Shown here piece after piece: positions 1-64,000 of a DNA stretch of 64,000 nt (its first letter is position 1; every line of letters begins with the position of its first letter). Below the pieces are notes generated by a model that was given only the letters and a program-made list of their open reading frames with translations, ran no database searches and was not told the DNA's origin. The DNA is from Eledone cirrhosa (lineage: Eukaryota), in contig OZ024741.1 in assembly GCA_964016885.1 (NCBI GenBank), positions 225,742,001-225,806,000 on the forward strand, written 5' to 3'. The position numbers and the translations under genes are program-made.

Positions 1-744
1 AGAAAAAGTTAATATGTATTAAGAATGATATTAAGGGTTTAATAATATGTGCGATGGAAAGAAAATGTTGATATGTATTATTAAAAAGAATAACAGGTAG
101 TTTAAGTAAGGATATATTGTGAGATGAGCATGAATGAGTTAGATGAAAGGGAGAAAAAAATAATGAATTGAGGATGAATAATCTAACGTCAAAAAAATGT
201 TTTCTATCTGCTTGCATAAATTCCACAAAACATTCCACAAAGTATACAGCTAATATTCTTTATCAATTTAGAATCTTTTTCTCAAAGGCACATATATATA
301 TATACACTTCTTTAAAAATATACCCATCTTTCTACCTTATTTCAAAGGTTATTATACATTCTATAATACTTGTTACTCATTCTATATATCGCTCCTATTT
401 ATCACTTCCCTTTTTTCTCTTTTTCTTTTAATGTCTAAACCCTAATCTGTACCTTTTCTCACTGTTGCCTAACATAGAATCAATTATTACATAATACAAT
501 ACATTCTTACTCTATATCACCTTGTAAAAATCCTTCGTAAACAAACATTTTTTTGACGTTAGATTATTCATCCTCAATTCATTATTTTTTTCTCCCTTTC
601 ATCTAACTCATTCATGCTCATCTCACAATATATCCTTACTTAAACTACCTGTTATTCTTTTTAATAATACATATCAATATTTTCTTTCCATCGCACATAT
701 TATTAAACCCTTAATATCATTCTTAATACATATTAACTTTTTCT
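1..744. repeat. Fold-back inverted repeat (1-202 vs 543-744), part of a probable PLE-type UTR insertion ending at (TA)n near 1360
   Basis: 1-202 is the near-perfect reverse complement of 543-744. It runs into a ~60-bp tandem repeat (about 680-890), with an HHR at 1256. Confidence 0.75.
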
Positions 745-1255
745 TTTCCATCACACATGTTATTAAACCCTTAAATATTATTCTTAATACATATTAACAT
801 TTTCTTTTCATCGCACATGTTATTAAACCCTTAAATATTATTCTTAATACATATTAACATTTTCTTTTCATCGCACATATGATTAAACCCCTCAATATAC
901 AAACCTTAACTTTACATTATTTTTCTCTTCGTTAATTTTCAAATTCTTTTAATTTATACATTATCTTCCAACGGTTTTCAACCTCTCTATGTAAAACAAT
1001 ATATCTTTCTCAGTTATAAAAGCTATCTCTCTCTCTCTATCACCCATCTCTCCTCCTATCTCATCCTTCCTCATTATACTCCTCCCTCTCCACTTTTTGC
1101 TCTCATCTCCTCCTCTTTTTCATCCTTTCCACCCCCCCCCCTCAAATAAATATTTTTTTCCCAATATCACACATCAATCTAAAACTACTTTTCATATGTT
1201 GATTTAAAACTGCACTATCCACAAGTGTTTTTTAACCTTCATATCATGTCTTTCT

Positions 1256-1324
1256 GTTTTATCTGATGAATGCACAAATATTATTGCATGATGATATTTG
1301 TTTTTGAAATGCGCATAATAAAAT
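1256..1324 (+). ncRNA. Type I hammerhead ribozyme-like motif (GAAAU/AUA variant, palindromic stem III)
   Basis: gttttat-CTGATGA-[stem II caaatattat/atgatatttg]-GAAAT-gcgc-ATA-ataaaat. Stem I is ttttat/ataaaa and stem III is the palindrome ATGCGCAT. Confidence 0.6.
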
Positions 1325-1819
1325 ACATGGAACTCTTTTAACCATCTTTTGTTCTTATATTATATATATATATATATATATATATGTATTTATGTATACA
1401 TTTCTTGAAGGCCTCAGCGACCTCATTTTTCGGAGTTCGGTTGTTGGTGGATGTAATGTCGTAGTGCTGCACGTGTTGCTTTGTGATATCTCTTACCATC
1501 GCCTGGATCATAGATATGACTTTGGCCATCCCCCTCCCTGCCACTTAAGAATCGCCTTTATTTCTGTGTGTATATATATAAGGCATATTGTTCCCACGTG
1601 TGTGCGGGTTCAGAGAGGCATATACACACTTGTACGCCTACACACCAACCCGAAATCAGCCTCTGTAATACCTTACACTGGTCAGACACATCACGACTTT
1701 CATATCCCCAACAGTCATACATACATACATACATACATACATACATACATAGATACATACATACATACATACATACATACATACATACATACATACATAC
1801 ATACATACATACATACATA

Positions 1820-3793
<1,974 letters not shown>

Positions 3794-4071
3794 ATACATA
3801 CATACATACATACATACATACATACATAATTACATACGTACGCACATACATACATATACAAGGTACACACACAAGAATTATAGCTCCTTTGTAGTTCTCT
3901 TATATGGGAATGATAAAACTACTCTATAAAAATTACACGCGTGTTTAGCTCCTGAAACAATTCCACGTCTCCTATTTATTACACTGCTTCCCTTCCTACA
4001 TCTATCTTTCGATAAAGGACAAACATCAGAGACTTTACGATTATTTTCCTACAATATCAAGCATTAAACTA

Positions 4072-4102
<31 letters not shown>

Positions 4103-4418
4103 ATAAAAATATAAAATGTGTGTGGTAGAAACATTTTAAGCATTCTTGAATTATGAAGTTCACATTTTCTGAATTCTGATTTTATATTAATTTATTCTTC
4201 ATGAAATCGTTCACATAAGCAATGCTAAATTTACATAAACCAATATCATTTTCAAATAAGCTTCTTATAAAATATAATTATCAGCTTTAGTCACAAGAGT
4301 TATTTTCATGAATTTATGATACAGAAATATTTGAATTCATAAAATTTAAAATGCAGTATATATGCAATGCAAATTTAACACAAACACAGATCCTATACAC
4401 ACACACACACACACACGC

Positions 4419-4534
<116 letters not shown>

Positions 4535-4617
4535 AAATATATGTGTATATATATATGTATATATATTTATATATATATTTATATATAGATATGTATATAT
4601 ATATAATATATATATAT

Positions 4618-5340
4618 AAACGGAAAAAATGAAACGAAATTTCATTTCCCACTCTTAGTACGGCTATTACTTAAATATAACTATGTATACGTACATACAT
4701 ATATGTATACTGACGTACAGTACTATGTATATATATATATACATACATGCACACATATATACATGTACGTATGGATTCACCGGGATGTTTGTTTACAAAC
4801 ACTCCGAGCATTATAATAAATGTTCGGTGAATCCATACGTACATGTATATATGTGTGTATATACATACTATTGTACGTCTGTATACATATATGTATGTAC
4901 GTATACATACTTATATTTAAGTAACAGCCGTACTAAGAGTGAGAAATGAAATTTCGTTTCATTTTTTCCGTTTATCGTTTTCGGTGCACCCGGCCGATTA
5001 ACCCACTCGATATGCAAATTGGGCTACTCAGCCGTTAATATGCATAAAGAAAGTATATACTTTCAGACGTTCAATCATCTGGCAGGAAGGTATACGTTGC
5101 TGACGATAGCTAATAAGCTTGAAACTAGTACAGCGTTCCTTTGTCAGTGTTGAACAAACGAGCAACGATGGTTACTAGACACTACGGCTTAATACGGGAT
5201 GTGTGTTTACAAACACACCGAGCATTATATTAAATGTTCGGTGAATCCATACGTACATGTATATATGTGTGCATGTATGTATGTATATATACATACTACT
5301 GTACGTCTGTATACATATATGTATGTACGTATACATACTT
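4618..5340 (+). mobile_element. HHR-bearing retrozyme-like element, subfamily B (~414-bp period), inverted 5' piece plus >1 unit, in (TA)n
   Basis: 4618-4781 is the reverse complement of part of the unit. The direct repeat gggatgt.tgtttacaaac occurs at 4782 and 5196. HHR at 5094-5136. Confidence 0.75.
5094..5136 (+). ncRNA. Minimal type I hammerhead ribozyme
   Basis: acgttg-CTGACGA-tagc taataa gctt-GAAAC-ta-GTA-cagcgt. The core is complete and stem III is the palindrome ACTAGT. Confidence 0.8.
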
Positions 5341-5659
5341 ATATATATATATATATATATATATAAATTGAAACAAAATGAAAATGAAATTTCATTTCTC
5401 ACTCTTAGTATGGCACTTACTTAAATGTAAGTATGCATGTATACGTACATACATATATGTATACAGGCGTACAGTAGCATGCACATATATATATATATAT
5501 ATATACATATATACATACAGGTACACATACATATATGCACGTATCAGTTTAGCGGCGCTAACGTCGCTTTGTTCGTTTGTAAACAAACTGAACAGCCTGA
5601 ATTTATGCCATACGGTGTTAAGGCAACCACGTCACCTTTTTGTTCAACACTGACACAGG

Positions 5660-5704
5660 AACGATGTACTAGTTTCAAGCTTGTTAGCTATCATCAGCAC
5701 CGTT
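5660..5704 (-). ncRNA. Minimal type I hammerhead ribozyme (array copy)
   Basis: The minus strand reads aacggtg-CTGATGA-tagc taacaa gctt-GAAAC-ta-GTA-catcgtt. Confidence 0.82.
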
Positions 5705-6129
5705 TACCCATCTGCCAGATAGTTGAACGTTCGAAAGTATATACTTTCCTTATGAAAATTAACGGCTGAGCAGCCTAATTTGCATATTGAGTGAGTTAAA
5801 TCGGTCAGGCATACCGAAAACGATAAATTGAAACAAAATGAAAATGAAATTTCATTTCTCACTCTTAGTATGGCACTTACTTAAATGTAAGTATGCATGT
5901 ATACGTACATACATATATGTATACAGGCGTACAGTAGCATGCACATATATATATATATATATATACATATATACATACATGTGCATACAGGTACACATAC
6001 ATATATGCACGTATCAGTTTAGCGGCGCTAACGTCGCTTTGTTCGTTTGTAAACAAACTGAACAGCCTGAATTTATGCCATACGGTGTTAAGGCAACCAC
6101 GTCACCTTTTTGTTCAACACTGACACAGG

Positions 6130-6174
6130 AACGATGTACTAGTTTCAAGCTTGTTAGCTATCATCAGCACCGTT
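6130..6174 (-). ncRNA. Minimal type I hammerhead ribozyme (array copy)
   Basis: Identical to 5660-5704, 470 bp away. Confidence 0.82.
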
Positions 6175-6680
6175 TACCCATCTGCCAGATAGTTGAACGT
6201 TCGAAAGTATATACTTTCCTTATGAAAATTAACGGCTGAGCAGCCTAATTTGCATATTGAGTGAGTTAAATCGGTCAGGCATACCGAAAACGATAAATTG
6301 AAACAAAATGAAAATGAAATTTCATTTCTCACTCTTAGTATGGCACTTACTTAAATGTAAGTATGCATGTATACGTACATACATATATGTATACAGGCGT
6401 ACAGTAGCATGCACATATATATATATATATATATACATATATACATACATGTGCATACAGGTACACATACATATATGTACGTATACATGCATACTTACAT
6501 TTAAGTAAGTGCCATACTAAGAGTGAGAAATGAAATTTCATTTTCATTTTGTTTCAATTTATCGTTTTCGGTATGCCTGACCGATTTAACTCACTCAATA
6601 TGCAAATTAGGCTGCTCAGCCGTTAATTTTCATAAGGAAAGTATATACTTTCGAACGTTCAACTATCTGGCAGATGGGTA

Positions 6681-6725
6681 AACGGTGCTGATGATAGCTA
6701 ACAAGCTTGAAACTAGTACATCGTT
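6681..6725 (+). ncRNA. Minimal type I hammerhead ribozyme (array copy); predicted cleavage after 6718
   Basis: aacggtg-CTGATGA-tagc taacaa gctt-GAAAC-ta-GTA-catcgtt, with a 7-bp stem I containing one G.U pair. Confidence 0.82.
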
Positions 6726-7150
6726 CCTGTGTCAGTGTTGAACAAAAAGGTGACGTGGTTGCCTTAACACCGTATGGCATAAATTCAGGCTGTTCAGTTT
6801 GTTTACAAACGAACAAAGCGACGTTAGCGCCGCTAAACTGATACGTGCATATATGTATGTGTACCTGTATGCACATGTATGTATATATGTATATATATAT
6901 ATATATATATGTGCATGCTACTGTACGCCTGTATACATATATGTATGTACGTATACATGCATACTTACATTTAAGTAAGTGCCATACTAAGAGTGAGAAA
7001 TGAAATTTCATTTTCATTTTGTTTCAATTTATCGTTTTCGGTATGCCTGACCGATTTAACTCACTCAATATGCAAATTAGGCTGCTCAGCCGTTAATTTT
7101 CATAAGGAAAGTATATACTTTCGAACGTTCAACTATCTGGCAGATGGGTA

Positions 7151-7195
7151 AACGGTGCTGATGATAGCTAACAAGCTTGAAACTAGTACATCGTT
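7151..7195 (+). ncRNA. Minimal type I hammerhead ribozyme (array copy); predicted cleavage after 7188
   Basis: Identical motif, 470 bp after 6681. Confidence 0.82.
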
Positions 7196-7612
7196 CCTGT
7201 GTCAGTGTTGAACAAAAAGGTGACGTGGTTGCCTTAACACCGTATGGCATAAATTCTGGCTGTTCAGTTTGTTTACAAACGAACAAAGCGACGTTAGCGC
7301 CGCTAAACTGATACGTGCATATATGTATGTGTACCTGTATGCACATGTATGTATATATGTATATATATATATGTGCATGCTACTGTACGCCTGTATACAT
7401 ATATGTATGTACGTATACATGCATACTTACATTTAAGTAAGTGCCATACTAAGAGTGAGAAATGAAATTTCATTTTCATTTTGTTTCAATTTATCGTTTT
7501 CGGTATGCCTGACCGATTTAACTCACTCAATATGCAAATTAGGCTGCTCAGCCGTTAATTTTCATAAGGAAAGTATATACTTTCGAACGTTCAACTATCT
7601 GGCAGATGGGTA

Positions 7613-7657
7613 AACGGTGCTGATGATAGCTAACAAGCTTGAAACTAGTACATCGTT
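7613..7657 (+). ncRNA. Minimal type I hammerhead ribozyme (array copy); predicted cleavage after 7650
   Basis: Identical motif, 462 bp after 7151 (shorter internal TA tract). Confidence 0.82.
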
Positions 7658-7945
7658 CCTGTGTCAGTGTTGAACAAAAAGGTGACGTGGTTGCCTTAAC
7701 ACCGTATGGCATAAATTCAGGCTGTTCAGTTTGTTTACAAACGAACAAAGCGACGTTAGCGCCGCTAAACTGATACGTGCATATATGTATGTGTACCTGT
7801 ATGCACATGTATGTATATATGTATATATATATATATATATATGTGCATGCTACTGTACGCCTGTATACATATATGTATGTACGTATACATGCATACTTAC
7901 ATATATATATATATATATATATATATTATCTATTTATATATATCT

Positions 7946-8002
<57 letters not shown>

Positions 8003-9876
8003 TATATATACACATATATATATATATGTGTATATGTTTGTGTGTGTCTGTATATATATATGCATATGTATGTATAAATATGCATATGTATCTATATATA
8101 TATGTATATATATATCTAAACTTACTTAAATAATAACCCAAGCGCCCTTTCTTTCTCTCACACACACAAATATACACATATACACGCGCATCTATACATA
8201 TACGGAAGATAAAAGCATATATGGAATGGGTAACACACAACAGACTATTATGTATTCGCTCGAGTATGCTTTGACGCACATTGTGTGTGTGCGTGTACAC
8301 TTTCACTCGCTCACACGCCCTGCGTATGAGCGCATGCACGCACGTACTCTGACCATTGAGAGTTAATACGACATGGAAAATTGTTTAAATCTGTATTAAT
8401 TTGGAAGTAACATCGTGAATTGTTCTCTTGTCAAGGAAATAGAAAGTTATCTGAATACTCGAATCCAGCCTTCGTATGGTATAATCGTTTAGATGAGAAA
8501 TCTACGTGTAACCAGTAGATTATTAAACGACCCAGAGAAAGAGTTAAGAACATTCTGGAAACAGATCAAATTGTGAGTGCTAAGACGGTAAACTAAATAG
8601 AGTTGTTAGAGATCTCCCACCTGTCACAAACTATAAATGATTTATTTTGCAAGAAGACTTGAAATATTGGTGTAACTTGATTTTTATACTGAAAATGTTG
8701 TTGTTGTTGCTGTTATGTTTAGTCAAAGGCAGACCTACGATCAGAGATTTATTTTTAAATAGATAGAGTGTATCAAAGACTTATTTAATGCTTTTTCCTT
8801 TTCTCATATGTAAAACTGATCTGAGTGATATTTGGCTGTTATTTCTAGCAGATTAAATGAACATACAGATGCGTCTTCGTTCTTTTGTTTTTATATAGTT
8901 GTTTTTATATTGTTGTTGTTGTTGTTGAAATTGTTACCTAACCAGGTATCAGCTGTGATTGAGTATTTCAACCAAGACTTTGCCATCTTTTTCTACACAT
9001 GCTGTATCTACGATTAGATTATCCAATGTATTCTTTCGTATCGTTAAGTATAAGAAACTTAGTATAAGATGAAATTATATATGTCATTCGCAGGGAAAGG
9101 TGCATTCTATTAAATCAAATCCGGGTGGATTAAATGAAAAATAGGCTTAAGTGAGGTGAACTGCGAACATAAATGTTCGAACATATTACTGCACGACATT
9201 TGTTTTATAACTCTTCTGATTTTGGCGTCCTCCAATATTAATAATAATGGTTTCTGACATGAGAACACACACACACATACACACACATACACAGACACAC
9301 ACACGTACAGGTATACACTAAGTTCGACCACCCCTACCCACAAGAGAATACAACACTGCTTCTACACTGCACTGTACTAACGAACCAAAGGTGAGAGAGA
9401 AAATAGTTATTTTAAGATTATTTATTTCGAATTCACCGCCAAAACCACATGTCTATAGCGAAATTTACTGCTAGAACACACCCGCTGAGGCTATAGAACG
9501 CAACACTTGTTGACGAAGTAAATCCTTTGTTTTGTCGTCAAAGACAGACCCCTGCAAGCGGAATTAGTCGATCTCGGATTTAGCGTGGATGTTGTATGTT
9601 ATATGTGATGTATATCGTACGCTATACGATATGCATTGTGTGTTGCATTCGGTCTCCGCGTGATGGTCCAGGTCAGTCAAAAATCTTTTTCGTTGCTATG
9701 GCAATGCGGCTGGACTGCCGATCGCTATATTTGATTTGCAAAGCTGTCTAAACGTATTGTTATAACCCTGGGGTATTATTCTCCATCGAGTGCTAAAGCT
9801 ACATTCTGAATTTGCATTCGTTATCTTAGCCACAGCCTAAAGCTACGTTAATGCTGTACTAAAATTTATATATATG

Positions 9877-9976
<100 letters not shown>

Positions 9977-11493
9977 ATGCTATCATTGTTCAGTTCCCAT
10001 AGAAACAAAAGTGGTTGTGATATTTATCGAGCATCTTTATTGCTTTAATCTAACAGTCATCATTGGAATGTATGATAATTGAATAAATTAAATAAATTAC
10101 GCGGAACATTCGAGAAATATCAATATATTGTTTTCTCTCGGCTAAATCCTGCCAGAGTCAGACTCGTTATGGTAATCAGATTATCTGTAGAATGCGAGAC
10201 CAAATTATTAATTTCTCATATATCAATACAGGGTTGGTTAACATAAGATAAACTTGGTTATAATAATGATTAACAAAAATAATAAATATATTACGTGGTG
10301 CAGAGCTTAAAAAAGTAGAGCTTATATTAGTATTTAAAATTGTCCAACATAACTCTAGGCTCGAATCTACTCAAAGTAGTGTTGATATTAAAGAGAGATT
10401 GAAAAGTTAGTAGAGTTTTGGGCCGGATACATTAGGTGAAAGAAAAGCAAAGTGTTGAATACTCATTTCCTACATACTGGTCCAAAAGGAACGGCCCAGT
10501 TTCGCGACATGTGAGATGAAGTTCCATGCTGGAATATGAAAGAAAACTCATATGGTTAACCGTAAAGGTCAGCCAGTGAGGGTGCTTTATAAGCGTTCAC
10601 ATAACTGTATAGAAATGGCAGCCAGAACTACTTCAAAGTTGTACACGCAATCATCTTGAAATATTAAATAATGTAGTTCGAGATACTCCTAAAAAGGTAG
10701 GACAGCACACGTTGAGACGATTTTGGTAACATATATGCTTGATCAGGATACACAACGACTGTTTATAATGTTTTAAAATATTTCCTTTTTTCCTTTCTAA
10801 ATCCATAGTTCAAATTCCACCAAAGTCAGTTCGATAAATAATTTTATCACTCTCAGTCAATTATGAAGTTACAGAATCCAGCAATGCACCTAGACAAGAT
10901 CAACTTTGTCTTTCACTTTTCCAAGGTCGATAAGTACCATTCCAGTATCGGGATTGATTATTCCTCCATATCTCTTTTTTACTTCCCTTCATGCTCCATA
11001 TCTTTTTCTCACTTCCCTTCACTCACTGTCTCTCTCTTTCTTGGGGAAAAATCCAGAGAGATGGGTTCCGCCAGGTTTTAAAAAAATCCCCAATACTCGC
11101 TGCATGTCACGATGGCGCCTCTACGACTCCATCAAAAGTTACGGGTACATAAATCAATACGGTTAGAACATTAAATCTACTCTACACTTTTTCCTTCAAC
11201 ACCTACTGATGTTCATAAGTACACAATCTATATACCAATAAAGAATTAATTAGATTTTGTCATATTTTGAAATAAAACTAATTGTATGTACTTAGCTCTT
11301 GTTTTGGGATTTTATTAACATTTGAAAACTGTTTAAAGAACATCAATATATGGCGGACAAATCGATCACTTACTTATTGATTTTTTCAGCCGTATAATAT
11401 AAAATACTATTGATTAGAGAGGTTTTCATTTCATTTTATCTTTTTATTTTTTTCGGAATCCATCATATCCATGATTTTAGTTAAGATGTGTAT

Positions 11494-11905
11494 CTTCTTC
11501 TTCTTCTTCTTCTTCTTCTTCTTCTTCTTCTGAGGCGCCCCTTGTTAACCCGTATGAAGGACGATGCGACAGCACACTTTTTCTTACATCTCACCATATT
11601 GCCGTTTTGGTAGTCTTATTCACGCCAGTTACCAATCTGGTCGTTTCTCAAACCCGAGAAGACAAGGCTTTTTTAGAGGAGGCCTTTACTCGTCTCGCCA
11701 TAGTACATCACTGTGTTGTGAGAGTTTTCTTGGGAGTTAGAGGCGCCACCCATTGCTCAATTTCCCCTAGTAATTTACTGCTGTTGATTCGGGGTTACTT
11801 ATTCGTCCAGCCCCTGTCCAGTTATATCGCAACTAACCATCATATCTGGTGACCTATCTCTATTCGCCACATGCGACCCGTTCTCCAGCAGAACAACTCT
11901 GCCGA
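11494..11905 (-). mobile_element. Degenerate LINE 3' end with (GAA)n tail
   Basis: A more GC-rich segment ends in a pure (GAA)n run on the minus strand. No clear ORF. Confidence 0.35.
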
Positions 11906-12119
11906 AAAAAAACAGCTCTATTCATAAAATTAAGTGGCTGAAACACGTGTGTTCGTAACGTAATTCTCGGGGAGATTTAGTGTGTCACATTGGGTAAGAG
12001 GGTTGGCCCTTTGAATTACAGGCACCTTCCATCCGACTAACTTCTGAACTGTTTCTGTCTACTCAGGTTTACTCACAAGTCACGTGTCGACACTAGGCGA
12101 TGGTGAATGACACTTGCCC

Positions 12120-12713
12120 AATATTAACCATCTTAATAAAATAAGACAAGCAATACTGGAAGAAAGTTCCTTCATCAAAAGATTTCTACTTCCCATCCCC
12201 TTTCTCCCCCTCTCTCTCTGTGCTCCCTTACCACTTAACCCTCCCCCTCTCACTTCTGTTTTCCTTCGTCTTCCCTCTTTGCGCCTATTCTCGCTAAGAT
12301 CAGACGTGTTTCTCTTTGCTCCCTCTCATGCTGTTAATAAGGTTTCAGGGCTTAAACTCGGTCTCCTTTTTAACTTCTTCCTCTCTCCCATTGGTTACTG
12401 CTCCTTATATGTACCACTGTCTCGTGTTTTCCCCCTCTCTATCGTTTTCTTTTTTCTGTTTTTTTTCTTCTGCTTATTTTCTTTTTCTGTCGTTTTCTTC
12501 GCTATCGTCTCTGTTTTTTGTTATTATTTCCTTCCGCAATATCTACCTCGTAGTTATTAACGCACTGTGGTGAGATGTACTGTCTTTAATGCGTGGAAAC
12601 ATCAGCGACCCACAGCAGACAACCGAAGAGCGGGAATTTGTCTTTATGTTTGTGTTTCTCATACATTTTTTAAACAATATTTATTAGGAACCACACAACA
12701 CCTTTGTCACTTT

Positions 12714-12759
<46 letters not shown>

Positions 12760-12870
12760 TTAATATATAAATAAGTATTATATTTTTTGATACCCAGATT
12801 CCTGATGATTTCTAAAGAATGAAACAGTTCTAGTCCTGTAGAATCTCATCTATATTAAAACTTTTATACT
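12120..12870 (+). mobile_element. Penelope-like element 3' remnant (GIY-YIG C-terminal end, pyrimidine-rich UTR, HHR)
   Basis: LNKIRQAILEESSFIKRFL resembles the R..E..FI..F.P end of PLE GIY-YIG domains. A canonical HHR lies ~600 bp downstream. Confidence 0.5.
12796..12846 (+). ncRNA. Type I hammerhead ribozyme
   Basis: agattc-CTGATGA-tttc taaa gaat-GAAAC-ag ttctagtc ct-GTA-gaatct, with a perfect 6-bp stem I and stem III acag/ctgt. Confidence 0.78.
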
Positions 12871-12928
12871 CTGCAATGTATTGGGTACCTTACTTACTGT
12901 GGTTACCTCCGATTCAACCCGGAATAAA

Positions 12929-13251
<323 letters not shown>

Positions 13252-13469
13252 AATAGCCGATTATGTCAGAGTCGACTAAACTGCGATTTGAATACAGAAC
13301 GCACGGGGACATAAAAAAATAGGACGCTATACCAATTCTGAAAGAAATCAAGGACTATGGCTCATATTGAAGCTGACGCAATTGTCGTGGAATTGGCAGT
13401 GCCGATAGAATGTTTTTTTTTTAACAATTATTTTCTGCTCTCTGGGCCCTCTGAGTTCAAATTCTGCCG

Positions 13470-13645
13470 ATGCTTTGACAAAATCGATAGAGGGTCAGAC
13501 GCAGCAAAGAGTTACGTCCCTTTATGGTCTGAGTTAAAATCCGCCGGAGTTAACTTTGCCTTTCATCCTTACGGGGTGGATAAAATAAAGTACCAGTAAT
13601 ACAGTGAATAATTGCTGGCCTTGTGCAAAAAGTAGAAACAATTAT
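13470..13645 (+). mobile_element. tRNA-derived SINE with Meta-like central domain
   Basis: B-box-like gagttaaaatcc, then gcctttcatccttacggggtggataaaataaagtaccag, tail gtagaaacaattat. Family copies at 19004, 23105, 34108, 49701 and 50834. Confidence 0.7.
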
Positions 13646-14466
13646 TTTGAAGTCGATGAAAAGTACCAGTGAAGTACTGGAGCGATTCTTATTTTATACC
13701 TCTTTTTCATTTTTTTTTCTCTCATTGTTATTCTGGAAGAAATCGGCATGCGTACTGGCCTAGAGTGTGGATGGGATACTCCAGTTTTAAGTACCTAAGA
13801 CCCAAGACACGCTGTATGTTATGACAGTTCTCCTGCCAATCCATCATTTGTTATGGGTCCATTCGTCCATCTGTCTATCCGTCCGTCCATCTATCCATCC
13901 ATCCATCCATACATACGTACATACATACATATACAAACACACACATACATACACATATATAAAAAAGTTGATGCAGCATAAAATGTTACAACTCCAATGA
14001 TATCTACTTTGTATCAGAGCAAATTTGCAGAATCTATTGAGCGTATAACAAAATATTGTGCAGTATTTATTCCAGTGTTCATATTCCGCTTATGTCGACT
14101 TTGCTTTTTATCCTTTCGGCGTCGATAACAAAGTATCAATTTCAGATTGGCGGAATTCTGAGATGTACAGTCAAGATGTTTGGGAAGCTTGGATAAAATA
14201 TATTTTCATGGGCATTGTATTTCTGTTTCTGTGTGGATGCAGCAAAGCCGAATGTTTAAACATTTTTCTTCACAATTATTAGATCCCCGGCTCGATCCCA
14301 CCACGTGGGATCTTGTGCCAGTATCCTTTACTATAGACTCGGATTGACCCATGTCTTATTAGTGAAACTGGGTATACGGAAATAGTTGAGAAGCTCTTCG
14401 GATCGACTATACCAATCTGAAATTGGTATTTTATGTTATTGACACCAATGTATCACTGTGATGTGT

Positions 14467-14655
14467 CAGGTCACTCTTGAGTGCTACTGGTAACATGTAA
14501 ACCAGTACAACCTGTCGCATGGTCGGGTCGTCGGCGACTAAACTGGCAACACCACCAAGTTTACTTGGTGAGGAGGATTATTTTGAATACCCTGCAGGAC
14601 AAAATCAAAACGTGACAAAGCGCGGAATAACTGATAAGAGTCAACGGCCATCCAA
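14467..14655 (+). mobile_element. Diverged 5' portion of the RTE-derived bipartite element
   Basis: Aligns with 44717-44905 (caggtcac...ctactggtaa...ccagtacaacctgtc...ggcgactaaactggcaac). Confidence 0.7.
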
Positions 14656-14714
14656 AATTGTGTAAATATGTATATACACATGTACATATGTATGTGTATG
14701 TATATACGTGTGTA

Positions 14715-15490
14715 TATGCCTGGGGTGTCAGGGAGGGGCATTTACCTTTGTGGGGGGGGGGATAGCCATGCCCTATTCAGGACAGCTCGTCCTGGATTGG
14801 GTCCCACCTGACACTCAGTTCTCACCTGTGGCCCCCAAAAACTGTAGCATGCGACAGCGGTCACACCCTGGTAAACCGCCTTGCCTGGCGGGTCGAACCG
14901 GGTTGAGGGTAGCCGGACGAGTCTGAAACTCCCCGGTGATTTAGATAGGGGATGCCTGCCTCTGCATGCGAAGGCTGGACCCGGGTGAGTGAGTGGAGGA
15001 GGACAACATCGTCCCAACGGTCACGAAGGCGGTGACGGCAAGCGGTGTAGAGCGCTAGGGCACGGCAAGACACTACAGACGTCGTGGCCATCCACTGCAG
15101 TCAAGGAAGTCCCTGGTCGTGACGGTCCTCCGTACCACTTGATTCTGGCTTCTGGGGCCGAGTGAGTGGGACCGTCACTGTGCACTGGCCCTCCCATCAT
15201 AAATCTTTCCCGCACAGGTTTCTTCTTTAGCGTCCACTCCCAAAGCCCTGCAGCGATGGGCGAGAGGCGGAGGTAATAGGTGGAGGTTACCTCTGAGAGT
15301 TGCCACACGTGGGCGGCCTGAAGGAGAAAGGCATCAACAGCTGCCCTAAGCGACTCCGATCTCTTGCCCTGCCCCCACTGTCCCCGGACCTGTAAGTCAA
15401 GGATCGGCCCCCACAGCCACCTTCGTGCCCACGGCAGACGGGAACTAAAATAAAGAAGATGCCATCATCATTTACGATGGACAACCAAGA
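14715..15490 (+). mobile_element. GC-rich non-coding retroelement, probably a non-autonomous RTE derivative (5'UTR + 3' end)
   Basis: A sharp GC-rich island with no coding signature. It shares the gagtggga...gtgca...cacagg block with the other RTE-UTR elements here. The RTE assignment is from recalled similarity. Confidence 0.5.
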
Positions 15491-17247
15491 TCACTGTGAA
15501 CATTTCTGTAAATTAGGTTAAGTGTACACATGTCTGTGGAATGGTCGGAGAATACACGTTGACCTCATGAACAGGCGGTTCCGTTAATCGAACAAGTGGA
15601 ATATTCGTCGTCGAAACCGACGTAGGTCCAATTAATTCTCTTTCTGCCTAAGCAGTAAAATAGGTTTAACAAAGCCAAAGAGAATGTAGATAATCTTTAG
15701 AATTTCATTACTAGAATTGTAGAGTAATAAATAAACTCCCGACAAGCATATGTCTATCGCGTTATCATTTCTCCCTCTTGTATCATTTAGAAAGGGTCAA
15801 ATGTTACAACGTCCGGTATATATCATTCATGATATACATGACAGAAAAAATGTGTATTATATAAAAAACGAGGTGCATGTCCTTTTTGTAACTAGATTGG
15901 AAACAAAGAAAAATCAATATTTTTCTTAAAACTTTCTATAATTTGATGTCTAAAAATATACAGTAAAATAAACATAACATCGGATGGAAGTCACGTTCAT
16001 TTAGTAAATATACAATTAGCTAAATCAAGCGGTAGCAATTAGATGATAATGGCTTGATAGATTTAGTAGTTTATGGTAACTGAATTACATTCAACATGGC
16101 TACCGTTTTCAGATATTGATAATTTACCCTCGAAAGTAATATTGATACGAAATAGAAATTCCTTATCAGAAGGAAAATATATCATCATATTTAATATCCT
16201 TTAAGAGTCCAACCATTCCATTAACACTGGACATGTGATTTAATATTACTTCCATTTCTATTAAATTTGCTATGTATAGAGTCTTGTGGCACAAGATAAA
16301 TGATGAATATTTTATCATATCGTGAAATATTAGTTTGCAGTTTCCTGTCAATGCACCCTTCTACATTCATATATACATAAACAATTAGTCCTATATATAA
16401 ACACGAAGACCAAATCCGAGGCATTCTGTAGTATACTTGTCTATGCAGCACGAATGCCTCAGAAAGCATACTCAACCAATGCATTGTAGATTTGAAAGCA
16501 AGCTGTAATGTTATTACGGATGATGGGGCTGATACTGCAAAATATCTCAGTATATCTCAGATTATAACGCGGGAGAAAATAGTTGACAGCAACAGTTGAT
16601 TACATGACTATGAAGTGATTTAAAACATGATATAATTTTTCTCTTTTTAATAATTACATATACTTCTTTTCGATCATTTTTTAAATCTGATTCTCCCTTT
16701 CTAATAAACGTTGATAACCTTAGATTTTATCTTTTTTGACTTATCAATACTAGATATTTAAAACAATCTATTTTTTCTGTGCAGAAAGAATAATGGAGAC
16801 TATGATTAAACTTCTTCTCAGAAGGAATACTTGTAATTCAAATCGCTTCTTATATCTATAATGTATTTATCTTGCGCACTTTAATATATGCTGTTTTAAA
16901 ACCTAAATATATATAATTTAATTAGGTTCGTTGCTAAATTAGCACTTCATGTAAATTAGAGGCGTCATCACAGTTAAAGTCTAGGCTAAATTGAACGTAA
17001 ATAGAAATTGCTATAAAGATAGCTTTGTAGGTAGAATCATACAAGTAGTTATCTTCTGATGAGGAGACAATAATATCTGAAACAAGTGAAGATAATAATC
17101 TCTTGTTTTTCTGTGAAAAGAATGTATAGTAGAAAGTATGCTTAAACTATTGTCTCTTTTGCAGTGAGGCTTCCAATTAAAACAAAATATATTTATATAT
17201 CTATCTATATACATGTATATGTATATTTATATGTATATATGCATATG

Positions 17248-17278
<31 letters not shown>

Positions 17279-17705
17279 GAATAAAGTTAGTCCTTCATCA
17301 GTGATCTTCCAACCCTCATTGGTATTTCATCGCTTTAAAGACCATATACCTCCGGTTGGTGCGAATAACGGCCAAAGAAATTCGTTGGGACACGTAAATA
17401 AGGGGAACGAGCGAGACTGTAAACAAACAAAGATGGTAAAGCAACGAAAAGTGAGGAAGAAAGAGTCAAGTCCCAGATTTCCATGAATATAAGTTCGGTG
17501 AAATCGTGAACGAGAGAGAATAAAGACCATCAAACCTAGTCGAAATGTGAGCAAGGAAAGAATTCCGCACAGGTCAAACGGGAGGAAGAAGGAGTCTAGT
17601 CCCTGAATTCGGAAGAAGATCTTATCGGTTCAAGTTTTTCCTGGAAAAACATGAACCGATAAGATCTTCTTCCTGGATATGTCAATATTTATAAAATAAA
17701 CTTTG

Positions 17706-17766
17706 TATTTTATCTGATGAGAGCGTACCAACGTTTTGGTACCCTTGAAATATATATAATAGAATA
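17706..17766 (+). ncRNA. Type I hammerhead ribozyme-like motif (GAAAU/AUA variant) in a (TA)n-flanked repeat (~17280-17810)
   Basis: tattttat-CTGATGA-gagcgtacca acgtt ttggtaccctt-GAAAT-atat-ATA-atagaata. Homologues at 38025-38573. Confidence 0.65.
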
Positions 17767-17805
17767 AATATGGTTTTATAAATATAGTTTCCATTTATTT
17801 AATAT

Positions 17806-17851
<46 letters not shown>

Positions 17852-19003
17852 ATGCATATATATATATGAATGTATATGTATATATATGTGTGTGTATACC
17901 TGTGTATGTATATATATATCTGTATGTATATATATATAGGTGTATATATGTATTTAGATATATATATGTATATATATATTATATATGTATTTACCTATAT
18001 ATATATGTATATGAATGTATATGTATATATATATATGTATATATATGTACGTATATATATATATATGTATGTATATATATATATATGCTTGTATTTGTTA
18101 TAGGTGTATATATTATATTATATATACTGGTATATGTGTATATGGTTAAGTGTATATGTGTATTTTGTTTTTGTGGGTGTATGCGTGTATGCGTGTTTGC
18201 ACGTTTGTAAGGTGTGTATATGTGTACTTTGAGTTATGGTATACGTACGTTTGGTGAACATATGTGTATTTACCTGTAGGTATGTGTGCGCGTGTGTTAT
18301 ATACGTATTCATGTTTCTATATTTATATACGTTTATATAATTATATGTATACACACACACATATATATATATTTTTATGTGTATTTGGTGTATATGTTCG
18401 TATGTGTGCGGGTACATGTGTCGCGCGAGTTTATGTACGTGTACCCGTGTTTATGTGTACGTGCATGTATATGCATGGAGGGCGGGTGTTTTCGCGTATG
18501 CACATATATGTACATATATAGATGTGTGTATGTATATATTTAATTATTATTACTTTTATGATTTTAATAACCTTTGTCATTTTTGTTCTACTAATTTATT
18601 TACATTATTCTTAACTCCGAAGCCGAGAATCATTCGGTTTCCTAAATAGAATATTAGTATACGACTCCATTTATACCATAAACGTGGTTTTGTCTTTGCG
18701 TGTAATTGTTCTCATGGCTCCAAATAACGACGTATTATCTTCGTCTTTTCCCGTTCATTGCCAGGGAACGTCTTCACGTACCAAAGTATCGTCTTCCTGT
18801 TTTCCTTCGGTTGCAACGTTTTTCGAAATATTTACTTCTGCGTTCACAAATTGATTTTTTTAGTTTCAGAAGATCCCGTTAAAGGTGAAAACAGCGATTC
18901 TTTGCTTAAACTTTAATCTGTTATTTTAATAAATATTTGCTCTAGGGTTCTTATATATTTGATATATATTTTTCCTTATCGAGCCCTCTTTGGATTTTAG
19001 TCT

Positions 19004-19183
19004 TGGCAGTATCGGTAGAGGGTCGGACACCATGCTTTGCAGCAAAGAGTTACGGCCCTTTATGGTCTGAGTTCAAATCCCGCGAGGTTAACTTTGCCTT
19101 TCATCCTTATGGGGTCGATAAAATAAAGTACCAGTAATACACTGGGATAATTGCTGGCCTTGTGTCAAAAGTAGAAACAATTA
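19004..19183 (+). mobile_element. tRNA-derived SINE with Meta-like domain
   Basis: A box tggcagtatcgg, B box gagttcaaatccc, then gcctttcatccttatggggtcgataaaataaagtaccag. Confidence 0.8.
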
Positions 19184-19245
19184 TATATATATATATAATT
19201 AGCCGTCGAAACGGCTTGAGCTCAGCTGTCGGGGTCTTACTGGTT

Positions 19246-19335
<90 letters not shown>

Positions 19336-19520
19336 TTTGTTTTGCAAGGTTTTTGATATGAAATCGTGTGTTGAAACAAATATTGTTATATTTGGGGAGC
19401 GTGCCATTGTTATAATATTTCCAAATATAATTGTTTCTACTTTTTGGCACAAGGCCAGCAAATACCCAGTGTATTACTGGTATTTCATTGAATCTATAAT
19501 TTTATTGAATCTATAAATTT

Positions 19521-19561
19521 GCTCTGAGGAACACCAACAGTGTGAAACAGAATCTGTCAGC
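19521..19561 (+). ncRNA. Small type I hammerhead ribozyme
   Basis: gct-CTGAGGA-acac caaca gtgt-GAAAC-ag aat ct-GTC-agc. The downstream flank is homologous to 21875-22020, which has a degenerate core. Confidence 0.65.
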
Positions 19562-19807
19562 TTCTCTCCCTTCCTTTGCCGAAAAGAGAAGTAAGTGACA
19601 TAGTCACTACTTTAAAATGATAGCGCAAGGTCTTCAAAATGTTTTTAATTAAACATACGGTATATTACTAAATATACTATACATACATTCAGTGCACTAA
19701 CCCTAATTTATATATATATATATATACATATATATATGTGTATGAATGACGTATTTCCGTCAGAAAGGTACAGGAAAAAGAATGCTCTATGTAGGCTACA
19801 GAGCTTA

Positions 19808-20162
19808 TTAGATATGTAATAAACAACATAAGATAATTATTTCATTTACCAGTGGTTTCTTGAAGACAGATGTTGTGTCTGTCTTCAGTCGTCAGAATGA
19901 ATAAAAAAACATGGTGTTTTTATTAAATATGGATTTGAAAACAAATTTTAGGAAATATGAAAGTGAGGCTGAAAAAACTGGCGAAAAGGAAAAAGGGGAA
20001 AAAATAAAAAATAGATAATCATAAATATCCAGAACGTAAACATACATACGCTCAACTTTTACCCACTAGGTTTTTAAGCGTACTCACATAAGGTTATATG
20101 TAGGCGCATATGCAGACAGGCTTATGTGTACTTACATATATACGTGTTTTTATTTATATGTA

Positions 20163-20193
<31 letters not shown>

Positions 20194-20839
20194 GTGTATA
20201 TATATATGTGTTTGTATATATATATATGTATGTATGTATGTATTTGTTTATATGTATTTGTATATATGTATGCTTGCGGTTGTATATATGTTTTGTGTAT
20301 ATGAGTATATATGAGTATATATGTGTTTATATGTGTGTATAGATGTACGTATATGTTTATTTGTATGCGTGTGTTGATTTCTTTTTGCGTGCGTGTGTGC
20401 GCACGCGTATGTGTACGTATGTAGATGGGTTATGTACCTTTGAGATTCATTTTTCTAATTTATTGTAGTGTTTTTTGTATGTGTATGCACGTGGATGTGT
20501 GTGTATATGGTTGTATGTATGTGTGTATATATATATATTTATATGTGTGTGTGTATGTGTGTGTATATGTATGTGCATGTGTACGTATATTTATTTTTTT
20601 ATATATATATACACATATATACGTGTGTGTTTGCCTGTGTGTATAGGTATATATGCATGTATATGTGTATATGTGTATGTATGTGTATATATATATATGT
20701 ATATGCATATATTGTGTATTTGTTTATATTTAAGTTCTTTTTATTCCTCCCCCCTCCTCCCGCACACTCACACCTATCGTTGTCAACACGCCCCCCTCTT
20801 TTTTTACTTTATTTTGTTTTTGATTTTGATCTTTACTTT

Positions 20840-20887
<48 letters not shown>

Positions 20888-21051
20888 AAAGAATAGAGGT
20901 GTAACACACAAGTTATGATATATTGGTAAACGGAATAGAAAATGCTGACAAATTGTTCACAGTGAAAAATAGTTTAATTAGGAATAAGTGATAATTAGTA
21001 ATAGTATTGTTTAGTATTAAGTTTTGGTTTTAAGTTTATATGTGTACGTAT

Positions 21052-21126
<75 letters not shown>

Positions 21127-21620
21127 CATATATGTTTTGTATTTTTTGTTTTTATTTATTTATTTAGTTATTCCTGTTCCCTAACTACAGTCCATATTTG
21201 TGTGTACATTTTTGAGTGCATATATATCTGTGTACATATATGTGTATATATTTATGTATATGTATGTGTATGTATTTATGTTCCTGTCCGTTTTTCTATG
21301 TAGACGCAAATACGCTTACGTGAGAAAGTATCCGTCTACGTACTTTTTAGTATATGCGCGTAGTTGAGTGTGTGTATGTTTACGTTCTGGATATTTATAT
21401 TTTTATATATATTTTTTTAATTATTTTCCCTTTTTCCTTTTCGCCCGTTTTTTTCAGCCTCACTTTCATATTTCCTAAAATTTGTTTTCAAATCCATATT
21501 TAATAAATACACCATGTTTTTTTAATTCATTCTGACGACTGAAGAAAGACACAACATCTGTCTTCAAGCAACCACTGATAAATGAAATAATTATCTCATG
21601 TTGTTTATTACATAACTAAT
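19808..21620. repeat. Fold-back insertion: inverted arms (~19808-19995 vs ~21430-21620) each with an HHR copy
   Basis: The arms are diverged reverse complements around microsatellite-rich UTR-like sequence. Confidence 0.7.
19841..19901 (-). ncRNA. Canonical type I hammerhead ribozyme
   Basis: ttcatt-CTGACGA-c tgaagacaga cacaaca tctgtcttca a-GAAAC-cactg-GTA-aatgaa. The plus-strand twin at 21526-21586 has GCAAC (degenerate). Confidence 0.82.
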
Positions 21621-22330
21621 ATATACATATATATATATATTGTTATATATTGTTATATATCTATATATGTTTTTATATTTGGTGATGGTCAACACACATA
21701 CGCACTATTCGATTTAATATACATCGCTATTTCAGAGCACCAATACTAATACTTAATTTTTGCTGGACCAAAAATCAGCTCTTAAACATTCCTTGAATTC
21801 TATAAGAATCCATCTTCTATAATACTCGGCAGAAGCGAAATGGTATGTAGACTTGATAACCGATAAAGAGCGAGAAACAGGACTGTCGATTACTCCCCTT
21901 TGTTTTTACCGAGAATAAGTAAGTAACATAGTCACTAATTTAAAACTCATAGCGAATGATCTTCAAAATATTTTAAAATAAACATACAGTATATTATTAA
22001 ATATACTTTACGTACATTAGTTATTAGATAGTTCGTCAAAGCTCTTTCATCAGATATTCTGTGATTAAATGCCGCAAAGCCTTTTGTTCGATGCTCTAAT
22101 GATTCAGCTAATACACAATTCTTAACTGATATATAAAAACGACATAATGGCGTGCGTTTTAACAAGCATAACAACAACAACAAATGTGATAATATATGTC
22201 GAATAATACCAAGTTCAATACAACACTATGTTATAATTGCAACAACATCAAGTTCAAAGAAATAACAAAAGAAACGACACAGTATATGAAAGGAATAAAT
22301 TAGTTTAAAGCTTGAAATAGCATGAATAGG

Positions 22331-22368
22331 GTCTTAACGTTTCGGACTCTAGTTCTTCATCAGAAGAA
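22331..22368 (-). ncRNA. Minimal (loopless stem III) hammerhead motif
   Basis: ttctt-CTGATGA-agaac taga gtcc-GAAACGTT-aagac. Homologue at 37648-37685. Confidence 0.62.
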
Positions 22369-23104
22369 AGAATGAGAAATTAAAGAAGAAATAGAGATTG
22401 AGGGGACAGGCAGGGCAGGATCGGAAATAGTTCAAAGAAATCTCATATTGCTAACATCACTCCCAATATTGCTACTATTGCTAGCCGCTGGTCTTAGAAA
22501 TGAGCCTGCAACATGGTAGAATAATTTCGAACAGCCTGCCAATGAAATTAACGTGTAAGTGGCTGAGTATTCAACAGACATATGCTTCCTTAACGATGTT
22601 CTCGAGGAGATTCAGCATAGCACAGTGTGTTATAAAGCTGACTATTTGAACTGCAGATTCAACTCATTTTTGCTAGCTGAGTGAATTAACGCGTAAGTGG
22701 CTAAGTATTCCACAGAAATATGCATCCTTACCGATGTTCTCAGGGATATTCAGCATTGCACAGTATGTTATAAAGCTGACCATTTAAAATGTAGATTCCA
22801 CTCATTTTTGCTAGCTGAGTAAATTAGCGCATCATCAAGTGAATGCGCCACCGATGGTCGAACACATGAGCTTATGATTGTGAGTAGAACACTATGACCA
22901 CAAAGCCGCGTTCATTCACATTAAAATAATCCTACTTTGCAATATATGCTGGTTTCATATTAAAAGGAAAAATCTCACTATTTCTGAAAACAACAATAGC
23001 CATAATACCTATAAAAGCAAGCTAGTGAGAGAGAGCAAAGCAGCCTTCCCTCATACCACATGAGACTTTCTCTAAAGACATATGGAAACATTGAATAATA
23101 TAAT

Positions 23105-23290
23105 TGTTTCTACTTTTGGCACAAGGCCAGCAATTACCTAGTGCATTACTGGTACTTTATTTTATCGACCCCGTAAGGATGAAAGGCAAAGTTAACTTCG
23201 GCGGGATTTGAACTCAGAATGGCAAGAGTTGTAACTCTATGCGTCAAAGCATGGCGTCCGACCCTCTACCGATACTGCCAGTCCACTGCC
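23105..23290 (-). mobile_element. tRNA-derived Meta-like SINE with 15-bp TSD
   Basis: TSD attgaataatataat at 23090-23104 and 23291-23305. Confidence 0.88.
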
Positions 23291-23622
23291 ATTGAATAAT
23301 ATAATACTAGGAAAAATGGAATATCTAGAATTGGAATATTTTTGATGATAGATTCGCCCATTTAAGCAGCATCTATAGTTATCAAATACATTATGGAGTC
23401 ACAAGGAAATAAAGCAGTTTCTAAACCTGTTTACGTATGTATATATATACATGTATGTATGTATGTATGTATGTATGTATACATGTATGTATGTGGGTAT
23501 GTATGTACGTATATGGGTATGTATGTGTGTATGTATGTGTATTTGGGTATATCTGTGATGATGTTTTTAGGAGAAATAGGTTCAGACAGGCTGTATACAT
23601 TGTATGTATGTATGTATGTATG

Positions 23623-25212
23623 TTCTTCTGGTTTTATAATTTCACAAAGTTTTACCAATAGAGAGAGAGTCGGTTTCTAACCTAGACACAAGACTCTCTC
23701 ATTGGAATTTACACAACATCAACTAGGTAGATATGTATGTATGCATGTGTAGATATGGATGTTATTGTAAGTGTGGATGTGTATGTTTTGAGTTGCATGT
23801 GTATATGCTTTGTATCTGTTCATGTGTATATGCAGTTATTAGATGTAAAATTTTTGGAATGTTTTACATATTTTTACTGTTCCATTAATGGATTGTACTT
23901 GTAGTTTCCTAACTAGTTGTGTTATTTCTGTTCCTGTGAAGCCTAGCTTCTCAAGATTTGTATTGAGGCAGTAACTAACATATCCCAGTGCCCCAATAAT
24001 CACAGGCATAAATCTGAAGGTGTAATCAGGGTGGAGCATCTGCAGATTTCTCATCAGTTCTGCATAAATATTCTCCTTTTCACTAATCTTTGATATTATA
24101 TTGGCATCTGCTGGGCAGCTAATTTCCACTACTGTGCATGTTTTCTTCTCCCTGTCCCATATCATAATATCTGGTCTGTTATGCCTGCATTTTCTTGGGG
24201 TTTTTACTGGAACATTCCACCAGTACTCTTTCATATTATGTACATGGATGTCTTCCACATTGTTGTAGCTTTTAATGTGTTTATTATCGGGGCTATCTTT
24301 TTTACGAACTGTATTGTACAGTGTTTTGGCCACTACATCATGCCTCATAGGTAGATAGTACCGCGATGACATCTTTGGACAGCTGCTGTTTATACTTTTG
24401 ATTATCATTATCGATAGCAATTTCCACAACAGTCGAGGTAGACTCGGATAGTATACGTGGTGTCACATTTATTCGATTATTATTATTATTTCTTCGATTA
24501 TTATTATTATCGATAGTGTTTTCCCCAGCATTCGAGGTAGACTTACATGGTACAGGTGGTGTCAAGTTTATTACAGGCATAGTTGTTTCAAGGCGCTGTT
24601 CGACCTGGCTGCTAGGAAGTCTAGTAGTATGGCGATCTGTAGCACGTGTTGTTGATTCCATGTTGTTGGGGGGGGGGGACTTACAATTAATAATATTTAT
24701 CTTATTTTTACGTTCAACAAACGTCGGTTGTTGGCGTAATTGTTTCGCTGTGAAATAATTTAGCTCTGGCTGCATTTCGTCCCAGTGTAGCTTCATTCTA
24801 TTCATATAGCCAATGGAGGGATTGTTTTTTGCCATCTTATAACAATTAAATAAATCATTATTAAGTTCGCAACTCCAAGAGAAATGCGATTTATAATTGC
24901 GGTTTCTTCTGTAGCTACAACTGAATAAAGTTTGATTACCTTCTTTGTTATTTGTCTTCAATACTTCCTTAATTTTTTTGTTGATGTTTTGTTCAGCCAT
25001 GCTGTTTGTAGCAAATCCTTGTAAAATGAATTATGTATTTAGTCGGATACCTCTACGAATTCGAATAAAAGTTGTCGTCAGAAGGGATAGTTAGAAGAAT
25101 AACCAGGTATTCAACCTGACTGTAGTTGTGGCATTACTGTCGGAGATAATATTCATCTTAAATTTAATAAATAGTCTCCCACGCCAAAATATGCGACTGA
25201 TCGCGTTGACTG
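23623..25212 (-). mobile_element. Internally deleted R4/Dong-type non-LTR element (5'UTR + N-terminus fused to RLE domain + 3'UTR, no RT) in (TACA)n
   Basis: ORF 24338-25000 (WSCELNNDLFNCY..GYMNRMKLHW...PEL) matches the N-terminus of the 1169-aa ORF. ORF 23839-24429 has RYYLPMRHD, NRPDIMIWD, VVEISCP and KICKTF. Confidence 0.88.
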
Positions 25213-25239
25213 ATGTATGTATGTATGTATGTATGTATG

Positions 25240-25720
25240 TTCTTCTGGTTTTATAATTTCACAACTTTTTGCACATAGAGAGAGAGCCGGTTTCTAAAAT
25301 AGACACAAGACTCTCTCATTGGAATTTACACAGCATCAACTAGGTAGATATGTATGCATGTCTGCATGCATGAGTGTGCAGGTATGGATGTTATTGAATG
25401 TGGGAATGTTTATGTATGAGATGTATGTGTACATGTGCATATGCTTTGTATCTCTACATGTGTATATGCAGTTAGATGTAGAATGGAATGTTTTACATAT
25501 TTTTACTGTTCAATTAATGGATTGTACTTGTAACTTCCTAACTAGTTGTGTTATTTCTGTTCCTGTGAAGCCTATCTTCTCAAGATTTGTATTGAGGCAG
25601 TTACTAACATATCCAGTGCCCCAATAATCACAGGCATAAATCTGAAGGTATAGTCAGGGTGGAGTATCTGCAGATTTCTCATTAGTTCTGCATAAATATT
25701 CTCCTTTTCACTAATCTTTG
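25240..25720 (-). mobile_element. 5'-truncated copy of the same R4/Dong-type family
   Basis: Diverged copy of 23623-24095, flanked by (TATG)n. Confidence 0.85.
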
Positions 25721-25762
25721 ATGTATGTATCTATGTGAGTATGTATGCATGTATGTATGTAC

Positions 25763-25793
<31 letters not shown>

Positions 25794-27079
25794 TGTATGT
25801 ATGTATGTATGTATGTATGTATGTATGTACATATGTATGTATCTATTTAGGTATGTGTGTGTATGTATGAATCTATGTATATATGTATGTGGCGATGTAT
25901 GTATGAATGTATGTATGTATGTATGTATGTATGTATGTATGTATGTATGTATGTATGTATGTATCTATCTATGTATGTATGTATGTATGAGGGAGCTTAT
26001 AGATAGGACAACACACGCTGTCTTTTCGTGGGGTTAGTTTTTAATTAATTTTTGTATTCTGAAACATCAAAATACAACAATTTGTTTGTCACTGGACTCG
26101 GGAATGTCACGACAGAAGTTTGTGGAAGTTACACAAATATTTTAGTATATTTTAGCAGAGCAATCCTTATTTATATTTTACATTTTACATTTACTTACAT
26201 CTCAATATAACATGGCTAAAATTCAAATTTTGCAAAAAGAAGAAAACGGTCAAATGAACTAGATACATCGCACTGTCCCCCGCCACCACAATAACTTCTA
26301 CACTCTCTCCCCACCATCGACCTGTTGTCAAACTCTCTACTCTCTGTTAAATGTGTATATATATATATATATGTGTATGTATATGTGTGTATATACGTCA
26401 CTCAGTCAAACGACCAGATTTCAACCCCAACATCTACAACAACAACACCGGCACTAATGTTTACAGCAACAACAGCTTCAGAATGAACTGAAATGAACAT
26501 TTACAACAACAACAACAGCGGCATCAAAAGATAAAAAAAAAATAAAATAAAATAAAAAAAACTCAAAATAACAAAACACGCACACAGCACAACAACAACA
26601 TCAACTGCCACCACCACCACCACTACCGCCGCCGCCACCACCATCACCATCGACCGGGCCTTAAGAAAACAAATTTAATAATTTTTCTGCTTTTGGCACG
26701 GTCCCAGCGCATCACTGGTACTCTCTTTTGTTGACTCCGTGGGGATGAAAGGCAAGGTTGACTTCGGCGGGATTTAAGCTCAGAGCGTGGAGAGCCATAG
26801 CTCTATGCTGTAAAGCAATTATAATAATACTGGACTGTAGTACGATCGGCTTCAACTATACAAACTCTTGAAAGTCAACAGTTGACATAATCTTGTAATC
26901 TTGTATCAGTAATGACGGTAATATATATATATGTGTGTGTGTGTGTGTAAGTGAGTAGAGTAGCGTGTGTGTGTTTGTTTGTATGTATGAGTGTTGCTTT
27001 GTGCGCGCATATGTATGCGCGTGTGTGTATGTCGTACGTATAAGTGTCAATAAGTGATTTTTTTTTTTTTTTTTTTTTT

Positions 27080-27360
27080 TGCGCGGGGACATAGAAGTAA
27101 TCGTGCTGGATGCCCGATCGCGCAGTTAAACCACTGGGAGTGAAGAACCCCTAGCCCTTGTCAGGGCATTCTTCTAGGAGAAGGCATCTCAGGAAACTGG
27201 GTTAACTCCGACATAAAACCTGCGGCTCAGTAGTTACCGATGATGTTGATCTTTTCTTCTTTTCGGGTTATAGCTACTGTCGCTCAGAGAGTGGGATTGG
27301 CTCAGTGCACAGTCTTTCCTCACTTTAAAAATATTCGTCACGCACAGGCATTGCACGAGT
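27080..27360 (+). mobile_element. RTE-5'UTR-like short retroelement (second family; longer copy at ~32340-32770)
   Basis: Near-identical to 32492-32770. Shares ctaggagaag...aactc.gatataaaacctgc...gatgttga...gagagtggga...cacaggcattgc with the element at 44717. Confidence 0.6.
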
Positions 27361-27417
27361 GCATTAATAATTATTATTAGTGTGCTACTATTATTATTAT
27401 TATTATTGTTATTGTTA

Positions 27418-27648
27418 TTCCTTGAATCTCAGTCATTGATGTTGGTTAACTGGAAAGTCCGTTGGATTGAATATCAAGCCACTACCTGCAGCCTCAGATA
27501 TTCAGGACGTATCGGAGGGTTCTTGCTGTTCCAAGCAAGCATGCCTTTTGAAGCGTTCCAAAAAGCGTGAAGGGGCCGATTTTCTTTAACCATCCCTGGA
27601 AACCTTTGGAGATAGTCCCCAGTGCGCCTATGACAATCGGGATCACTT
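27418..27648 (-). mobile_element. 3' fragment of a Dong/R4-type element in (TAA)n
   Basis: Minus-strand VIPIVIGALGTISKGFQGWLKKIG...LQKACLLGTARTLRYVL is a typical R4/Dong C-terminus. (TAA)n lies on both sides. Confidence 0.82.
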
Positions 27649-27719
27649 TGTTATTATTATTATTATTATTATTATTGTTATTGTTACTATTATTAATACT
27701 TTTTTTTTTTTTTTTTTTT

Positions 27720-30700
27720 CCCAATTCAATGATGTTCCAGAACAATATAAAAGAGATAATTGGCAATTTAAGTTCTGGAACAAAAAAGATAATTGGCAAT
27801 AAGGGCAGGGGCCCCAGGTTATCACAGCCTAGGCCCGCTCGTCGTCGTGCCATTGTAATAGAGCCAAACAAGGCATTTAGTCTTGGCTGCTGGAACGTAC
27901 AGACGCTGCTTGACAGGGATTCCTTGGAGCGTCCTGAACGAAGGACCGCTCTTGTTGCAAACGAGCTTCGAAGTTACAATCTTGACATCGTGGCTTTATC
28001 TGAGACGAGGTTAGCTGGAGATGGTCATCTTACGGAATTTTGTGGAGAATATACATTCTTCTGGAAAGGAAGAGATGAAGGAACCAGAAGAGAGGCTGGG
28101 GTAGGATTTGCTGCTAAGACTGTACTTGTGAACAAATTAGAAAAATTCCCAGTAGGGATTAGTGAGCGTCTTATGTCCATGTGTGTTCCGCTGGACAAGG
28201 GAAGATATGCTACCCTGGTGAGTGTGTATGCTCCAACTATGAGTTCTGTCGATGAGGAAAAGGTGTCCTTTTACCATGCCTTGAAAGGTGTTTTAAGAAA
28301 TATCCCTCAGGCAGACAAAGTCATCGTGCTTGGTGACTTTAATGCTAGAGTGGGTAGGGATTTTAACACATGGAATGTAATCGGAAGGCATGGGGTGGGA
28401 AAGTGTAACAGCAATGGTATGCTCCTGCTGCAGATGTGTGAGGAACTGGATCTGTGTATTACCAACACCATGTTCCAACAAAAGAACAAATTCAAGACCA
28501 CATGGATGCATCCTGCATCTAAGGAATGGCATCTTTTGGACTACGTCCTAGTCAGGATGCGTGACAGACAGGATGTGCGGTGTGTTCGTGTTCTTCGTGG
28601 AGCTGAGTGCTGGACGGACCACCGCCTGGTACGCGCAAAAGTGAAACTAAACACTAAACGTAAAATCCGGGCTCCTGGTGTTGCTCTGCCCAAAAGATTG
28701 AATGCTGCTCGTCTTAAGGATAAAAATGTGAAGAGGACATTAGAAGAAGAGATGCAGGCTACAGATCTTGGTGAGGATTGGCCGACCCTTAAAAAGTCGG
28801 TTTATGATGTAGACAGGCATGTTCTGGGATTGGCGCAGAGGAAACATCAGGACTGGTTTAATGAGAATGATGTACATATAGAAGACTTGTTGGCTGATAA
28901 GAGGCTTGCTCTGTCACGCTACTTGACGGCAAAACCACAGGAGAGGAATACGTTGCATGAGGAATTCAGGGATGTAAAATCACGTGTTAGGCGGAGTCTT
29001 TCTCAGATGAAGGATCAGTGGTGGAGTGAGAAGGCTGGTGAGATACAAACTGCGTCTGATTCCAATAACACAAAGCTGTTGTACAATCTCTTGCGTGAGG
29101 TTTATGGACCGTCTTCTTCTCTGGTGACACCGCTTCGCAGCAGGGATGGCAAAGAACTTCTTCGTGACTCACAAGGAATTCTACGAAGGTGGCGAAGCAC
29201 TTTGATGATCTTTTGAATCAGCCGTCTGTCGTCAGTGAAGATTTCCTCAATCTCATTCCAGAAAGTCCTGTGAAAGTAGCTCTCGCAGAACCTCCGACGC
29301 TTGTGGAGGTTTCAGTGGCTATTTCGAAGCTGAACAGTGGAAGATCTCCAGGTATGGATGGCATACATGCTGAGCTCCTACAATATGGTGGTGAGAGACT
29401 CCTGCAACATCTTTACTCTTTGTTTGGCAGGATATGGGCTAATGAATCCGTACCTGAGGACTGGAGAGATGCAGTAATGGTGGTCTTGTACAAGGGAAAG
29501 GGTAACAGGAATGATTGTGGGAACTACAGAGGTATATCATTGCTTTCTGTCGTAGGGAAAGTTTTATGTAGGGTGCTTCTGGACCGTCTGCTGACACACA
29601 TAGCAGATTGTGTTCTTCCTCAAAGTCAATCTGGTTTTCGTGCTGGACGCGGCACTACTGATATGATCTTCTCAGCTAGACAGCTCCAGGAGAAGTGCAT
29701 GGAACAAGGCTTGGATCTGTATCAGGTTTTTGTCGATCTGACAAAAGCTTTCGATACTGTTAACAAAGATGCATTATGGAAGGTTCTCCAGAAACTTGGT
29801 TGCCCTGATAAGTTCCTTGCTTTAGTTAGGTCTTTCCATGACGACATGAAGACTTGGGTTAATGTCGGGGGTAACATGTCGGAGCCTATCTCAGTAAAAA
29901 ATGGAGTGAAACAGGGGGATATTCCAGCACCGACCCTGTTTGCCATATACTTTGCAATGGTTTTCTGTATTGCATTCAGGAATTGCGAGCATGGTGTTTA
30001 CATGCCATATCGAACCTCAGGCAGCATATTTAACATCAGGCGCTTTGCTGCGAAGACAGAAGTATTTACATCAATCATATGAGACCTCTTGTATGCAGAT
30101 GATTGCGATCTGGTAGCGCACACAGAGAGTGATATGCAGCACATTTTGAATGCATTTTCTGACGCTTGCACTGCCCTAGGTCTGACTGTCAGTCTCAAGA
30201 AAACCGTCGTCATGTACCAACCTGCCCCTGGTAAGCAGTACACTGAACCAAACATCTATGTGTATGGCAAACGACTTGGAGTGGTTGATCAGTTTGTCTA
30301 CCTGGGAAGCACTGTCAATCGATACAGCAACCTTGACAGTGAAATCTCACTTAGGATTAGAAAAGCAAGTGATGCTTTCGGAAAGCTAGAAAGGCGACTC
30401 TGGGGTCGGCGAGACATATGCAGGAGGACAAAGGTAAAGGTGTACAGGGCATGTGTGCTCTCTTGTCTTCTTTATGCCTGCGAGACCTGGGTCACATATC
30501 GACACCACCTTAAGCAATCGGAGCGTTTCCATCAGATGTGTCTCAGACGGATCCATGGCGTTCACTAGAGGGACCACATCAGTGATGTCGAGATTTTGGA
30601 AAGCTCTATGTGTGACAGTATAGAAGCTCTTGTGCTTAATCAACGACTCCGTTGGAGTGGTCACCTTGCCAGGATGAATGATTCTAGAATACCAAAACAA

Positions 30701-31490
30701 CTCTTTTATGGAGAGTTGGTTAAAGGAAAACGACCGCCACATAAACCAAAAAAGAGGTATAAGGATTCCTTGAAAGCCTCTCTGAAAGACGCTAACATCT
30801 CTGCTGATACATGGGAGAATATTGCTGCTGATCGTAATAAATGGAGAAAGACTGTATATGAGGGAAAGGTTGGCTTTGAGGCATATCAAATCGCATACGA
30901 GAAAGTAAAGCGGGATGTGAGGAAGGGCATTGCTGTTGCACTTCCAGACGGCGAGGGTCCTCCTATGGTGCTGACATGCAGCGTATGTGCGAGACTCTGC
31001 CTAAGCAAAGCTGGACTCGAAAGTCATCTTCGCAGTCATAAAGTAAGACCAGTGGTTGACTACCAGGCTGCTGTTGGAGATGCTACTCATCATGCTTGCC
31101 AAACATGTGGTAGAGAATGTAAATCAGCAGGAGGGCTCAAGCGACATACAAAAGTACACGAACTCCAACCACAGGCGACTATTCCCAGTAAATGTTTTGG
31201 TTGCCGACTCTGTGCAAGACATTTTAGATCATTGGCTGCGCTAAAAAGCCACATTCGATCGCAGCGTCGTTAGTTGCTATCATGTGTGTGTGTGTGTGTG
31301 TGTAGATATGCTTGTGTGTGTGCGTGTGTGTGTATATATATATGTATATGTATATTAATATTGTTATTATTATTATTATTATTATTATTGTTGTTATTAA
31401 TGTATGTGTGTGAGTATGTGTGTGTGTGTGTGTATATGTATGTATATGTATATATATATATATATTTCTTTTTTTAAATTTTTTTATTTT

Positions 31491-31532
<42 letters not shown>

Positions 31533-31590
31533 TTTTTTTTTTCTTTCTCGTACAATGGCCATACTCGATAACGAGGGGGCAGCCATCATG
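27720..31590 (+). mobile_element. RTE-clade LINE, near full length, disrupted; (ATGT)n tail
   Basis: APE endonuclease + RT + C-terminal fingers. The 3' end tggccatactcgataacgagggggcagccatc(atgt)n is also at 32810 and 44605. Confidence 0.93.
27840..31273 (+). pseudogene. RTE ORF: AP endonuclease + reverse transcriptase + 3 C2H2-like fingers; frameshift ~29190, stops at 30080 and 30566
   Basis: WNVQTL, ALSETR, VYAPT, LGDFNA, LDYVL, TDHRLV; NYRGISLLS, QSGFR, FVDLTKAFD, GVKQG, LYADD, FVYLGS, RLRWSGHLARM. Confidence 0.93.
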
Positions 31591-31662
31591 TATGTATGTA
31601 ACTATGTATGTGTATCTGTATGTATGTATGTATGTGCGTGTGTATATATGTATGTATGTATA

Positions 31663-32160
31663 GAGGGTGAATTTGGACATCCTGCATGTCTAAAAACACA
31701 ACCTGTCAAAGGGCAAACGAGCTCTTAAGAGTCAATGGTCATCAAAAATCACCGGGAGAGATGACCCCTTAGCCTTTGTCGAGGCAGAATTCTAGGAGAA
31801 GGAAAACTCTGATATAAAACCTGCAACTCTGATGGTATTCAATGATGTTGACTAGTTCTTCTTGTTGGTTCTTCTTCTTGGTTAAGAGAGTGGGACTGAC
31901 TTTGTGCAGTGCCTTTGCTCACTATAAAAGCTTCACGGCACAGGCACTGCTTTATATCTGGAGATCTCTCTGCACTTGTCGTCACATGGTACCATGGGCC
32001 CAGCACTATGTGTCAATAATTGTCACAAGTGTAGTGTTTGTACCAGAGTTTTCAAGTCACTGGCTGGACTAAAAAGCCAGACTCGTTCAGCCCATCGGTA
32101 GGGGTTCTCCTACATGGATATAAAGTAGTGGCCGTACTCGAAAACGAGTTGGCAGCCACC
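31663..32160 (+). mobile_element. 5'-truncated RTE-derived bipartite element
   Basis: Homologous to 44824-45320. Ends ggcagccacc(atgt)n. Confidence 0.75.
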
Positions 32161-33612
32161 ATGTATGTATGTTCTTCTGGTTTTATAATTTCACAAATTT
32201 TTCCCAATAGAGAGAGTCGGTTTCAAACATAGACTCAAGGCTTTCTCATTGAAATTAGGTAGATTATGTATGCATGCATGTGTATATATGGATGTTATTG
32301 TATGTATGTATATATGTATGTATGTATGTATGTTTATGTCGGGTCACTGCAGCCCAAAAACAAAACCTGACAAAGGTCGGAAGAACTCTTAAGGATCAGC
32401 AGCCATCCAAAAGTGTATAAATATGTATATACACATGTACATGTGTATGTATATGTATATGTGTATATACATGGGTGCATGTGTATGCATATGCGCGGGG
32501 ACATAGAAATAGTCTGGCTGGACATCTGATCGCGCGGTTAAACCACTGGGAGCGAAGGACTCCTAGCCTTTGCCAGGGCATACTTCTAGGAGAAGACAAC
32601 TCAGGAAACTGGGATAACTCTGATATAAAACCTGCGGCTCAGTAGTTAACGATGATGTTGATCTTTTCTTCTTTTCGGGTTATAGCTACTGCCGCTCAGA
32701 GAGTGGGATTGGCTCAGTGCACAGTCTTTTCTCACTTTAAAAAATATCTTCACGCACAGGCATTGCACGATAGAATTAATTAATAATTATCAATAATGGT
32801 ATATCGTGCAATGGCCATACTCGATAACGAGGGGGCAGCCATCATCATGTATGTATTTATGTATGTGTGCTTGCGCGTGTGAGAGTGTGAGCAATGAAGA
32901 AGTAATGCCCATCATTGCACCTAAGACGAAAATATTGCAAATGTTATTACTGTGTACATTTATTAATTTTACTAGCGACGTAAACATTATTACTGTGGTC
33001 ATTTAGTAAGTTTACTTCAAATAACATGCAAACTAAACATGTATTTTTCAATTCTCTTCCTGTCATATGGGTATACAAAATAGATTCAACTAGTGCTTAA
33101 CTAGATTATGAGCTTTCTGCAATCATTGTTGTTACAGAATACCGAAGTATGTGACAGCGAAAGTTTAGAAAGATTTGCTTTAGTGTACCTGATCTGAATG
33201 TCAGATTAGCTACGCTAAAAATCAAAGGCGTTGCAGAAACGGAATACAGACGCAATGATCATTAGATATGCAACGGTTCGTTAGTATATGATATTAGTGA
33301 GTTCTGCCATGGAAGATAAAAATAATTATGCGACAGAGCAGGCAGCCTTATTCTAGGTGTATATATATATATATACACCTGCTATTCTAGGTGTATATAT
33401 ATATATATATATATGCCTGCTCTGTCGCATAATTATTGTTATATATAGTTCGCATAATTATTTTTATATATAGTTCGGATCTAGCTGTCGAAACGGCCGG
33501 AGCTCATCCGTCGTGGTCCTGACTCTTTCCCTATTACCCACGCTAGTAACCTAAGTATTGAGTTCTCTGGTGCGTTATGGTCCACCTTGCATCTTACCAC
33601 ACCTTCTTTGTT

Positions 33613-33654
<42 letters not shown>

Positions 33655-34107
33655 TAAAATTCCCGAGATTGGTTCTTTTCAGTGGCTGATAATACCTTAC
33701 CGGCGCCACTCGAGTAAGGTAATCATTTAACCCACAAATGGAGCCCTAACAGGTACTACTACACCGAGCCAAAGCAGAGCTGGGAGTGATAACATCTAAG
33801 GGGTAACTCCACATTCCCCACAGCTCCTGAACTCCCGAACTGGAGCCTTGCCATATATATATAAATACATGTTGAAATATCCGAGACCCCCAGGAGACAA
33901 GCGATGAGGATCCCCCCCTCCCCGCTTTTGCTCTCTTCTTATTCTCATTCCATTTTTAAGCCTAACTTAACTAGCAACTACACAGCCATCCTATATATAT
34001 AATTGGCTAAGTAACCTATTGAAAAATGGAAATAATATTCAGTGATGGTTCCTACATTGCTTCCTCAGCATATTTAACAACATAATCATATTGAAAGTTC
34101 TACTAAT

Positions 34108-34287
34108 AATTGTTTCTACTTTTGGCACAAGGCCAGCAATTACCCCAGTGCATTACTGGTACTTTATTTTATCGACCCCGTAAGGATGAAAGGCAAAGTT
34201 AACCTCGGCTGGATTTCAACTCAGTGTGGCAAGAGCCGTAACTCTATGCGTCAAAGCATGGCGTCCGACCCTCTACCGATACTACCA
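34108..34287 (-). mobile_element. tRNA-derived Meta-like SINE
   Basis: Near-identical to 23105-23290. Confidence 0.8.
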
Positions 34288-34523
34288 AACTAATAATGAT
34301 TTCTAATTCATGAACAAGGTCGGCAAATTTTAGGAGAAAGGAAAGTTGACCTCGATGTGATTTCAAACCACAACGAAAGAGCTAGAGCAAATACGGCTAA
34401 GCATTTGACCGACGCTTTAACGATTCTGCCAATCTGTCAACCTTAGTAAGAGTTTCTAATTCTAGTACAAGGCCAGCAATGTTTTTGGTGGTGGTGTGAA
34501 GTAGATCACATCGTCACAGTATT

Positions 34524-35600
34524 TGACAGCTACTTGTCGCGCGCTCTCGTCGGGGAGGTTCTCAGCCAGACAGCCAAACATAACCTGGCCCCCGAGATGG
34601 AACAGGCGCTGGCCTACTGAACAGGCGAAGGTTTCTCTATCCCCCAGTATACCACGGTCCAACGTAACTGGGTCGACACCAATTGCAGGTCCTCTCTCAG
34701 GCGGATCAAGTCCGGCTTGGGCCAACACCTGCTTCCGCTCCTCTTCTCAGCCCAACATCGGCGCGTGGCTCAATTCGATGCCCTCCTCATCAACCGGTAC
34801 CCTACTTGCTGATGAGTGCACTCGCATCCGAGTAGCCCAACAACCTGGCCTTCGCCTGTGTGAGCCACATAAATGCTGCTGCAGAGCGGTTGTTGACAAG
34901 TTCGGCCTGCACCCTCTGTCTTACCGCCAGAGTGCAGGCCGATTCCCCAGACAGGTCACTCTTAACTATTGAGAAGAAGCCTGGATGCAGCTGGCTTTCC
35001 ATCTCAACTGGAGCCAGCAGACCTAGACCGCGGAGATGACAAGTGCCCCGACGGAAACACCTTCTTCCCCTTCGAAGGCGGTAGATCCCTCATTAGGGAG
35101 GCCACCTGCTGCGACACGTTCTCCTTCTCCAACTTAGTCACTTTGGCCACAAACCCCGGCATCGCAGCCCGCCTCGCAGAAGAACGTAAACAAATACCTG
35201 GGTTTGTCCGGCCGCTCCCTCTTCACACCGGTCGCCGTCGAAATCTCACGCGTACATGGATCCCCTACTGCCGAACTCCTCCACAAGATCAGATTGTCGG
35301 CGGCCCGCCCGCGGAGGGGGAATCCCGTACTTTGGGTGGCTGTTGCAGCGGGTGCCACTGGCTATCGTCCGGGGGAATGCTTTTGCCGTCTTGTCATCGG
35401 GACGCAGCACTCCTGCCCCCCTTGCCCTAGGCCCGAAGCCGAATTCCCCTCCCTCCTCTCTTCTGCGACACCAGAACTCTTGCCATCCCCCCCTTTTCCG
35501 TTCTTTTTCTTCTCTCTTTCTCTCTTTTTTCTTCTATATTTCTCTAATCTTTCATTCCTTTTGTTTCCCCTTTTTTATTTTTTATTACTAAATAAGGTCT
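34524..35600 (+). mobile_element. Degenerate 3' part of a CRE-like (RLE) non-LTR retrotransposon
   Basis: Frameshifted GAWLNSMPS, GLRLCEPHKCCC...GLHPLS, PSQLEP.DLDRGDDKCPDG, FTPVAVE, LLQRVPLAIVRGNA. Confidence 0.8.
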
Positions 35601-35740
35601 GTTTTTTTGGCTTTTGAATACATATCATTTCTTGATGATGTAAATTTTTGCTAAAAATAAAGCGAAAGCAAGGTATTTAACACTTAGCTCTACATTGCTA
35701 AACCCAATGTTATAGAAAATGAAAAAAAATTTCAACTTAC

Positions 35741-35899
35741 CCAGGAACTCCACCGGCCTCCATCTGGTTGGCCAAAGTGACGTCATTGCTCCAAACATCG
35801 TACTGCCATTTCTTCATTCCAAGTACTCCACACAATACCCGTCCGGTGTGTAATCCGACTCGCATATTTAACCGTACTTCTGTTGCTTCACAAACTTTG
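35741..35899 (-). CDS. ADCY1: Internal coding exon of a transmembrane adenylyl cyclase, C1a catalytic domain (type 1/rutabaga-like)
   Basis: 159 nt, phase 2-2, acceptor ttttctctcattaag and donor GG|gtaagt. Translates [53 protein letters not shown]. The family call is firm; the paralogue call is less so. Confidence 0.92.
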
Positions 35900-36165
35900 C
35901 TTAATGAGAGAAAATAATAAAAACAACAAAGTAAATGAGATATTAAAAAGATTCAAACATAAACATTTAGAAAAACTGTATATATATATATAACTGAACA
36001 AAAAAGAAAAACGAACACAGACATATACATATATGTGTTTAAATCGTAAGGGGCCAGATTCGCTAAGGTGAAAATAATACTAACTATAGACAATAGGGTT
36101 TGCCAGTCTCAATTTAAGAATAAATCAAGAAAATAAATACAAACCAGACTTGTGGTAACTACCAA

Positions 36166-36245
36166 TCACCCAGACAGCTTTGATAATACTGCTTCGCAAT
36201 ATTAATTGTGAAGAGGAATACGAATTCTTGCTCATCAGCGGATGA
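36166..36245 (-). ncRNA. Hammerhead motif with core substitution (GAAGC), left arm of fold-back 35990-36760
   Basis: tcatccg-CTGATGA-gcaa...ttgc-GAAGC-agt...gct-GTC-tgggtga. Confidence 0.6.
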
Positions 36246-36641
36246 AGAATTATTAGTATCCTGGTCACTTATAAGTATATTAAACAACTGAATAGTGTGC
36301 CTATATATAACAACGCACATGGTATCAACACATATATGTATATGTCTGTGTTCGTTTTTCTTTTTTGTTCAGTTATATTATACGGCTCGGAAAAATTTCT
36401 TTCCTAGAGCTAATTTATTGTAAGAGACTATTTTGAGTTTCTAACTCAATATATGCCTTTGATATATTCGGCTCCGTCTATTCGTCGGGCCAATTCAAAT
36501 GTCGAGTAAACCCGGCTGCTATTTTTAGTGGTGTGAGTTTGCGAGACACGTTAAGTTGAGATACCATGTGCGTTGTTATGTTTACGCACACTATTCAGTT
36601 TTTTTAATATATTTAGAAGTGACCAGGATACTAATAATTCT

Positions 36642-36720
36642 TCACCCACTGATGAGCAAGAATTCGTATTCCTCTTCACATTCATATTGCGAAACAGTAC
36701 TATCAAAGCTGTCCGGGTGA
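36642..36720 (+). ncRNA. Type I hammerhead ribozyme, right arm of fold-back
   Basis: tcaccca-CTGATGA-gcaa...ttgc-GAAAC-agt actatcaaa gct-GTC-cgggtga. Confidence 0.72.
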
Positions 36721-36762
36721 TTGGTAGTTACCACAATTCCGGTTTGTATTTACTTTCTTGAC

Positions 36763-37248
<486 letters not shown>

Positions 37249-37249
<1 letters not shown>

Positions 37250-37437
37250 AGAAAGAATGCATCTCCTTAATTCATCAGCCACGATATCTGGAACCTTCAA
37301 AATGTATAAAACATTACTACAATTCAAATCATGAGCTATTGCACAAGAGACAACAAATATATTCTTTTCTTCACAATTTTACTTCCGGGAAGATTGCCGG
37401 TGAAAAATAAACTGAAAATTACGAGAAAGAGACAATA
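37249..37437 (+). mobile_element. 3' fragment of an R4/Dong-type family related to the full-length copies, ending in (TACA)n
   Basis: ISGTFKMYKTLL C-terminus and a 3'UTR resembling 39802-39900. Reverse complement of 49445-49632. Confidence 0.75.
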
Positions 37438-37647
37438 CTTACATACATACATGCATACATACATACATACATACATACATACATACATACATACATACAT
37501 ACATACATACATACATACATACATAACGCCAGCACCAACAGTTTTGCAAGAGATGCCAACATGAATGGACTTGTTATTTTTATCTAAAGACATTTTTTTT
37601 CCCATTCCAACCCGCCCGTCCCCTCAATCTATCTTATTTCTCCTTCT

Positions 37648-37685
37648 GTCTTCTGATGAAGGACTAGCGTCCGAAACATTAAGGC
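37648..37685 (+). ncRNA. Minimal hammerhead motif
   Basis: gtctt-CTGATGA-aggac tagc gtcc-GAAACATT-aaggc. One substitution in the ACGT palindrome relative to 22331. Confidence 0.55.
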
Positions 37686-37768
37686 CCTCTACCTGCTATA
37701 TCAAGCGTTGACCTAATATATCCCTTCCATATACTATACCGATAGTGTTGTTATTTCTGTTTACCTTC

Positions 37769-37827
<59 letters not shown>

Positions 37828-37921
37828 ACGCTTACGTGGAGCTCATAAAATTCGAAACTGGATACCAACTCGGAGTACACCTGAACTTCCACCAGGAAAT
37901 CTTTCGTATCATTGAAATTTT

Positions 37922-37961
<40 letters not shown>

Positions 37962-37964
37962 ATA

Positions 37965-38229
37965 TATAAGGTTGTCTTTTTTTCAGGGTATGTTAATATT
38001 TATTTATAAAACTAATCTGTATTATATTTTATCTGATGAAAGCGCACCATAATTTGCCTTGGTGGCCCTTGAAATATGTTTAATAAAATAAATATGGTTT
38101 TATAAATATAGTTTCCATTTGTTAATATATTGTACATTTACTCCACTAATTTGTTGAGTGCTTTATATCAGTTATAATTTTAAAAAAATGTTTAAGCTTG
38201 TTGAATCCCAACAATTTAAATATAACCTC

Positions 38230-38292
<63 letters not shown>

Positions 38293-38715
38293 TGATATTA
38301 AATAAATGGAAACTATATTCATAAAAACATATTTATTCCATTATATATATTTCAAGGGTACCAAAACTTTGGTACGCTCTCATCAGATAAACTACAAAGT
38401 TTGTTTTATGAATATTGACATAATCAGGAAGAAGAACTTAACGGTTCTAGTTTTTCTAGGAAAAACTTGAACCGTTAAGCCTGGTTATGTCAATATTTAT
38501 AAAACAAACTTTGTATTCTATCTGATGAGTGGGTACCAAAGTTTTGGTACCCTTGAACTATATATAATGGAATAAATATGTTTTTATCAATATAGTTTCC
38601 ATTTATTTAATATCATTTAATATTATACTCCAGAAACTTTGTTGAGTGCTTTGAATCAGTTATAAACATTTATATTTGTTGAATTACCAACAAATTGAAT
38701 GTCCCTTTTGCTTAT
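37965..38715. repeat. (TA)n-flanked HHR repeats: 38025-38090 (+), and fold-back pair ~38334-38394 (-) / 38515-38574 (+)
   Basis: CTGATGA-stem II (gcacca/tggtgg or gtaccaaa/tttggtac)-cttGAAAT...TA. Same family as 17706. Confidence 0.65.
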
Positions 38716-38724
38716 ATATATATA

Positions 38725-38819
<95 letters not shown>

Positions 38820-39000
38820 ATATGACTTCTACAGGACTAGTTCTGATCCTATCGTTTGAAGCCACATAGATACATTTTCTGGTGACTATAAATGAACAAA
38901 ACAGTTCTGGTCAGGTAAAAGATATGCACCATCTCCATAATATATTGAGTACCTTATTCCTTATTTAGCTCTGGTTCGCTTCTAGTCATCGATTGAAAAA

Positions 39001-39096
<96 letters not shown>

Positions 39097-39358
39097 GAGG
39101 GGGATGTGTGTGTAACGACATTATACGAAGCAGGACTTGAATATAAAATCAAGCAGCATGTTGAAGCAAATATATAATTTATTCTGTACAGAGGTAAAAT
39201 ATATATATCTATTTATCTTAACATCTAACTTAATTTTATTTCCAAGTGTGTCGTTAAATTAGCATCACTTATATCTCAGGATATTAATGCTTAAAACTAA
39301 TCGCTTTGCGAAAGAATATAATTTCGGTTAACTTACATATTCCCGATTATACTTACCA

Positions 39359-39603
39359 GTATGTATGTATGTATGTATGTATGTATGTATGTATGTATGT
39401 ATGTATGTATGTATGTATGTATGTATGTATGTATGTATGTATGTATGTATGTATGTATGTATGTATGTATGTATGTATGTATGTATGTATGTATGTATGT
39501 ATGTATGTATGTATGTATGTATGTATGTATGTATGTATGTATGTATGCATGTATGTATGTATGTGTGTATGTATGCATGCATGTATGTATGTATGTATGT
39601 ATG
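39359..39603. repeat. Long (TATG)n microsatellite
   Basis: About 60 near-perfect tetramers. Confidence 0.95.
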
Positions 39604-39760
39604 TTCTTCTGGTTTTATAATTTCACAAAGTTTTCCCAATAGAAAGAGAGTCGGTTTCTAACATAGACACAAGACTCGCTCATTGGAATTTACACAACAT
39701 CAACTAGGTAGATATGTATGTACCCATGCATGTGTAGATATGGATGTTATTATATGTGTG
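39604..39760 (-). mobile_element. ~150-bp 3'UTR-only copy of the R4/Dong-type family of 23623 (others at 32172, 43601, 43890, 44179)
   Basis: Identical 3' junction gtatg|ttcttctggttttataatttcacaaag in every copy. Confidence 0.82.
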
Positions 39761-39801
39761 GTATGTATGTATGTATGTATGTATGTATGTATGTATGTAT
39801 G

Positions 39802-42800
39802 TTTTCTCTTTCTCTTAATTTCGAGTATATTTTTTTGACCGGCCACCTTCCTGGTGGCAAGGTTGTAAAAGAAAAGAAATTGTCATCCCTTGAATCGCAA
39901 GAATGTTTTGCATATTTTGAAGGTGCCAGCTATCGCAGCCATTTGTAGACTATGAATTAGGGAGCTGCGCTTTTTGTCCGCAAATCCAAGTTCGGTCATA
40001 CTTTGGTCCAAGCGGGTTGGTATATAACCCGTAGCACCAATAATGATGGGTATGAAGCTAAAGGTGTATCTTGGATATTGGATTTGTAAACTCCTCATCA
40101 ATGGTCCGTAGATGTCCTCCTTCTCCTGTATTTTTCTGACAACGTTTACATCAAGTGGGCAGCTGATCTCCACAACAGAACACGTTTTCAATGTGTGGTC
40201 CCAAACTACAATATCAGGCCGGTTGTGCTTTAATTTGGTGGCAGTTTTTATTTTCAGGTTCCACCAGTATTCCTTAGTGCCATCTGTCTCAATATATTCT
40301 TCCTCGTTTGTTGTTAATTTTGTTTTCCGAAGTGCGTTCCAGATAGTTCTAGCTATCCCATCGTGTCTCATGGGGAGGTAGTAGCGAGATGACATTCTTT
40401 CGCAGCTGGCAACAATGTGGCTTACATCCTCGATCTTTGTTTTACATAACCTACATTTATTGTCAGCTGCTGGCCCTCCTCTTTTGTGCAGCAGATATTT
40501 GGTAGGGAGTTCTTGTTCCTGTATTGCATAGAGATATCCCTCAAGGTGTGATGTCATAAACTTGTCGGAACTCCATGCCAGGCTTTTTGAGTGGTTTATC
40601 CCCTCTATGGTCTGTGTTTTACGCCTCAAGTATCCATGCACAACTTTCTCTGTAAATTGGTCAATTTTTTTTTCTTGTTTGAACATTGAATAGGATCTTC
40701 CGATTTCTCTGGGTGAGAGATTTATATCAGGCTTTATTCCATATCTCTCCTCCAGATCAGTCGCTATTCTAATGATATTTCTTTTTTCATGCTCATAAAC
40801 CTGAGCAAGATGGTCGCCAACCTTTTTCCTCTGTTGAAGGTGTTGCTTCAGTGTTACTATCCGGGTCTCATATGTTGTTAATATTGATTTTAGACCCCGG
40901 CCACCTTCCTTGCGTGAGAAGTATAGCCTATCCACATCACCATTGATGTTAAAGTTCCCAGTAACACTGAGAAGTTTACGAGTTCTAACATCCATCTCAC
41001 TTAGTTCTTGCAATGACCAGTTCAGTAGGCCAAATGTTGGCGTTATAATTGGCACAGCATAGGTATTGTGGGCAATGTATTTGTTGTATGCTGACAGTTC
41101 TGATGACCATATTTTTTTTACTCTTCTGAGGTATTCAGTTCTGGTTCTCTCCTTATTTATGGGTCCATCATATCTGACATTCTCATCCTGTCCAAGATAT
41201 CTGTAGTTGTCACCTGACTGCAGAGGTTGTATTGTCAGGCCGTTCATATCTAGATTTCTAGAGGAGGGCACAGCTCTTCCACGTTTTACTGCCAAATATG
41301 CACACTTGGACTCACCAAATTTCATTTTGATGTCGGTTGAAAATTGTGTAATGAGGTCCAATTGTTTCTTGATGTCATTGATATTTGGCCCATACAACTT
41401 CAGGTCATCAACAAAGAAAAGATGGGAGATACTTCTGGGCCCACTTCTTTGTCCACCTTGTTTCCTGAGTAGGTAAGATAGTGGATTCAGTGAGAGAACG
41501 AAGAGTAGTACTGACAAGCTATCACCCTGAAAGATGCCCTTCTGGTAATGTATCCTATCAGTCTTAACCTGCTCCTTCTCACCTCTAAGGATCAAATTGG
41601 TGTACCAGTTCTTGGTCAGGCGTTCAACAGCAGCTACTAATGGTTGTGGGACTTTAGCTAACTGTAAAGCCTTAATAATCCACCCATGAGGTACACTATC
41701 AAATGCTTTTTGATAGTCCAGCCACACGACAGTCATGTTTCTGCGATTCTTTGTTGTTTTTTCCTGAATCATTTTGTTAGTTAGTAGGTGATCTATGCAA
41801 CCCCACACCTCCCTCTTTCCACCAGCTTGCTCAGGTGTTATGATGTTGTTGGTAGCACAGTGATCCTGTAAGAACAGGTTAAGGCACCCAGTATATAATT
41901 TATACATGATGTTTTGGCAGGCAATTGGGCGGTAATTTTTAGCAAGGGTGGTTTGGCTATTTTTGGGAATGAGGAGAGTAGTGGCAGTTGATAACCATCT
42001 GGGCAGTTCTTGTGTGCCCTTAATGGTTTCTGTAAACAGCCGTATAAGATCTTGCCGATAGAAAGTGAAATTCTTCAACCAGTATCCTGTAATGAGGTCT
42101 GGGCCTGGCGATTTCCTATTCGACATTTTCTGTAGAGCTGTTTCCAGTATTGACCCATCTATGTCATATTGTTTTGTCTGGACATGTTGGCAGTAGTCCT
42201 GTTCCAGTTGTTTTAGCCAATTAGCTTGTCTGTTGAATCCGTCATCCGTTTCCCATACAGATCTCCAGTAGTTCTCAACCTGTTCTTTTGAAGGGGTGTC
42301 GTTTACAGGGATTGAGCTTTTGCCACCGAAGCTGCGATAAACTGATTTAGGATCTCTGGCAAACAATCTATTTAGCACTTGTCGTTTATGGGCTGTTGAC
42401 TTATATTTTAGTCTTTCTGTTGTAGCTGTGAGTTGTTGTTTCAACTGGTGTAATTTGGAGTTCAAAGTTTTAAATTTGGTATCTCCAAATCGTCTCTCTA
42501 ACTTTTTCTTTAGGTCTTCCTGGTGTCGTGTGAAGTTTCTCTCTATGTTGCATTTCATAACGACTGCGATGTGTGAGATACTTCGTCTCAGGGACAAAAT
42601 TTTGGTTTTTAAATTTCGCATCCACGCTGGTTCAGGCTTTCTGTTTGTATCTTGATTGCGTGGTTTTAGATGTGTGTTATATGATAGCAATGTGACAGCT
42701 GAAACATATAACAAAACATTGAGCGTTTCAAATGTCGTTTCTACACCTTTAGATCGTATAGCCTTCAGATAATTGCCAGCTATTTCGTTCACCGCTTCCA

Positions 42801-43470
42801 ATTCCAATTTAGTGGGTTCTTTACTGACTCTAGTGTTGTATGGTCTGTCACTCACATTAAGGCTGTGTATCTCTTGAAACATATCGTTCCATATCACTTG
42901 TAGGGTGCCCACAAGTTTTTGGTGCTCTGTTTGTTCAGTAGAGTCATGAATTGCAGCCTCGTTGTTGATGTGGTGACAATTACTACTAGAGTCAGCTGAC
43001 CTTTCTCGCTGTTCTTCAGTGGAAGTGGGATGGATTTCAGCAAAATTGTTGGTGAGCTGTTCACTGTTAGATTTAGCCGGCCATTCTCTTTGTCTGTCAG
43101 TGGAGGTGGGGTGGTTGTCTACAAGGGCTGTATTTGTAGTATCACTCGATTCCGTTAGATGTATCAATTTACATCTAATGATACGTTTTGCCTGTTCATT
43201 TAGATGCTTTGGAGAAAAGTCTAATTCTGGGTGTTTGGAGTTCCATAAAGTTTTTAGCCTTTGCATAAAACCGAACTTTTGGGGTTCAGATTGTTTGTAT
43301 GCTTCATATAATTCTTTGTTAAGCTCGTAGCTCCACTGTATACAACGGTTGTAATTGCGATTTGGTCGAAGGAGACTTGTACTTTTTGCCATGATGAGTT
43401 CGTCTATTCACTAATATTTTGTATTTATTTTTTTTAAATAGTCGATGATCTTCTTTAAAAGTTACGACAA
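39802..43470 (-). mobile_element. R4/Dong-clade non-LTR retrotransposon, copy 1 (5'UTR truncated, ORF intact) in (TACA)n
   Basis: (TATG)n on both sides, single ORF. Confidence 0.93.
39883..43392 (-). CDS. 1169-aa reverse transcriptase + CCHC finger + restriction-like (PD-D/ExK) endonuclease
   Basis: KSPGPD, NYRPIAC, WLDYQKAFDSVPH, GIFQGDSLS, HLFFVDDLKLY, YRYLG, GGRGL, CRLC...HIVASC, RHD, NRPDIVVWD...VEISCP...KEDIY. Confidence 0.95.
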   Translation of the reverse strand: MAKSTSLLRPNRNYNRCIQWSYELNKELYEAYKQSEPQKFGFMQRLKTLWNSKHPELDFSPKHLNEQAKRIIRCKLIHLTESSDTTNTALVDNHPTSTDRQREWPAKSNSEQLTNNFAEIHPTSTEEQRERSADSSSNCHHINNEAAIHDSTEQTEHQKLVGTLQVIWNDMFQEIHSLNVSDRPYNTRVSKEPTKLELEAVNEIAGNYLKAIRSKGVETTFETLNVLLYVSAVTLLSYNTHLKPRNQDTNRKPEPAWMRNLKTKILSLRRSISHIAVVMKCNIERNFTRHQEDLKKKLERRFGDTKFKTLNSKLHQLKQQLTATTERLKYKSTAHKRQVLNRLFARDPKSVYRSFGGKSSIPVNDTPSKEQVENYWRSVWETDDGFNRQANWLKQLEQDYCQHVQTKQYDIDGSILETALQKMSNRKSPGPDLITGYWLKNFTFYRQDLIRLFTETIKGTQELPRWLSTATTLLIPKNSQTTLAKNYRPIACQNIMYKLYTGCLNLFLQDHCATNNIITPEQAGGKREVWGCIDHLLTNKMIQEKTTKNRRNMTVVWLDYQKAFDSVPHGWIIKALQLAKVPQPLVAAVERLTKNWYTNLILRGEKEQVKTDRIHYQKGIFQGDSLSVLLFVLSLNPLSYLLRKQGGQRSGPRSISHLFFVDDLKLYGPNINDIKKQLDLITQFSTDIKMKFGESKCAYLAVKRGRAVPSSRNLDMNGLTIQPLQSGDNYRYLGQDENVRYDGPINKERTRTEYLRRVKKIWSSELSAYNKYIAHNTYAVPIITPTFGLLNWSLQELSEMDVRTRKLLSVTGNFNINGDVDRLYFSRKEGGRGLKSILTTYETRIVTLKQHLQQRKKVGDHLAQVYEHEKRNIIRIATDLEERYGIKPDINLSPREIGRSYSMFKQEKKIDQFTEKVVHGYLRRKTQTIEGINHSKSLAWSSDKFMTSHLEGYLYAIQEQELPTKYLLHKRGGPAADNKCRLCKTKIEDVSHIVASCERMSSRYYLPMRHDGIARTIWNALRKTKLTTNEEEYIETDGTKEYWWNLKIKTATKLKHNRPDIVVWDHTLKTCSVVEISCPLDVNVVRKIQEKEDIYGPLMRSLQIQYPRYTFSFIPIIIGATGYIPTRLDQSMTELGFADKKRSSLIHSLQMAAIAGTFKICKTFLRFKG

Positions 43471-43600
43471 TGTATGTATGTATGTATGTATGTATGTATG
43501 TATGTATGTATGCATGTATGTATGTATGTATGTATGTATGTATGTATGTGTGTATGTATGTATGCATGTATGTATGTATGTATGTATGTATGTATGTATG

Positions 43601-43747
43601 TTCTTCTGCTTTTATAATTTCACAAAGTTTTCCCAATAGAAAGAGAGTCGGTTTCTAACATAGACACAAGACTCTCTCATTGGAATTTACACAACATCAA
43701 CTAGGTAGATATGTATGTACCCATGCATGTGTAGATATGGATGTTAT

Positions 43748-43779
<32 letters not shown>

Positions 43780-44325
43780 TGTATGTATGTATGTATGTAT
43801 GTATGTATGTATGTATGTATGTGTGTATGTATGTATGCATGTATGTATGTATGTATGTATCTATGTATGCTTGTATGTATGTATGTATGTTCTTCTGGTT
43901 TTATAATTTCACAAAGTTTTCCCAATAGAAAGAGAGTCGGTTTCTAACATAGACACAAGACTCGCTCATTGGAATTTACACAACATCAACTAGGTAGATA
44001 TGTATGTACCCATGCATGTGTAGATATGGATGTTATTATATGTGTGGTATGTATGTATGTATGTATGTATGTATGTATGTATTATGTATGTATGTATGTA
44101 TGTATGTATGTATGTATGTATGTATGTATGTATGTATGTGTGTATGTATGTATGCATGTATGTATGTATGTATGTATGTTCTTCTGGTTTTATAATTTCA
44201 CAAAGTTTTCCCAATAGAAAGAGAGTCGGTTTCTAACATAGACACAAGACTCGCTCATTGGAATTTACACAACATCAACTAGGTAGATATGTATGTACCC
44301 ATGCATGTGTAGATATGGATGTTAT

Positions 44326-44330
<5 letters not shown>
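43601..44330 (-). repeat. Three serial ~150-bp R4/Dong 3' fragments separated by (TATG)n
   Basis: Copies start at 43601, 43890 and 44179 (289-bp period). Confidence 0.85.
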
Positions 44331-44357
<27 letters not shown>

Positions 44358-44391
44358 TGTATGTATGTATGTATTTTAGATCATATGTATG

Positions 44392-44640
44392 TATGTATTT
44401 TAGATCATTGGCTGGGCTAAAAAGCCACATTCGATCGCAGCGCTGTTAACTGCTATCGTTTGTGTGTGTGTGTATAGATATGTTTATGTGTGTGCGTGTG
44501 TGTGTGTGTATATATATGTATATTATTATTGTTGTTTTTGTCGTTATTATTATTGTTGTTATTATTATTATTATTGTTATTATTATGTTTTTTTTTCTCG
44601 TGCAATGGCCATACTCGATAATGAGGGGGCACCATTATGT
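44392..44640 (+). mobile_element. 3' fragment of the RTE LINE
   Basis: FRSLAGLKSHIRSQRC* plus 3'UTR, matching 31220-31590. Confidence 0.85.
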
Positions 44641-44716
44641 ATGTATGTATGTATGTATGTATGTATGTATGTATGTATGTATGTATGTATGTATGTATGT
44701 ATGTATGTATGTATGT

Positions 44717-45320
44717 CAGGTCACCAGTTGGTGCTACTGGTAATATGTATCCCAGTACAACCTGTCTCATGGTCGGGTCATTGGCGACTAAACTGGCAAC
44801 CCCACCAAGGTTTCTTGGTGACGAGGGTGACTTTGGACATCCTGCAGGACTAAAAACAAAACCTGTCAAAGGGCAAAGGAACTCTTAAGAGTCAATGGCC
44901 ATCCAAAATCACCGGGAGAGATGACCCCTTAGCCTTTGTCAAGGCAGAATTCTAGGAAAAGCAAAACTCTGATATAACACCTGCAACCCTGATGGTATCC
45001 AATGATGTTGACTTGTTCTTCTTTTTGGTAAATATCATCTTGGTTAAGAGAGTGGGACTGGCTTTGTGCAGTGCCTTTGCTCACTATAAAAGCTTCACGG
45101 CACAGGCATTGCTTTATATCTGGAGATCTCTGCACTTGTCGTCACATGGTACCATGGGCCCAGCACTATGTGTCAATAGTTGTCACAAGTGTAGTGTTTG
45201 TACCAGAGTTTTCAAGTCGCTGGCTGGACTAAAAAGTCACACTCGTTCAGCGCATCGGTAGGGGTTCTCCTACACGGATTTAAAGTAGTGGCCGTACTCG
45301 AAAACGAGTTGGCAGCCACC
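44717..45320 (+). mobile_element. Apparently full-length (~600 bp) RTE-derived bipartite non-autonomous element
   Basis: Longest copy. Structured 5' end, zinc-finger-derived 3' end (CSVCTRVFKSLAGLKSHTRSAH), (ATGT)n tail. Confidence 0.78.
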
Positions 45321-45435
45321 ATGTATGTATGTATGTATGTATTTAAGTATGTATGATTGTTAGCATGTATATTTGTAAGTTTGTAACTATGTATATATCT
45401 ATGTAAGTATGTATGTACATATGTATGTATGTATG

Positions 45436-48400
45436 TTTTCTCTTTCTCTTAATTTCGAGTATATTTTTTTGACCGGCCACCTTCCTGGTGGCAAGGTTGT
45501 AAAAGAAAAGAAATTGTCATCCCTTGAATCGCAAGAATGTTTTGCATATTTTGAAGGTGCCAGCTATCGCAGCCATTTGTAGACTATGAATTAGGGAGCT
45601 GCGCTTTTTGTCCGCAAATCCAAGTTCGGTCATACTTTGGTCCAAGCGGGTTGGTATATAACCCGTAGCACCAATAATGATGGGTATGAAGCTAAAGGTG
45701 TATCTTGGATACTGGATTTGTAAGCTCCTCATCAATGGTCCGTAGATGTCCTCCTTCTCCTGTATTTTTCTGACAACTTTTACATCAAGTGGGCAGCTGA
45801 TCTCCACAACAGAACACGTTTTCAATGTGTGGTCCCAAACTACAATATCAGGCCGGTTGTGCTTTAATTTGGTGGCAGTTTTTATTTTCAGGTTCCACCA
45901 GTATTCCTTAGTGCCATCTGTCTCAATATATTCTTCCTCGTTTGTTGTTAATTTTGTTTTCCGAAGTGCGTTCCAGATAGTTCTAGCTATCAGATCGTGT
46001 CTCATGGGGAGGTAGTAGCGAGATGACATTCTTTCGCAGCCGGCAACAATGTGGCTTACATCCTCGATCTTTGTTTTACATAGCCTACATTTATTGTCAG
46101 CTGCTGGCCCTCCTCTTTTGTGCAGCAGATATTTGGTAGGGAGTTCTTGTTCCTGTATTGCATAGAGATATCCCTCAAGGTGTGATGTCATAAACTTGTC
46201 GGAACTCCATGCCAGGCTTTTTGAGTGGTTTATCCCCTCTATGGTCTGTGTTTTACGCCTCAAGTATCCATGCACAACTTTCTCTGTAAATTGGTCAATT
46301 TTTTTTTCTTGTTTGAACATTGAATAGGATCTTCCGATTTCTCTGGGTGAGAGATTTATATCAGGCTTTATTCCATATCTCTCCTCCAGATCAGTCGCTA
46401 TTCTAATGATATTTCTTTTTTCATGCTCATAAACCTGAGCAAGATGGTCGCCAACCTTTTTCCTCTGTTGAAGGTGTTGCTTCAGTGTTACTATCCGGGT
46501 CTCATATGTTGTTAATATTGATTTTAGACCCCGGCCACCTTCCTTGCGTGAGAAGTATAGCCTATCCACATCACCATTGATGTTAAAGTTCCCAGTAACA
46601 CTGAGAAGTTTACGAGTTCTAACATCCATCTCACTTAGTTCTTGCAATGACCAGTTCAGTAGGCCAAATGTTGGCGTTATAATTGGCACAGCATAGGTAT
46701 TGTGGGCAATGTATTTGTTGTATGCTGACAGTTCTGATGACCATATTTTTTTTACTCTTCTGAGGTATTCAGTTCTGGTTCTCTCCTTATTTATGGGTCC
46801 ATCATATCTGACATTCTCATCCTGTCCAAGATATCTGTAGTTGTCACCTGACTGCAGAGGTTGTATTGTCAGGCCGTTCATATCTAGATTTCTAGAGGAG
46901 GGCACAGCTCTTCCACGTTTTACTGCCAAATATGCACACTTGGACTCACCAAATTTCATTTTGATGTCGGTTGAAAATTGTGTAATGAGGTCCAATTGTT
47001 TCTTGATGTCATTGATATTTGGCCCATACAACTTCAGGTCATCAACAAAGAAAAGATGGGAGATACTTCTGGGCCCACTTCTTTGTCCACCTTGTTTCCT
47101 GAGTAGGTAAGATAGTGGATTCAGTGAGAGAACGAAGAGTAGTACTGACAAGCTATCACCCTGAAAGATGCCCTTCTGGTAATGTATCCTATCAGTCTTA
47201 ACCTGCTCCTTCTCACCTCTAAGGATCAAATTGGTGTACCAGTTCTTGGTCAGGCGTTCAACAGCAGCTACTAATGGTTGTGGGACTTTAGCTAACTGTA
47301 AAGCCTTAATAATCCACCCATGAGGTACACTATCAAATGCTTTTTGATAGTCCAGCCACACGACAGTCATGTTTCTGCGATTCTTTGTTGTTTTTTCCTG
47401 AATCATTTTGTTAGTTAGTAGGTGATCTATGCAACCCCACACCTCCCTCTTTCCACCAGCTTGCTCAGGTGTTATGATGTTGTTGGTAGCACAGTGATCC
47501 TGTAAGAACAGGTTAAGGCACCCAGTATATAATTTATACATGATGTTTTGGCAGGCAATTGGGCGGTAATTTTTAGCAAGGGTGGTTTGGCTATTTTTGG
47601 GAATGAGGAGAGTAGTGGCAGTTGATAACCATCTGGGCAGTTCTTGTGTGCCCTTAATGGTTTCTGTAAACAGCCGTATGAGATCTTGCCGATAGAAAGT
47701 GAAATTCTTCAACCAGTATCCTGTAATGAGGTCTGGGCCTGGCGATTTCCTATTCGACATTTTCTGTAGAGCTGTTTCCAGTATTGACCCATCTATGTCA
47801 TATTGTTTTGTCTGGACATGTTGGCAGTAGTCCTGTTCCAGTTGTTTTAGCCAATTAGCTTGTCTGTTGAATCCGTCATCCGTTTCCCATACAGATCTCC
47901 AGTAGTTCTCAACCTGTTCTTTTGAAGGGGTGTCGTTTACAGGGATTGAGCTTTTGCCACCGAAGCTGCGATAAACTGATTTAGGATCTCTGGCAAACAA
48001 TCTATTTAGCACTTGTCGTTTATGGGCTGTTGACTTATATTTTAGTCTTTCTGTTGTAGCTGTGAGTTGTTGTTTCAACTGGTGTAATTTGGAGTTCAAA
48101 GTTTTAAATTTGGTATCTCCAAATCGTCTCTCTAACTTTTTCTTTAGGTCTTCCTGGTGTCGTGTGAAGTTTCTCTCTATGTTGCATTTCATAACGACTG
48201 CGATGTGTGAGATACTTCGTCTCAGGGACAAAATTTTGGTTTTTAAATTTCGCATCCACGCTGGTTCAGGCTTTCTGTTTGTATCTTGATTGCGTGGTTT
48301 TAGATGTGTGTTATATGATAGCAATGTGACAGCTGAAACATATAACAAAACATTGAGCGTTTCAAATGTCGTTTCTACACCTTTAGATCGTATAGCCTTC

Positions 48401-49347
48401 AGATAATTGCCAGCTATTTCGTTCACCGCTTCCAATTCCAATTTAGTGGGTTCTTTACTGACTCTAGTGTTGTATGGTCTGTCACTCACATTAAGGCTGT
48501 GTATCTCTTGAAACATATCGTTCCATATCACTTGTAGGGTGCCCACAAGTTTTTGGTGCTCTGTTTGTTCAGTAGAGTCATGAATTGCAGCCTCGTTGTT
48601 GATGTGGTGACAATTACTACTAGAGTCAGCTGACCTTTCTCGCTGTTCTTCAGTGGAAGTGGGATGGATTTCAGCAAAATTGTTGGTGAGCTGTTCACTG
48701 TTAGATTTAGCCGGCCATTCTCTTTGTCTGTCAGTGGAGGTGGGGTGGTTGTCTACAAGGGCTGTATTTGTAGTATCACTCGATTCCGTTAGATGTATCA
48801 ATTTACATCTAATGATACGTTTTGCCTGTTCATTTAGATGCTTTGGAGAAAAGTCTAATTCTGGGTGTTTGGAGTTCCATAAAGTTTTTAGCCTTTGCAT
48901 AAAACCGAACTTTTGGGGTTCAGATTGTTTGTATGCTTCATATAATTCTTTGTTAAGCTCGTAGCTCCACTGTATACAACGGTTGTAATTGCGATTTGGT
49001 CGAAGGAGACTTGTACTTTTTGCCATGATGGGTTCGTCTATTCACTAATATTTTGTATTTATTTTTTTTAAATAGTCGATGATCTTCTTTAAAAGTTACG
49101 ACAAAGTTCTGTCAGAATCAAATTTAAAGTTATTCACAGCTTGGGTAATATTTCTTTTCAGTTAGTTTTTAATTCTACAACTGTGTTTTAAACGTTGTTC
49201 TTGAATCGTTTGAATCGAGAACAAAAAGAACCGTTACTTAGTATATTCCTTTACGAATGTAATATAATATAACAATGCTGTATTTATATGTTAAAGTTTA
49301 TGTATCATTCATATAAATAGGTGTTCTACAACATATTCACAACATTC
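45436..49347 (-). mobile_element. R4/Dong-clade non-LTR retrotransposon, copy 2 (longer 5'UTR, probably full length) in (TACA)n
   Basis: Same 3' junction as copy 1, ~320-bp 5'UTR, (TATG)n on both sides. Confidence 0.93.
45517..49026 (-). CDS. 1169-aa RT + CCHC + restriction-like endonuclease
   Basis: Differs from copy 1 at only three residues that I could see (VASC/VAGC, RHDG/RHDL, DVNV/DVKV). Confidence 0.95.
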   Translation of the reverse strand: MAKSTSLLRPNRNYNRCIQWSYELNKELYEAYKQSEPQKFGFMQRLKTLWNSKHPELDFSPKHLNEQAKRIIRCKLIHLTESSDTTNTALVDNHPTSTDRQREWPAKSNSEQLTNNFAEIHPTSTEEQRERSADSSSNCHHINNEAAIHDSTEQTEHQKLVGTLQVIWNDMFQEIHSLNVSDRPYNTRVSKEPTKLELEAVNEIAGNYLKAIRSKGVETTFETLNVLLYVSAVTLLSYNTHLKPRNQDTNRKPEPAWMRNLKTKILSLRRSISHIAVVMKCNIERNFTRHQEDLKKKLERRFGDTKFKTLNSKLHQLKQQLTATTERLKYKSTAHKRQVLNRLFARDPKSVYRSFGGKSSIPVNDTPSKEQVENYWRSVWETDDGFNRQANWLKQLEQDYCQHVQTKQYDIDGSILETALQKMSNRKSPGPDLITGYWLKNFTFYRQDLIRLFTETIKGTQELPRWLSTATTLLIPKNSQTTLAKNYRPIACQNIMYKLYTGCLNLFLQDHCATNNIITPEQAGGKREVWGCIDHLLTNKMIQEKTTKNRRNMTVVWLDYQKAFDSVPHGWIIKALQLAKVPQPLVAAVERLTKNWYTNLILRGEKEQVKTDRIHYQKGIFQGDSLSVLLFVLSLNPLSYLLRKQGGQRSGPRSISHLFFVDDLKLYGPNINDIKKQLDLITQFSTDIKMKFGESKCAYLAVKRGRAVPSSRNLDMNGLTIQPLQSGDNYRYLGQDENVRYDGPINKERTRTEYLRRVKKIWSSELSAYNKYIAHNTYAVPIITPTFGLLNWSLQELSEMDVRTRKLLSVTGNFNINGDVDRLYFSRKEGGRGLKSILTTYETRIVTLKQHLQQRKKVGDHLAQVYEHEKRNIIRIATDLEERYGIKPDINLSPREIGRSYSMFKQEKKIDQFTEKVVHGYLRRKTQTIEGINHSKSLAWSSDKFMTSHLEGYLYAIQEQELPTKYLLHKRGGPAADNKCRLCKTKIEDVSHIVAGCERMSSRYYLPMRHDLIARTIWNALRKTKLTTNEEEYIETDGTKEYWWNLKIKTATKLKHNRPDIVVWDHTLKTCSVVEISCPLDVKVVRKIQEKEDIYGPLMRSLQIQYPRYTFSFIPIIIGATGYIPTRLDQSMTELGFADKKRSSLIHSLQMAAIAGTFKICKTFLRFKG

Positions 49348-49444
49348 ATGTATGTATGTATGTATGTATGTATGTATGTATGTATGTATGTATGTATGTA
49401 TGTATGTATGTATGTATGTATGTATGTATGCATGTATGTATGCA

Positions 49445-50230
49445 TTGTCTCTTTCTCGTAATTTTCAGTTTATTTTTCACCGGCAATCTTCCCGGAGGTA
49501 AAAATTGTAAAAAAACGAATATATTTGTTGTCTCTTGTGCAATAGCTCATGATTTGAATTGTAGTAATGTTTTATACATTTTGAAGGTTCCAGATATCGT
49601 GGCTTATGAATTAAGGAGATGCATTCTTTCTCCACCAATTCAGTTCCGTCATTATTTGGCCCAAGAGGATTGGTATGTATATTGAAGCTCCAATAATAAT
49701 TGTTTATACTTTTGGCACAAGGCCAGCAATATCCCAGTGTATTACTGGTACTTTATTTTATCGACCCCGTAAGGATGAAAGGCAAACTTAACCTCGGCGG
49801 GATTTGAACTCAGATGGTATAGGGCCGTAACTCTAGGCTGCAAAGCATGGCGTCCGTCCATCTACCGATACTGCCAATTTACCGCCCCATTGAAGCTCCA
49901 ATAATAATAGGTATGAAACCGAACGTGTATTTCGGGTAATGAATCTGTAAACTCAGCATCAATGGCTTTTAGATATTCTAATTGTCTAGTATTTTTCTTA
50001 CTACATAGACATCGAATGGGCAGCAACTATTTTCTACAATAGATCAAGTCTTTTATATGTGGTCCCAAACAACAAAAATATATGGCCAGTTCTGTGTTCA
50101 ATTTGATGAAGGTTTGTATTTTTAAATTCCAGTAATATTCCATATGTGTTGATATTTTCCTCTTCCGTAGGCGGCGAATTATTAAGGTCATTCGGAACTT
50201 CGGATAGTCCAATTTTATCTTTCAACATTT
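49445..50230 (-). mobile_element. Degenerate R4/Dong-type 3' fragment interrupted by a SINE
   Basis: EYYWNLKIQT..KL remnant and 3'UTR. Confidence 0.75.
49701..49888 (-). mobile_element. tRNA-derived Meta-like SINE with 20-bp TSD
   Basis: TSD attgaagctccaataataat at 49681-49700 and 49889-49908. Confidence 0.9.
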
Positions 50231-50743
50231 CACGAGTAGATACAGAATGTACCAGTAAGTTATTATGATCGATTCTTCTTTCTCACTTTTCCTTTCTCAG
50301 GAAAAAAATGAATTGTGGCCAAAGCAAGAGAGGGGTGGACACCACCTGAGTATTTAAGGGATCAATGATTATTGATATATATTTGTCGCTACTCTCTTTC
50401 TCTCACTCTCTCTCGCTATCTATGATGGAGTCTCCCATCCATATCCGACTAATGAATGTTCAACAAAGTTGAGGTGAACAAGTGAACAGAGTTTTGTTTT
50501 AAGTGGAGTTTGACGACACATATCGTCGGTGAAAATGTTTGCCACGGAAAATACGACGACAGCCCTCACCTTTTTATGATTCGCCCTTTGCCTGGTCTTG
50601 TATACCCCACAATGTGTCTAAATATCACGCTCCTGACCAAGAGAGAGAGTAGCAACAAATGTATATCAATAATCACTGATCCCATTAATACTTAGATGGT
50701 GTCTATCCCTCTCTTGCTTTGCCCACAATTGATAATTTATATA

Positions 50744-51186
50744 TCACCTTGATCACCTTGACCGACCAGTCTGTCGGGCGCCAATCGGCGCCGCTGGTCA
50801 CAGCACATAGTGCTCTTTTAGCCATAAGATAACTGTTTCTACTTTAGGCACAAGGCCAGCAATTATCCCAGTGTATTACTGGTACTTTATTTTATCGACC
50901 CCGTAAGGATGAAAGGCAAAGTCAACCTCGGCGGGATTTGAACTCAGATGGTAAAGGGACGTAACCACGCTGGAAAGCATGGCGTCCGACCCTCTACCGA
51001 TACTGCCAATCCACAGCCATAAGATAACGCCATCCCACTGGCTGGGCGGGCAGGCCGGTACTAATTTCTACAGCTGAGTAAACTGGAGCAACGGGAAATA
51101 AAGTGTCTTCCTCAAGGGAACAACACATCACCCAGTCCGAGAAATGAACTCACAACCTTTCGATTGGAAGCCCAATGCTCTAAACA
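50744..51186 (-). mobile_element. CORE-like SINE with nested Meta-like SINE (50834-51014, 14-bp TSD)
   Basis: TSD agccataagataac at 50820-50833 and 51015-51028. Confidence 0.8.
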
Positions 51187-51192
51187 TCATCG

Positions 51193-51266
<74 letters not shown>

Positions 51267-51324
51267 ATTATAAGATGGACGTTAAACGATGATGATGATG
51301 GTGATGATATAAATATATGACCCA

Positions 51325-51657
51325 TTAGCATTTTTCAAGGCAGAATTCTAGGAGAAGGAAAACTCTGATATAACACCTGCAACCCTGATGGTATCCAATG
51401 ATGTTGACTTGTCCTTGTTTTTGGTAAATATCATCTTGGATAAGAGAATGGGACAGGCTTTGTGCAGTGCCTTTGCTCACTAGAAAAGCTTCACGGCACA
51501 AGCATTGCTTTATATCTGGAGATCTCTCTGCACTTGTCGTCACATGGTACCATGGGCCCAGCACTATGTGTCAATAGTTGTCACAAGTGTAGTGTTTGTA
51601 CCAGAGTTTTCAAGTCGCTGGCTGGACTAAAAATCACACTCGTTCAGCGCATCGGTA
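51325..51657 (+). mobile_element. Fragment of the RTE-derived bipartite element
   Basis: Homologous to 44930-45260. Confidence 0.75.
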
Positions 51658-51669
51658 TATATATATATA

Positions 51670-52356
51670 TAAACGGAAAAAATGAAACGAAATTTCATTT
51701 CCCACTCTTAGTACGGCTGTTACTTAAATATAAGTATGTAAACGTACATACATATATGTATACAAACGTACAGTATTTTGTATATATATATATATACATA
51801 CATGCACACATATATATATGTACGTATGGATTCATCGAACATTTATTATAAAGCTCGGTGTGTTTGTAAACAAACATCCCGTATTAAGCCGTAGTGTCCA
51901 GCAACCATCGTTGCTCCTTTGTTCAACACTGACAAAGGAACACTGTACTAGTTTCAAGCTTATTAGCTATCGTCAGCAACGTATACCTTCCTGCCAGATT
52001 GTTGAACGTATATACTTACCTTATACATATTAACGGCATATTACTAAGAGTGGGAAATGAAATTTCGTTTAATTTTTTCCGTTTATCGTTCAACAATCTG
52101 GCAGGAAGGTATACGTTGCTGACGATAGCTAATAAGCTTGAAACTAGTACAGCGTTCCTTTGTCAGTGTTGAACAAACGAGCAACGATGGTTGCTGGACA
52201 CTACGGCTTAATACGGGATGTTTGTTTACAAACACACCGAGCATTATAATAAATATTCGGTGAATCCATACGTACATATATATATGTGTGCATGTATGTA
52301 TATATATATACATACTACTGTACGTCTGTATACATATATGTATGTACGTGTATATA

Positions 52357-52360
<4 letters not shown>
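51670..52360. mobile_element. Retrozyme-like subfamily B fold-back insertion with two HHRs (51940-51982 -, 52113-52155 +)
   Basis: Same unit as 4618-5340, same left start (aaacggaaaaaatg) and same right end (tatactta|(TA)n). Confidence 0.8.
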
Positions 52361-52416
<56 letters not shown>

Positions 52417-52442
52417 TGTAATAAACAACATAAGATAATTAT

Positions 52443-52501
52443 TTCATTTACCAATGGTTTCTTGAAAGCAAGCAAACTTTGCTTTCAGTCATCAGAATGG
52501 A
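52443..52501 (-). ncRNA. Canonical type I hammerhead ribozyme (relative of 19841)
   Basis: tccatt-CTGATGA-c tgaaagcaa agtttgc ttgctttca a-GAAAC-cattg-GTA-aatgaa. Confidence 0.8.
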
Positions 52502-52604
52502 AAAATCAATCCTGATGTATTTATTGACAGTGGATTTTAAAAAACAAAAATATAATCTATATGAAAGTGAGGCTGGAAAAGGAAGAAGGAAAGGAAAATA
52601 TATA

Positions 52605-53300
52605 TATGACCGTCCATAAATCACAAATTAAAATACAGGAATACAGAAAGATTGCATTTAGTGAACATATCGCCAATTGTGCGCTCAACCAACATCGAAA
52701 CTTAAAAATTTTCCCCATTTACAAATTCATAGACAACGCTACTTTCATCCAACGTACCAATAAAGAAACACATTTCATTAATAAATTTCAACCAGTACTC
52801 AATGCGCTAAAATTCAGACCAATCTAAAACTGCAACAAACCATCAAACATTTACAAGAGTTATCTCCCTCACACCCTACCTAATCCTTTTTCTTAAATAA
52901 ATTAAATATCACCCAGCAAAAATTGCTCCCCCCTGAATATTAACTCTCTAAAAAGGGAAATCATATCAAACCTCAGTCCACCATTTGCCTCCATCACGGA
53001 ACCAAGGTTCAACTAAGCTCTCTTGCTATATTAACACATTTTGAACTGCTTAACTTCAATGACTGTGTTTGTAAATAACATTATTTTTTCTTCCACACTG
53101 ACTTTTTACGTTCCACATTATGCACGTTTTTTTTTCTTTTTCTTTTTTCTTTTCACTTCTTAAACCTTGTTTGTAAATAACATTATTCTTTCTGCAGCTT
53201 CCGTTTAACATGTGCGACACCACACTAATACATTTCACTATCATTTGATAATGCATATAAATGCTGAAACCGGTAATAGACAATAATTAAATATATAAAT
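52605..53300 (+). mobile_element. Penelope-like 3' fragment: GIY-YIG endonuclease C-terminus (52605-52827) plus UTR with degenerate HHR (~53238-53279)
   Basis: MTVHKSQIK...SEHIANC...KIFPIYK...RTNKETHFINKFQPVLN; downstream tTGATAA-gcat ataa atgc-tGAAAC-cg-GTA. Confidence 0.75.
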
Positions 53301-53479
53301 AGATAAATAAATGCCATTGTTAAATAATAAATAAATCAACTAATAACTTAACACAAAGTAAAACATCTCGTTCTAATCATTTTCTAACCCAGAAAAAAGA
53401 GAGAGAAAAACAAAAAATAAAAAAAATATATTTGTCTTCCTCATAATCGTCTCTTACTCCCTGTTTATATATATATATA

Positions 53480-56400
53480 CATTGATAATATGAGAGGTGA
53501 GTGAGATCGGACGGTAGTTCACTGCAAGGGACTTATTTCCCTCTTTGACGACTGGGACAACGGACTGGGACAGAAAGTTTTCAGGAATATAGCCAGTGTC
53601 CAGTGAGTTCCTCCACAGATCAGGAAGAGGAGTTGCAAGTTGGTGTCGACACACCTTCAGGACACAAGCATGGAACCTGTCGGGGCCTTATGTTGAATTG
53701 CGTTTAATTTCGTTTATTGCCGCTAAGACATCAGGGACGCCAAACGTTATGTCTGATATAGTGTGTTGGGGGTTAATATCACTAATACGGCCCAGATCGG
53801 CCATATAAGGGTTGCTGAAAACAGAGCAGTATTGTTTCTGCAGCATCTCGCCCATGGTTTTGGCATTGTCCTGGAGTGTGCCATTTTCATCAACTAGGCG
53901 GCCAACAGGGGAGACGTTGACCTTGTGTTTTTTAGTGAATGAGAAGAACACTTTGGGATTGAGTTTGATTTTCTCAATGGCCCACCTCTCTTCAGCTATT
54001 CTCTGGTTATTGATGATGGTCATCATACATTGCTGGAGGTTATATTTTTTTGACTCAAGCAGGGTAATAGCCATTGAATGTGTGTGTTGCTGTTGACAGT
54101 ATTTTAGTGTGTTAATTTTTTTGTTTGTTCTTTTTATTTTTCTGATAATTGTTTTTCTGTTTTGGGGGATACTGCACTTGGTTTTGTTCACAGGTTTTGG
54201 TGGGGTGTGTTTTGTACATATATTTGTGACAGTGTCTACAAAGATCTGCCAAGATGTTTTGATGTTAGTGGAAGTGTGTGCGTGTGTAAAAGACCAGTCG
54301 AATGTGATAGTTCGTTCATAATTGCATCCCAGTTGGCATTGTAGAGATCCATGTTATCAAATGGGTGGGCTGGAGAGAGGACCCTGGGATTAGCTTTCGG
54401 CTGGTGGAATCTCAGCTTACAAAGAACTATGTCATGGTCTGAGAGAAGGGTTTTTTCCACTGTAATATTATGTATAGTGTTAGTATGGTTACTAAACACT
54501 AGATCCAGAATGTTTTTCTGATGCCTCGTTGGTGCAAGGACAAGTTGGGACAAGAAAAACTCATTCATGAAGTCAAGAAGTGACTCGACAGCCTCTTTGT
54601 CAGTGGTTGAGGCTGTGGAGCCTGGTTTCAAACTACATGTAGACCAATCGACACAGGGTAGATTAAAGTCTCCCATGAAAAGTATGTTGCTAGAATGGCA
54701 CTGTCTAATAAAGCATTTAATACTGTTGAGGTATTCTTTGAAGCAGATTATGGGTGTTTGTGGTGGCCTGTAGAGCCCAACTAATGTCAGGTCATTGGCG
54801 TTATTGTGTACAGTGACTGATTCACAGTAGCCATTAGAGAATGTTGTGTTGCCATCTGCCGCAAAGGAATCATTCAGGAAAATGGCAATTCCACCCTTCC
54901 TTCTGCCAACACGATCCGCACGGATGGTTGTAAAATTTCTCACTCTTACTTCGGCCTCCAAGTGGGAGTTGTCAAGGTGGGTCTCAGTAAGAATGAAGAA
55001 AGGGATGTGAAATGGATGGTTACCAACCCACTCCTCAATGAATTGGATCTTCCATTTCTGTGCATTGATGGATGGGCTGATACCTTGTGTATTGAGTAAG
55101 AATGTGGATGCTAGTGTGGTGGCTGGTTTTGACTGTTGCAGGCGGCTTGTTTTGTGATTGTGTGTTAGTGACAGCAATGATCATGTTGGGTGATGGCTAA
55201 AATGTTTTTCTCTATCTCTTTTGCCAGGTCCATGGCTAAAAAAGAAAGATTTTTTTTTTGTTCAGGGATCAGTTTTTGATTGGATTTGTGGTTACAACAT
55301 TGGACAGGGTTGCAGTTCCCTTTTGTTGTTGTTGTTGTATTTGTTGTAATTGTGTCTTTGTGAAAAGAATGGAACAGCGTTATGTTTGTTGTTGTTGTGA
55401 CTGTGTCTTTGTGACAAGACTGGAGCAGCATTACTTTTGTTGTTTTTGTTGTTGTAATCATGTCTTTGTGAGGAGACTGGAGCAGCATAACCGCAGCAGG
55501 GGATGGCTTTATTGTGGTTTTGGGGTTGGCATGAAGCCCCTTTTCTGTTCGTGCGTTGTGTCCCAGGAAGATGAGCGAAGGGACAGTCAGTCAGCAGACA
55601 TAGCCTCTCGCGTTGGGAATGTTGGCAGATTTGGGGACTGCGAACTATACGTGCAGGCAGCGTGCTTTGGTCATGGCTGGCAGTGTTAGTGCGCCTAGTA
55701 CCCGGTAAATGGGTAAATATACAGTCGCTACGTGTGCATAGCCTCTGACGTAGTGAGTAGCGGCATATTTGGCGGTTTCTAGTATGTGTAGTGGGAGGTG
55801 CATACAGCTCCATAGAACTTTTTTTATTGTTCTTTTGACTATGGCATTGCAGTGGTGGTGATGTGGGGGAAGAAAGCATTGTTGGTGATCTTGATGATGG
55901 CAACTGTGGTAGGAGAGAGAGCATGGTCCATTATTAGCAGTTGGTGTGGCAGAAGATGTAGATGTGGCAGGAGATGGTGACGGTGGTCATGGTGATGGCG
56001 ATAATGATGGCTGAGTGAGTGGCTGAGTGATACTGTCATTCAGTAGTTCAGCGATTATGCTTGAATTCATTAGTGGTTGCTCCTGGCTTTCTGGCTATCG
56101 TTGTTGTTGTGGCTGTTGTTGTTGTTGTTGTGGCTGTTGTTGTTGTGGCTGTTGTTGTTGTTGTGTTTGTCCATTAGAATAAATATGTCGAAGTTTTTCA
56201 AAATGGTTTTGAATTAGTTTGAAAGAGACTTCTACATGTTTTAGTTTGTTGTGTATCTGCTTAGCAGATCTCGTCGTAAATGTTTGGGCTGTTTTTTCAG
56301 CAATTTTATTCAGACATGACGCGTTAATGTTTGATGTTTGTGACAGAGAAAACCATGTGTTTATTAAGAGGTCAACTTCATTTTCAGACCAATTTCGTCC

Positions 56401-56530
56401 GTTGTGGGCTTGCTGGTCAGTAGTCATATTGTTTTTATTTTTATTATTATCCTTGTGTGCGTTTTAAGATATTTGTTATTTGATACGTGAGTGAGACTTT
56501 GGTCTTTGGTTATTTGAAGAAATTAAAGAA
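53480..56530 (-). mobile_element. CR1-like LINE, 3'-truncated and frameshifted: ORF1 (Myb/SANT-like, polyQ, CCCH), AP endonuclease, RT N-terminus
   Basis: LLNTQGI, LTETHL, RADRVGRRKGGIA, GLYRPP, MGDFNLP, PTR..NILDLVF, SDHDIV; GPD...NYRPISLTSHI, cut at a TA run. Confidence 0.85.
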
Positions 56531-56571
56531 TCGTGTATATATATATATATTTTCTCTCTTATGGATGTGAG

Positions 56572-56652
<81 letters not shown>

Positions 56653-57185
56653 CGGAGAGACTAAAGATCAGGGTGGAACTCAGTACGTGCTTAGGGGTAG
56701 ACTAGATATATAAATGCAGTCTCTGGTTTGTATAACTGACAGTTTTACTGGTCTCAGCATAAATTTGCATGAATTCGGTGACATTGTGAGCTAGTAGGAC
56801 CATTTGGATTTCACGGCATTGACATTTCGATTTCACGTGTTGACGGACATGTTTGATTTTTATTTTATATTGTGCAGTACGGGTCTCTTGTGTGGGGCTA
56901 AATATATGTTTGTGGATTACGTTTGTTTGAGTTCATGGTTGCTGTAAATTTGTTTACGTTCAATTTAAGGCAATTGTCGGTCTTCATTATGTCTAAATCT
57001 GTCATAACTTGATACCCTGTAGACTGAGTTCCCGTTCACAGGTCTACGATATAAAGGTCCTACAGTTGCATCAGATGTTATTGCATTTCCTTGAGTTCGT
57101 GGACAGCATTAGAATGCCGATGGTCAGTTTATATACGTGTATACACAGACACTCACACACACACACACGCAAACACACACACACA

Positions 57186-58765
<1,580 letters not shown>

Positions 58766-58824
58766 TTCTCCGGAGTTGTCCATCTACTGTGTGTAATATT
58801 CATATTACAACACTACGGAAAATA

Positions 58825-58891
<67 letters not shown>

Positions 58892-59076
58892 GATAAATCT
58901 ACCAAGAGTTTACGGTAGTGTCCAATCCGTATGAAGAACTCAATGTATTCCGGATATCATGGAAAGAAGAAATGTAATGAAAAATCACTTTCGGTGAAAG
59001 ATAAACGGTATACAGAGTCAAGATAAAATATTAAACAAATAATGAATAAACAATTTCTTATATTAAACAAAAAAAG

Positions 59077-59222
59077 TTATTTCTGAAGACGGCGTATATA
59101 TGTGTTGGTATGTATATTTAATCTTGATAGTTTGTATAATTTTGTATAATTTTGTACATAGATCTGTTGAATATGCATGCCAACTCTAACACATATATAT
59201 CCTAGAAACGATCGTTAAATAA
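59077..59222 (+). ncRNA. Hammerhead-like motif with ~115-nt stem II insertion, inside fold-back 59022-59281
   Basis: ttattt-CTGAAGA-[long hairpin]-GAAAC-gatc-GTT-aaataa, with palindromic ACGATCGT stem III. Confidence 0.55.
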
Positions 59223-59384
59223 TGAACTTTTTTTGTTTAATATAAGAAATTGTTTATTCATTATTTGTTTAATATTTTATATATATATATATATATATTT
59301 CGTTTCTGAATTTGTTTAGCAAGATTCTTTATCTGAAAACGTGTGTTGAAACCGATATTGTTATAATTTTTTTGGGGGGGGGGT

Positions 59385-59843
59385 TCATGTTGCCAATAAG
59401 AAACACACGCACCAGTCGCTTTCACTCCAATTTATTATAAAGTAAAAAATTTATAAATTTCCGGTTGGTTGGTTGGTTCCACAACCAGACGGTTGTTCAT
59501 ATATTGTCAAAGTTCTTTCGTCACACATTATGTGACCTCTTCAGTGACTGGGGATTATTTTCTTTGTTTTGTGCCTCTCCTTTGTTCTGTCATACGCCAT
59601 CTTGTTTTTCTGTGTATTGTGTGCTTAGTTTGCGCATGTGTTACATCCGGGTGTCGTCTGTGTGTGTTTTTATTTGTTTATTTATTTGTTTATTTACATG
59701 TTACTGGTTGGTTGTATGAACAACCGTCCGGTTGTGGAACCAGCCAGCCAACCGGCAATTTATACATTTTTAAATTTATAATTTAATTTATAATAAATTA
59801 GAGTGAAAGTAACTGGTGCGTGTGTTTCTTATTGGCAACATGA
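59385..59843. repeat. (TA)n-flanked fold-back repeat (arms ~59385-59498 / ~59718-59843)
   Basis: tcatgttgccaataagaaacacacgcaccag... has its reverse complement at the right arm. Confidence 0.7.
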
Positions 59844-60389
59844 CCGTTCCAAAGTATATAAAAAAAAAAATATTTATATATATATAAACAAGTTCGTTAT
59901 TGACTAACGAATACATTCATACAAACACATACACACACATACACACACACACATATATATATATATGAATGTAAAACTGGTTTTACCGTGTAGGCGCCAT
60001 TAAATAAGAAACGAAAGTCATCTGGTAAGTAATACCTTGCTAATTTTCACTTTGTATTATCCTACGGGCATAAGTATTGACCCAAACATAGCCATACCTC
60101 GAATAATCGGTAAGTGAATTAATGTAATTCAATAAAGAAAGAAAATTAGACGCTGAATTCAATTTCATTCTATTTTTACTGAGAATTATACAAAATCCGT
60201 AAATATATATATATATATATATATCATTATTATTATTATTACTTTCAAAGTAAAGGGTGTCACGAATGATACAAAATCAAACATATGTCTTGTCTCTAAA
60301 AACAGCTCAAGTTTGTCTCCAGTTCTGTTTTGATATGTCTTAGTGCACACTTATCTGTGTATGAATATATTTGAATCACTTTCTTATAA

Positions 60390-60455
<66 letters not shown>

Positions 60456-60629
60456 AGATGGGTATGAGTACATATGTATGCACACATACACACACATATG
60501 CATACATCTAAGACGGTCATTTGCTTTAATTTTAACGCAAATAGATCCTGATCAAATCAAAGCCACCCATGAACATACATAGACTTAATACACAAATACA
60601 CGCGCGCACACACACACAGGCATACATAC

Positions 60630-60645
60630 ATACATATATATAATA

Positions 60646-60687
<42 letters not shown>

Positions 60688-60815
60688 TATATATATGTAT
60701 ATATGTAATATATATATATAAATATGTAATATATATATATATGTATATATGTAATATATATATATAAATATGTAATATATATATATATATGTAATATGTA
60801 ATATATATATATATG

Positions 60816-60880
<65 letters not shown>

Positions 60881-60885
60881 ATATG

Positions 60886-60926
<41 letters not shown>

Positions 60927-60933
60927 ATATGTA

Positions 60934-60972
<39 letters not shown>

Positions 60973-61003
60973 ATATGTAATATATATATATATATGTAAT
61001 ATG

Positions 61004-61062
<59 letters not shown>

Positions 61063-61072
61063 ATATGTAATA

Positions 61073-61120
<48 letters not shown>

Positions 61121-61150
61121 TATAGATAGATAGATAGATATAGATATAAA
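60630..61150. repeat. Compound (TA)n / TATGTAA microsatellite
   Basis: Directly visible. Confidence 0.9.
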
Positions 61151-61757
61151 TATATATGGTAGTAATGGTGGGGTGATAATGTAATGCTAAATTCGCGAGA
61201 CACTTGAAAACAAATTCTAGCTACGTATTATATCATATATTTTATTACATTTTAGTCAAGTTTCATAATATTTATTATATAATTTCCTTATAAATAATAT
61301 AGTGTGATTTATTTCAACACAAGATTTGTGTCTTGTTTCTTTTTTTCTTTCGTTTCACTGTCTATAATATCATGTTCTTTCTCTGAAACAGATTTTTTTT
61401 CGCCGTTATATTGCTCTCTCTAAATCGATTTGAACAAAGGAAATATTTTCTATTTAAATGTGAAGCAATTATTGCAATAAATACTCTAAACTCTTTCCTT
61501 CCACACACAAAACCCACACGCATATATATATTTATAAATATAAAATGAAGAAGTCAGTGTGATCGAATCTTACATAATTTTGTGATTACTTAGTTACTGT
61601 TATATATTTCAGTGGTATCTATTATGTAATAGATACGACCTCACCAGTAAGGTATTGTATAGTCTATTGTTCACCGAATGATATGTCCCGAACGTATTTT
61701 GATATTACTCCTGTAACGACCAACTGACTTATGGATTACGTATAAGACTCTCTAGAT

Positions 61758-61958
61758 CAGGCATGTCAAACTGAGGGTCCACTGAAGGCCACGTGGGTCA
61801 CATATGTGTTGTCTGAGGGCCTCACACGACAACTAATTGCGCACATTACAATTTATTTCTTAAATTTTATATTACCAAGATAAAACATGATCGCGCTGTA
61901 AAAACGTTTGTGCGGGCTACAGGTGTGCTTGTAAAGAGCCACATGTTTGACATGCCTG
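61758..61958. mobile_element. hAT (Charlie-like) MITE, 201 bp
   Basis: 14-bp perfect TIR caggcatgtcaaac/gtttgacatgcctg. Imperfect 8-bp TSD ctctagat/ttctaggt with a TCTAG core. Confidence 0.85.
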
Positions 61959-62336
61959 TTCTAGGTAGCATCAGTTCATGGGGTGTAGTCTATGGAACCT
62001 ATTGGTAGATTTTTACTCATCTTCTTGATCATTCCATTGATGATTTAAGTTGTATTGGACCATATAAAGTAGTTGTTTTAGAAATGCCGTGTAGTGGAGT
62101 TTGATGTCAGCAGATCAAAGAACGAATACTACTTTAAGTATCAGTGGTTATGAGATTCAGTTTCCTTGTAGGTCCTTTTATTTCTTCATATTTTCTTCAT
62201 ATTTTTTATTGATTTGCTGGCACCAATGCAATTTGAAAACTCTTTTTCTTTGCGTGGGATGTTCTGACAACAAAACCAGGGACAACAAACAACAATAGAA
62301 CTATTTGTGGCTGTCAGTACAAAGTATTACTGGCAT

Positions 62337-62680
62337 GTGAAGGCGCATGGCTTAGTGGTTAGAGCATTGGGTTTGCAATCGGAAGATTGTGAGTTCGATT
62401 CTTGGACCGGGTGATGTATTGTGTCCTTGAGCAAGAGACTTAATTTCACGTTCCAGTTTACTTAGCTGTGGAAATGAGTTGCGACGACACTGGTACCCAC
62501 CTGTACTGGTCATTGCCTTTCCCTTCGACATCAACGGTGACGTGGAGAGGGGAGACTGGTATGCATGGGCGACTGCTGGTCTGCCACAAAACAACTTTGC
62601 CCGGACTTGTGCCTCGGAGGGAAACTTTGTAGGTACAAATCCCATGGTCATTCGTGATCGAAAGGGGTTTTTACCCTGAG
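62337..62680 (+). mobile_element. tRNA-derived SINE with CORE-like domain
   Basis: A box tggcttagtggttag, B box gagttcgattc, then gtgtccttgagcaagagacttaatttcac. Confidence 0.8.
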
Positions 62681-62681
62681 T

Positions 62682-62769
<88 letters not shown>

Positions 62770-62770
<1 letters not shown>

Positions 62771-62960
62771 TAACGAAGGAAAAGTGGTAAGGAACCAGGT
62801 GGACCATAACGCACCAAAGTACTCAATACTTGAGGTAGTAGAGTGGGTAATAGGAACCAGTAAGACCCCGACAGCTGAGCTCAAGCCGTTTCGACGGCTA
62901 ATTCTGAATTAGCCGTCGAAACGGCTTGAGCTCAGCTGTCGGGGTCTTACTGGTTCCTAT
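62770..62960. repeat. Fold-back of an HHR 3' half (family also at 19198-19250 and 33481-33615)
   Basis: Perfect palindrome 62850-62960 centred on 62905; GAAAC-ggct tgagctc agct-GTC. Confidence 0.7.
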
Positions 62961-63437
62961 ATATATATTTATATATATATGTATATATAGAAACATACAC
63001 ATACATATATGTATAAACGTGACTGTGTGTGTGAGTATGTATTAGAATGAGTTTAAAATATTCAAATATTAACTGAATGAGCACTGAATATTGATTGGTA
63101 GAGTGATATGGTATTAGATAATAGATGTCTGTGTTCTTGCTCACAGCGAAGTAGACTTTGCCTTACATCATTTGGAGTTTGGTGAATAAAATAACATTCC
63201 AATACTGAGGTTGACTCCTCCTCTCTCTGTGGAATGAGTCGAAGGTAACTAATAATGACTCACCACACCACTGCCACAGTGAGTCGAAAGAAAGAGGATG
63301 TAAATAATATGAAAGATGAGAAAGGTTTGTTTGTCAAACTACCAAAGAGAAACATAACTCGAGGATACAGTTTTGGCGGTTCATCTCTACTTAGAAAAAT
63401 ATATTTCTATATTTTATTCAACAGTGTTGTATGCTTA

Positions 63438-63487
<50 letters not shown>

Positions 63488-63491
63488 GACA

Positions 63492-63585
<94 letters not shown>

Positions 63586-63586
<1 letters not shown>

Positions 63587-64000
63587 GTCAACACCCTTCG
63601 AAAGGAGGGCTGGGGATGCCGTGGCTAATGATGCGTAAACATGCATTAAGTCTACGGCACCTCTACGTATTCCTCACCGGTCAACCGGTGTGGGCCTCGT
63701 TTGTGAGACGAACCTTTCCTAGACTCGTCTCACTCATCGAGCTGCAATCCTGGGTCAAGCAAAGACCGAGAAAACTGGGCGCCTGGCACACTGAGTGTGC
63801 CCAGGCGCTCACCGCCCTCTGGCAGGCGGATCCGGTTATCAGTGGAGACTCCACCGCAACATTCTATAGAGGGCTGGTACGCAGCAGGTGCGACGACGCC
63901 CTCGGAGAAGTCCTAGACATGGAGGAGGATGAACTGGCCAGCCTGTTCGGTAGGACATTCAGCCCGGGACCTATGGACAACTTCCAGAAGTCCCTGGCCT
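63586..64000 (+). mobile_element. 5'-truncated L1/Tx1-like LINE ORF2 C-terminal region, abutting (CTAT)n, runs off the window
   Basis: Open frame CQHPSKGGLGMPWL...WASFV...FYRGL...MDNFQKSLA with no stop in 138 codons. GC-rich. Confidence 0.7.

Follow-up and report, generated by a model that had tools for sequence, protein, structure and literature searches.

A back-to-back hammerhead array of Eledone cirrhosa as a probable retrozyme insertion made by a Penelope-like enzyme

What makes an array of near-identical hammerhead-bearing units run in two opposite directions? The question is raised by positions 5363-7902 of the window, a stretch of 64,000 nucleotides of the Eledone cirrhosa genome (contig OZ024741.1). 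The first-pass annotation had reported here units of ~470 bp with hammerheads, two on the minus strand and three on the plus strand, and this description holds: the five cores, at 6688, 7158 and 7620 (+) and at 6167 and 5697 (-), are identical. So does its claim of equal monomers. The unit at 6719-7188 (+) is identical over 470 nt to the minus-strand unit at 6136-5667, and the unit at 7189-7650 (462 nt) differs by one substitution and a TA run 8 nt shorter.

The array consists of two 5'-truncated arms, whose units we number from the base after the predicted GUA cut (position 1). The minus arm (5363-6484, -) begins at unit position 123 (window 6484) and contains a partial unit, one full unit and a terminal part that reaches position 314 (5363), the tail-bearing end. 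The plus arm (6474-7902, +) matches exactly from unit position 226 (window 6474); it contains a partial unit, full units of 470 and 462 nt, and a terminal part up to position 252, the tail-less end. At the inversion junction (6474-6484), 11 nt are common to both arms. The tail of ~60 nt, unit positions 253-314, occupies 5363-5424 (-) and is present at the outer end of the minus arm only. The GC content is 0.30-0.35; there is no ORF of at least 150 aa at the locus, and the insertion layouts contain no LTR pair.

Runs of (TA)n border the array on the left (5340-5362) and on the right (7903-7927). The left one is common to the tail-less end of a neighbouring two-armed insertion of sister subfamily B (4616-5340), more diverged and a separate event, with its tail end on the left, its tail-less end on the right and one hammerhead at 5086-5142 (+), core at 5100. 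The array sits inside the terminal TA run of this neighbour. Two further hammerheads lie in the window at 51976 (-) and 52119 (+).

The predicted type I hammerheads of the array span 6674-6730, 7144-7200 and 7606-7662 on the plus strand, with predicted cuts after GUA at 6718/6719, 7188/7189 and 7650/7651, and 6125-6181 and 5655-5711 on the minus strand, with cuts at 6137/6136 and 5667/5666. They had been described as minimal, and they are canonical instead: a stem I of 6 bp is followed by an internal loop and a further helix of 3-5 bp, stem II has 4 positions and loop 2 has 6 nt, and the 2-bp stem III carries a palindromic 2-nt loop. These stems I and II and their loops contradict the definition of the minimal hammerhead of Penelope-like elements (PLEs) in PMC4209133, an assignment that we rejected. 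In family A, that of the array, stem II has a U.U mismatch at its base, which is expected to weaken the ribozyme.

Searches of the window with Rfam, proposed in the first-pass annotation, found nothing that reaches the gathering score; with the E limit at 10, the 150 matches listed of 249 include no hammerhead. The listing contains many microRNA matches, which are TA hairpins. The isolated 61-nt motif folds no better than its shuffles (z -0.23). For these two reasons, support for the ribozyme was sought from its relatives.

From loci across the genome we collected 66 distinct haplotypes of four related families, A to D, and examined 21 of them, chosen by us and mostly recurrent. The type I structure is paired in 95.8% of their cells, and 11 of its 16 pairs show changes on both sides. 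Slid structures are only 31-49% paired, and none of 500 shuffles scores as high, a test inflated by relatedness among the sequences. The core is invariant across families while stems I and II are rewritten, and in family D the palindromic stem III loop is GC instead of UA. At loci picked by their tail and not by their ribozyme, core and cut triplet are intact at 37 of 39 sites in family A and 87 of 93 in family C. We conclude from these patterns that the predicted hammerhead is under selection across families A-D.

The copy number, whose determination had also been suggested, was obtained by exact-pattern matching in the genome, a sequence of 3.0 billion bases with abundant TA and TATG microsatellites. 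The 31-nt ribozyme core occurs in 10,718 exact copies, against 0 for the reversed control, and sister family C is found in 5,212. The stretch is contained in 20 sequencing entries from 15 studies. Among four sequencing runs, contigs amount to thousands of variants in X3, 23 in X6, one of 470 nt in X1 and none in X23. The X1 contig is uninformative, because a contig of unit length fits a circle or a tandem alike.

The predicted monomer or circle (6719-7188, +) adopts a branched fold, 68% paired and closed by hammerhead stem I. Compared with shuffles, the whole unit folds with z-scores of -9.1 as a linear and -8.3 as a circular molecule; a long TA-rich hairpin at unit positions ~123-240 supplies much of this score. 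Anatomy, covariation and analogy (PMC7229834) support the retrozyme identity first proposed for the units, together with a dimer-dependent predicted hammerhead and a likely circle of ~470 nt. In the sequence features examined, the Eledone repeat fits what defines the non-LTR retrozymes of metazoans, an established class (PMC7229834; bioRxiv 10.64898/2026.07.22.740005).

The layout of the array recurs across its family. In 54 family A loci picked by their ribozyme, the 5' ends vary; the 3' ends map to one of two places in the unit, ~252-255 or 309-314, and nearly all of them lie in TA runs. The pattern is the same in family C, with 3' ends at ~229-235 and 304. Tails are about 60 nt long in family A and about 70 nt in family C. 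The 54 loci hold 33 two-armed insertions; both ends are resolved in 22, and all 22 have one tail and one tail-less end. This is also true of the 15 resolved insertions among 18 in family C, which brings the rule, one site per arm, to 37 of 37 for the two families.

End types were counted from alignments, and the four insertions that a motif-based count scored as tail-less on both sides are regex misses on variant tails. In family A, one apparent exception and one apparent confirmation ended in the unit's own TA run and were set as unresolved. Apart from the window, the sampled loci were taken from the opening portion of a single contig or from a few search matches, so these numbers describe samples and are not genome-wide counts. 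Inversion points vary among the insertions of the family. Judging from these loci, the two-armed layout is its usual insertion scar.

Two readings of the inversion lose most of their ground here. Assembly is difficult through inverted repeats and TA runs, and no contig of runs X3, X6, X1 and X23 crosses the inversion, as if the array could be a fold-back chimera of the repeat. Its outer ends, however, differ by rule (37/37), unlike those of a fold-back read, and its arms begin at different unit positions. Since the same layout with the same end rule is found at many loci, the assembly chimera evoked in the annotation is very unlikely, to the point of being negligible.

The second reading is a functional bidirectional cassette that would yield the same monomer from either strand, or a regulatory double-stranded RNA. 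The arms are 98% complementary over 946 nt and both carry intact ribozymes, as such a device would need. Yet this layout is what insertions of the family leave by default, in line with what is described for PLEs (PMC8557442), its inversion points are variable, and nothing marks the array at 5363-7902 as conserved or special. A transcript coming from outside would also make the antisense arm first, which would tend to mask the ribozymes and block their cleavage: the antisense arm could base-pair with the two ribozymes of the minus strand and with about two of the three on the plus strand. We therefore abandon the notion that the two directions are a design for monomer release by read-through, and find a cassette of either kind exceedingly doubtful. 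The array is one insertion, one among thousands, and no special function is needed.

A link to PLEs, absent from the earlier description, accounts for the array's ends, for its inversion and for its (TA)n site. The insertions of PLEs are partial tandems that lack 5' sequence; they often carry, at the 5' end, a truncated copy in inverted orientation, one end bears a tail of 30-40 bp, and microsatellites are preferred as targets (Craig et al. 2021, PMC8557442). A PLE protein studied in vitro cleaves the two strands of AT-rich DNA and begins reverse transcription at two internal positions of its RNA, between which the tail lies (Frangieh et al. 2024, PMC11167929). By analogy, the tail at 5363-5424 would be the stretch between two inferred start sites. 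In the predicted folds of families A and C, a small hairpin has the tail-less site in or beside its loop, and a longer hairpin is closely followed on its 3' side by the tail site. We are highly confident that the insertion of the array was driven by a PLE.

The array itself was rejected as an autonomous PLE: it contains no ORF, and its arms reach no common one. An ORF-bearing PLE of the Eledone genome, in locus L067, has the same layout as the retrozyme insertions. The best candidate enzyme is that of an intact Hydra-type PLE, with an ORF of 809 aa (locus L073, 208-2637) that contains DKT, RLRW, a CxCX5C linker, CxxC and CxH and is present in at least 109 copies at 98-100% identity. The nearest Atlas clusters of this protein carry the HTH_animal and GIY-YIG families, on part of their members. 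A Pfam search gave no reverse transcriptase match for it, and its similarity to another PLE protein by pairwise BLAST is weak (E 1e-4).

Hybrid insertions connect the two elements physically. In locus L032, the tail end comes from the PLE and the tail-less end from family A; L035 has the roles exchanged, in an orientation predicted beforehand. In both, family A is fused straight to the Hydra-type PLE ORF, with no TA spacer and with the remaining PLE absent. The hybrids L023 and L048 involve a short third element (30,777 exact copies) and follow the end rule. Family A is also joined to a second PLE family in L171, and a loose end in run X6 was matched by eye to this same family. The unit has no sequence homology with the terminal repeat of the Hydra-type PLE; this, together with the joints with a second PLE family, makes the Hydra-type PLE a candidate partner only.

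It could be argued that the units are 5'-truncated terminal repeats (pLTRs) of an as yet unfound autonomous PLE, and not an independent retrozyme. Ends, inversion and target are as in PLEs, and Xenopus retrozymes match PLE pLTRs, with 24 of 57 families there matching known elements, nearly all of them PLEs (bioRxiv 10.64898/2026.07.22.740005). However, the arms loop from unit to unit: among 211 5' junctions, 166 enter their own family, 19 enter TA runs and one enters a PLE ORF. The unit is the terminal repeat in none of 30 Hydra-type PLE loci, and the ribozyme is canonical, not of the minimal PLE type (PMC4209133). Within a search that spanned only a few PLE families, no autonomous element with the unit as terminal repeat was found in 32 upstream flanks (compared all against all), the 30 Hydra-type loci or the 211 junctions. 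We consider this origin of the units highly improbable, and continue with a retrozyme mobilized by a PLE.

Was its template a circle or a linear RNA? Arm 5' starts fall near the cut site in 0 of 89 cases in family A (1.5 expected if even) and 2 of 109 in family C (1.2 expected). With no pile-up at the cut, the template was not a cut linear monomer. For the short third element, which is a loose control with loci picked by a nearby motif, 8 of 20 arms start at one fixed hexamer.

Units of one array resemble each other far more than units of different arrays. In family C, substitutions per unit pair number 0.34 for pairs of the same array (386 pairs), 0.40 across arms and 11.4 between arrays (1,694 pairs, none identical). 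Young arrays of this sister family, of 18-20 units, are nearly identical over both arms, and one has 18 identical units spread over the two. Family A is older and noisier, with 2.3 substitutions within arrays and 12.7 between; identical pairs are 8 of 24 within arrays (one being a single unit in two overlapping loci) and 9 of 796 between. The array at 5363-7902 has a private substitution in 6 of 6 covering copies, present in 0 of 55 other insertions.

Some arrays have longer periods. Locus L143 shows a two-unit period in which every second ribozyme has a core mutation, an alternation that a dimer circle would give. Periods of ~4 units in L154 and 6 in L181 occur with mostly intact ribozymes (of 10 dead-ribozyme labels in L181, 8 come from an offset error), and a 3-unit pattern is present in L141 on one arm only. 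These higher-order periods are simpler as DNA-level duplication, so long arrays alone are no proof of rolling-circle copying.

An uncut linear multimer, transcribed from source arrays and inserted by the PLE, may have been the template, with later growth at the DNA level and circles as a by-product. It likewise predicts no pile-up of 5' ends at the cut, and the periods in L141, L154 and L181 agree with it. For the anole PLE in vitro, unprocessed RNA is the main substrate and the ribozyme is dispensable, its mutants leaving insertion unimpaired (PMC11167929). On the other hand, copying a linear multimer only shortens arrays, and 18-20 near-identical units with array-specific variants need a bottleneck of one unit and fast growth. 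The ribozyme is also conserved with compensatory changes in four families, which argues that cutting matters to the element. We judge the uncut multimer unlikely and lean towards rolling-circle copying of an RNA circle, with DNA-level expansion as a possible second contributor.

A-to-I editing of the RNA intermediate was considered because one array has three clustered A>G changes, and it was not supported. Template-level variants comprise 5 A>G against 2 T>C in family C (p 0.28) and 2 against 5 in family A. Single-coverage variants of family C comprise 7 A>G against 1 T>C (p 0.04, in one of several tests).

We think it probable that the array is a non-LTR retrozyme inserted in (TA)n by a PLE reverse transcriptase-endonuclease, which probably copied a circular RNA of ~470 nt. 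Tandem units would be transcribed and cut after GUA by ribozymes that pair as dimers through their palindromic stem III, and the monomer would be ligated into a circle. The PLE protein would cut both strands of a TA run, and cDNA synthesis would start internally at two sites, one per strand. Each cDNA would then circle the template until falling off, and joining of the two cDNA ends would produce the back-to-back arms. More likely sources of productive monomers would be one-armed copies, or transcripts initiated within an arm.

A more specific version is tentative, and we give it somewhat less than even confidence: arrays may be direct records of the rolling-circle reverse transcription of RNA circles made by the ribozyme, carried out by a PLE enzyme acting as an asymmetric dimer, with one start site per strand of the cut TA run, which may co-load the retrozyme circle and its own mRNA in one event. 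If true, this would provide the integration step that the life cycle of animal retrozymes still lacks, account for the one-sided tail of PLEs and name a matched pair of enzyme and substrate.

The route by a circle and PLE-driven integration was already proposed in 2014 and 2020 (PMC4209133, PMC7229834), and according to a 2026 preprint the integration mechanism is still to be worked out (bioRxiv 10.64898/2026.07.22.740005). What the Eledone family offers is footprints of that step: predicted start sites, the rule of one tail per insertion, homogeneous arrays, and hybrids with an intact and recently active PLE. With these footprints, a named protein and a 470-nt RNA, the question of integration becomes testable. 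The open-access literature, in the portions available to us, gives no account of the Eledone family, of a retrozyme tail rule or of hybrid insertions, some of which may already be contained in the supplementary family lists of PMC8557442, the supplementary life-cycle figure of PMC7229834 or repeat databases.

Like the metazoan non-LTR retrozymes of PMC7229834, the Eledone family has non-coding, AT-rich tandem units in high copy, a canonical type I hammerhead per unit with a short palindromic stem III, a highly self-paired monomer and PLEs in the same genome. The axolotl motif HHR_Amex2 resembles family A in having a stem III of 2 bp and U.U as the basal pair of stem II; its cleavage is weak in the monomer and good in the dimer (PMC7229834). 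The unit is longer here, 470 nt against 170-400 nt. For the retrozymes of PMC7229834, back-to-back arms, a tail or (TA)n targeting are not described in its accessible text and PLEs are only a candidate mover, but expression and circles were shown, whereas those of the Eledone retrozyme are predicted.

In vertebrates, the link between retrozymes and PLEs comes from co-occurrence and pLTR homology (Li, Clavereau and Pollet, bioRxiv 10.64898/2026.07.22.740005); in Eledone it comes from insertion footprints and hybrids, and no pLTR homology was found. The same preprint favours local DNA amplification as the origin of tandems, and reports that 8 of 9 Xenopus retrozyme dimers were uncleaved in vitro.

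The minimal PLE hammerheads have a palindromic stem III and a dimer model, as here (Cervera and de la Pena 2014, PMC4209133). They differ by a long stem II, a short stem I, a loop 1 that is poorly defined and a stem III that is absent or vestigial, in contrast to the 6-bp stem I, the 4-position stem II and the conserved loops of the Eledone motif. In the same work, pairs of hammerheads on opposite strands, 100-700 bp apart, are described in Schistosoma, and circles are proposed as templates for cDNA of more than one unit. A squid genome has 235 hammerhead matches (PMC6962438).

The likeness extends to the insertions of Hydra-clade PLEs and of anole Poseidon: 5' truncation, partial tandems, an inverted copy, a tail at one end, insertion into (TA)n, and start sites that lie internally, in a stem-loop downstream of the hammerhead, predicted likewise in Eledone. 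Compared with these PLEs (PMC8557442, PMC11167929), the Eledone family has no ORF, a tail of ~60 nt (~70 in family C) instead of 30-40, and a canonical hammerhead instead of a minimal one. Finally, the choice of start site by anole Poseidon in vitro is equal between the strands, whereas the two arms of an Eledone insertion always use different sites.

The flagged ~470-bp hammerhead retrozyme repeat (family A) has a sister family, C, found at loci L136-L152 and L153-L192 of the same genome (for example G000:C1:30831600-30840870). Its unit measures ~467 nt, the base of stem II is a G-C pair, and the ribozyme occurs in 5,212 exact copies genome-wide, with arrays that reach 20 or more units. Family C is younger and cleaner than family A, and the better test object of the two. 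In one of its arrays (L136/L137), three A>G changes cluster at unit positions 336-341 and are common to all 18 units; RNA editing before insertion, suggested by this cluster, was unsupported by a wider test.

Family D, at L102:7140-9001, is a two-armed tandem of units of about 305 nt. Its hammerhead is a related one, in which a change has turned the palindrome of stem III into a GC loop. Sister subfamily B is present within the window as two two-armed insertions, at 4616-5340 and about 51660-52360, each with a tail on the left and none on the right. Their sequence has diverged from the flagged unit, and stem I carries a compensatory change. The family A stretch is matched at no less than half of its words by 18 sequencing runs under 14 organism labels, so the family is probably common to related species or labels.

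Ten further hammerhead-like cores lie in the window, on the plus strand at 12802, 17714, 21539, 37653 and 38033 and on the minus strand at 19888, 22363, 38386, 52495 and 59544. They belong to at least four other repeat families, and several form inverted pairs. A GIY-YIG remnant occupies about 52600-52820. The window opens (1-1360) on the 3' remnant of a copy related to an intact, high-copy, Hydra-type Penelope-like element (PLE) of 809 aa found at L073:208-2637. At 1263 this remnant carries a hammerhead-like motif of its own, and it terminates in TA at about 1358.

A 487-bp tandem repeat in 1.9 copies (2744-3691), belonging to another dispersed element, adjoins TATG microsatellites and recurs in part on the minus strand at about 51320-51650; no hammerhead core was found within the tandem repeat. 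Also on the minus strand, two tandem non-LTR retrotransposon ORFs (39883-43407 and 45517-49041) are both intact and near-identical, at 1,174 aa. They carry a reverse transcriptase and, at the C-terminal end, a restriction-enzyme-like region; we take them to be R2/R4-like.

Family E (L001:1770-1960, L037, L090 and others) is an element of about 140 nt in which no hammerhead was seen. A 31-nt motif of it has 30,777 exact matches. The 5' start is fixed, the tail is about 80 nt, and insertion is two-armed, within TA runs. Family E looks like a linear, SINE-like parasite on the PLE machinery that probably inserts the retrozyme families too.
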